DNA of 62,800 nucleotides, counting the filler, from Bipalium vagum (Eukaryota), in assembly GCA_037834085.1 (NCBI GenBank). It is 3 parts of 3 records of this genome, joined end to end, with 100 filler letters (N's around TTAATTAATTAA, not from the genome) between each part and the next. Parts side by side here need not be neighbours in the genome. Positions count along the whole stretch, not along the records: positions 20,355 to 43,662 come from JBBMKC010210595.1; 2 more parts are not named here. One strand, 5' to 3'. Position 1 is the stretch's first letter; each line of letters begins with the position of its first letter. Below are positions 1-62,800 of the stretch, piece after piece. Both the position numbers and the translations under genes were made by a program. A model generated the notes under the pieces. It was given only the letters and a program-made list of their open reading frames with translations, did no database searches and was not told the DNA's origin.

Positions 1-261
1 ATTATCTTTTCGTGTCTAGTCACCCATTCCGGTCGTTTTTCATTCAAAGCTTGCTTCAAACGAATTAATTGTGATCGGTAAAGTTCACCAGTTAGTGTTT
101 GAGAAGATTTTTAAAATTCATAATAGATCACTCCTTTCTGATCCCAACAGATACACAACATAACTTTCAAACCGTGAACATTTTGTTTCGGTGTTGATGG
201 ATCGGGTTCACCTGGCATCACCCAAGCTGCTTTGCGTTTTTGATTATCATAACGGTAATAC
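1..261 (-). mobile_element. mariner transposase relic (Mos1/mauritiana-like), central region, truncated by window edge
   Basis: Minus-strand translation YDNQKRKAAWVMPGEPDPSTPKQNVHGLKVMLCICWDQKGVIYYEF*KSSQTLTGELYRSQLIRLKQALNEKRPEWVTRHEKII matches the mariner catalytic region (YDN..RK..W...G.P...PK...HG.KVMLC.WWD..GV.YYE); in-frame stop. Confidence 0.9.
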
Positions 262-830
262 TTATTTTTTCATTCAAATATAGTTTTATCATCAAAACAA
301 TGACAGAAGGATGGATACTTTCATTTTTAAAAAGTTGTTTTAAAATGAACAATAAAACGAATAGAACGCACAGATTAATAAATAAATTAACTTTTGATAA
401 ACAGATTGAGACAAGTAAATATATCTTCATGAAAGGAAACATATCAACTGAAGGTGAAAATGAAGATGATCTTCAGGATATAAAAATTAATGAAATAAAA
501 TTTGACTTGGAGAATCAAGAAGAAAAGATTTCTCAGTTAGAATCATTAAATGCATACAAATGTTCGATAAAATATTTGAAACAATAATTTAAAGATAATT
601 GATCAAGAATCAAAGGATTCTTTAATTCAAAGAGAACTTGTTTTAAAAATAGATAAAAATAACAAACCACGTTATTGGATTATTTTAAATAAATATTTAT
701 GATTGATTATTATGTAGAAGACAAATAAATTACCGATTGTATATAACATTGAGTTTATGATTTTATAATTTCACGATTTTTAATTCCACAACAAAAAAAT
801 GTTTATCTTTCCGATCTCAAAATTGTGAAT
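262..830 (+). mobile_element. pogo/Tigger-like transposase C-terminal relic
   Basis: Acidic tail (ORF 240..587, EGENEDDLQD...EALNAYK-like helix) followed after stops by QTTLLDYFK* at 663-692, the PIP-box-like terminus typical of pogo/Tigger transposases. Confidence 0.55.
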
Positions 831-2939
831 TTATAGATGAATGATTATTTATTTATATTTACAGTTTAATATATTAAAAGCATTATTATCGAAAAAATTG
901 ATTGATTAATAAATCTTTGAAATAATAAAACAAATTCATTCAGAAGACCATAAGTTATTGCTAATCTTGAAAAATTGTTGACCAAAATGAAAAGGGTAGA
1001 ATCTGATACGGTACAATCGAAGGATTATGTTAAGTTTTCGTTGTAAAACTAAACCAGAAAATGGTGGGGCAAGTTTTTTGAACAAAGCACGTTTGATAGG
1101 AAGCAGAGTTCTAGAAGACTTTATTTATTAAGAGCCACGGCAACAGTATAAATAGATATTTAAAAAAATCCCGCATCTTCGAAATCTTCTGGGTTAAACA
1201 TTAATGAATTAGGAATTTTTCATTGCTTAAAAAAGTGATACAAAATGTCTGATTAAGAATCATGATTTGTTGTGAACCAATTTACAAGCAGGAATTAGGT
1301 CAAATGAGAAACAATTATTTCTCTCTTCGACACGCAGTTTTGAACAGTTAACCAGAAAATTACTTCAATTAGGAGCGGCTGTCAATATTACTCATAAATG
1401 ATCAATATTTGAAAAATACAAATTTTCTTGGTTTTGAATTTTTTAAAAATTAAATTTTTATCTGATAGATAATAATAAAAAGAAAGAAAAATATTGATTA
1501 AAATATTAAAAAATTGAGATAATTTATATATCAAGAGAAATATATAAATAAAATTATATGAAAATCGAAAATCGCTAACATATTGATAATTTAAAGTCTC
1601 ATACAATAAATGTCCGTATTTTATTAAAAAAATATGAAAAAACAAAGTATAGATAAATAAAAGACGTACTAAGATCATTAAATTGCAAACGAGTCTTCAG
1701 ATTAGCAGTAGCTGTACAAAAAGATAAAAGGCACAGTATTAAAAAATAGGTTTTTGGAAAGCAGAACAAATAAAATACAACCAGCCAAACATAAACAGAC
1801 TTCTTAGAGGAAGATCATTGTGGAAGCAGTTTATTACTTTTTTGCTTTGAAGTTTTCATTCAAAATAACCAATGTTCTTTTAAAAAGAGTAGCAAAAAAT
1901 TTCCTTTGTAAACAAGTTCATAATCTTTTTGGCGGTCACAGTGACGATAAGCAGACTATTAATTAAAATTATAATAAAACTGTTTTTCATCTTAAAACGA
2001 AACGTTCTCAAAGTTACGAACGCTTCATACGTATTTAAATGCCAAATAAATACAGAGGTTTGATCAAGATCAAATAACTCAAATTTTTTAAAACCTTTTC
2101 CTTGTTATTATTTTATATATATATATATATATTTTATTTTCGTGATTCTCCCACTAAGTAGGACTATTGACGCAAAATGGAAAGGGCTTAATTTTTTCAA
2201 CATTTATAGTAAATTATATTTAACAAGAACTATTTGTTGTAAGTACCGTCATATATTTACATTTTCATTGATCTTTTAAAATCATAATTAGTTTTTTGTG
2301 GAACACGTCTAATATAAAAACATTGACCTTTAATTATGCTACACATACGTTTTGTGCCAAATATCTCACTTTATAAACTTAATATACCCAAAATTGGCTG
2401 CGTAACATTCTTATTGATGAAATCAGAAAATTTTTAAGTAAAACAATTTTATTCGTTAATTCATTAAAAAATTACATTAATTTATCTTAAAAGTAAATGG
2501 ATCAGTTGCATTATGCGTACCATATCATTGTTTAAATAATTCAAGGTTATTGCTGTTAGTGAAAATAAAAAATTGTCACGAACTTTCTTTTTAAAAGATT
2601 TAATGTAAATTTTGAATTTTTACAATGTTTAATGAATATAATAACACTATCGAAACTAATTTGTAAAAATAGTTATTTAATTTTAAATTGAATGTCGATT
2701 AAACAGATTGTTTTAAACAAACCGAATTGTGGTAAGTATAATGCAACTGATCCAAATAAACTATTAAACGAAACCCGGACGATGCTTTTTTACCTATTGC
2801 AATCTTGCCTATTATACACATTGGGTGATGAGCGGGTCATTTTTGACACATTGCATAAATTAAACAATAATTCAATATGTGCAACCAGTACGATGAAATT
2901 ATAAATCTAACGACTGGAGATTCAATATGTTGAGCTCAA

Positions 2940-3480
2940 TAATGTTACTCAACAATGCGATATCATAAAATGTTGATATAAGTATGTTTTTTATTATTTC
3001 ATATATACATTTATAGATCAGGTCTTTTCATATTTCGAGCCAAACTAATAGAGAATATAAAAAATATTTTGATAGCACTCCTATCTTATTAGGTGGTCCA
3101 AATAAAGTAGTTCAGATTGACGAAACGAAGTTAAATCACAAGGCTAGAGCTCATTGAGCAAGTTGCCCATCTAAGCAGATTACAGTTAAAAGTCTGCAAA
3201 ATTTGAACCAAAAATTATATCTTTCCAACCATATACAGAATAGTTAGACAAGGCAAGAGTATATCATGACTTAAACAAAAAAAGGATATTTGAATCGGTT
3301 TGTCATAAATATCAGTTTGTTGATTATGACCGCAATGTCTACATTCAGAATGTCGAAAGCTGCAACAACAAAATCAAAGAAAGGCTGAAAAATCTTAGCC
3401 TCATATTTTTCTATTAAACGTTTGGGAAAAGAACAATCAAAAGAAATCAATATTTTGAAAAATCATTAATTAATTAGAGT
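2940..3480 (+). mobile_element. Merlin (IS1595/ISXO2-like) transposase relic
   Basis: LGGPNKVVQIDETKLNHKARAH*A (from about 3088) and SVCHKYQFVDYDRNVYIQNVESCNNKIKERLK (about 3294-3390) are the Merlin DDE blocks (GG....V.IDE, VCH...FV....V.TQ.VES); stops and deletions present. Confidence 0.8.
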
Positions 3481-4193
3481 AATATATTTTTTATACCATC
3501 AAATTATATAAAAATTAAAATTAAAAAAGTTTTAAAAAAAGCAACACTCGCTCAGCGAAAATTAATTTTAAAGACAAAAAATGAATCAGGAAGGAATTTT
3601 CTAAATAATAATTTCACTATAAATCAATATTGATGTAAATAAAATAATCAATATTTCTATGCTGAACAATGAAAATTTCATTAGGCACCTTTCATAAAAT
3701 ATTTATTTGTTCATTTTTCTCAGGCCCAAATATCACTTTTGCATTAAATATTAATGTCAAAATAATTAAAAGATGAAAGTTTTAAAAATTAATTAAAATA
3801 ATAATTTTAAATTAAATTTCTAAAATAAAACATGAAATCTAGAAATAATTAATCTTTTTAAAAATATGACTACATATTTTTTAGATCAATATTTGAAATT
3901 CGATATTTTCCATTTTTTTAATTTTAAAAAATTTTATTGAAAATGATTTTTACAATGATAACCGACAGACACGATAACTCAGAATTAATTTTAATACTTT
4001 TTTTCGAGTTAAATAATTTTTAATCATTAAAGTTAAGTTTAAATAATTATTAAATCTATTATTTATATAATAATAACTTTTTTCATATTTATATGCGTTG
4101 TTCTTATCTTATTTTAAGTTTTTAATTAAAATTAATTAAACTTTTAGAAATATCAATTATCAGCTCGACATAAAATAAGTTATCATTAAAAAG

Positions 4194-4227
<34 letters not shown>

Positions 4228-4339
4228 TATTTTATTTATTTTATTTTTTATTAATTAAATTTTCTTTTAATAAAAAATTAATCAATATAATTTCATAAAC
4301 ATTAGTTAATAATCATCGTAGAAAAGATTGAATAAATAC

Positions 4340-4574
4340 CTCAAATTTGGCTTTCAGGTCGGCCACCGAGGCAACATTCAAGTCGTCCGCTACTGGGATG
4401 GAATAGAACTCACCTTCTTCTATAGACAGCAGCTTGAACCAACTGTCCACAGGTTGTTTGACAAGTTCACTGATTCCAAAGGACAGCGATCCCATAAAAT
4501 CATTTCTCGACGTTCGATCCCAATCCCAGACTTCAACTGACATTCTTTTGGCAAAATCTTCTTTAGAAATTGTG
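4340..4574 (-). CDS. PKC: conventional protein kinase C (alpha/beta-like), second C2-domain exon plus hinge
   Basis: Acceptor tatatag| at 4576/4575, donor GAG|gtattt at 4339; 235 nt, phase 2 to 0; encodes [61 protein letters not shown], the cPKC C2 signature; joins in frame with exon 7668-7821. Confidence 0.97.
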
Positions 4575-5404
4575 CTATATATTAAAACGAAAATATTTTA
4601 ATTATGAAAATAATTAATTATAATAAAGATTTTTAAAGTTTGTGGGAAAAAATAAATAAATAAATTTTATTTATTTATTTATTTATTTTTTATTATTATT
4701 ATTATTATATTTTAAAAATTTAAAAATTTCAAGTCACTTTAAATATTGATCGTTTTATTATTTATTAAACAATAAATAAGCCGTCAGCGATATTATAATA
4801 AACTTTTATAAGGAAAAATTATTATTTAAATCACAAAATTCACCATTGTGATTTATTAATAAATATGGCAATATTTTCTATACATCTAATAATGTTATCG
4901 CCATATTAACACAAATATTTTATTTATTTATATTAAAATTGAAAAATTCATTGTATAACAACAACTCCTTATATCATCATCAAAAACAAAATTTATTATA
5001 TTTAACATTACTCAAATTCTGAAATGAAATAAGCCGATTTTTTTAATTATTGCTGTTTTATTTTTTATTTAATAATTATATAAAATTTTTCTATTTTGTT
5101 AAGAATTTTCTAAAATCCAAAACACATTTTCACATTCAGAACAGACAAAACAATTTTCTCCCAATATAAACAAAGTATTCGAAATCAATTTATTTATATT
5201 ATTTATTTGATAAAATACATATTTAGGTGAAATTTACAAATGTAACATTTATCTGTGTCAAAGAATGATCGTGAAGTTAAGAAATAATTTTAATTTGTTT
5301 AAATTCCTTCTTTTCATTGTTTTTTAATTATTTTCAAATAATAAATTAATGTGCCTTTTAATTGATTTAAAATTATAATTTAAAAAAATTATAAAGGAAA
5401 TTAA

Positions 5405-5915
5405 TTCTGTCTCAAAAAATGTACCACTTTTTAAAAATAAATACTCTCAATTGAAATCGCTTTAAAAGGGATATTCCCGGATTGGTATGCTTTATCAGAA
5501 GAGGATCTAGACAGGAGAAGCGAATTTTATGAATGGTACTTGGAAAAATAAAATGATGATTTACATTTCATAAGACATATTGCTTGGAGAGTTGAAGTCA
5601 GTTTTGAATTAAATTGTTCTATCAATCCCCATAATATTACTTATTGACCTACTAGACATCCAGATATTACCCATCAACTTAGTGTCAACTTACCAGGAAT
5701 GATAGTGTGGTGTGGCCTATCAAATTACCGAGTAATTCGACCTTTACTTCGACAATACATTAACGGGTGCCAATTACTTAAATCTGTTGCAAGAATTTAT
5801 TATGTCAAGAATTAAAAAGACTTTAGAGATAAGGATTTTTATTTCTAACAAGATGCTGCACCGCACATTATCATCGTGAAGTGAGAGAATATCTTGACAA
5901 TAACTTGAACAATAT
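5405..5915 (+). mobile_element. Tc1/mariner superfamily relic, rosa/DD41D-like
   Basis: Frameshifted translation ALSEEDLDRRSEFYEWYL...HPDITHQLSVNLPGMIVWCGLS...TLTGANYLNLLQ...DFYF*QDAAP.HYHREVREYLDNNL; lies in the PKC intron. Confidence 0.75.
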
Positions 5916-6883
5916 TTGGTTTTGAAGTAGATGTTCAAAGGATTAAACTTTTCACTAATAAAACCTGCTCTCTGGCAAAACATGGGCAGAAATTCCATTA
6001 TGCTCATAAGTCCCTCCATTTTGTATTAATATGGTTTTCAAAGCTATTCCATGAACTTGATACTGCACACCTTCCAGTCTGGATAATTACAAATAATTAT
6101 ATCAAAATGTTAATTTGTCTTCGTTAGTTTAATATTATTTAATCTTAGAGTCCACAGGAATAGATCTTCCTCTACGTAAAACATCTCATTTTTCCCAGTA
6201 TTCCAACTTTCGAAAGAATTTCAGAATGTTTCTCTTTGCACTTATTAATTAAATTAATTCCTTGCGCCATCCACATAAGTGAGCGGGGAAAATATTGAGA
6301 CTGGTACATCGGGGATGTCAACACATTTGTCAAAATTCCAGCCACACAGCTCCAGCAAGTTCCTGTGACATGAACAATGGAAGCAGTGATTGAGAGCCAA
6401 TTACTGAAATTAGCGCTCAAAGTGTTACGTGACGGTGAAACATTCAAAAGCAAATCATTTTGTCCACAAGGCAAAGGGAATATGAGAAAGATCATAATCG
6501 AAAATTACTGATCGGCAAAAATTACCATAATTTTTCAAAAATTATTTCAGCGAAGTTTTATCCCTAATCAGAAACATTTGATTTCATTAATTTCGTTTTC
6601 GGTTTCAACGACAACCACCAGCCTATTATCTTGGGGATATTGAAAGAGTAGGGCGAATGCAATCTTTGCAATCTCTCTATTCTCCGTTTCTAAATTAAAG
6701 AAGATCTTATCGGAAATGTAAAAAAGAGCGAACATTTTTCAGTAGTAAAGAATTTTATAATTGACTTTCTTTTTTAAAATTTCTAACCCAACATATGTGG
6801 CAGATTTTCTGTTAGGAATTATTGCGAAATAATTAAAACACATTGAAATATTGAATAAAATAAAAAAATATATTAATATTATT

Positions 6884-6914
<31 letters not shown>

Positions 6915-6921
6915 TTATTAA

Positions 6922-7200
6922 TACAGAGGGTTTCAAAATAAATCAGACTCGTCTTTTCTTTATACTTTTATTAAAATAACAAATAAAAAAAGTAACAATA
7001 AATAACATTTAAGTATGTTTGTGGGTACAATATATGGAAGTTGTTTCAAAGTGACCACCTTGAGTGTCGATACAAAGCTGTAAACTTTTCCTGAAATTTT
7101 CGGCTAAGTATCTCTTAATGAAATTTGACTCCACTCCTGGCGCAAGATTGCTTAAGTGACATCAAACTATTGTGTGGTCAACTACAGGCTCTAACCTCTA
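6922..7200 (-). mobile_element. 3' end of a Tc1/mariner (rosa-like) element with terminal inverted repeat
   Basis: TA-CAGAGGGTTTCAAAAT terminus at 6922; minus translation ENFRKSLQLCIDTQGGHFE is the typical transposase C-terminus. Confidence 0.65.
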
Positions 7201-7667
7201 ATATTGACCATATGATGTAGTCCATCTAATTGTTTTCTAAATCAGTTGAGTATGTAAATGCAAATATCTCAATAATAATCTAAATAAATTACTTCTAACT
7301 AAGCTTCTTCAAAATAAATTTCTAAAAAAAATTAGTAAATTACAAATTGGTCTTGGAAAAAACCCGGAAAAACAAACCTGGAGAATACTAAAATTCAACC
7401 AATAATAATAGCTTATTATTACTAATTATTCTTTATTTTTATATTCATTATTTCATAAAAATATAAAATATTCATGATTATTTTTACTGTTATCACTGAA
7501 ATTGTTCATCAATATTAATAATAAAATATTATTACTAGATTTCCATCAAAATAATAATAATTATTATTATTATTTATAAATTAATTTTTGATAATTACCA
7601 TGTGTTTGCTATTATATTTAATTGATAAACGCAGATTCGATAAGCATAATTGACAAATTTAACTTAC

Positions 7668-7821
7668 AAAATAAATTTTTCATTCCAAATCGGATTTAAT
7701 GTTGCTTTAATTGTTTTCGTTTTTTGTTTACGACTTTGATCCTCGGGAACAATTTTGATCTTTACATATGGATCAGCGAGACCATTTGGATCCATTGGCA
7801 CTAGGTTTCTAGCTTCCAATA
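7668..7821 (-). CDS. PKC: conventional protein kinase C, first C2-domain exon (missed by the ORF track)
   Basis: Acceptor ctacatcag|, donor |gtaagt; 154 nt, phase 1 to 2; [50 protein letters not shown]. With the next exon all five Ca2+-ligating Asp (MDPN, ADPY, WDWD x2, NDF) are intact. C1 and kinase exons were not found in the window. Confidence 0.97.
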
Positions 7822-8395
7822 CTGATGTAGAAAATATATGACATTATTTATATATAATAAATAAATATTTATTGATAAAGGGGAAAGAAATTATTGATTG
7901 TTTAGGAAACAGCAAAATAATTCTAATTTTTACAAATTTAAAAAAAATTTTCATTTTTTCGCAATATTATTAATTCAGATGAAGCAATATAAAAAGTTCG
8001 TTATACTACATATCTTAATTAGGCTTAAATAGCATTCAATAAATAGTAAAACTTGTTTGTTTTAATAATCAATATAAATTTTTATTAAAAAAAAAGCTCA
8101 TTTAAGATTTTGTGAAATATTGATTTTAAATAGATTATTTGGAGAAGTGATTATTAAATACATAAATATTTACCAATTTTGTGAAAAAATTTATTTTAAT
8201 TGTTTACTTATTTAATGATACTTATTTTCTTATAAAAGTTTATAACGAAAATCAAATCTGGTAATATTATTTTTTGAAAAAGATATTGTATAATTTTATA
8301 AAAAATGCGCCTTTGTAGTCTCTGTAATATTTAAAATGAAAAAGACAAAACGATAATTTCAAAAACTCTTCTTTATTCTTTTAGTATATAAATTA

Positions 8396-9605
8396 TATGC
8401 ATAATGTGGATAAAAAGTCCTTGGAGTGAAACATTAATAAAAATAAGATATTCGTGAAATTCACTACATAAAACAATAAATAGATAGTATAAGCAAATAT
8501 TATTTAATCTTTTTTAAATAGTAACCGTTTAATGGACTCATTTACGACGCTTTCTTTAAAAATGTGCCAGTAAGTTGAATGACAAATTGTTATTCGTTAT
8601 TTGCTTCTGAGGAGGACAAAAAACACATGAAAATATATGGAAGTGAAGCTCCATGCAAGACCACTATTTATAATTGGATCAGAGAGTTTGCTTTTGACAG
8701 CAACAATGTGTTTGATGAATTAAAACGTGGAAAACGATTTGAAATCGGCTAAGTGATATTCAAAAAATTAAAAAATATTGTGAAAGATAAGAGTCTATGA
8801 GAGTTAATTTAAGCCAGAAGACAACACAACATATTGGAGAACAATGGAATCAGAAAATTATCCGTCGATTTGTCCAATGTTTTTTGATATCAGATATGAA
8901 AGAGAAGCAAATAAAAGTGAGGCAACAAAATTTTGCCCTATTCCATGCTGTTTGACAGAAATTTTTGAGGAATATTGACTTAGTGTGACACGATTATCCT
9001 GAATGGGTTTTTCCAGAGGTATGGCCACCAAAAATGCTACGATCAAAAGTATAAAATCGAAAAAGTCTCGCGCTTAATGTGTTTTATGATGTAAAAGGTG
9101 TGATCAAGATCGACTTTACTTTGGAAATCATAGACTCTAACTACTACTTCACACTTAATACTGCTATTAGAAAGTTACGACGAAACCCAAAGAATCAAGA
9201 CATATATCTTCTGTATGTTAGCACGCAGAGCTCACTGATACATGCGTGTAATAGCTGAAAATGTTTCATGCTGGTTTCACACCCACCGCATAGGTTTGAT
9301 TTGGCTTCCAGTAATTTCTTGTTGATTAATCGCTAGTAAAAAAATTTTATGATGACAGAAAATAGAATCCAAAGATGGTCTTATAAAACTAGTGCAACAT
9401 GTTTTCAATAAGAAGGATCCATCTTTCTTCGAAAATGGTCTTTTTCAATTGTTAATTAGATGGATAAGGTTCCTGGAAGCAGCAGGTGACAAAAATGATT
9501 CTGTATTTTTACCTACATTTATATTTCATTTTTTGTCAATAGAATTTCATCTTAGTATCACTCGTATTTCTGTACCGGTCTAAGGACTTTTATCCATATC
9601 AAGTA
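8396..9605 (+). mobile_element. near full-length decayed mariner (about 1.2 kb)
   Basis: Imperfect TIRs TGGATAAAAAGTCCTT (8407-8422) and AAGGACTTTTATCCA (9582-9596); IYGSEAPCKTTIYNWIREF helix-turn-helix; HPPHRFDLASSNF (degenerate YSPDL); FFENGLFQLLIRWIRFLEAAGD C-terminus. Confidence 0.8.
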
Positions 9606-10147
9606 TGAAACACTAAAATAAAATGTTGATATTATTGACCATTCGAAACAAAATGGTATTTCTCAAAAAAATCTTTCGAATTATTTAAAAAATTACTTTT
9701 TAATTATTATTATTATTTATTTACTTATTTTTACTTTTTAAATTTCCATTAACATTTTAAATCTTTTATTATTATTTTATAATATTTTAATATATTTTAT
9801 TAGTCAATATTGTTCTAATAAAAAGAGGAAGAATTGATTTAATGGAAATAGCAATAAAGTTTATTAAGCTTAATTTTCCCTCTATGCCATGCACAAAACG
9901 AATCTATCGAATTTCAAAACGTAAAAAACAGTAATTTAAGAAAATCGCAAACCGGGATGAATAAAAAATTATTTTTTGAAATTGAATATCATTAATTTAG
10001 CTGGAAATCTTTTTGTAGAATATTCTGAACATTGGAAACGTTATGAAAGGTTTTTTTGTATTTGACACTGTTTTCGAGACACCCTCTATGAGGAAATATT
10101 GTCAAATGAATGATTACCTATTTAAGCATGAAACTGAATTGACAAAA

Positions 10148-10164
10148 TTATTATTATATTATAA

Positions 10165-10224
<60 letters not shown>

Positions 10225-10246
10225 GTTATTATTATTATTATTATTA
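10148..10246. repeat. (TAT)n microsatellite
   Basis: About 30 TAT units; explains the poly-Leu ORF 10043..10270. Confidence 0.95.
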
Positions 10247-10464
10247 AAGAAAAAATTTTTACAAAAATAATCAATAATAAACGCTAACTTTATATTTTGT
10301 CTGTAGTACAGGTTTGTGATGATTTATAATTTTTACTTATGATTATTTAATAATATTTATAATTTATTCTTCTGTTATTTTTTATTCATATCACTTTAAC
10401 ACCTTTGATTAAGCCATTATTAATATGCTTATATTTTTTCAATATTTTGGTTTCATTTAAATAT

Positions 10465-11015
10465 TATGAGGTTGTTCAGAAATTTTTAAAAGTGTTTTGT
10501 TTATATACATTAAAATTGTAAATAATTGAAATAACGTGTTTAAAGATTATTTAATGTTATATATGTAAAGCCTATGTGTTGCTCTCTTAAATGTATTCAT
10601 CTGTTTTACTTTTAAATTATAATATAACTATCTTTTTCCCATTTAAATGTAGGATGTCGTGTTGCAATTTGTGCAAAATGTATTTTTATAAGTTTCGACT
10701 CGGTCCAAAAGCAGTTGAAACTGCTCGAAAAAAAATTAAGTTTGGGACCATGGTACTGTTAATCAATCAACAACATGACGTTGGTACCAGAAGTTCCGTA
10801 CTGGAAATTTATCTCTTGTAGGTGTGGAACGAATTGGTAGTTCTTCCAAGGTTGATGACAAGGATTTAAAGGCTCTAGTGGAAGAAGATACGCGAACAAC
10901 AATAAAAAGAACTTGCCAAAAATCTAGATGTTACTATTGGAATCTCTTTCAGTCATATGAAAAAAATTGATAAAATAAATAAGCTAAAAACAAAATGAAC
11001 CTTTCTGGACAACCT
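10465..11015 (+). mobile_element. mariner 5' relic (cecropia-like)
   Basis: TIR-like TATGAGGTTGTTCAG; MYFYKFRLGPKAVETARK...WYQKFRTGNLSL...VDDKDLKALVEEDTRTT across frameshifts. Confidence 0.8.
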
Positions 11016-12039
11016 AATGTCATTTTTATTAATTTGAATATTTATTGCGATAATTTAATTTCAGTGTTAATAAATTATAATAAATTCGTTAGATTAATAA
11101 AATTATGTACAAAAAGAATGACAGTGGTCTCAAATTAAGGTTCGATACATTTTTCCCACGTTGATATTTTAGTATTTAATAGAAGAATTATAATGCTTTA
11201 TCCCCAGGGGTTATTAATTTAATGGCTTTAGTAATAGTAACAAAACAGACTACATAATAGTTAATTTGACCACAATTAAAGTAAATTCTATCAATATGAG
11301 TACAGGAATGTTATGAAAACAATTTGGAATGAAAGATGGTTGAGAAACATATAAGTAATGTGAAGTATAGAGATTTTATAGAAATAATGAAGAAACGACT
11401 TATTTGGGTGTGGTATCGTCTTGTAAAATGAATGCAAAATTTCCACACATCAGCATTATATACCTATCTATATACATATATGTATACATTATATTTACGA
11501 AGATTATTTCTATCAATAATATCAGGAAAGCAAATGAGGATGTATGTCATCAAAGTCATTACTTCATTGCTTGACGATATATATATTTAACAGCTCTGAC
11601 AGTGGAGAATAATAAGCTTCATAAAGTCAAAGATATTTCTTTATCGGGATATGCAACAGAAAATTATTCATTCTTTTCTTTTCAGTAAAAACAATGAATA
11701 ATGAAATGAGATGAAATAGTTTGGTTAGAATTTTCAATTAAAATATAAATAAATAAAAGTATGTTTGAACAATGAAGATCGAAATATTTGAATACAAAGA
11801 ATTTCACTGAGAACTTTTATCAAAAAAATCAATTTATTATATTTTTTTATTAATTACTCCGAAACAATATACAAAACAGGGTAAAATAATAATTTTCTTT
11901 TTTCTTATTATATTTATTTATATTATAATATGTCAATTTGAATATTTTGTTTATTAAAACATGTATTATACATTATTATCTTAATTACTTATTATTATTA
12001 TATTATTTTTTATTATTATTATATGTAGTATATATGTAG

Positions 12040-13175
12040 TATTAGGTGCTCTAAAAATTATTTTTTTGACTTGTTTTATTTGAATTACAGACAACATATC
12101 AATTTAAGGTTCATTGTTAATAAATCTATTGGTAAAATAAAATCCATAACATAAGCATAAAAATATTTTAATATCATTTGTAAATCCGAATTATAAGAGT
12201 TCGCAAAATATTAAAAATTAATGAAGAAATCCGATTCGTTATGAAATTTTATTTCGTGAAATGGAAAAATGAAAGTCAAAAAATATGTGATCCCTATGGG
12301 TCTTATACCTTTTTGAAAAGAATGATGCGGGATTTTGCCAAACCAAATTTAAGTTGAAAGATGCACTTCGTTCTGACCCATCAATTCCAAATAAAGATGA
12401 CGCAATCATGAGAATGATCGAGTAAAACCGTCACAAAAACAATTATGTCTTTGCTAAGGATCCAGGCATTTGTCAACAAATTTTTTGTTAGAAGAAAAAG
12501 CTTGATATTTGGGTACTTCATAATTTACATGAAAAGAATTTTTATCAGCAGAATTTCTTTTTGTGAATCTCTATTGAGAAGAAAGAAGCTTGAACCATGT
12601 CTGAAAAATATGATCACCTGAAGATAAACACTGAATCACGTGTGATAATAATATGAGAAAAGGCTCGTGATCTAATAAAGGTTAAAAACCATAAACTATT
12701 ACAAAGCCAGGACCTTTTTCAAGAAAAGTGTTTTCTATTTTCTTTTATTTGAAGGGAATCGTGTATTATCAGTTTCTGGAACCTAGTGTGACAATTTATT
12801 CTACTATCAGTAACTTAAAAGATTAAATCAAAGAATGAAAATAAGCCAGTCTAAAATACTAAACAAAAAAATCGTTGTGTTCCATCACAAAATCCGATCA
12901 CACATATCTTTAATGACTCATCAAGAATACATCATTGTACAGTGCAAATCTAGTACCGTTTGAATACAATTTGCTTCTAGGGTTCCAATGGTTTCAAGAA
13001 AAGACGATGAAAAGTGCATTGTACAGTTTTTTGATCAGAAAACTCAAAAATTCTACAGTGCTGGCATTTTTGGAATTACGAGATAAATTTCAAAAGGTTA
13101 TCGAATCAATTGAAACATTCAATAAAGCTTATTTGTTATGTAAAAAAGCTATTTTTTGTACTTGAAATTAGCAAG
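12040..13175 (+). mobile_element. decayed mariner (mellifera-like)
   Basis: TATTAGGTG terminus; EEIRFVMKFYFVK, KKKLDIWVLHNLHEKN (WVPHEL motif), KGIVYYQFL, KNFYSAGIFGL..KFQKVIES. Confidence 0.8.
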
Positions 13176-14060
13176 GATTGGGAAATTATTTTAACTTTTT
13201 ATTAATTTCTTACTTAGTTCTGTTTATATATGCTTATTAATAATAAAAAGTACAAAAAATTTCCATTATGTCTTTAAACTCATCTCTGAATTTAATCCAA
13301 ACAAATTCGACCTAATATTATTTATATTTATTTACATTTGAAAAAATTGAAATTTTATATTTTTATTTTATTTTCAGGAAAATAAAGACCTCCATGGCTT
13401 TCAGTTGCACAGACAGCGTAATTGCTTTTGTAAATATTTAATTTTGTCCTGAATTTCTTATTAAATCATGTCAGATTATCACTGTATGAAAATGTCTTCA
13501 AAGCACGTTCAAAAAAACCTAGTGAGAAATATTTTTATATTTTTTCTGAAATTGAAAAATGTCGACAATAAATAAGAACCATTAATTATATGCTACTTTA
13601 GACAGAATATATTGAAAACGATCTCCATTATAAAATTTGTTAATGTTCATGTGGATTAACATTAAATTTAACAATGAAATTGTTCAACCAATGTCTGACA
13701 GTGAAATTTCTCTTATAATTTCCTATGAATATTTCTAAGCTTTTTCAACTAAATAAGACCAATAAGATTTGCCCACCAACAAAAACTATTCCTGTTTTCA
13801 AAGAATTCGTCTGATTATATTTAATCAATATTAATAATTATTAAAAAAACGTAATTAAATTTTTTTACAAAACAAACTGTTCTGAAAAATTTAATTAAAA
13901 TGTGAATGTGGAAAATATATCAAAATTTCATCATTCTTTTACCTTTTTCAACCTTTTTACCATTTTGAACAATGGCCTTTAACATGGAAGTTCCCGGCTT
14001 ATTTTACTTTTTTATGAATAACTCTGAACTATTTTCACGTAAAAATTTTTTTATTTGGTG

Positions 14061-14735
14061 TATTAGGATAATCCCGGCTTTTACAAAAATGAGTTAAAAT
14101 TTGTGCTCCAATGATTTAATTAAATTGGTATCATTTATTATTTAAAAGATCATACATGTATCAATAATTCGATAAAAATATTCAATAACTTTGAATCTAT
14201 TAAATAAGACTGCGTATTTATAGATCCATAACTTTATTTAAAAAGATATTGTTTAAATAATACAGAAATTCAAAATGTTCTATTTTATTCAAAATAAACG
14301 TCATTTGTGGGAAGTAATGTTTCAATATATTTTACAAAGAAACACAACGCTTGTTTACGATAAATTTGCTCCTTCCACTACAATATACAAAGAATGGTTT
14401 TGCCGATTCAGGAATGAAGATTACGACATCATGGACAATAAGCATGGTAGACCAAAAAAGGTGTTTAAAGATGAAGAATTGGTACAATTACTATATGAAG
14501 ACCCATGTCAAATACAAACGGAACTGTCCATTGTGTTAAGTGTGAGCCAAGGACGTCTGATAAGTATGGAAATAATTAGAAAGTTAGGGAAATGGGTTCC
14601 ATATAGATTGACGGAAAGAAATATTAAACAGATTTAATCGAAAAACAAAAATATGAATTTTTACATCATTTCTCCCTCTTTTAAAGACTATTAAAAATTA
14701 AAAAAGGCTACCATAAATAATTTCAACTCCTAATT
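14061..14735 (+). mobile_element. internally deleted mariner (Mos1/mauritiana-like)
   Basis: ORF 14275..14637 ...EWFCRFRNEDYDIMDNKHGRPKKVFKDEELVQLLYEDPCQIQTELS...KLGKWVPYRL aligns with the Mos1 N-terminus; TATTAGG / CCTAAT ends. Confidence 0.85.
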
Positions 14736-15243
14736 TTTATAAAAATCAATCAAATTTTTAAAGACTCAAGTCCAACTAAAATAATACAGAAAAAAGATAT
14801 CAAAAAAAGTTTTACATTATTAATGTACAAAATGGTTTCAGAAAAAATGTATATGAAAAATAATTTTTATAAAAATCTTTTTAAAAGATTTCTACGAACA
14901 TCCATTAACTTTTTTTAATGATCTTTATTATTTTAATTATTGTTACTTTTTTGTTAGTATTTTAAACATATTCCTTTTGATAATTCCTGAATTCATCTTT
15001 TTCATTTTAAAAAGGATAAAAGGAAAATAATAAGAAAGATAAACAATTTAGTTTGTTTTTTTCCTATTTTCCGAAAAATCAAAACAATTGCTGAATAACG
15101 TTTTGAAAGAAAATTTACAATTAAATATAATTATCAACTATTATTAATTTTAATTATTTTAAATTAATTCTTCTACTCATACTCTTTTATGTCATTTAAT
15201 AGTCTAAGAATTTTATTGAATAATAATAATAAAACTTTTTTTA

Positions 15244-15277
<34 letters not shown>

Positions 15278-16181
15278 AAAATAAAATAAAAAATTAATTT
15301 ATTATTTATTTAATTTTCAACATTAGCACTTTAGTAATTAAACCTTTTTATATAGTTTTTTCTTAAAATATGTTTCCAATTATTTATCAGTTCATCATCC
15401 GTCTAAAATTATTTTAAATTTAAAAATATTTCATTTTCTATTTGTTTTAATTATTTATTAAAATTCATTCATGCAATAATATAAATAAATATATAATAAA
15501 TAATAATAATAATATAAATAACATAAAATAATAATTTTTTTAGATTTAATATTTATTTAAGTCCATTTTCACAGAAAATAGTGATAAGAAAGTGTTGGTA
15601 AAATCAGCATAATATATAAAAGATTTAATTTAAAAAATCAAAAATATTTACTCTACAATTCTTAAAATTAGTGATGCCCGTTGATGTAATTAGATATTTT
15701 ATTTTTTCCTCATTTCCATCAAAAAAATTCATTGAAATTTCCCATTTTATTAATGTCAGAAAGTTTTTTCATAATTATCAAAAAAACTAATTATTAAATG
15801 GAAAAATGAAAGGTCCAGCCCACACCACTTGTGATTTTTTCCCATTGTGTGGAAAAATCAAAAGAAAATTAAATGTTATCTCTGAACAGAAGACCGAAGA
15901 ATAATCAGAAATATAATGAACAATTGTTTCAAAAAGTTTTGAAAGGATAAAAAGGAAATTAAACCAAAATGTTAAGTATGTTGTTTGGGTCATATTCGAA
16001 CTACCTTCCGATGGACACAAAACATCAGGAATATATAATGGAAAAATTAGTAACCTGGATATGATAAGAAAGTTTAAAATTATTTGCAAGTTATGTTTCT
16101 CATTCCAAAATTCTAAAAATGCCTGACAAAAATAATTATCCCTTTTATGAATTACATGAGACCGTGTTGTCATTAGCAATA

Positions 16182-16660
16182 TATTACGTTGTCACATATG
16201 AAATGTCCGATTATGTAATAATAAAAAAATTAAAAAGTCCAATAAAAAATTTTATTTAATTAAAATATTCACCATTGGATTCTACACATTTTCCCCATCT
16301 GGAGACCAATTTCAGAATCCCATTTGCATAGAAATCTAAATTTCTAGTCCGGGAATTCGGATATGACGATAAGCGACATCATAATAATCTTTGAACCAAG
16401 AAATTATCCAAATGCTTTTAAAAATGGTAATCGGTCGGAGATAATTCTGGTGAATAAAGATGATGTGTAAAATTTCAATGTTTAAATCGTTCAGTTTTTG
16501 CAACGCCTTCTTTTTCCACATGAAGTCGTTCACTGTCATGCAACAGGATGACTCCTTTTCTATTGATCAGTGATGGCTGCATAATGCATAATTTTTTATG
16601 CATTATTTCAATTTCAGAGCAATATTTTTCACAGTTAATAGTTACACCCTGTTTTAGTAA
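16182..16660 (-). mobile_element. mariner 3' relic
   Basis: Minus strand ...GVILLHD...LQKLNDLNIEILH...SPELSPTDYHF...FYANGILKLVSRWGKCVESNGEYFN*; TIR-like TATTACGTTGTC at 16182. Confidence 0.85.
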
Positions 16661-17086
16661 TGTTAAATAAGAAATAGATTCGAGGAAGATTTTCGGGAGT
16701 AATAATCTTATTAATTTTTACTGCTAGTAAATATATTGATTATTATAAGGAGAAATAGTTGTAGAAAACAATTTTTAGAACAATTGTGTTTTAACAATAA
16801 ACACAATTAAAAAGATCTTTCCCATATTGAAGTAAAATTCACATTCAAATTTCACTGTGTTGAGAAGAAAGCCTGAATGCTTGATTAAAAAGAACTTTTT
16901 CAACGTCTCTCTCACAAGAATCCCAATATTGTCAGGAAATAAAAATCTCAGTACATTTAATAATTATCTTAACATGACAATTGGGGAATATTTTATCAAA
17001 ATTTTATTGTAAACATTGTGATGTTTTTACTCGATAAACAAAATTTTATATTTACCAATTGAAACTAATAATCTCGTCCAAGTATT

Positions 17087-17860
17087 TATTGGGTTGGTGC
17101 ATAAATGCTATTGGTTTGTTTAATTTCACTGAAAAGGCGACAAATAAACATAATACAAGTTTTAAAAACTAATTAACAAATGAAATAGGTTTATTTCTTA
17201 AAGATAATTTTCATTCAGCTTATGAAAATGATGTACTAAAAGAATGACTATCTTCGTCATTATAATCCTCAGAATTTAATCCAGGGGTGAATGTTACAGA
17301 AGCTGTTTAAACATATGATCCATTTATGAGAAAGTTACCATTCTTTCGGTTAATGGAGAACATTTTTGATTTTTGTCATTCCCTACATTCATGAGAAAGA
17401 TCCAAATTGGTTAAAGATTGTCAAACTCAATTTCTCCAGAAAAGTTTTTTTCAATCAACACTGGCATAATAATAATAATAATTAATAATAATAATAATAA
17501 TAATTATAGGTAATGAAAAACGTTTCCTTTACATCATTTTATATAGGAAAGAATTTTTAACGTTTGATGAAACGGAATTATTCGTTGAGGTTTCTTTAGA
17601 AAAACCTTCCAATAACCACTGAAATCTACTGCCAACAAATGATTAGATTAGAAAAAACAGACAGCTTATCTTTACATTGAAAAAATGTTATTGGCAAAGT
17701 CGGTTGAGGAATGTTTTTATGACTTAGCATATTAACTTGTCTAGCCCAACAGATTATCATTTACTCCAATCTCTATCGACCAGTATTTCTGAAATTTTTA
17801 CTTAATGATGATGTTCACCTACAAAATTGGTTCAAACTTTTTTGTTAAAAGAAAGCTTGT
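17087..17860 (+). mobile_element. highly decayed mariner
   Basis: TATTGGGTTGGTGCATAA TIR-like end; LSSPTDYHLLQSL and LQNWF remnants near 17740-17835. Confidence 0.65.
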
Positions 17861-18379
17861 ATGATCGATTGATGTACTTTGTAGTTTTTATTATCTTTTA
17901 TTGATCTTTTGAACATACTAATTTTATTTATTTATATATTATATTTATATATTAAATTTATTTATATTCATATGCAATATGTGTACAATGAAGTAATTTG
18001 TGTTATGTAATTTATTTTGTTGAAAATCTACACGAAATTAATGCAATTTTAATATCATTTGACGGAGGATATTTTTGACAGTGTCAAATGAAGATATGAA
18101 ATTCTCCTTAGATAAAAGATATTCTGTTGTAAGTCTAGATCGTATTTATCTATGTAAAGTAACAAAATTCACTTAAGCTAATTGTATTAAGTAAAGAACT
18201 TCAATTATGAAAACTTGAAGATATTAATAATTATCAGTAAATATATAATAAATAAATGCAATATTTCGCAAATATTTTAAAAATGGATGCATAATGTAAT
18301 AGCAATGAAGAGTAAGCCTACCACCAGAAAGTGGTGATAGGATTGTATTTTTCATAAAAAGTAGAATTCATTTAAAGAA

Positions 18380-18850
18380 TATTGTGGAAGAACTAATGTT
18401 TTTTTTCCATATCAGCTCCATTATAAAGAAACTGAGACAACAGTAAACAGAATGAATTCTGGGGAAAGTGGTACACGTATGTGAGGAAAGATTATTGATA
18501 ACAGATGATTATCTGCGAAGAAATTGAAGAGTTATAATCGACTGCAAAATCAGTATATCTTCAAAGACATTGAGAAGAAGGCTGAAGGAAGCAGATTTGA
18601 CTAGCAGGAAAACTAAAGAGAAATCTTTGATTACCAGGATTAATCAAAAGAAAAAATTCCAGTAGGCCAATAATATTCAAATGGATATTAAACTAAGTTC
18701 CCGGTAGGATGGCACACGAATAGATCAAATTGATTCTATTGGAGTCATTAGTGGTTGGAAAAGAAAAGGAAATAATTTGATATCGCAATACACTCAACCA
18801 ACAGTTAAACATAGAGGTCATTCTATTTTTGTTTTAGGCTCATTATCACA
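18380..18850 (+). mobile_element. Tc1-like transposase relic
   Basis: TLRRRLKEADLTSRKTKEKSLITRINQKK and QPTVKHRGHSIFVLG (Tc1 PTVKHGGGSVMVWG motif). Confidence 0.75.
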
Positions 18851-18945
18851 ATAACGTCAACGGACTTTACCAAGTTTTTTTTTTATCATGGGTGTATTTA
18901 TAATTCCCCGTGTATTATGTTCTGGTCCACACGCTGTGTATTATA

Positions 18946-19430
18946 TATACATGGTATTTCATAATTAATATTTTATCTTTGTTCTTATTAATGTATTTAA
19001 ATAAAATCAATTTCCAAGTAATTTACATTTGTCTAAATAAATCAATAAAGGGAATTTTTAAATAAAGGATATCAATCAAAAACCGTGTATTTCTCGTGAG
19101 GCTATACTACAAAAAAGACGGATCTGTAGAACAGGCTATCCGAGAATTTTGAACTGCATCTAATATCAAAAGAAAGCCATATTATCTATGCACTGATTAA
19201 AAAATTCGAAATGAATGGGACAGTTCATGATTTACCGAAAAATGTTAGAATACAAGATAGAGAAATACGGGAAATCGTGAAATCATCCGCAAAGCAGACC
19301 TTGCCTTTAACCTTCACAGCTACCATTGCTAATGTATCTGATGTTTCGAGAACGACTACGTGGAGAATTTTATGGCATGAATTAAAACTTGATCCATATA
19401 AATTAAGAGTTAAGCAAGTGTTTATTATTA
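18946..19430 (+). mobile_element. Tc1/mariner (rosa-like, DUF4817-type HTH) 5' relic
   Basis: KRVFLVRLYY...IKKFEMNGTVHDLP...VSRTTTWRILWHELKLDPYKL (ORF 19211..19450). Confidence 0.7.
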
Positions 19431-20254
19431 AATTGTATATTAATAAATAAAGAAAAAAGAATGAAATTATATTTAACATTAAACATATTTGCTTAAAACT
19501 TTCGATATTAGGGAAATTAATTAATGAAAACTGAAGCTGCGATACAAATTTATTATTAAGGAAATTTCTGTCAAGTTAGATTTATATAAATTGAAAAATT
19601 TTATTTTATATAATACTTAAGCTCTATTCTAAATAAAACAAAAAATAAAATAAATAAATTATTTTAACATTTTAATACATAAAATTATATCTTATTTTAT
19701 TTATTATATTATTATTACTAATATAATTTGATTTAATATTTAACTAACAATTTTATGAAAATTATAATTAATAATAATAATAATAGTATATAAATTGTTT
19801 AACATATTCTTTTCTTATTCAATTTTTTATATGAACGTCAACATTTCGTGTTACACCCAAATTTGTAATTGATATTTCTGTATGTCAGTCTTTATTATTT
19901 TAAATTACGTAATTGATTAGTTTTTATTATTGCCACAAAATGGAAGATACAATGCCTTATTTTGTTCTTATTTTATTTATTGAGGCAAATAAAAGGCAAA
20001 TATTATTATAAGGCTAAGATAAAAAATATTAATTAAATGAATTAATTTTTTATTAATGTATAAAAACAAAGAAATTTTGTGATTGACTAAAAATTGCATT
20101 AACGAAATTTCTAAGGATTCAATTTCAATCATTTTTTTAATTAGCAGAAGCTTAAGTGGCTCTGCAGAGTTTCATCTTGATCTAGACGATTTTAAAATAT
20201 TGAATTAAACACATTCATTTCGAAGCTTTAAATAATATTTTATTATTATTATTA

Positions 20255-20354
20255 NNNNNNNNNNNNNNNNNNNNNNNNNNNNNNNNNNNNNNNNNNNNTT
20301 AATTAATTAANNNNNNNNNNNNNNNNNNNNNNNNNNNNNNNNNNNNNNNNNNNN
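20255..20354. other. artificial assembly spacer (44 N + TTAATTAATTAA + 44 N)
   Basis: Exactly 100 nt; TTAATTAATTAA gives stops in all six frames; flanked by (TAT)n on both sides. Confidence 0.97.
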
Positions 20355-20415
<61 letters not shown>

Positions 20416-23400
20416 TCTTATTATTATTATTATTATTAATTACTGTTACTATTACTTATATTATTTTTTAAATGAAAATTAAAAATGAAAACTTTTTAAA
20501 AAATAAATTAATAAAATTCAATAATTAAAAATATTTTTTATTAATTATTTTAATAAAATCAAATTTACGAAAAAACAATCTCGGAAAATTGGTTTAATAT
20601 TTTTTTTGTCAACTGGAGAAAAAAAGAAATTTTTCTAAACCTTAAGAAAATTATTTGTTGAATTTATTTCGAAATGCCAAAAACTTGTTTCTTCTAAGTA
20701 TGAAATTCAATTTGGAAGAAAACATTAAAGTGAACACAGCATCATCGATAATCAAAGTGGTTCCCACACATGAAGTGGTGAAATATAACGAAAAAACAGC
20801 AGGAGTTTTCCAACATCAAACCACAATTATCAATAGTTTTTATTCGGTATTTTTGTCATTTGAAAAAAGAGATTTTTTTGAGAAATTTAAACAAAATTTA
20901 TTTAATCAATCCGGCAAAAAGATATTCAGTTGTGTTGTTTTCCCTTGACTTTTACGAGCTGTTAGGATTAATAGCATTAAAATTGATGAAGACATTTTTT
21001 CAAATTGATTTTTTTTGTTTTTTGGTTTTGCAATGAGAAAAAAAATGGAGAAATTTGTCTAATTTCAAATGATAATTGTTATTTAAGAAAAATCAAAGTT
21101 CATTTACTGTTTATTTATCTCGAAACATATTTTGTTTTTGTTGGAAGATTACAAAGAAAAGAAATAACAATAACCTCGGTCGCACAGGGAATAGACTGGA
21201 GTCGAGACAGTATTTATGTCAGTTTTTCCAGACTAATTATTCAATGTATATTTCAACAATATATAATACTAAAATCGATCCATTGCTCTAGGTCGGATTT
21301 GAACTCTTTGCTCTCACAAGAGATTTCAATGTCCTCCAAAAAGAGCGTTAATTAAAAGCACGTCGCTAATCATTTCGATGCACATGAGACCAAACTCTTC
21401 CGTTAGTCTTGTGGAAATAATTATTCACTGATGATAATTTCAATAAATTTTCTGTCACGGATTCAAGAGCCTGGTCATTTTTGTTATTAATAGGTCATTG
21501 TTAAATTTTTCGCATTTTAAAACTAAGATCGTTAATCTTCCTGTTCAGATAGAGACACGTAATAGATTACTGTTGACCTTTGGGAATCAATTGTTCGGTA
21601 AAACAAATATCCCCTCAATATTAAATGAACATAATGAGTTTGAAGGAAAACAGATTTTTCTCATTTATTTCTAAAAAAAATATATTGATTTTGTGATTCT
21701 CGTCGAATATATAAAGAATAGTATGTAAAATGTTCAGTATCAAACTTTTTACATCTCAAATTGATACAATTGAATTTCGTTGCTTTCTTAATAATTATAA
21801 ACATTGTTCATTTTATAATCATACAACAAATAATAAAAATAAAAAATAATCTACAACAAATTTTCACAGATAAACTTTGTTTAATTGAATTGAATTTGTT
21901 TTACTGAATCGATTTAACAATCGTTAATAATCATTTATCCATTTTTTTTAAAAAAATCATCCTGTATGTTCACAAGCTGAATAAAAATTAAGACTGATTT
22001 AGTAATAGAAGATTTTCATAAAAAAATTATTAAAATTTCTATTAATTATAAATTAATATTATTACAAAAGTAAAAATATAAAATTAAAATTTTATCAATT
22101 TTCGAAACTAATAATCAGTTCATTTTTTTTATTTTTCGTTTTTAAAATCATTTCACTGACTCGTTCATAATCTTCATCAAATTACAAAATTTTACCCGGT
22201 TAATATCAAATTATACTAATGAAATTGTTTAAATGCATTGTATAAAATATTTAATTGTTTTAACAAAATGAGAAAAAACACAACCTTAATATATCAGAAT
22301 TTAGTTATTAGAAATTAACACAATTATCAACAGTTAAGTAACAATTTATAAAACCTGAAACGAATATCAAAAATAATATTATTATTATCATTATTATTAT
22401 TAAGCGTTTATTAATTCTGAAATTGTAAAATTATAAAAAAATATTTCTCTTATTAAAATCAGTTTTGGTATAAAATGTAATAAATGTATAATTTATAAAG
22501 AATTTTGTCCACGTTTCTCCATTTCTATGTATTGAAATTTATCAAATATTAATGAGATTGTATTGCGAAATATTGTCTCATTTATTTCCTTTTAAATTAA
22601 TAAAATAATTTACAGCAAAATTTCTTTTAGTAGGCCTTAAAATATAAATGATTCACATTATTTTTTAAGAAAGTTATTTTTCTCATTTTATTTTTTAAAA
22701 ATATGAAAGTACAATATTAAAACAATATTATTATATCAACAGGTTAAAACAACTTTTTGTTTTAATAAAGAAAAAACTTTCAAAAAAAAATTACAAATAT
22801 ATTACGTCCTAATATTATTTTTGTTATCAATTGTTTTTTTTATTATATGTTATATAATTTTAATAAAATAAAAATAAATTTCATCATATTCTGTCTGTTA
22901 TAATTAATCAAATAAATTTTGTCGAACATTTCTAGTAGAATTAATTGATTAGCGTTGCGTTAAATTAGATGAATTACATGAGTATAAAACAGGTTAAGCC
23001 TTTTCAATTTTCACTGGGTTTCATAATAATTAATGAATAAAATATTAATAGTTAAAAAATTAAATTCCCAACATAAATTAAAATAGCTGGAAATTTTTTA
23101 TTAAAACATAAATTTTATAATTAATTGAACATGTGAATTATTGAACAAAAAATAGTTACAATTTTACTCTTACTTTCACATAATAATGGAAATTAAGTCA
23201 TTTCCATAACAAAAATAATGTACAATTTTAATGTAAAAAATGAAATTATGATAAGCAAAATAATATATTATAGGAGAAGAATTTTGAAAGTTACCGATTT
23301 AAACAAATTTTTTCATAATTTTTGAATTGAATCAAAATATATTTTATAATATAGGTTATGTAAAAAATTCCACTTTAATAAATATAATTTTTGTCAGTAA

Positions 23401-23520
23401 AATTTTTATTTTAGATAATTTTTATTTTATATTTTGTAAATAAAAAATAAATAAAAATTTTTTTCTATTTAAGATTTTATTTCAATAATTCGTTTTTAAC
23501 TGATTGTTAGTTTTCCTGGT

Positions 23521-23655
23521 GTGGTCGCCATGTTAGTTACTGCCACGTTATCGACAGTTTCAGAATTCAAAAACTGAAGATTTTGTACCATTTTTATTTG
23601 AAGAATATAATTATATATTTTTAATATGTGTCCTCTTTTATCCTTTATTTAAACA
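23521..23655 (-). mobile_element. possible short LTR remnant with tRNA-Arg primer-binding site
   Basis: Minus strand ...CTAACA|TGGCGACCAC: a CA terminus directly followed by a PBS-like 10-mer; TGTT...AACA bounds 23531-23655 with AATAAA on the minus strand; no second LTR. Confidence 0.35.
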
Positions 23656-25329
23656 AATTAATTTTCTAAAACTTTTATTAAAATTAATTTAATTATTTAA
23701 TTTTTTAAAACAATTTAAATTTATTAAAATTATTAAAAATCTTTTTTTACATTAAGGATTAAATTTTAATATATTACTTTAAAAATTATTTTAAAAATAT
23801 TTATGATTTATTATTTAATATTAATTAAAATTTAATCCTTACACTGATAATTTTAATTTAGATAATTAACTGGATAATTAGAAATATTGAAAGTCAGAGC
23901 ACAAAACTATATAAAATAAATTATTTAATTTCAATAAATAAAATATTTTTTCAAAAATTCATTTGAAGAAATATTAAAAAAATTTTAAAATATTTTAAAA
24001 TTAAAAAATCATAAAATAATTTTAAATATTAAATCAAATCTTAAGAATATATAACATAATGTAACTAATTAATTATTAGTAATTAAATTAATTAAAGTTT
24101 GATAGTCAATTTTAGTTTCAATTAAGAAAGAGCTTAATTAAAGTTCGATTTTAAAATTTTATATTTACAATTAATTAAAATTAAATGAAATAATATTAGA
24201 AAGTAGATCCGTTGTTGATGGATCAATTATATTATTAATTAAATAATAATCGTGGATTTGAAAACGTATCTTCCTCCTCTTGCTGACCATTGAACAATGA
24301 CGATACGACAGAAGCAATAACCGTTGAGGGGTGCCCAATCTGACACCGTTGAAAAACGAGAAAAAACAAATCGAAAACCAAGGAAAAGTATAGAGTGAGG
24401 TTGTCGTTAATTAAAAATTTTTCTTGGACACCAGTTTTACATGGCAAAAGACACACGGAGGATCTTGAATAATCTCTAATGAGCATTTAATTTTCACAAA
24501 TAACAAATCCCATGTTTAATTTCCTTTCCTTTTCCTTGTTTAACCGGTTTTAATACAGGAAAGATCATATTTCGATATGCATTCAATTAGTGAGGCGGAA
24601 AGGCCGAGATTCATTAATCCGACTCTTGGTTTTAATTTTCGTTTCTTGTAATGAAAAAATGGACACTTGATTCCTCGTTTTCTTGTATTTTGTGGCATTG
24701 GAAATATCCATATTCGAGAGGGGAAATTTGTAAACTTTTACTTTGTTTTTCGACTACCACAATGGAGAAAATGTTTTTAAATTAATCATATTTTTTTATT
24801 AATTGATTTATTATGTAATGCAGTGTTTTGTTGCTTTTTTACTAGGTTTTCCTTTTTGCTCAAGTCTTGATGAAAAATTCCTTCCTTTCATCCACTATGG
24901 ACATAAAATAGCGGTTGTCAAACCCAACATTAATATTTTCAAGTGTATATTTTTGTTAATTTTATTTTATTGTTTATGGATTTTGAATGGGATGGCCTTT
25001 GAGAGTAAATTTGATAAGAGAGATACGAATGTATAAGTTGAATTGGAGATAAAAAGTAAAAGACTAAAAAAACTCTATCATCTGATCTGGTAAAGGAGTA
25101 CTGAACCATACTTCACCGAGATAATGAATACTTTGAGAAAGATGACCTTTGAGAAAGATCTCTGAAACAACGTTTTGTATGGTATTTGTTATTTTTCCAG
25201 AAAACTTTTGTCTTTGTTTTATCTTTTATAATCAGTTTATGGTAGAAAGGAAAAAAGATAGAAAATATATGATAATAATTTCATAATTTAGAAAAAAAAT
25301 CATTCTTATTTTTGATGAGGAACTAGTAA

Positions 25330-25600
25330 ACAATTCTAGTTTTATTTTACTTAACTTGTTTGCCAACATGCTTGACAAGGAGATCAATAAAAGTAGTCAT
25401 AACATTTTGATAAATAATGGGTATTTTCGAAAATTCCTGTATAATTATTGTTTCCAATTCCTGTAGATTCTTTGGCTGGTGTATATAAACATTATTCTTT
25501 AAATACCCCCATAGGAAAAAATCTGGTATAGTTAAATCAGGGGATCATATTAATCAAGATAGTATGCCACCACGACAAGTACATGTTTTGTTAAAGTTTT
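25330..25600 (-). mobile_element. rosa/DD41D-like transposase C-terminal relic
   Basis: CRGGILS*LI*SPDLTIPDFFLWGYLKNNVYIHQPKNLQELETII. Confidence 0.85.
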
Positions 25601-27689
25601 GATTTATGTAGTTAGTACAGAGAACAATTTTATTTTACTTTACTTTTCACTTTATATTAAAAATTAATGCAATTTTTTTTTAAAGTTTCTTTTATCAATA
25701 AAGTTCACTGAAAAGATAATTTACTAACAGACACAATAGTCGGTTTTGCACAATACCAATATATTTAGAGGTCAATTTCATTTCAACTCCCTGTAAGTGT
25801 TTTCCTTTGTGTATTTGAAGAACATTTGAATAATATTTAATGTTTACGGAACTAAAGTTTTCTGCAAAAAGATATTGCTTTGAATGGAACAAAGGGTAGT
25901 TAAATTACTCAAAGTTTTAACTAAATGACAAATCATATACAAGTTCCCTTCCACACTCCATGATTTCTCTGGAAATATTCTTTGAAATGTGTGTAGTCCT
26001 TTGTGGTCCTGGTGTACAATGCAACCATTTTATATATCATACAAGTGATATTTTTTCATTAAATCTTCTTAACTGGCCTCAATAAACATACATTTTTTTG
26101 TTAATAATCACTTCAAAATAATAAGATAAAGTGTAAAGCAGAAAAACCAAATGAACTTTCAATTCGACTCTACAGTTAGATCCAAAATTTCTTTTAGTAT
26201 TATTTTTCAATTATTATTCAATTGAAAAACATAAAAATTCATTCTATGATAATTCTTGAAATGTAGTTTAAAAAATTGTAAAAACCAAACTTTGGTAAAT
26301 TTATATAAATTTAACTAATATTAAAGGACAATTTTAATATTTATTAATATTTTGTAATAAGACCCACTTATTAATGTTATCAATTTTCCAATTTCAATTC
26401 TCAATTAATATTAAGAAAAATTCTAAATCTGAAACAAATAACATTTCATTTGTTTTTAATTTATTTAATGGATAATATTGTTTTAATTATACAATTTCCA
26501 TTTATCCAATCAATACAAGCACTAAAAGAATATTTTTTTAAAATAAAAATTTGCATTGAAATGCACTTAAATTCCTTTATATGACGATTCCTTTTACCCA
26601 TGGTTTATAAAATACTGTTAATTCTATAATAGAAAATAAGAAATTCTCTAATAATTAATTAATGTTTTTTTTTACACATTTTGATTCTATTCTAAAAAAA
26701 AAGTTAAATTTCATGAAAGCAGACTTTTTATACGTTATAATGAATATTATGATTATTAATAATTTTAAATGCAATTCAGTGATTATGAAATGTGACAAAT
26801 ATAGAGGTAATAAACCTCTAAGGTAAATATTATATAGATTGCTTATTATTATTAAGAGTCTACATATTCTAAATACTTGTCTCAGATATGATGGTAGGTA
26901 GGATGATTATTTCAGCTTTAATATTGAAAATTAGTGGGGAAAAGAAAAAAACTTATAAAATACGATTATAACAATATTCGTATATTTAATAATATTAATC
27001 TTAATACCATAGTCAACTGATATCTAGACTTTAAATGCTAAAAAGGAAATAAATAGAAGAGTTTTTTAAGTCTCCAAGATTACCCGCGAGCAATATAAAA
27101 AAACTCTCTTTTATCATAAGAACGTATTGTACAGGTTATTCAAGAGATACGGGTTATGCAAACCAGAAAGTTAAAATAATCAAGTATGTATTGCGCAATA
27201 GTACTTCAATGAGGGTTATATTGAGATCAAAGTCAATAAAGTCAAGTTTATTTAATTAAATCAGTCAAAAATTTCAACCTCTTCCATTACAGTATGATTA
27301 AAATTGACAATCATATTATTGGGAACTTCAGGTTGATTTGAGTTACTTTCAAAAATACTTTCGTACTATATTTATTGAAAAAAATTATTGAATAATACGT
27401 AGTTTTTTCTTACACAAATATGACATGGTAATTATGTTGAAAAAAAGGAGATATTTCATAATTATGGTAGTACGGTGACACACTAGAGACTTTAGGGTAA
27501 ATTTTTCAGTATATTCTTTTCGGATTTTATACTTTGTTTTATTTTATAACTTTTATTTAAAATTCTCATAAGTGCTTGGACCAATATAAACAATATGAAT
27601 ACCTCTAAGCTTTATTTTGTCCTAAGAATTTTAAAGTTATAAAATTTACATTTATGACATGATAACAATATAAAAAAGAAAATAATGAT

Positions 27690-27977
27690 AGTTAGATCTT
27701 CTTTCATATTAATTAATAAAACGAATTCGAGTTCAAAAAATATTTATTGAAACAAAAGTAATATTTAATCTCGCTGAACATGCTGCCACTTCTTTAGCCA
27801 TTCTATTCTTCTTGTTTAGGTAAATCATCTAGAAGCTTCTTTCTGTTTTGCCTTCTCCTAACGACACTAACATTTTCGGCTTGGTCGCCAGTGCGATCTT
27901 CTTTCATATTAATTAATAAAACTGATTCGAGTTCAAAAGATATTTATTCAAACAAAATTATTATGTAATCTCTAACT
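27690..27977 (-). mobile_element. TRIM-like miniature LTR element (two ~88-bp direct repeats, PBS, ~112-bp non-coding core)
   Basis: Direct repeats 27695-27772 and 27895-27972 (71/78 identical, 200-bp offset); AGT...ACT termini; minus-strand PBS TGGCGACCAAG (27890-27880) overlapping the last base of the repeat; AATAAA in each repeat; flanks ATGAT / ATAAT. Confidence 0.7.
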
Positions 27978-28809
27978 ATAATAAAATCCCAACTTTAGAA
28001 TTTGAACATTTAATAGTCATTTTAGTTCAATAATTGACCAGTAAACATCGCTATAAACCAAAAACTTAAAAAAGCCTAAAAAACGTAAATAATTTTAAAA
28101 TTTTTTTAACCTTAACTAAAACAAAAATTATATTAATATAATTATTATCCAAATAATTGGATTGCATTCTTCTTTTTCATTTGTCTATTATATCTTGGGA
28201 AGGAATTCGTTGATAATGGACAGATTGAAAAAGAAGAAACCAATTTTTTTAATTAAAATATCCAACGAAAAAAATCTATTATCATTTTTTTTTATCAGAA
28301 AATTTATTTTTCAATATTTATTAAATAATTAAAATTATAGAAATGATTTTTGTGATTTAATAAAAGAAAACACTAATTAATTGATATTTAACGGAAATTC
28401 GAGATAAAAGAAAAATAAAAGAAATAATTTCAAAATAAATAAACCACTTCAAAAACATTATTTATATTTTCTATCAAGACTTTACTGGAAAAATGATAGA
28501 ACAACTATTTACTGTTACCAGCCATTGCAACAGTGACCAAACCGTTGGGAAAGTTTAAATTAGAATCAGGCCTTGGTAATCATCAGTAAGATTTCCCAGT
28601 TAACCATCGAGTTGAGCCACTTGATTGAAGGGATAATAATAATTCTCATTATTAAATTTAATTGGTGTTCGTTGAATTTCTTGCTTTCCACATTAAAATT
28701 CTGCAAATCTTATCAAGAAAAATCGTGCCTAATTAAAAATTGGTTTTCATGTTTTTTCATTATATAAAAATACATATGTTTATTTCCATAACCTTTCCTG
28801 GTCTGCCAG

Positions 28810-28952
28810 CATGTAAACAGAAGGAAGAAGAACAATATCGTCCAAGCGAATCGAAAAATTCCAAAAAACCCAGACTGGTTTTCACAGATATTCAAAGAAG
28901 AACTCTCCATGCAATCTTTAAAGAAACCAAACGTCCAAGCAAAGAAATGCAA
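28810..28952 (+). CDS. onecut: onecut (HNF6-class) exon: end of CUT-HD linker and homeodomain helices 1-2
   Basis: tctgccag|CA TGT AAA (conserved phase-1 A|ACKxKE junction); CKQKEEEQYRPSESKNSKKPRLVFTDIQRRTLHAIFKETKRPSKEMQ|gtaata. Confidence 0.96.
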
Positions 28953-29077
28953 GTAATAAATTGTTTGCTCTCATGAATGAAACCTTTTTCACAAGATCAA
29001 AATGTATTTTTTGTTAACATTTATTGTTTCTTTACAAGAATTATTAACAAGTTATTTAATAAAAAAAATTAATTCAG

Positions 29078-29992
29078 GCTACAATAGCTCAACAGTTGGG
29101 TCTAGAGGTGGCTACGGTAGCAAACTTTTTCATGAATGCCAGACGACGGTCTTTGGATAAATGGAAGGAAGAGTGTCAAAGAAAACGAGGAAACAATGCC
29201 TGTGGAACTGTGGGAGATGAATCAATATCTTCAGTCAATTCTCCAGTATCTTCGACGGCCGAATCAGACTGTCCAGAGGCATCTACGAAAAATGATACTG
29301 ACAACAATTCATTTTTTTTCCCTAATAACTCGCTCTTTGATGGTATGAATTGTCATATTGCAGACAGCTTATTATCTGGCCAATTACCTACAACCTCAAT
29401 GACACACAATCCAAATGACCCTTTAAATTCATTTGCCGCTTTAAACCCTTATTCAATGGTTAATCCCAGACTTCAAGCTTATCACAAAGGTTACCAAAAT
29501 TCCATATCATCTGATGTTGCAGATGGTTTCAATACAACTCAGAAAAAAACCCCACAAAGTGATCGTAATTGTATAAATTATCGAAATAATTGTCAAAATA
29601 CATCATTTTCCCAAAATGGATATTATCCTTCCCCGTTTGTGTCCAATGTCGATTACATGTTACAACATCACGGAAATTCAGCCCAAACAACCGATGATTT
29701 GATATGTTCAGATTTTTATATGTCTCGGTCTAGAGATTTTGTAAACAACTTTTTGTCAATAGAAACCAAGCCTGATAAGTCGATTCATCACCCCAACAAA
29801 TATAACTCAATTCTCAAAGATGCACTCGACTTTTCCAATGGAGATGACAATAACAATGAAATAGTTGCTCCAATAACGTCCCTATCATCCAGTCCAAATG
29901 TTGAATTCATAAGCAAACCAAATCAAATTTCCACTGTCCATACCCAACGTGGTTCCATCTCAGTCTCAGGAGCCACGATTAATGTTAACTAA
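29078..29992 (+). CDS. onecut: onecut terminal exon: homeodomain helix 3 plus ~275-aa tail
   Basis: aattcag|GCT after a 125-nt phase-0 intron; ATIAQQLGLEVATVANFFMNARRRSLDKW carries the onecut-diagnostic F48/M50; open to TAA at 29992; AATAAA at about 30236. Confidence 0.96.
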   Translation, partial: ATIAQQLGLEVATVANFFMNARRRSLDKWKEECQRKRGNNACGTVGDESISSVNSPVSSTAESDCPEASTKNDTDNNSFFFPNNSLFDGMNCHIADSLLSGQLPTTSMTHNPNDPLNSFAALNPYSMVNPRLQAYHKGYQNSISSDVADGFNTTQKKTPQSDRNCINYRNNCQNTSFSQNGYYPSPFVSNVDYMLQHHGNSAQTTDDLICSDFYMSRSRDFVNNFLSIETKPDKSIHHPNKYNSILKDALDFSNGDDNNNEIVAPITSLSSSPNVEFISKPNQISTVHTQRGSISVSGATINVN

Positions 29993-30065
29993 TTTTATTT
30001 TGCTCATTCTTAGAGTTCATTCTATAAATGAATTGTATTAATAACATCTGAAGTTTAACTAAATT

Positions 30066-30210
30066 AATAATAATTATTATTAAAATTACTATTGTTATTA
30101 TGATTATTATGATTATTATTATTTATATTATTATGATTATTATTATTTATATTATTATTATTATTATTATCATTATTATTATCATTATTATTTTTATTAT
30201 TATTTTATTA
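30066..30210. repeat. degenerate (TAT)n in the onecut 3' UTR
   Basis: Imperfect TAT/GAT/CAT tandem units. Confidence 0.8.
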
Positions 30211-31149
30211 CATTTACATTTATTATATCATTTGTAATAAATGTTAAGGATTATGTAATATAATTATTGTTTTTTTATAATTCTTTGGCCATTTGCACGT
30301 ATTTTAATTCTCTTTATTTTATTATTTTTTTAAAAACAATTTAGTTGTTTCTTTTGTTTTTTTATTTAGGTGTAATATAGTAAGGGTGAAGACTTGACAT
30401 TATTTTAAATATACTTTAACGCTTATACAGCTTACATATCATATAATAACAGCAATACAATTAATAGATATTAATAATATTTTACTTGCATAATGAAAAA
30501 AAATAATACCAAATTATTATAATTGAGATTTAATATTATTATCATTTATTTTAATCTTGTAAGTAAAAAAATGACTTTTTTCAATGCATATTAATACTTT
30601 ATAATAATAATAATACTTTATTTTGATTTTATTGTTCTTGGGACCTCATTATTAAAATATTAAAAATATTGAAATAAAAACGAATTCCTTTTTTCTTTAG
30701 TGAAATTGTCTTTGAAAAATAACACTATATTTATTTCTATGAAGCTAATATTACACAATATAATTTTAAAAATTATTTATATTTAAAAATTAAAGAAATT
30801 GCGAAATATTTACATTTATTTTTTTTTATCTGATAAGATTCAATTTAATTAATTTAATTAATCAAGCTAATCAATCAATTTAATTACTTAACAAAAATTG
30901 GAATGAATAATTTATTCCTTATTGTGACTATGTTAATAATTTGTGTAAATAATACAGATACATTATTAAGGTAATTATTTTTTAAAAAAATTTACTGTTT
31001 TGTATTTAAATATCATTGTATTTTATACATTAACATATTACCTTATTGAAAAAGGTTACATGATTCAAAGCCTGATAGCATAAATACATCGAACATGTTT
31101 GTAGGCGATGAATTGAAAGCCTCTTTAAACGGTCAGAGTAGTCCATGTG

Positions 31150-31480
31150 CATGTGAAGGTCTTGGATTCGAATTCCGATATCTTCGATTAAGTTTCAACT
31201 AACCAACGACAACATTGCAAAAGTTGGAGAAGCAATCAGGATGGATCGTAAAATTTGTGTTCGTCATCTTGCAGAATTGCTAAATATGAACAGAGAAGGT
31301 GTTCCACGCATTTTAACACAGGCCTTAGGCATGAAGAAAGTTTGTGCAAAATTTGTTCCTAAAGTCTTGTCATACGAACAAAGGCAAAACAGAGCCAATG
31401 TTTGTTCTGATATCTTGGAACGAATTGATGAAGATAATAGTTTTTTAAATAACATTATTACGGGTGATGAGACGTTATAT
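31150..31480 (+). mobile_element. mariner relic (irritans-like)
   Basis: DRKICVRHLAELLNM...RILTQALGMKKVCAKFVPKVLSYEQRQNR...FLNNIITGDET. Confidence 0.9.
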
Positions 31481-31699
31481 AGATATCGAAAAATTGCTAG
31501 ATGCTTAGAGTGCATAGAAATCCGGAAAATATTTATATTACGTTGTATCAAAAGTTTTCGTGATTTTTATAGTTTAATTTTCTTTTATCAAAATAAATAT
31601 TTTTAATAATAATTTTTAAAATTTGATATTTTACTATCAAACTATATTGGTAAGTTTTATTTAAATAAACATATCAATGTATTTATTTGAATTTATAAT

Positions 31700-33510
31700 T
31701 ATAGTGAAATGCATACTGTAAACTTGCAATTCGAGGTTTGTTTCGTCATTGTTGAAAAAATGTATTTAATATTTTCATATTGAAGGTGTTGTTATCTATA
31801 GCAAAGTATCATATTAGTTCTAAAAGGTTTCTAAACGGAGATACTATTCTCGAAGATAAGCTCTGACCAAAAATAAATGATAAATGAAGGGGTTTTACAC
31901 GAAGCATTAATTGATCATTCACATGCCTTGGAAATCGGTAAAAATCTTTTGCAAAATCCTACACATGATCCATTTTGATGTCCCATTGCTATTACAGATC
32001 AAAAATGGATTTATTATATTAATCGATCGTAAATTAAATGTTGAATATTACATGACCAACCTCCTGCAACAAGTGTCCATAAAAATCAATTAGAAGAAAA
32101 GGTAATAATCAGTGTTTGGTTTAATTATTAGGTTGGTACAAAAATAATGCATCTTTTATAACTTCAAAACTTAGCATATCATAAGTCGGACCAAACAAAC
32201 ATTTATTATTCAAAGTAACATCCTTGTGATTCCACACATTTCTGCCAACGCAAAATAAGCTTGATGGTACCAGAGAAACATAGAAATCCGTTTGTGTGCA
32301 CCTCACAAATTCCAAAAAGGTATTTTCAGCATCGGCTTGGTTGTTGAAGCACTTACCTTGAAGGAAGTTTTGTAGATGTTTGAAAAAGTGGAAGTCTGTT
32401 GGTGCTAAGTCTGGGGAATATGGAAGATGGGGCAGAATTTCGTAACCCAATTCGTTAATTTTCTGTAAGGTTGATATTGCGATGTGTGGTCTGGCATTAT
32501 CCTGAAGAATGATTGGTCCTTTTCTGTTTACCAAAGCTGGACTCAAAATTTGTAATTTTTGGTGCATATCGTTGATTTGCTGACAGTAACTGTTGCACGT
32601 AATCGTTTTTCCAGGATCCAGGAAATTCAAATGGATCAAACCATGTTCGCACCACCAAACAGTTATCATTACCTTTTTCTGTTGCAATTTTTGTTTCGGA
32701 AAGGTTTTGGAGGTTCACTTTTGTCCAGCTATTGACTAGAGCGTTGCCTATTATCGTACAAATCTATTTCTCATCACATGTTACAATTATATTGAGAAAT
32801 GGATCGTTTTTGTTACGAAAAAGAAGGGAAGACGCAACTTCAAAGCGACGTAATTTTTGGTTTGCATTGACCTCGTGTGGCACCCATTTGTCCAGCTTCT
32901 TCACTTTTCCAATTTGTCCAAGGTGTATCACAATTGTTGAATGATGAACCTGAAGTTCTTTTGCAACTTCTCTTGTGGTTTTCCTAGAATCAGATTCGAT
33001 GGCAGCCTCTAATTGATCATTTTCTACAGCTGATGGACGACCACGACCTTCTTTATCCTCCAGACTATAATTATTGTTTTCAAACTTTAAGAACCAACTC
33101 TGAACTGTTGTTTTGTTCACGCTCCCTATGCCCCATACTGCATTAATATTTTGTGCTGTTTACGCAGCGCTTCTGCCTAACTTGAACTCATAAAAATATA
33201 TTTTACGGAAGTCCTTTTTCGACATCTAAAACACATAGTTTTCATTTCTAAATAAATTATGAAATATTTAAATTTACTTTAAATTATTAATTAATTAATG
33301 CTCTTAAACAGGTGAATATTACTAAGAATAACAATTAGATTTTAAAAAGGGTATTGTTTAGTTAAAAAATGCTTTAGTTATACAATGCAAAAAGATGCAT
33401 TATTTTTGCACCAACCTAATATGAAGATGTATTTATTTATACATGAAGATTCATTTAGATTTTATACCATATGGTCTTGCAGTGAATGTGGTTTTTATTT
33501 TTAAAAATAA
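31700..33510 (+). mobile_element. old mariner relic interrupted by the 32128-33419 element
   Basis: Left part ITDQKWIYYIN...KNQLEEKVIISVWFN-Y; resumes after the insertion as YE...IHLDFIPYGLAVN (KVM..VWWNYEGV.HFE..P.G..VN motif). Confidence 0.7.
32128..33419 (-). mobile_element. full-length (1292 bp) mariner, cecropia/Hsmar1-like, DD34D transposase pseudogene
   Basis: 30-bp TIRs TTAGGTTGGT(A/G)CAAAAATAATGCATCTTTT with one mismatch; TA target duplication at 32126-27 and 33420-21; ATG at 33225; WVPHEV, TCDEK, QDNARPH, YSPDLAPTD with 34 residues between D2 and D3; three premature stops and two frameshifts. Confidence 0.97.
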
Positions 33511-33999
33511 TAAATTATTTTTTGTTATTTTTTCATTTAATTACATTATAGTTTGTGTGAATTTGGAATTCACGGAAATTTTTCATACATCCTTTATATA
33601 AAAAAAGTCAGAAAATACCCAAAATGTGGGCACACAATATTCTGGTAATTATTTTTAATAAAACTTTACCTTGAGTTTTTTTTAATATTTTTGCATTTTT
33701 TAAACTTTAAAACGACGGAGTCACACTGGAGCACTTAATAAAAGTAGATGAAGAAAAAAATATTACAAAGCTGGAGTTTCAAAAAAGATTTTATTTTAAT
33801 GTGTCGTACGCAACCAATCTTCAGATATAAGTAAAAATTTCCAGTAAATTTTTTCCCCCAACATTCTTGGTAATCTTAACAGGTGAAAATTTTAATGCTT
33901 TACTGCTTAGTTCCAATTCAGAAGGTAATATTGGTTTAAAAGCTTATTGTGTTTTTATATACTGACCAAGTAAGATTTTTGACAGTATTTTTTAGAAGT

Positions 34000-34740
34000 A
34001 CAATAAGTATATATTTAAGATTATGCACTTTTCAGGTTTCATTGAAAAACCTTTAATTACTTGAAAAAAGAAAGGTAAATCTGTGAGACCTCTCTGTACC
34101 TTATAAAGGTAGACAGATTTTCATTCTTTGAAGTCTAAATTTTCAGTAGTAATATAAAGTCTCTTAATTTATTTATAAATCTTTCTTTCTAAAGATTGCA
34201 AAATGATTTCATTTTTATGCATCAATTCTTGAAGAGTAAGTGATTGTGCTACCAACGTCGTATACTTATGCTTTTTTGACAATTGCTGAGCTTATTAGTC
34301 TGACTGAATTCTCGAAATACCAACAAGACCGTTAAAGTTCTTTCCAGAGTTCGGTTTCGAAACACCAGTTAGTATCATTATTTTCGAGTGTATGAATATT
34401 ATGTCTCACATGTGTTGTGGTGATGCTGTTGGCATCATTTTAGTTTTTGATCCTTCTGATCATCTGTAATGAAAGGGCACATTTTCCCACGGTAAATTCT
34501 AAAACTTTTACTGGCATCAATTCTTTTAACGTTGCTATTTTGGATTTCAATAACATTTGAAAAATATAAAGTCTTAGAGAACTGTCCTTCATATCAAATA
34601 TACCATGTTCAAAAAGCTTGTACCACAATTTTCTTGTATAGTTTTACTTACATAGATATCTTAATATAATTCTTCTACCTTAGCTTATTTTGGTTACACC
34701 TTTCGCAATTTGACCAACAATCATTCATTACACTATATAT
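34000..34740 (-). mobile_element. very decayed Tc1/mariner-like relic
   Basis: KCALSLQMIRRI...HVRHNIHTLEN resembles an HTH region; no catalytic motif recognised. Confidence 0.3.
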
Positions 34741-35936
34741 AAGCAATTGTTTATGATTTTTTTTTAAATTCAAATTTTTACAAATTAAAACAAATGTCAG
34801 TTAGAAATAAAACGATGTATCTTTATGAAAATTAAATACATTAAATTCACTTTTTTTAAGGATGGAGTAAGTATTTTATTCATATTTTAAATTTATTGAA
34901 AATAGCTAAAAAAAACTTGTTTATCTTGAAATTAAGAATAAAGTCTAACAATATTAGAAATAAATCTTGACAGAACAATTATTATAAAACAATATTTAAA
35001 TGATGATTTATAATTTTTAAAAATACTTAATCATTATTTCATTAAAACTTTCTTGAAAACCTCTTCTTACTCAACTCATCATTATTGTCACATGATGTAA
35101 TGTGTCAAATAATAATAAATATAAATGTATTTTTTTTATGTTTATAAATTCTTAAATTAAAATTGAAAATAGAAATTTTGTTTAAATTGGACAGAACACA
35201 ATTAATATATTTTGAAAATAAATTATTTAAAAATAAGCAAAGGGATTTTTCATTTTTTATAAAAATTCGATGAAAACCAATCAGTCATGAATGTATTTGG
35301 CTTTTTACATTCCCCATAGTAAAAAAGTAAAATAAATTTCTGAAAACCTTGTGCAAAGAATAAACTTTTGCCATTAAAGAAATTTCAAATTCTTTTCATA
35401 ATTCTTCACAATGGACTGCATTCGGGAAAAACATTTTTCATACTCTCTCTGGGCTCGAATACACGTGCTCAACGAAAAAAAAATTTTTTTCATCTTTGAA
35501 GATATAATAATATTAAAAAAAATTATCTCCCAATCAATATTGAAATATTTAGCAGAAAATTATTTTTATATATTTTTCTTTAAATAAGTTAGATGAATTA
35601 TTAAGTAGTAGTATTGATTTTTCAACAGTGGGAGAAAACCTGGTGAGTGATTGAATCAAGATAGCAGGGATATATTGTTCAGAAAAATAATTTATTAACA
35701 TACATGTAAAAATTTTTTTTAAAAAATAATTGCAATTTCTATTATTATTATTATTATCAATAATAATAATAATAATGGATTAATGAAAATAATTAAGCAA
35801 CTTTATAACCAAAAATAATTTTATTTTTTACTTCACTCTGAAAAAAGATATTAAGAAATAAACAGAGATCTGAAAATTGATATTTATATACTAAGATAAA
35901 TGTATATGAAATGAATTATTGATACCAGAAACAAAT

Positions 35937-35968
<32 letters not shown>

Positions 35969-38549
35969 TATTATTATTATTACTATTCGTTGTTAATTTT
36001 TGATTAATCAAAGGATATTGAGGTATTACTTCAATTCAGAGCAGTGTATGAATATCGGTCGACGTTATCAATCACAATAAAGTATTACTTAATATAATTC
36101 GTAATTGCTGTTTCATATAAATAATAATTTTGTACGGACTAACAGTAAGACAGGATGAATATTCTAAAATTCTTAAATTTTAATTCTTAAAAAAATTTAA
36201 AATATCTAACTTACATTTTAACACAGATTTCTTATATATAAACAAATATCTTTAAAATTAAAATTGATTAACTAACATGGCAGACATAGACGATAACAAA
36301 AATCATTATAAAAAAACTTAACATCGTAACAAAATAATATTGTATTTAAAAATCTTCGTCGGATTACTTTAAAAAAACCATGTATAATAAATCATAAATA
36401 TTAAAATGTAATTTTATTTACTTTAAAATATGTATTATTGTCTATAATTATTATTATTATTATAAAATTAAATTCTTTTTAAAAATTTACAATAATATAG
36501 ACCACTTTTTTAAACTCTCAAGAATTTTAAATTAAAAAATGAAAATTATCTCTAAAAATTAAAGTCTCAATTAAAACAAAAACATATTCTTCACAATTTT
36601 TTATTTTCTTTTAAACATTTAATTTATTAAAATCATTTACTCTGAATTTATTAATATTATAATAAGTATATATAGTACGAAGAATTTTTATCTTATCTAC
36701 TTTTATAGAATTTTTTTTTCCAAAAAATATTTTTATAAAATATATTATTATTTTAAAAATTCGTAATAATTTCAGAAAAAATATTTTTATTCTTTAAATA
36801 ATAAATCCATTATTATTATCATTTTTATTATCATTATTATTATGCCAATTTTGTATTTCTTCAGTTTCAATAATAGCGTGAAAATCTCATATTATTTCTC
36901 TGATTTTTAAAGGATTAATAGCCTTTATTAACAAAAAATGGGGAAAAAATTGTCATCTCAACACAGTGGAATTAAATTTACTGAAATTTCCAAAAATAAT
37001 TATTATTGTGTTTCCAATTGAAAAACTGCGAAAATTCCAAAGAACATAAATTACCGTATTTTCGAAGTAATCACTGAGTGTAAAATATAGGAAATTAGTT
37101 GGCTCAGTAGAACTATACATCGAACGTTGTTATTTGATTAACTTCTGACACCATCAATAATAGTGTCACAATAGTCATAGTACTCTCCATTCATATGGCA
37201 ATGACCCCTCGCTAATTGCCTTGTGGCAGAATGGCAAAAATTGGAGAATATCCCAAATAATCAACATCCTCACTCCACTAGTCACATACAGACTCGTCTT
37301 GACGATGCAAATCCCAAATCAACACTCAAGTGTATTTATATGAATCAGTTTTTGTCTCATGACACCAAGTCCAAGATCCACTTCACATACCTGATGATGG
37401 CTGAAAATTAGTGCCCAGTTCTATTCTCCACAGAATCTCAGATATCTTAATTTACAATCGAAATGAAAATTTCAACAAAACAAAAAAACAAACAAAAAAA
37501 AACTCCACTTAATGGAGTTAGGGGCAACTGTTTAGTATGCAATGCCTACAACTCCGACCATGTGTCAATGTTTGACCGCCTCTAGGCAATATATTTATCA
37601 AGATTGGATGTAAGATGACTCTTAAAATATTTAAAAATTCAGCTGAGCTCGTCGACCAAGGAATCGTATAGTTCGTTTCGTTTCGCTTTTTTCCCCCTAT
37701 TTCCCTATTCAAAGTTACGGGCTCACATCAGATTTGAGGTGCGGCTGTATTAATCTTTGAGTTGAGCTGAATTTTTGCATTTTAATTATTGTTTCAAGTT
37801 TCTGTAGCGTTTGGATAAAAGCGAGCGAAGTGAGATTTTATTACGATTCTTCAACACTTGATACTGAATAATAAGTTTCTGTTGTGGCTTCTTCAAAACC
37901 ACCGAATGTTAATTGCCATTCTATGCTATTTTGATTAGTGGTACTCGATGTTTTCATTATTGCTTAACGACTGAAATGGATAATTTTCCTATAGGAAAGT
38001 GAGAGAAATATATATACAATAATTACATCGTGACTAATTATTTAATTTAATTTGATTTAATTAAATAACTCATTTGAAAATTATCTCAGAAAATATTTCC
38101 TCACATATTATATATTTTTTTAATGTTTATTTATTATTATTTTTTTTTAAAAAAAATAAATGTTTGAGATGAAATTTTAATTATATAATTTAAAAAAAAT
38201 TAAATTAAATTAAATATAATATATTTTTTCTAATTATTGAACATTTTTCATTAAACATTGATTTGGCTGTTTGATAAAATTATATTGATTATAATATTAT
38301 TTTTGGAATATTTATATAATAAAAATAGACTATCAAAATTTCATATTCTTTTAACATTATTAGTATTATTTGATTGTATAATAATTGGCTAATAAATAAT
38401 ATTTTATTAAATAAATTTGGGCATGATCAACCTTATTTTTATTCCGAATATTTCATTTGATTTAAATAATAGATATAAAATAATCGCTGTAATGTCGTTT
38501 TTATTAATTAATTAACTTATTTATTTTTATTATTAAATTTATTTTACAG

Positions 38550-39190
38550 TAAACTGCGGTGAAAGAAAAAGCAAAGTTAAAGAGAACGAATTCAGAATAA
38601 TTATAGGAAATTTTGATAATAATGATGAACGAAAGATCTGTGAATCATTATTAATCAAAGAAAGGCAACCAAATATTATTATCCATACGGGAGAGTAAGA
38701 ACCAATGGATCGTTAATGTTTTCTGCAATTAATTTTTTTTTAAAAAAAAAAAAACAAAAAAAATTATTTTATCCAATAATAATTAAGAAAAATAATTTTT
38801 AATTAGTAGATACATTTAATTTTGTTTATTATTTTTAGTTTATTTTTTATTCATAATTTACTATTTTCAAACAGGGACAATGTAAAAATAATTGTTAATT
38901 AAATATATTAAAGTTTTATTAAGATACTATTTTCAGGAACATAAGAGTTATTCAATAAAATTCTTCTTTTATGCAAACCATGAGACAAAACGTATAAGGC
39001 AAGTAGATATTAAACTGTTAAATGCGATAATGACGTCATATAAAAACTAAAAAGTATTGTTATGAAGAAAATTGAAAATTGTTTAACATTTTTAAATTTA
39101 TTGATTAATGAAAAAGTATGGAGTTGTGAAGAAGAAATTTATAAAATAAAGAATACTGTTAAAAGCCTTTACACTATAACCAATGACTAA
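38550..39190 (+). mobile_element. Penelope-like element relics (GIY-YIG C-terminus and late RT block)
   Basis: ENEFRIIIGNFDNNDERKICESLLIKERQPNII (F.I.....RK..ESL.I....P.LN pattern) and EEKIENCLTFLNLLINE...EIYK (E.E....L.FLD..I....IYRK pattern). Confidence 0.6.
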
Positions 39191-39569
39191 TATAATTAAT
39201 TATTTATTATTTCAATACAACACAGTGGGATAACTTTCCCATTCTCATGCTTTGCTCTCATTAATCGAAAGTTCTTCGGTTGAGCTTAATTGCACTTAGT
39301 CATGTAAATAAAATGTAATTTTTCCTTTTTCAAAACCAGATCAATTTTGATTTAAATACGTTTAAGGTAAATATTTACATTAAATAAGTAAACAAACCTT
39401 AACACTTCTCATTTAATTCCTTCGTGATTTCCTTATGGGTAAATTCTACATTTTTGAATGCGACAGTTGATTAAAATGTTAAAAAATTAATTAAATATTT
39501 ATTAAAAAATTTAATTAATAATTATAAAATTTTATATAATTTCAATTTCAAATACTTAAAATAACGAAG

Positions 39570-40477
39570 GCATTTTGCATTTTTATCCATCACCCATCGA
39601 TAAAATTGCACCAATTTCCGCTACCCATTTAGTTATTGAATTCACTATTGAAGGGTTTGAAAGTTAAGGTGTTTTTGTACCTAAAAGTGAAGCAGAATTC
39701 ACGATTTGTCTACCATAAAGTATCCTATCTTCAGCAGTTTGAACAAGCCAGCAATTATCAAGATAAGTTATTTAAATAGTTTGGAATGAAGTTTAATATT
39801 CTCTGATTAATATAAAAAAGCTACATGATTCTAGTATTAAATTCATATGCTTTTAATACTATTCAGAAATTATTAGAAGGAATAAGGTGATAATGGATTA
39901 TTACACAAGAGGAAGTGGTCTATCGACAAGAACTTTTAGGGCATTCAAGTAGTAAGAATGTCTTAAAAGGTTGATATCGAGATTTTAAGATCACATTCAA
40001 CAACTTTTAAAGTGAATTGAGTGCTTTGTAAATGGCCAAGCATCTCTGACAGCTTGCGAGTGCTGGTACTAGGCTACTGCTCTATCAAATCACAAAATGT
40101 CCTCTTCTTTCGTGACCGTCCTGATCTTCAAGACTTGTGTTTCCAAATTTGAAGCGACAAAATCGCCATTGGACTGTGTTTTCTTGACAAAATCTTTGCC
40201 TTCTACGTCGCAAATTTTTCGATTTGCAGCTGCTGCTTTTCAGGTCTTTTTTCCAATAATGTCTTAAAAACCTCTAAATACTGTTTTTTCATCAATCATT
40301 TTTAAGTATAAAAATATTTAAAAGAGTTTAGAAATATTTTATTTTAAAGCCTACATATATTCAGCTTTTCAGTAGTTTTAAAATGATACCATATTTTTAA
40401 TGTAAAACTTAATTGATGTAGTTAAACAAATACTTAAAATAACTAAAAAATGAAAAACTTTTTTATTCACCCCGGTA
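39570..40477 (-). mobile_element. decayed mariner, same family as 59819-60230
   Basis: TIR TACCGGGGTGAATAAAAAAG; RHYWKK.LKAAAANRKICDVEGKDFVK...FCRFKFGNTSLEDQD; clear nucleotide similarity to the 59.8-60.2 kb copy. Confidence 0.85.
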
Positions 40478-41329
40478 CTTTATTTTAAAAATTTTTTTTA
40501 TTAATATCAAAACAGTGATAACTTGAAATTCACCATCAAAAACAGTCTGAGAAAACATTGAAAATATGAAGCTAATGTGAGCAATTATTATAAAAAACTT
40601 TTACATAAGATTGGTTGAGCAGGTATATATTTAAATAATTAGAATATCACATGGAATTTATTAAGATTTTAATAATGCTTCAGTTGATGTCTAGCAGATA
40701 TATTGCACGGCCCATGGTTTATTTCCGCTTTTTAATGCCAATTTAGAGACACGCTAATGAGGATTAATGATAGTGAATTATTTTAGTTAATTGTGGTGTA
40801 AATTTCGATTGTAAAATCATTTTGTTTTACTGTTTATAAATGAAATAATTATATTCAAAAAATAAATAATTTTGAAAGAAACTGAATTAAAATAAATAAT
40901 TTTCTAATGTAATTTTCTAATGTAAAATAATAAGAAGAAAATTAAAGTTTTGACAATTATCTTAAATAAAACAAAAAAATTAGTTAAATTAACCTCATAA
41001 AAATGTGGAAATTTTTCACAAAAAATGACAGAATCCATGTGAAATGTTGAGGGTAGCGCAAAAATTTCCGTTTTGAGGTTATTGAAAATAAATTAAAATA
41101 ATAAAACAGTGTAATCTCAATTTTTTTTAAATTAAGAAATATATAAGGAATATCTTCCACTGCGTTTGATAACATGTTCTGCATGCTTTAGCAACTTGTG
41201 GTTTACCTCTTGTCCTACAGTTGGAGTTGGAGTATTAGGAAAATTAACGATATTTTCTTTGAACAGGAAGTAGTACTGAAATCTTGTATTTAACTGATAA
41301 GTTTCCTTATTTCTGAGAATGAGACGATT

Positions 41330-42307
41330 TTATCATATTAAAAACAAGACTATGCAGATAGTTTAATAAGATAATTCCAACATATTTGGTGAAGGGATTT
41401 ATATGAATTTTGATTTATATGAAGGCTTTATCACAAATCAGTCAATTATTCAGATTCAGGTGGTCAGATGTATTTTTGAGAACTCAATATTTTCGGAAAG
41501 TTATTTCCGTTTTTACAATGTCTAAGACGTCAATTAAAAAATAAAGTTGTAACTTTCCGAACAACTTAATAAGATCATTTCATCTAAATAATCATTTATT
41601 ATTATATATACACAAATGCTCAATTTAAACATTAAGAAGTCGTCATATTTTGGAAGAATCCAATATCCTTGAACTGTCACAGCTCTATCCATAGGTCCTC
41701 ACTTCTTTATATTATTAATTTATTAGGAAATTTTCAAATAAATTCAATTTTGCCAACTACATTCACGTTCTTGTTTGGATCCCACCTTGAGAGCATATTG
41801 ATACTTACCTGGAAAATTGCATTGCGATTTTCTTTGTGACCATCTGATACCAGATATGATACTCACCTTTCTGTATTCAGAAATTTAAACCAAATTTTTC
41901 ACGGAGAATTTTTTAAACTGACTTTTCAATGAAATTTGTAAAGCTTATCAGATTTAACAGTGAAACAAAACCATTTTCATCAAATACTTTTTTCACCAAA
42001 ATATTGTTCACAACAATGGATGACCTTCCTGAACGATAATTTCTTTAGTAGTTTCTTTCCTGCCTACACATAAATCTACAACGTTTTCTAACTTTCTTTC
42101 ATAACATTTTTATCTCTCAACCCTTTGATCATGTATAGAAAAGCATTAATGACAGAATAGACATTATAGTCCAATTGTATCAATCCATTATTTAACGTTT
42201 TCTGAAGTCATAAATAAATAAATTTAATTCAGAATAAAAATATTTCAATTGAAAAAATGATAAAACTTCCCTCCCAAAAACGATAATTTTTTCCAGTACC
42301 CCTTATG
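41330..42307 (-). mobile_element. decayed Tc1/mariner element
   Basis: Terminus TAAGGGGTACTGGAAAAAA; HTH-like RSGRS motif near 42030; degenerate P..SPDL..D motif near 41450. Confidence 0.55.
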
Positions 42308-43662
42308 AAAGTGATTTGTCTAAAGACTTCATAGTCTGATAGTCTGGATCACTTGACTGTCTCAAAACAGAAGAACTAATCATTTTTAAAGATTGTCATT
42401 TTAAGATATCTTAAAGGTTTAATTCTTAAATGGTGTCAGATAATTTATTGGTCTATCAACGCTCAAATGTAAAAACCAATGTTAAAAACATAATTTCCAG
42501 AAATATTATTGTTAATACCCAACATTTTTAAAAAATATATCAATTTGAAATATTGAAAACTAAAATAATTATTTGAAAAAAGTTTAAATTAAATTGAAAT
42601 ATTAAAACAAAAAAATATAGTTATTTATATTATTACTTAATTAAATACTTACACAAAAACGTAATTATTGATATTTAATAAGAAAATCTAGTTTTAGAAT
42701 GAAAAAAGACAGAAAAACAATCTGGTTTAAATAAAATCATTAAAAATTATAATGAAAATTAAAACAAAAAAATTATTTTAATTTCTCAATTAAAAATAAA
42801 TAAGATTATTAAAAACAAACTAATAATTCATATCAATTAACAACAGCATAATTTAATTTATTAATATTTTTAAACAATTGACATGTTTCTTTATGAAATT
42901 AAATTCATTTAAGTATCGTCTGCGTAGCAAAAAATATAAAAACATTAAAAATATAAAGTAAAATATATCAAAATCAATTTATATTGGACGTTTTTAACAG
43001 TTAAAATTCAGGAAATAAATTGAAAAATTAAATTTTTTGTAAATCAATAGAAAATAATTTTTATTTATACGATTTAGAATTCAACATAAGAATATAAGTG
43101 TAGAATTTAAGGAAAATTTAATATGGGTTCTATGATAGGATATTGAGTTTGGGTTATAAATCCATTCTCACTCCATTGTGTGGTTATTTTAGTTGCACCA
43201 GACTGTTTATTAGCGAAATTTAACTCCAGTGGAAATTTTTGTTATAATGTTAGTTTTGGTAAATGAAACCATATATTTTTATTTTTTAAATAACATAAAC
43301 CAGGTAATTTTTCTAAATTATTGTTTAATTAATTTTTGTTTGACACAAGTCATTAACATTTGGAAAGATAAATTAGAAAATATTTGTTGGGAAAAGTGGT
43401 TTGCTAAACTGTTTTTTTAAAAATTTTTTTTCCACCATTTATATATATTATATTTTCTCTAATCAATTCATTAAAACAAAAATAGGGGAATTAATTTTCT
43501 GATATTTTTTAATTTAATATTCTTTATTCAATTGCTAAAAATGTTATCTAATTAAGTTGGTCGTCTTGAATATTAAAATCTGTGGAAAAATTTTAGTTAT
43601 AGTAGTTTTTGGTAAAAGCTGTGAAAAATGGAATTTTTAAATAAAATAAATATAATTATATA

Positions 43663-43762
43663 NNNNNNNNNNNNNNNNNNNNNNNNNNNNNNNNNNNNNN
43701 NNNNNNTTAATTAATTAANNNNNNNNNNNNNNNNNNNNNNNNNNNNNNNNNNNNNNNNNNNN
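43663..43762. other. artificial assembly spacer (44 N + TTAATTAATTAA + 44 N)
   Basis: Identical format to 20255-20354. Confidence 0.97.
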
Positions 43763-43921
43763 TCAATATGAAAACAAATTTATATTAATAAAACAAATTT
43801 TCCTTTATTAATTCATACTGCAAAAATTAAGTTTCATAAGCCGCCATTAATTTCTTTACAACCTAATAATAAAAAAATATTTTTCAAAAAAAAGGGGAAA
43901 TTTTTTCTTATTAATTATTAA

Positions 43922-44440
43922 TGGAGAAATCCCGCCGTGGGGATTATTTTTCATGGGATCAGGCTAATGGATTTCTGTCAGGAGACTATCTCGGCGTGGA
44001 GATAGTAAGAGGCTATTAGGGAAAATAGCCGTCTCTGAGCATATGGATTGGTGATCGTAGACTAATCTCTACGCCTATAAAAGGAGACGGCTATTCCTGT
44101 TAATAGCAGAGAAATCAGTACGCCAATAAGCAGAAAAATCAGTACGTCAATTCCGAAATAATTAATGATGATGCAGCCGAATCGATAAACACCCCTTGTC
44201 GCTCTTGGTGAGACCGATTTGTTGATTTCTGTTTTTCATTTTTCTTCAATTTTATTATCAATTTATTATTATTATTCAATTCGAATTCAGCCCTAGCAGG
44301 ATTTTGGGTTATCCATAATAACGTTTTGTATTTTTTGTGATCGATTTACCATTGTAATCGCTGTATTAGTACGAATAAAGTTTTATTTTAAAGATTTCGA
44401 ATTTGTTTTTAAGGGTGCGGATACAGTATAGTGGAGGGTG
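43922..44440 (+). mobile_element. LTR-like segment (TG...CA, ~504 bp) with PBS-like sequence, rich in dyad symmetry
   Basis: GC-rich island; TATAAAAG 44076; AATAAA 44374; ends TACA 44425; followed by TAGTGGAGGGTG, similar to the complement of tRNA-Ala 3' end (TGGTGGAGGATG); several perfect hairpins. Confidence 0.5.
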
Positions 44441-44544
44441 TTTTAAATTAAAAAGGGTTGAGAGGGATTTCGAACACAACGAGTTATAAAAGTGGAGTCA
44501 CGAGCAGACGAGCACACGTTGCTACGTTTCAGTATAATAGTAAC

Positions 44545-44897
44545 ATATCTGAAAAAAAGTCAATTAATTACATTGAACTTTTAGAAGATGTTTTAATTAG
44601 TTTTTTGGATAATAATTTGGATGACAATTTCATATTTCAACCGGATTTCAACATTCCATTCCATGTTTCCAAACATACAGAAATGTGATTTTCCAATAAC
44701 CAAATACCTTTATTTGAATAGCCTGCGTGCACTCCGGATTTTAACCCAATCGAAAACCTCTATGGTATCCCAGGTCGAAATATTTATGCAGATGATCGTC
44801 AATGTGATACTGTTTAGCAGTTAAGAAAATCAACTGATGAATGTTAATAAATTAAAAAATTTTAGTGGTGCGTAAAATTATATATGTACTACTGTAT
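44545..44897 (+). mobile_element. Tc1/Tc3-like transposase 3' relic
   Basis: SINYIELLEDVLISFL...FIFQPD...HVSKHT...PACTPDFNPIENLYG...IYAD.RQ; ends ACTG-TA. Confidence 0.85.
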
Positions 44898-45289
44898 ATA
44901 TACAGAGTTACCGTTACAGTTTTCTTTTTTAATTTATTCTGATTTTATGAGAACATATTTGGATCGAAAACCATTTTAAAGTATACTTTGGAAAACATCA
45001 GAAGATTTTTTATCGTGACAAGTTCTTCAATTGGTTCAAGTTTCTTTTTTTTATAATTTTAATAATTTTTTCAAAAAAGAAGTATGAAAATATAAAAATA
45101 TCTCATAAAAGCTTTGAGGTGGAATATTTACCAGTATTCAGCAGAACTGCTTCTTCAAACTTATAATTAATTAATATTGGTATAATTAAAACAAAAAATT
45201 ATGGTCTTAATTATAAAAAACAAAATTATACAGAGAGAGAAATTTATTTATACAAATAATTTTATTAATACACTGACAAAATTCTGATC

Positions 45290-45638
45290 TCAATTTTCTA
45301 TCGGTACTTTCCATATTAAAATGCCCAAATCCTTAACTTTAATATGAATAAATGCTCCTGGTTCATGGCTCAAATATGAACCATAAGCATCTTTATCAAC
45401 AATGACATTCCAAGATCTTTGATAAATTTCATCCATGACGAGTTTGATTTTCTTTGCTAGTGAATCTAAATCACCTTGGGTTTCTACGGCTTCGGAGCAT
45501 ATTTTCAAGCAAAATTTACGCAAATCCGCAGAATTAGTCGGATCTTCATCTATGATATATAACTCATATGATTTCAAGATGTTTGAATTGTGATCCAGTG
45601 GCAAATCTGGTTCATATTTTCTTTCATCGATTTTTCTC
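45290..45638 (-). CDS. TAL protein, exon 3 (dynein-light-chain-like domain); spliced product 185 aa
   Basis: tttaag|G AGA; LAKKIKLVMDEIYQRSWNVIVDKDAYGSYLSHEPGAFIHIKVKDLGILIWKVP aligns with LC8 ([30 protein letters not shown]) and with the TAL W(R/K)xP ending. Confidence 0.93.
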
Positions 45639-45691
45639 CTTAAATATAAAGGACAATAAAAAGAATTCAATTTATTAATGAAAATATTAAC

Positions 45692-45786
45692 TGATAAGGT
45701 ACAGTAGGAATAAGTCCTAATACATCGCAAAACTTTTCCAAGCTTATAACTCCAGAATCGTCGGCATCAAATATACACAACCATTT
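45692..45786 (-). CDS. TAL protein, exon 2 (second EF-hand)
   Basis: ctttag|AAA TGG; KWLCIFDADDSGVISLEKFCDVLGLIPTVPY-CA|gttaat; the phase-2 donor is the only one that keeps frame with exon 3 (53-nt intron). Confidence 0.9.
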
Positions 45787-46328
45787 CTAAAGTAAATTAT
45801 TATCATTGTTTTTATTATATTATATAAATTATATTATTATTAATATCATTCATTACTAGTATAATTTTTATTATTGTTGATATTATTTATCATTATTTAT
45901 TAATAATATTATTAAGATTCAAAGTTATGTACTCAAAAATGAATAAAAACAATTAACGGTACAAATATTCATTAACTAATTATTAATACTTTAAAGACGT
46001 ATAATATTTGAAGAGGTTTCTGATAGATCTAAATATCCACGATTCATTTTTGTACAGTTTTTAAATTAAATAATAAAACCAATTATGATAAACATAATAC
46101 TTTTTTTTAAAACAAAACTTTATCTTGAATCTTATTTTCATTTTTTCATTAATAAATTATAAAATCGTAATAATTTCCTTAAATAATTAACAAAAGAAAA
46201 CTGTTAATTATTGATTGATTTTTAATTTATTCTGAAAATCAATAAAATATAAAAAATGATGTGCATGATAATAAAACGTTTAACTGTTAATTAAAATATT
46301 TAATAATTTTTTTTTAATTATATCTTAC

Positions 46329-46442
46329 CTCAACGAAAACGGGTTTGTAATTTTTCAGACGCATATATCGAAACAGTTCATCTTTTGTTATTTGTCCGGT
46401 ATTGTCGCTGTCGATTTCCTCAAATGCTTTAATAAAGTCCAT
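46329..46442 (-). CDS. TAL (tegumental-allergen-like; EF-hand + dynein light chain-like) protein, exon 1
   Basis: ATG at 46442; MDFIKAFEEIDSDNTGQITKDELFRYMRLKNYKPVFVE|gtaaga; canonical EF-hand loop DSDNTGQITKDE. Confidence 0.93.
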
Positions 46443-48385
46443 TTAATTGAAATAAATTATTATTATTATTATAATAAAAATGAGCCAATTTCACTAGTAT
46501 AATATTTTCCGATCAGTTTTTGAACACGTTCTTCTTCGTTGATATATTTAAAATTCAGAATTCAGCACACCGATTGTTTTATTATCTGATCGGAAGTTAA
46601 GATCAGAATTCTATTGTATTTTTGCCAGCAAATTGTTTCAACAATGTCATTTAATTTTTGTCTATTATATTTTTATGCAATCTTGTTCATTATAAATTTA
46701 GATCAAATGAGTCTGTAAAAAATATTTTATTTATTTATTTATTGGAACAAAAATATTTTTATTATTTTTTCTTACTCTAAGGAAATGGCATAATTTTATA
46801 AAAAGATGTGCATAAATTATAAATATTTTTATTTGTTTTAAACTTAAAAATGGTAAAATTTTCAATATGAGACTGACGTATATGCGCAATTTATATAACA
46901 TGGCAACATTTTAATCCAAAGGATAAAAAAAGGATATGGATAATAATGTAAATTAGAAAAATCTTCAAGTTGCCTACCCATATAGACTTAGGATCACAAA
47001 CTTTGATTCTTCAAATAAAGAAAGAACTTCAATAAATCTTAAATATATTACCGATAATTATTGGTAATTATATATAATAAATAATAATTATAATAAATAT
47101 TATCTCTTTTTCATTTGTCTTCAGAAGGTTGCACAAATTTAAGAAAGCACCATGCCTCTAAACCTTTAATATTAAAAAAATTATAATTAGCTGTCTACGT
47201 ATAATGTCTTATTTCTGCTGTCATTCAAATCTGTGTACTCTACGAAGTGATGTAAAACTAATGCAATACATTTCCTGTCACTGAATTTTTTCTGATTGTT
47301 AATTTACTAAAAATGGTAAATACAAATAAATGTAAGGAGTATGCTTATCGTAAGAGGAAAATTTTTGGTTTAGTAATTCATTTGTTGGTAAAAAATATTC
47401 TGCATTGAATCATGAATCAATAATTTTGAACGAAATGTTGATGTTAATTGGAAGTGATCGGCCTAGAATATTAGAAAATAAATAATTTCTGAAAATGATA
47501 TCAGAGAAACTAATTCAACTTGAAATGATTACAAAACCAATGTGTAGATGTTCTATGGGTTAAGGAAGAAAAAAAATAGATAGATTTTCCTTTACAATTT
47601 CAATTCTTAATTCGGTCAACTGAGAATTATTAAAACAAAATTTTTAACCTAGTAGATCAGTACAATCTGAAAAGAGCTCCCAACCATTTCAAAGCACGTT
47701 TTATCCAAATCTGTTTGTGTAACCATTAATTTAAAATAGGAAATTATGTAATGAATTATTCTATCAAATTAAACGGAAAAAAGCTTACAATAAAATAATA
47801 CATATTATTATACCAAAGCTGATAACATTGATGCAAATAGCAGTAAAATTGTAACCGGAAATAGAACGGAAGTAATTTAATGTATGAATAATAAAAGAAG
47901 ATTTTAAGATACTGAGATGATATTGCTAATCAGAAATAAAGGAGTTAGTAAAATGATCTTCATGATTCAATACATGATCTCAACATAATGATGGATACAA
48001 AATTGAGATCAATATCAAATAAAACAAGACTCTGTAAGGTATGACAAAAATTGAATTTCAAGAAATGAAAACAATATAAATAAAAGATTACCAAGTTTCA
48101 TACAATAATAATACGATTGGTTATTTTTAAAAAATTTATTCAAAATTTAATCCTTTTGTTTTACAATTAAATTGTAAATCAACGAGGAACTGTTCCGAAT
48201 ACTTTTAGATATCTTAAAGAGAAATTAAAATTTTTAAAAAACTAAATTGATTATAATTTTAGTTGCACATAAAAAAAGAATATAAAATTTGCACACTGAT
48301 TAGTTTTGGAACTGGTGACTTACTTTTGGTTGATGTGAGTACTGTAGGGGGTTATACGCATCAAAGAATTATTCATATTATGAAA

Positions 48386-48520
48386 TAGAGGGGTCCATAA
48401 AAATGTCGTTTATTTAAAACAGTATTTAGTGACACAAAATGCATAATAATATATTTATGTACTGCAATAATATGTACCTAAATATTTTGCTTTTTAAAAA
48501 CATTTTTACGGACCCCTCTG
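48386..48520. mobile_element. MITE (135 bp) derived from a Tc1/mariner element
   Basis: 21-bp TIRs TAGAGGGGTCCATAAAAATGT / ACATTTTTACGGACCCCTCTG (2 mismatches), TA on the right flank, AT-rich non-coding core. Confidence 0.85.
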
Positions 48521-49631
48521 TATTTATAGTTATATATAAATTATTAATTTTACTATGAAATTTTAAGAAAATTTCTATCTAGACAGAAAAATATTTATGT
48601 AAATTAAATTAATTAACCTGAGGTACCAAAATTGTGAAATTTGAAAAAGTGGCTGGAAATAAATTTCATTAAAATATATTCATGAAACGTAGAAAAATTA
48701 ATGGAAATTATGAAAAATGTTTGAGACAAAAATAATGCCGGAGAAAAGTGATAAGATCAGTCGACAGATACAAGCAGATTTTTTTATTAACCAAGGGCAA
48801 TCGAGTAGCGTAGGGGCTCGACGCTAATGACTCACCAACAAAAAATAAACCTAGTGATTCCATACTGGGATCTGATTCGTTAAGTACCTGGTTGCTCTTA
48901 AATACGTTTTCAGAATAAACTCTCATAGTGTGTATGGTTACCATATCTTTAACTCGAACATCACATTTTATCTTGTAATTTAAGGATGACATGAGCACCA
49001 ACACCTTGATTCTTTTGTACATTTTCACTGGGATGCCATCTCCATCAGCTTTACCCTTTAATTAAATTCTTTCCATACTGGGGCACACTTAATGATGATC
49101 CTGCTTGAGATGTTTATATTAAGTTTATTACTTAATTTTAATAATAAACCCAAATATTACAAATAACAATAATTAGATTTCAAAAACAATGTAATTTTAT
49201 TAAGAGTTAAATACAGTCAAAATCTTAATGAATCTGAATAAATTTCACTTACAAAAATTAATTTTTCACTAAATTAAAATATTTTCAGGTTTGAACAACC
49301 AATTCTCTGCTATATTTAACTCGTTTTAACATTTACGAAAAACTTCTTGTCTCGAAATGCTTCCCTTTCCCGGTCGAAAACCAGACGAGAAAGTAATTAC
49401 CCCCTTTTCGCCCATGACATTTGGAAATGTTGAAATGTGAAAATATTTGATGTGAAATGTCAGCGATATGTCATTGTAAATGTCAAACTGAGTACGTAAA
49501 ACATTAAATTATTTGTAAGAAATTAACATTAAAAATAGTTCCCCAATTATCACTACCAGCAACAAGTACGATTAAATGATATCATGTATGATCCTGCGCA
49601 AAAATGAACGATTAAAACCGTTAAAAAAACG

Positions 49632-49635
<4 letters not shown>

Positions 49636-49707
<72 letters not shown>
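49636..49707. repeat. (TAT)n microsatellite
   Basis: About 24 perfect units. Confidence 0.95.
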
Positions 49708-49709
<2 letters not shown>

Positions 49710-49845
49710 AAGAGAACACTTCATCGTTTCAAAAACAAAAAATTAACAACATTATACAATATTAAATTTCGCGGGAAAACCAAAATAATATTAAAAAATC
49801 AAAACATCTCCAATTAAAGATTAAAAAGCACAAGCAAGAGAGAAT

Positions 49846-50022
49846 TTATTGAAAACATAATTGTGGGGTTTGAGTTGCGTTACCAAGTTTGAAAAGACAG
49901 ACCTTGGACAATGATGGGGACTCTTGGCATTTTATTTGTTGTTCTGGTAAAGATTTATACGTAGAAGAAACGGGACAGGACGAAGATCGCGTTTGTATAG
50001 TTGAATCTGATAATTTATTGTG
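49846..50022 (-). CDS. ZC3H10: ZC3H10-like, probable last or penultimate coding exon
   Basis: tgtttag|CAC, phase 0 matches the upstream donor; HNKLSDSTIQTRSSSCPVSSTYKSLPEQQIKCQESPSLSKVCLFKLGNATQTPQLCFQ*; internal donors after 49903 and 49884 are possible. Confidence 0.65.
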   Translation of the reverse strand, partial: HNKLSDSTIQTRSSSCPVSSTYKSLPEQQIKCQESPSLSKVCLFKLGNATQTPQLCFQ

Positions 50023-52618
50023 CTAAACAAATGAAAAATTTTTATAAATAAAATCGATCAATTTTAAAAAAAATTAATTGACCAAAATATTTTTAAATTA
50101 ATAAATTTCAATAATAATAATAATAATAATAATAATTAAAAAATAAATAATTTGACAATTCCAATGAATTTTTAAAATCTAATTCATCTTTATTTACAAT
50201 AATTATTTATTTGTCTGTTTTTAATAATAAATTCAAATATTCAATTTCATTTTTCAATTGATTAAATTTTAATAAATGTGAATGACAGAATAAATATAAT
50301 TACAAAATAAATAGATAATAAAAATTGCTTTATAATATATAAAAATATAAATAATAAATTTAAAAATTATTTTAATTTAATAATAGTTCTCCATACTCAA
50401 AAAATAAATTAAAGATAAATCATTGTTGATTAAAATAATATTTAATTAATTTATAACAATATCAATAAGTTTAAAATCCATAAATAATAATAAATTAAAT
50501 TAAAAATTTTTTTTCTAACACATAATTTTTGATTATAAAACATCAATGAATTTCAATTCCATATTTATTTATTGATTATTTATTTATTGTAAGTATAAAA
50601 TATAACTATAATATAATTAAAATCATTACTATTATAAGAATTTTTAAAAAGATTTGCACTTAATTTTTAAATATTAGTTATATTTTTTTTAGTTATTTAG
50701 TTTTTAAATTTTTTATATTATTTTAGAATTATAATTTCCCATGCTCCCCTTATAATTTAAATATCCTTTCATTTCCAATAACAAAGAGATTTATAACGCT
50801 TTCGAAATTATCATACAAAATTTTGATTTTTAATAACAAAGTAATTTTAAGAAAAAACTTGTAATTATTCACTGCGATCACTGAAATCACTTAATGAAAA
50901 TGGAAGAGATTAAGCTGGAATATGAAATCATAGAGAAAATGTCAAGTGTGTAATCTTAATAGTCTCGTGGGTAAAGTAAGTATCACATTTCTCAAACCAT
51001 AATACAATTAATAATATTGTTGTTCTGAAGACTATTATTAACTTTTCCATTAAGGAAAATTAAGAACAGGATTAATGGTAAAAAGATTACATTACCAATT
51101 TAACAATATCAGTGAATGATAAACTCAAAGTTTATGGATTTTGATGATATTTTATTATTTTATGAAAATGGTTTTGTCCTTTGCGCTTTTAATCAAAATC
51201 AAAAGTATATAATGCATTTTAAAATTTCATTCTTAAATTTAAAAATCGATTTTGTTTTTCTTATTAAAATCAAAATGAATTGGTTTTTAATTGAATATAA
51301 GCATGAAAAACAAATACATTGTACGTGTCAAAGAATTTTTGGAATAGATATAAATAAAATGTTTTATGCCTTGTCAGAAAATTGTATTCAAAACTATAAA
51401 CGATAAAAATTATTATTATTCAATTGTTTTTCATACCATAAGCACATAATGAGGATATCAGTGATATTTAGTAAGATTTTTTTATTTTGAGTAAATATTT
51501 TATCATTTTTAGATGAAATTTTTTACGTATTCTATTTAAATTATGAAAAATAATGTTGAACTTTTATTAAAATTTCAACGAAAACCAAATAGGAACGACA
51601 AAACATAAATATTTAATTTTTTATGGACACACTCAAACCAAAATTATTTGTTTAGGTGTTAATTAGTCTAGAGGTACTAAATAATTCCAATTTACATTGT
51701 GCTTCTATGTCCTTCAAGTTTGGAATGAAAAAGCTCAATTTATATATTAATCGATTTTTATGAAATGAACTTTTAATACTTTTAAAAAATATAGATGAAA
51801 TTGCAAATTTATAATTTAAATAAACCGTCTTTTTTATAAATATTGATAAAATAAATTAATTTAAATTAATGATCAAACTGTGCATTTTTACTATCATTGA
51901 AAGAACATTTTGTTAAAAAATTGATGCGAACAAAATTATAATAATTTTAACAAATAAATAGAAAAAATTATTTAAAAAAAAACGATAGACAACCAATTTA
52001 AAACAAGGATAAATAAAGTCTGATCTTTATAAAATGTGAAGGAAATGAACATGTCTTCTAAACACAAAAACAATTCCAACTCGTAGAGTGACACGAAAAT
52101 ATCATTATAAATATAAATTTTATTTCAACAAACAATTGACAACATTTTATATGGGTAAAGGAAAAATAAAGTAACTATTTAAGCAGATTGTGTACAATCT
52201 AGTATTATGCACATATACCAATTTAGGATCGATAAACATTCCAATTGTCATTATTCCTTTCTTGATATTCATAAAATTAACTGTTTAATATTTTTAGGAA
52301 TTATTCTCGTTCAAAGAATCAATAATATTAATGAATATTAAAAAATTAAAATATCGGTAAAATTTATTTCTTAAAAAAATTAATAAATCGAAAATCTTTG
52401 AACATAATATTATCTCATAACGTTCTTCAAATCATATTTGAACGTAAAATTTTCGATAAAATTTACAGTAGAAAATCTTGTTTATTGATTGATTATTTAA
52501 TTTAATTGATGTTTTATAATTATTTAACTTATTTTTTCAATAAATAAATAACATAATCAAGAATAATTAAAGTTGATGAAATGAGATAAATATACATGAT
52601 AACTACCAAAAGACTAAC

Positions 52619-53670
52619 TTGGATCACGTTGTTATCATCTTCGGACCGCTGTTTGTCTTCTGTTTTAATGATATTTGATGAAGCTACCAGTGCATGCAGA
52701 GTTGGCATCACTGTCTTCTGGATGCTGCGAAGAGCACTGGACACCAAAGTGGGAGATATATAATCTGAACACAGGGTGCTCGTGCTGTTACTTACACTCT
52801 TGAGAGTTGGATCTTCGTTATTGGTGGATAGCAAATAATTTATTTCTGTACTAGAAACTTTCAATTTGCTCGAAGACAATGGAGAATCGTTTGTGTTCGA
52901 TGTCGTTGAATTCGACTCGCTCACTGAATGGTCACTGTTAGAGTTGCTGTGCGATATACTGATGGGAACCGTAAGCGTTATCGTGGCCATTTCCGATATG
53001 GAATTAGGAACGGGTTCGTTTTTTTTTTGTAAAAGTGTTTGATTGCTTATGGAGTTGGTTGAATTGTGAAGGATGCCATTGTAGATGGAAGTATGTGTTA
53101 TATGGGTCCGATCATCAGAATCGTGGTTGGTGCTAGAATCCATGGACATATTATTACCCGAACCAATGCACCACGTTTTGAAATTACGTAATCTAGCATT
53201 CTGATCCAAAAGTAGCTCGTTAGCCGTTTGAAGATCACTGGTTTGTTTTTGGAGATCGATCAGTTTCCGTTTAAGATTTTCATTTTCTTTTATTATTTGA
53301 TCAATTTCATCTTCATCGGGAGAATTTTTGGAAATATTCAATTTAGAATTGTTTGTTTGATGTTCCAAGTGAACATTAGAAAATGTTATCAGTTGGTCTG
53401 AGTGTTTGTTGGGTGCTGTTGTAGTTTGAAGTAACTGTAAATTATTATGATCGATTGCATTGTGGATTACTAATCCCGGCGTTGTAGCCGTTTCCAATGC
53501 AGTAACGCGATACTGTGTCAAGGGTACTGAGGATGGAAGATTGTGATGAATATAAATTGGTGTCAGAGTAGAATTGATTTTACTGGTATCATTGGCAGAT
53601 ATATCAATGTTGGTATTTATTTGCAGACCCTTTTGAACTATACAATTTTGATCATTCTGGTCAAATGATA
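52619..53670 (-). CDS. ZC3H10: ZC3H10-like exon with coiled coil
   Basis: tttttcag|TA, phase 1; contains IIKENENLKRKLIDLQKQTSDLQTANELLLDQNARLRN, similar to the ZC3H10 coiled coil (EN..LR.R..LKKQVS.LLATNE.LLEQNA.FRN); donor CAA|gttagt. Confidence 0.9.
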
Positions 53671-54892
53671 CTGAAAAACATTAATATGTAATTTTAAATA
53701 AAATATCGTCAAACTAATCTTTCATTTTCACGAGAAATATTTTTCTCGAATATTGAATATATTTTAAAAATAAAAATATTTTTATTAATTTGATTGGAAA
53801 TATTTTAACTAAAAAATAAATTATAAGAAATCAATAGTAAAATAAATAATTAATAGATTAAATTTAAAAATGAAAATGGCGATAAATATAATTGAAAATG
53901 AAAAATTACTGAAGATAAATTCCAAATGAAAGGATTTTTATTATAAATTGAAGTCAATAAGAATAATAAGGAAATAATAGAATGCTTATTTACTGCTGAA
54001 CCTTATTTCGAATAAGATTTGGAGGAACTTTATTTTTAGAAACGAAAAATATCTCATGATCATTCTGCCATAAATAACGATGATTTTAATACAATTTGCA
54101 TCTCTGAGTTCTTAAATGCCAAATCAAGATGAAAATTTTGAAGACTGGAAATAATTATTCTGCAATATTATATTAACTCCACGTTTTTTATGTTAAAACT
54201 ATTAATTTAATATCAATATTCCGAAAATTATTCTCTGCATTTTAATATTAAAATTGCGATATTATTCAAAAGGATTTTTTTTTCTTTCAATTACACACGA
54301 AATGTCATATTTTCAAAAATCATAAGTCAAAGAACTAGGTCAATGCTGGGATATTTACACACTTATTTGCAGAAAATAATTGAAAAAATCTAATTCCATT
54401 CTGACTCTCCAGGCACGTCGATAAAATCTGTTCTATTCAGATATGACAGTTAATTAAATGAATAAAAAACGCATTAAAAAGACATCTAACAATTTCAAAG
54501 AAAAAACGACATGGATCTGTGACGATTTCCCAGAAATTAAATTAGAAAAGTCCATTACAGAATCATTAGAATTTATTATTTTAGAAATCAAAGAAATCTG
54601 ATAAAATGAAGATAACCCAGTATATTTTAATCAATGTAACAATCTATATTTGCCAATTCATAATTAGAATAGTTTTAAGTAACAAAATCCATCATAATAA
54701 TCATCGTTAATGGATACACGAGAAAAGTAAATTTCCAATCAATTAAGAATTCAGAATTCTTCATCGACAGAATCGTAATATGACGACGTGTTTGGTATTC
54801 ATCGTCATCATCTCTACAATCTAAATTTAATGCATTAATCATGCTCCAGTAACCAAATGACAGTCAAATTGATAAATTGTAAATTATATTAC

Positions 54893-55754
54893 CGTTACGC
54901 TGTAATTGTTGCTGCTGTTGGATAGAATGCATCATTTCCGCAGTGGTGCATGGAGCAGAAATCAATGAGCATGGAGTTGCAACCGATAAGATTGACATTC
55001 CAACAGGCGGCTTGTTGAGAGAGTACTGTTGATTTGGACTGGGATTTGCATGAGCTACAGCCACAGCAGGGTTTATGATATGCGCTGTTGTGTTACTGGC
55101 AGCAACAACACCGGCACCACCTCCGCCGCCACCACCTAATGGAGCGGACAGCAATTGAGAATGGCTTTGACTATCGGATGAGATCAATGTAAATTGCGAC
55201 TGTATCGGATGGTGTTGTGGCAACGATACGCCTGGATTGTGAATGATACTACTATACACGACTTGTTGTGGCTGGATTTGACTGACCATCGTGTGCTGAT
55301 TTGACGCCGGAAGATGGTTGAGTACATCAGAATTAATGGATCCCACTTCATGAGCAACAGAACTTAGAATCGGGTCCTGGATGTATTGAAGGTTTGTTAA
55401 GCTCGGCTGAGCGATCAATTGCTGATGGGACGTTGAATACGATACAGACCCCAATGGGAGTGAAACTGTGAATTGTGTATTAGTCAGTGGCAAGCTGTTT
55501 CCCAATGAAATTGTTTGCGAAGGCAACACACTCACTTGTTGATTGGAAGAATAATGGTCTTGGTAATTAGAATAAAAAGTAGCACTGTTGGACATTCCCG
55601 GCTGAAATGCGTTTTGACCAATGGGCGATTGATAGGTGTAATTGGAATATTCTAAGGGTTTACTATCTTTGGTCTTGTTTTGCTGCTCAATTTCTTCCTT
55701 CGACAAATGTAGAAATTTACACTTGACTCTGGTGCACGCATTGTTAAGGTAATC
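54893..55754 (-). CDS. ZC3H10: ZC3H10-like exon: end of CCCH finger 3 plus Q/S/P/H-rich low-complexity region
   Basis: gatag|GAT; DYLNNACTRVKCKFLHL completes C-x7-C-x4-C-x3-H with the upstream YCK; 862 nt, phase 0 to 1; donor G|gtaata. Confidence 0.92.
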
Positions 55755-56812
55755 CTATCATTATCATGGAAAAATATTAATTATTGTAAAAAATCAATGT
55801 CAATATAACAAATAGTAAAAGAATGGATCATATTTGGGTTAATAAAATTGTTTACATTTTTCGTATTTGGCACTTAAATTTTCTGTCAAAATCCTCTGGG
55901 GACTTTCCAGACGACCTGATATGTTAATTATTTTAATTGTAGCATTTGCATTTTGATGGCATATTTCAAGAATGACAAATTTTTTAAACTTTTTTTTTAT
56001 TATAATAAGAAATCTCGACTAATGAAAAATAAATCTATTTCGAATTTCTGGTCTCAAATTTTATTTTTAAATTAAATGGAATTGTTCCAATCACATAAGA
56101 TGTCCAAGAAATTGAGTTGTCGAACAATGATCAATTCAAATGTCATGGATGTAATGATTTATACAAATGAGAGGCACGACAACACCTTATTAAACTTAAA
56201 CAAAACCAGTAAAATTGTAGATCATTCAAGGAATTTCTTGGTATGTAAAGGTAATTAGCAACTTTGATAATGACGAAAAATGTCTGTTAATCAAAAAAAT
56301 AAGAGATTGACAACCAAATAGTGGAAAATAAAAATTAATTAACTTTATGATTAACTAAAGATCAATATATTTATCACTAACAGCACAACACTTTGACACA
56401 TTGGATAAAAACTTATCGAACCAAACGAGCTGTTTATCTTAATAGACTTGTAGAAATATTTCCATGTGAAAACATCGAGTGCTTCCTTAAGTATCAAATA
56501 AACCAAATGGCTTTCGAAAGATTTTGAATAGACTCATTACAGTACCGATCATTTTAATCCACTATTTTAAAAGTTAAGAGAAAATTTTACTTATTTTATA
56601 TGCTGAGAAATTAAAATTTCATAATGTGTACAGTCAAGACGGGTCCGTATATTTATTTAATTTTAGGTTCATAGTTAATCAAATAGAAAAATTGAAATTT
56701 GTGATATCTGAAACGATATTTTTTAAAATAAAAATTGGAATGATGTACAAGAGAAAAATAATTTTAAAATAATTATGATATTTGAGAAATAGGTTTAATT
56801 TAAATGTTTTAC

Positions 56813-57216
56813 CTTACAATATGGCACTTGAGCATTATTGTTATACACTCCAGGCAGTAAAATACCTGTCGCGTAATAGAATTCCTGTTCCGGTCTGTTG
56901 CAATGGATGAATCGACACTGTGGACGGTTACAACCGTGGTTTTGAAAATCGTGACAAAAGTTAACTTCCATTTGACCGGTTGTATTAGTGTTTTCATTTT
57001 GGATTGGCGAACGTTTTACTGATGCAGGATGACTGTATTTACATTTTCGACCTCTTCTGCAAATGTTGCGAACAAAATCCCGGCATACAAAATCATTGTT
57101 CGAATCATCTGATTCGTTTAGCAGATGGGAAAAGTCACTTTTTAAAGATTCATAAGAATCATGATAATTTGAAGATTTCCTAATTTGAGATGTAAAGTCT
57201 ATTTTCTTTTGGATAT
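56813..57216 (-). CDS. ZC3H10: ZC3H10-like exon: CCCH fingers 1 and 2 (missed by the ORF track)
   Basis: VCRDFVRNICRRGRKCKYSHP and FCHDFQNHGCNRPQCRFIHC...EQEFYYATGILLP...VPYCK|gtaaaa; finger sequences are characteristic of ZC3H10. Confidence 0.95.
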
Positions 57217-57256
57217 CTAGACATAATTAAATTTATAAATAATTAACGAAAGAAAC

Positions 57257-57371
57257 CATCGTTTATAAAATCATACGCTTCACAATCTGCTGTGTAATCT
57301 TCCGGTTTATCACTATCAAAATTATTTTGATAAAATTTATACAAGCTGTCTTTACGACGTCTTTTATACAT
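57257..57371 (-). CDS. ZC3H10: ZC3H10-like probable first coding exon
   Basis: MYKRRRKDSLYKFYQNNFDSDKPEDYTADCEAYDFIND-G|gtttct gives the required phase 1 via a 40-nt intron; other donors are possible, so the boundary is uncertain. Confidence 0.6.
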
Positions 57372-57989
57372 CTGAATCAATTCTAAATAAAAAGTTATTT
57401 ACATCACAACAAAATTTTAGAACAAAACCAAAATATATTTTCAAAAGTTTACTTAATTAAAACATCATTTAAAAATAAATTAAATAAATTAAACAACTGT
57501 AACAAAATTTGATTTAATTAAACATATTAGAAATTATGTATTAGAAGATTTTGTAAAAATTATGATAAAATTCTACTAATTTTAAAAATTTTACTTTGAT
57601 TTGTATTTGTCATTTATTTGTAAAAAGTTTTGAATGGTAAATTAATTTTAAATTGTAATTCAATATTCTAGATTTATATTTTTAAATTCTCGTAAATATC
57701 TTTCTTATGTGAATATAATATCTATATATGTACTCAGATCTGTCTAATGTTATTTCATATGTATTGCAATAGTGACTTAGTTAATATACCAGTTTAAGAC
57801 TAACCTCTCAAAATATTATTTTTTCCAAATTCAGAAATAATCATGTGTAGAATTACTAACTGTTTCAGATAATATAAGAGAGTGCAAAGTATAACTGGTG
57901 AGTAAAGTTCAAACAAAAAGTTTTGCATATTTAATAATTCTTATCAGCCTACATCTGGTATGAAGACACCATCCATATCCGGGCTGTCT

Positions 57990-58290
57990 TATAATTGCAC
58001 TATTAACCATTAAATACCTGTATTGCTACAATCTCGAGATCTCATCGATGTATGGTGCTGGAAGAGCTGGCGATTCCATAACTGATAGCTGGGTTCCTTA
58101 TACTGAACACGTCTTCAAAGCTGATTGTCACTTTAGTATCGCGTGTCACAATTTACATGTTATCCCCATCTAGTTATACTGATCGGAAAGCTTTTATATA
58201 CGAAATGAGTATGATGATTCACACTGGGAGGATCGTGTGGAGAACCGAAACATGGGATCTTTCATAGTCACGGCCCATCCTTCCCATAAT
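57990..58290 (-). mobile_element. probable Tc1-like C-terminal relic
   Basis: RRVQYKEP..QLWN....SMRSR.VAIQVFNG..CNY across frameshifts. Confidence 0.35.
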
Positions 58291-59818
58291 TTGTTGATAA
58301 AAATTATTTTACGATCAACGTTAGTAGTTAATAGTTCCACATATCCCAAAATATTTTTTTTCGATTTTTAACTCTAACGGTCGCAAAACAATCTCACTCT
58401 CTCAAAAATTATTACAGTTTACAGGATATGTTCCACTATTCATATTCTGAAAAATTAAAAAATTTACAAAAAAATTTTTTCCCAGTATAATTATTTTTTA
58501 AAAAATTATAAAAATGATCTTTTAAGACTTCCTTTTCTAAAGGAGAAAATAAAAATCTCACTTTTTTGATAAATGACAAAATTGAAAGTAAGTTAAATTT
58601 TCTTTTTAAAAATTGTTAATATTCTACTGAATATTAATCAGTTTTTACTTTTATCCGTGGTTTTCAAACTCTTTTACTGCTCTCTAATTACAATGACTAT
58701 TTTGTACTTCCTTTCGGGCAAAGATAAAAAAATATTGACAATTTTTTAAAATTTATTCAATAACTCTAAACAAAAACCAAAGTACCAAATCAAAAATAAT
58801 CACATGAAGGATCAACCATTTCTGATCAAAAAAATTTTCCTTCCTGTTTACTTAATTCATCCAAAATTCAATTCTATCTTTAATTCAATTTATAAGTTCT
58901 CCAAAATTCACAATTTCACTTAAATTCCTAATCTTAAATTATTACGCAATAATTCTGTTTTTTCTAATTTTAATTCTCGTTAAAATCTCAACTGACTCTC
59001 GACTAACTTTCTCGACTGAGTATGGAGACTCTGCTATTTTATTATATAAAAATTAGAATACAGTAACCTACCAATGACTATTTTCTTTTTTGTTAATTTA
59101 TGGAGAAACTGGGAGTCTCTAAATATTAAGGTCATTCCGTACGTATTTTTTTCTGAGTTGAATAATCAATTATTTCATAAGTAAATTAAATGATGAAGTC
59201 TTGAAAAAAATGTTTTCTTTTTAATATAGCAAAAGGTTTATTAAAAATTTAGGAATTTTGAATTATTATCTTTTATGAATTATTATAATTGGCGCAACTC
59301 TTATCTAGCTCACCTGATCTACACTGAGGTTGTTGTGAGCCTACCTAAAGAGCTCGTATCTCACCCTCTAACGAAAAAACAAAAACAAATACTCTAAAAA
59401 TGTATTCAATAAAATGAGAGTAAGACCCTTTTTAATTAGACAAACAAACTGCAACAATCGGCAGTCAGACTAAATCAGCAAACTTTTCAGATAGTCACTT
59501 AAAAAGCAACAAACTGCTCAGGCAGTCTTTCAAACAATCTCAAACATCTTTTAATTAAAAAGCTGTGCGAGGGAAAATCCTGGTCAGCAAAATAAAGTTA
59601 CCAATAAAAACCATACCTATTTTAGTAGCAATTTTCTGGTCTAAAAATAATGAATGTTCACTGGCTTATATACTATTTTACTATTCAATTTAGCGTCTCT
59701 GCTTGGCCAGTTAAGCATTCAATCATGACGTACTTTCTAAATTTATTATTATTATTATACAAAATATTAAATTAATCAATTATTATTATATCTATTATTA
59801 TTATTATCATAAAAAATT

Positions 59819-60230
59819 ATCATGGTGAATCACAAGTTTTTTATTTTTAGCTATCTTACACATTTGTTTAATAGTATAATTTAAATTTTAGATTTATATA
59901 AAAAAAGTGGTATCATTTTAAAGCTACTTAAAAACTGAATCGATGTACGCTTTAAGATACAAAATTTCTAAATTTAATTAAATTATTTTAAATTTCAGAA
60001 TGATTGATAAAAAATAGTTGTTCAAGTATTATTAAGACATTACTGGAAAAAAAATCTGCGATGCGGAAGGCAAGGATTTTTTCAAGGAAAAGGCAATGGT
60101 GGTTTCGTCACTTCAACTTAGGAAACACGAGTTTTGAAAATCAGGACGTCTAGGTCGGCCATCAATGATGAAGAAGGAAAAATTTTGTGATCTAGTAGAA
60201 CAGCAATCTAGTACCAACACAAGCTGTACT
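59819..60230 (+). mobile_element. mariner 5' relic, same family as 39570-40477
   Basis: RHYWKK..ICDAEGKDFF...WWFRHFNLGNTSFENQ.RLGRPS; TIR and 5' UTR align with 40477-40060. Confidence 0.85.
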
Positions 60231-62800
60231 CACAATTATTAATTTTCAAGTGTAAAGTAAACATATTGAAACATGTATCAAAATAGTATTATATTAAATA
60301 AGTTTATTTTCTTTTGAAATTTTATATAAACAGGAACTATATAAAAATTAAAAAGTTACTGCTTACTTGACTAAAATATTTATTCATTCAAATTAAAATT
60401 TTTATAGATAATATTTCTTAAATAATTGAGAATTCCAGTGAGCAGCACCTCACAAATCTTATGGGAATTTAATTTTAAAGTCTTACATATAACTGGTGAA
60501 GTCGTAAAATGCAGTTTTGGAAATAGTCAAAAATATTATAAATAAATAAATACACATATTTATTATTTCCAGAGCTATTTATAGGATGAAATGTCAAATT
60601 TCGGAAATAAATTTTTCCACGAGATCCTGAGATATAGAGAACAAACATAATCTATGAAAACGAATCATTTATTAAAAAAATCCATAATATAATAAATAAT
60701 TTTAAAAAAACGTATTTTATTTTTAAGAAATCATTATAATACAGATAATTGATTATTTTCTCAAATTGATTTGTCGATCTTTGAAATAAGAAAACATTAG
60801 GAAACCACAATTAACTTCGTAGATAAATGATGTTAAAACCGATCAATTATGATACAATAGCTATTCAAGACAGCAGTGTCTCCATACCTTTAAAGACAAA
60901 AGAATATAAATTTATTGAAAATTACTTTTTATCTTTAAGAAATCTTTGATTGATTGTACATACGGACTTCTAAGAAATATAATTTTCACACAAGTCCATA
61001 ATATTTTATTTATTTGACAATCCGGTTTTGAAGAGACTTGAATGTATCTTAGGTAGAATAAAACTTTCGAATTTACTCTCCCGATCTTAATCGCATTTCA
61101 TAATCTCAAATTTTTTCAAAATAAATAAATTTTTTTAAACAAATTAAAGTTAAAATATAATATTTAATCACAACCATTCGTCTATTGTTTGTCTTCGAAT
61201 ATGAAAGCATAGAAAGGTTAATAACCTAAACCTTCATCTTTGAAAGGTGACAAGAATTATTCGTATTAGCTTCTCGAATATTATTTTTCTGTTATCATAT
61301 TATCATATTTTTGATTTAGGTAATAATTCATAGATACTACCTTCCGCTTGACGTTGCCGTGTAAATCCTTCATGGTATGACTGGCTGGGTCTCCAAACGT
61401 GTTATGGATAGCCCTTGTTGATTGTCGCTCATGGTAAGAAATGTGTCGCCATTGAATTTAATTGATAATTTATTTTAGCATCCTCCTGAATTACGTATTA
61501 AGGATACTGATCGCAGAAATAAACAATAACTGAAATTGATTTTTGCAAATAAATGTATTTGCTAACTTTTTAAATATGCGTTTTCTCTAGACCGTATGTC
61601 ATTTTAATTATAAGGTTCTAGAATATAAATGGTCTAGAATATACATAATAATTATAAATTAATTATTAAAAGACCGAAAAAGGGTTAAAGTGCAAATGAT
61701 ATTAATAATAAAATAATAATTTTTCATTTTCCAAAAATGATCTAATCTTGACAATGGGGCAAATGTCGAATTATCAAGATTATATCAGGTTCAGCAAGTA
61801 GGGACCGATTTGGATTTAATGGCCTAAAAAGGGAATTGACTAATTAGTCGTCTGACCAGTATGGTATAAAAGACACTAGAATCATCAATGAATTGCTTGA
61901 AAAACTATAGTTAGAAAATTTCTTCAAGTATTATATTTGAAGTATTAGAAGTCATTTGAAGCATCAGAAGCCATTTGAAATGTCAAAAGTCAAAGTCAGA
62001 GGATTTGGGTTTAAGAAGACAGTTTTATGTGACAAGAGCCAATGATGGGTTCTGCGCTGCTAAGGCGTTTATGAGTAAATCGGTTTTAGCTCATCAAATG
62101 ACCCTTAGATTTATCGTCTACTGGATCGGTGAGATCTATATTGCATTGTTTCATTTTTATTTATTTTTCATTAGTTAACAATTAACATTAATGTTATTAA
62201 TTATTTTGGTGAGTATTGAACTTTTGTTGATTTGATTATTCTGTTTGATTGTTTTGTTTTTCTGCATTATTGATTCTGACTATTTGATACATTTTACCTT
62301 GTGCTATTGTGTAATTATTGTTTTATTTGTAACTAAACGAATAAAGTCTTATTGTAGTCGCTTGATTCATTTATTTTGCGAACACGTTATTGACAAAAGT
62401 GACAGGGTCACTAAAGTCATTAGCTAGCTTTACGGATATTTTCTTAATAATTTGAAAGTGTAACATGGATAGTAAAGAAATAGACGTTCTAATTTTTTTC
62501 TAAACATCTCAACTTTTTAAACAAGATAATTATAATTTAATATTTTCAAAAATTGCATTATAACGGTTTATAAATATTGTTGGGTTTACCCAAGACACCA
62601 AGAAAACATAAATATATTATAAATAATAATAATAATAATAAAAATTAATTAACACTCAAAAAGTAATTTAAAAATTCCCAGGAATTCTATTTTGGAAATA
62701 CTCAGAAAATAAAAGTACTCTAAAAAAATAATTTGTATTTTTAAAGAAGCCTGAAAGAGGTATTTTAGTAAATATTAAGGATCATAATAAAATAATTTTT

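What the first reader, a model, noticed from the sequence alone, without database searches (positions are those of the whole stretch)
27688..27982. 288-bp TRIM-like element whose outer termini differ from its inner termini in a complementary way
Seen: two ~88-bp direct repeats exactly 200 bp apart (cores 71/78 identical) enclosing a 112-bp non-coding core. On the minus strand the 5' repeat ends GATCGCACT and runs into TGGCGACCAAG. The outer ends form a perfect inverted repeat (ATAGTTAGA 27688-96 / TCTAACTAT 27971-79), but the equivalent inner ends read AGTGCGA and TCGCTGA, so both outer ends carry TTA/TAA where the inner ends carry GC. Flanks are ATGAT / ATAAT. Known: TGGCGACC is the tRNA-Arg PBS of 412/mdg1-type Ty3/Gypsy elements; AGT...ACT termini with a one-base PBS overlap occur in insect gypsy-type elements; TRIMs are known from tapeworms. 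Inference: a very small non-autonomous retroelement in the onecut upstream intron. Reverse transcription should make both LTRs identical, so matched outer-end differences might indicate a hybrid LTR/TIR mode of mobility. They could also be post-insertion mutation. No polypurine tract abuts the 3' repeat.
Basis: partly seen in the sequence, partly recalled or inferred. Interest (0 to 1): 0.7.

Follow-up and report, generated by a model that had tools for sequence, protein, structure and literature searches.

The report
Decayed stub of a Gypsy retrotransposon
This 288-base piece is what is left of one copy of a common jumping gene after it lost most of its middle, and its oddly mismatched ends appear in no other copy examined, so it is likely an ordinary dead fossil and not a new kind of mobile element.

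Summary
The locus is one heavily deleted copy of a multicopy Ty3/Gypsy LTR family. The family has 88-bp LTRs reading AGTTAGA...TCTAACT at both 5' and 3' LTRs, a tRNA-Arg primer site, a purine tract, 5-bp target duplications, and internal pieces with RT, RNase H and integrase.

The 'complementary inner ends' are two private lesions. One is a two-base substitution at the 5' LTR end (GC in 1 of 57 genome matches, this copy). The other is a 12-13-bp deletion that removed the purine tract and the first bases of the 3' LTR, so TCGCTGA is mostly internal sequence, not a terminus. The 9-bp outer inverted repeat is the family's 7-bp LTR terminal repeat plus 2 bases of target duplication.

The 'non-coding core' is the gag start fused to the pol end at a 7-bp microhomology. 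No second copy with that join was found, and other two-LTR copies carry different deletions. This is not a TRIM family, and nothing supports hybrid LTR/TIR mobility. The scan had not noted this sequence on other DNA. Ordinary.

The parts
27978..27982 (-). Target-site duplication, 5' side (ATTAT on the minus strand)
   Evidence: The family's TSD length is 5 bp: 12 of 15 other solo or two-LTR copies match at >=4/5. This copy matches 4/5 with 27685-89.
27890..27977 (-). 5' LTR, 88 bp; begins AGTTAGA, ends TCGCACT
   Evidence: 86-91% identical to LTRs at dozens of loci; boundaries fixed by unrelated flanks in other copies.
27893..27894 (-). Private two-base substitution near the inner end of the 5' LTR (GC where most copies have TA)
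   Evidence: GC in 1 of 57 exact genome matches (this copy), TA in 43 of 57; TA in 29 of 34 and GC in 0 of 34 other 5' LTRs.
27878..27890 (-). Primer binding site for tRNA-Arg, sharing its first T with the last LTR base
   Evidence: 12 of 13 complementary to the 3' end (plus CCA) of the tRNA-Arg(ACG) gene in L075.
27811..27907 (-). Remnant of the likely gag start; the frame opens at an ATG inside the LTR (27905-07) and runs through the LTR end and PBS
   Evidence: Matches the first ~80 bp behind the 5' LTR of other copies. Differences between subfamilies are highest at third codon positions in this frame. In other copies the frame leads on to zinc-knuckle-like motifs (read by eye).
27811..27817 (-). 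7-bp microhomology AAACAAG at the join of the large internal deletion (about 4 kb, inferred)
   Evidence: Hits to 5' copies end at 27811 and hits to 3' copies end at 27817 (query 152 and 158); both sides carry AAACAAG. The join is found only here.
27773..27817 (-). Remnant of the last pol (integrase tail) codons and the sequence before the purine tract
   Evidence: 84-92% identical to the stretch just before the 3' LTR of six two-LTR copies. In L076, L083, L055, L043 and L134 that region maps to residues 998-1022 at the end of an intact relative's pol.
27771..27772 (-). Join of a private 12-13-bp deletion (2-bp microhomology GA) that removed the polypurine tract and the first 5-7 bases of the 3' LTR
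   Evidence: Spacer 0 here against 10-13 nt in 11 of 11 other family junctions; pairwise alignments; public-run contigs also show the purine tract at this place (table 5c).
27690..27772 (-). 3' LTR remnant, 83 bp; outer end TCTAACT intact
   Evidence: 72 of 81 identical to the 5' LTR over positions 8-88.
27685..27689 (-). Target-site duplication, 3' side (ATCAT on the minus strand)
   Evidence: 4/5 match to ATTAT; chance about 4%; same length as the family's TSD.

Best explanation
This is a single, internally deleted copy of a multicopy Ty3/Gypsy LTR retrotransposon family, likely immobile, whose mismatched inner ends are private lesions that likely arose after it integrated. Steps: (1) An element of this family, primed by tRNA-Arg (PBS shown, priming inferred), was inserted by integrase, leaving the family's 5-bp target duplication (shown) and identical LTRs (inferred). 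(2) About 4 kb between two AAACAAG words was lost (join shown, size inferred), most likely by microhomology-mediated deletion in the chromosome, as in sibling copies that each lost different parts; a template switch during reverse transcription cannot be excluded. (3) A second deletion at a GA microhomology removed the purine tract and the start of the 3' LTR (shown). (4) Point changes accumulated to 11% LTR divergence, among them the TA-to-GC doublet (shown). [quoted passage not shown] Without a purine tract it would not prime plus-strand synthesis.
For: Other genome hits cover either 5' LTR + 80 bp or 37 bp + 3' LTR, none the whole element (40 of 225 candidates scored). Beyond those points the copies run on into RT, RNase H and integrase. 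Ends are the same type on 5' and 3' LTRs. GC doublet in 1 of 57. Purine-tract deletion in 1 of 12 family junctions. Internal join in 1 place. TSD signal at 5 bp only: 0.747 identity against 0.379 mean and 0.56 maximum in 20,000 shuffled pairings; 3, 4, 6 and 7 bp are at background. Nine other two-LTR copies of 656-2921 bp keep different parts of pol. LTR divergence of 0.11 lies within the 0.06-0.23 of eight siblings. Two adjacent mismatch pairs among 9 of 81 is unremarkable (P=0.22).
Against: The assembly is fragmented (272,664 contigs) and DNA searches score only the best candidates. At 20% divergence the junction pattern would miss 5 copies with probability 0.47 (0.12 at 15%). The one public run confirmed both flanks and outer ends but listed no contig across the inner joins, so these rest on one assembly. 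The timing of the large deletion is not determined. The window's own TSD has 1 mismatch (chance 4%). No complete parent copy was found; its size is inferred from relatives.
Confidence: 0.9

Rival explanations
1. Nascent or low-copy TRIM: the large deletion arose by template switching at AAACAAG during reverse transcription, and the ~300-bp form was integrated as such, once or a few times, before losing its purine tract. This differs from the best explanation only in the timing of step 2 and is partly compatible with it.
For: The core keeps the PBS, about 80 bp behind it and the stretch before the purine tract, close to a minimal cis set. A single 7-bp microhomology join fits template switching. 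TRIMs are thought to derive from internal deletions of larger elements (PMC4717578, abstract and passages).
Against: No second copy of the join. Siblings show several different deletions each, which fits gradual loss in place. This copy has a second deletion that must be post-insertion.
Confidence: 0.2
2. Hybrid LTR/TIR mobility: the element moves through its outer inverted repeats, and the inner ends are free to differ or co-vary.
For: The outer ends form a perfect 9-bp inverted repeat and the inner ends share 4 complementary bases (TCGC/GCGA).
Against: 7 of the 9 bases are the terminal inverted repeat that the family's LTRs carry, solo LTRs included. The other 2 come from the TSD, which happens for about 11% of random 5-mers. 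One 'inner end' is not an LTR end. The asymmetry is single-copy. The TSD has the family's integrase length.
Confidence: 0.02
3. Linked fold-back event: the two inner lesions arose together when the inner 7-bp inverted repeats, about 120 bp apart, paired in single-stranded DNA, deleting the purine tract and templating GC into the 5' LTR end.
For: Both lesions hit the inner inverted repeats, and the new GC is complementary to the bases next to the deletion join.
Against: Only 4 bases pair, fewer than the 7 of unaltered ends. The element folds no better than shuffles (z=0.31). Adjacent substitutions are expected at this divergence.
Confidence: 0.05
4. Assembly artefact or local tandem duplication.
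For: Short-read, fragmented assembly; no independent contig was listed across the inner joins.
Against: Both flanks with their outer LTR ends match a public run with 0 differences (27400-27717; 27904-28060). The flanks form a TSD of the family's length. PBS and gag start follow one repeat and the pol tail precedes the other, in the family's order, which a tandem duplication would not give. Overlaps of 7 and 2 bases are too short for an assembler to join on (general knowledge).
Confidence: 0.03

Closest known systems
Ty3/Gypsy (Metaviridae) LTR retrotransposons, internally deleted copies
   Same: Two LTRs, tRNA PBS, PPT and TSD in the family. RT, RNase H and integrase in family copies. Order protease-RT-RNase H-integrase in close intact relatives. 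An RT piece hits Ty3 Gag-Pol in the PDB at E 4e-5, and a caulimovirus-type polyprotein about equally. Decay by deletions at microhomologies is described in PMC1940013 (passages).
   Different: Short 86-89-bp LTRs with AGT...ACT ends instead of TG...CA. The gag frame appears to open inside the LTR. The clade was not determined.
TRIMs, e.g. taeniid ta-TRIM (PMC4558846) and plant TRIMs (PMC4717578)
   Same: Small, two short LTRs, PBS, TSD, no coding capacity.
   Different: ta-TRIMs have TG...CA LTRs of about 198 bp, a tRNA-Leu PBS, a PPT and at least 142 full-length copies (section 17). This element has no PPT, one copy of its structure, and a core of gag and pol scraps.
412/mdg1 and Mag lineages (features recalled, not tested)
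   Same: tRNA-Arg PBS (412/mdg1, recalled); short LTRs and 5-bp TSD (Mag, recalled). PMC3286476 (passages) reports Culex Mag-like elements with Leu or Ser PBS and one with Arg.
   Different: No named reference sequences were available for a tree; the closest hits were unnamed. Membership is open.

Membership tests
TRIM | Two short LTRs, total size under about 1 kb | tested here: met
   288 bp; 88-bp LTR and 83-bp remnant.
TRIM | PBS behind the 5' LTR | tested here: met
   12 of 13 to tRNA-Arg(ACG).
TRIM | PPT before the 3' LTR | tested here: not met
   Deleted here; a 10-13-nt spacer holding the tract and LTR start is present in 11 of 11 other family junctions.
TRIM | Target-site duplication | tested here: met
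   ATTAT/ATCAT, 4/5; family TSD is 5 bp.
TRIM | Amplified as a unit: dispersed copies share the same short interior | tested here: not met
   Join found only in the window; nine other two-LTR copies have different interiors. Limited by the fragmented assembly.
TRIM | Transcribed and mobilised in trans | not testable with these tools
   No RNA holder listed, which is no evidence either way.
Ty3/Gypsy (parent family) | pol order protease-RT-RNase H-integrase | tested here: met
   RNase H before integrase in L029, RT before RNase H in L091. Family copies map collinearly on P0001, whose order is PR 12-47, RT 220-379, RH 443-573, IN 691-858.
Ty3/Gypsy (parent family) | LTRs with terminal inverted repeat, PBS, PPT, fixed-length TSD, solo LTRs | tested here: met
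   seven solo LTRs, 5 of 7 with >=4/5 TSD.
Ty3/Gypsy (parent family) | RT groups with Ty3/Gypsy in a tree | not tested
   Only similarity searches were run; no tree was built.
412/mdg1 lineage | tRNA-Arg PBS (recalled feature) | tested here: met
412/mdg1 lineage | RT clade membership | not tested
   No named references were at hand; top hits are unnamed.
MITE / TIR-mobilised element | Terminal inverted repeats specific to the outer ends | tested here: not met
   The 7-bp repeat is the terminal repeat of each family LTR, inner ends and solo LTRs included.
MITE / TIR-mobilised element | Many copies of uniform size | tested here: not met
   One copy of this structure.

The most novel reading that the evidence does not exclude
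A TRIM caught at birth: a ~300-bp mini-element made by a template switch at AAACAAG during reverse transcription, holding little more than the LTRs, PBS and PPT of its parent, jumped as such and may have siblings hidden by the fragmented assembly. Its inner ends were damaged afterwards, possibly in one fold-back event between the inner inverted repeats. It would be one of few animal TRIMs with its autonomous parent and exact deletion join known.
Probability: 0.15. Interest if true: 0.35.

Novelty: new member of a known kind. Interest (0 to 1): 0.1.

Why it matters
Little, as it stands: it is one more decayed LTR retrotransposon copy. It does show how a deletion that removes the purine tract can mimic a 'different inner terminus', and how an ATnAT target site can lengthen the apparent terminal inverted repeat. 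The parent family is of modest interest to transposon cataloguers: very short AGT...ACT LTRs, tRNA-Arg priming, 5-bp TSD, a gag frame opening inside the LTR, at least three subfamilies. I found no description of it in two searches (both 0 papers), which are narrow and do not cover Repbase or Dfam. Had the asymmetry been fixed in a family it would have challenged the rule that reverse transcription equalises LTRs; it is not.

Tried and rejected
Hybrid LTR/TIR mobility, TRIM family and tandem duplication: rejected (see rivals). TSD lengths of 3, 4, 6 and 7 bp were at background. DNA folding of the element gave z=0.31, so no special structure. Six-frame Pfam scan of 20355-30100 in 3,248-residue frames gave 0 families; it was too diluted, and short pieces gave weak homeodomain hits. 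The CUT domain was not found on this contig. Clade assignment failed because the best homologues are unnamed; alignment A1 was not used further. Expression: no RNA holder listed. Public run X1 listed no contig across the inner joins; a hole there proves nothing, and X1 may be the source sample.

Rows dropped or corrected. In one search the purine-tract classifier was off by one and flagged nothing, so 3' LTRs were re-picked. Of its 24 rows, 2 (L076:535, L047) are not 3' LTRs and L020's boundary was misplaced; of the remaining 22, 21 show a purine-rich spacer and an AGTTAGA-like start, and L094 is rearranged. De-duplication also dropped some real copies (e.g. L029). The TSD test left out L094 and L096 (ends degraded), and its 15 boundaries were set by hand at the LTR motifs. 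In one search, 4 of 16 matches (L101, L109, L110, L111) are unrelated sequence. One search's 57 matches include sister subfamilies. Paper searches gave background only; two gave 0 papers. No supplements were read.

Full report
Observation. The window is a pack of three stretches; the finding lies in the second, which is contig C210595 of a 441-Mb, AT-rich assembly of 272,664 contigs. Two earlier scan notes call the host a planarian; I did not test this. The two repeats are 200 bp apart and 71 of 78 identical in the core.

The element belongs to a family. A search of the own genome with 27660-28010 gave 41 matches from 40 scored of 225 candidates. Apart from the window, none spans the element; the longest covers 181 of 351 bases. 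Most cover query 152-325 (right repeat plus 80 bp) and the others 20-158 (left repeat plus 37 bp). On the minus strand these are 5' ends (LTR, PBS, then sequence running on) and 3' ends (sequence, purine tract, LTR) of a longer element. Read with X at stops, 27 frames of nine family loci gave Pfam hits to RT (L091, E 7e-10), RNase H (L083, L061, L023, L029, L091) and integrase (L029, E 1e-5). A better-preserved RT-RNase H frame from a related subfamily (L148, about 65% DNA identity to family copies) finds intact pol proteins of 1013-1030 aa on contigs of 4.3-4.4 kb at 73-82% identity. Their order is protease, RT, RNase H, integrase, the Ty3/Gypsy order. Family copies map collinearly on one of them. 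The parent was therefore about 4.3-4.5 kb (inferred), and this copy lacks about 4 kb.

The inner end of the 5' LTR. An exact scan for the LTR end plus PBS with three free positions gave 57 matches against 1 for the control pattern. The two bases in question read TA in 43 and GC in 1, the window. Among 34 other 5' LTRs of the same subfamily, 29 read TA and none GC. It is a private doublet. The window's LTR pair has 9 mismatches in 81 comparable positions, with two adjacent pairs; chance gives two or more in 22% of trials.

The inner end of the 3' LTR. A scan allowing 0-14 bases between TTCAGCGA and GATTANATA gave 16 matches, of which 12 are family junctions and 4 unrelated. Eleven have a 10-13-base spacer, a purine run followed by an AGTTAGA-like LTR start; the window has none. 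Pairwise alignments show a clean 12-13-base gap with a GA microhomology. Of 22 3' LTRs collected more widely, 21 keep this arrangement and one is rearranged otherwise (after dropping two misclassified rows). Contigs of a public run show the same purine tract at this place in other copies. So TCGCTGA is five bases of internal sequence plus two shared bases, not a terminus. The deletion also explains the missing PPT.

The outer inverted repeat and TSD. AGTTAGA/TCTAACT is the commonest start and end of both 5' and 3' LTRs and of solo LTRs. Across 15 other solo or two-LTR copies, flank identity is 0.747 at 5 bp against a shuffled mean of 0.379 (maximum 0.56 in 20,000), with 12 of 15 at 4/5 or better; other lengths are at background (boundaries hand-set, two degraded copies left out). 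The window's ATTAT/ATCAT is such a 5-bp TSD with one change (chance 4%). Its AT...AT form adds the two extra bases of the 9-bp repeat, which about 11% of random 5-mers would do.

The core. 27811-27889 matches the first 80 bases behind the 5' LTR of other copies, and 27773-27817 the last bases before the purine tract. They overlap in AAACAAG, which both sides of the family carry. The 5' piece lies in a frame that opens inside the LTR and varies most at third positions between subfamilies. The 3' piece is the end of pol. The PBS matches this genome's tRNA-Arg(ACG) at 12 of 13.

Is the short form a family? A DNA search with the 86 bases around the join gave 5 hits, with only the window complete; L033 covers 73 bases but continues into gag by a different deletion. 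A 32-base pattern with up to 3 mismatches over the whole assembly found the window and one ordinary 3' end. The pattern would miss 10 copies at 15% divergence with probability 0.014, and 5 copies at 20% with 0.47, so a small old family is not fully excluded. Nine other two-LTR copies of 656-2921 bp each retain different parts. LTR divergence in eight of them is 0.06-0.23, and the window's is 0.11. TRIMs by definition keep LTRs, PBS and PPT (PMC4558846, sections 3 and 17 read). Loss by deletions at microhomologies is a described fate of LTR elements (PMC1940013, passages).

Mechanism. Shown: family membership, TSD, PBS, both deletion joins, private doublet. Inferred: tRNA-Arg priming, integrase insertion and the order of events. 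The element's RNA lacks the first part of the 5' LTR and the last part of the 3' LTR (PMC4558846, section 3), so these outer ends are rebuilt from the inner ends at each cycle. Canonical outer ends beside damaged inner ends therefore date the damage to after the last cycle. The asymmetry is what decay of one copy gives; it needs no second mode of mobility. Whether the large deletion happened in the chromosome or during reverse transcription is open; siblings with several deletions each favour the first.

Limits. The inner joins rest on one assembly, although both flanks and outer ends match a public run exactly, which may be the same sample. The clade was not determined. The intronic position in onecut is likely but unproven. 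Expression could not be tested. The scan's earlier notes hold no look-alike of this sequence; the two LTR notes in this genome concern a different, tRNA-bearing element.

Verdict. A new, unnamed member of a known kind: a dead, deleted Ty3/Gypsy copy. Interest 0.1.

Noticed in passing
window 27811-27907 (-); loci L081, L083, L115, L127, L133, L137: The likely gag frame opens at an ATG inside the last 30 nt of the 5' LTR (in-frame ATG in 22 of 32, 12 of 12 and 3 of 6 copies of three subfamilies) and reads through the LTR end and PBS. Net differences between subfamilies are highest at third positions (0.20, 0.19, 0.30, against 0.07, 0.10, 0.05 at second positions). Ty1 has a similar overlap (recalled).
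   Followed up: partly
L069:109-200 (G000:C104860): A tRNA-Arg(ACG)-like copy with CCA encoded and directly followed by TGTTAGTTG. It looks like a whole primer tRNA copied next to a TG...CA-type LTR end of another family.
   Followed up: no
L015 (G000:C101050, about 2890-2985): One LTR with a purine tract upstream and a PBS downstream: a shared-LTR junction between tandem elements.
   Followed up: no
L115-L144; L132:664-1319; L134:1426-2754: At least two sister subfamilies with 86-bp LTRs and the same PBS. L132 (656 bp) and L134 (1329 bp) are deleted two-LTR copies with 91-94% LTR identity.
   Followed up: partly
window 28737-29992 (+): Onecut-like homeodomain in two exons; the CUT-domain exon is not on this contig.
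   Followed up: partly
window 31157-33159: ORF pieces that look like mariner/Tc1 transposase remnants (by eye). A transposase remnant also interrupts family copy L088.
   Followed up: no
G000:C197135, C196613, C194885: Open frames of 1077-1138 aa with 42-45% identity to the RT query: more distant, better-preserved LTR retrotransposon families in this genome.
   Followed up: no
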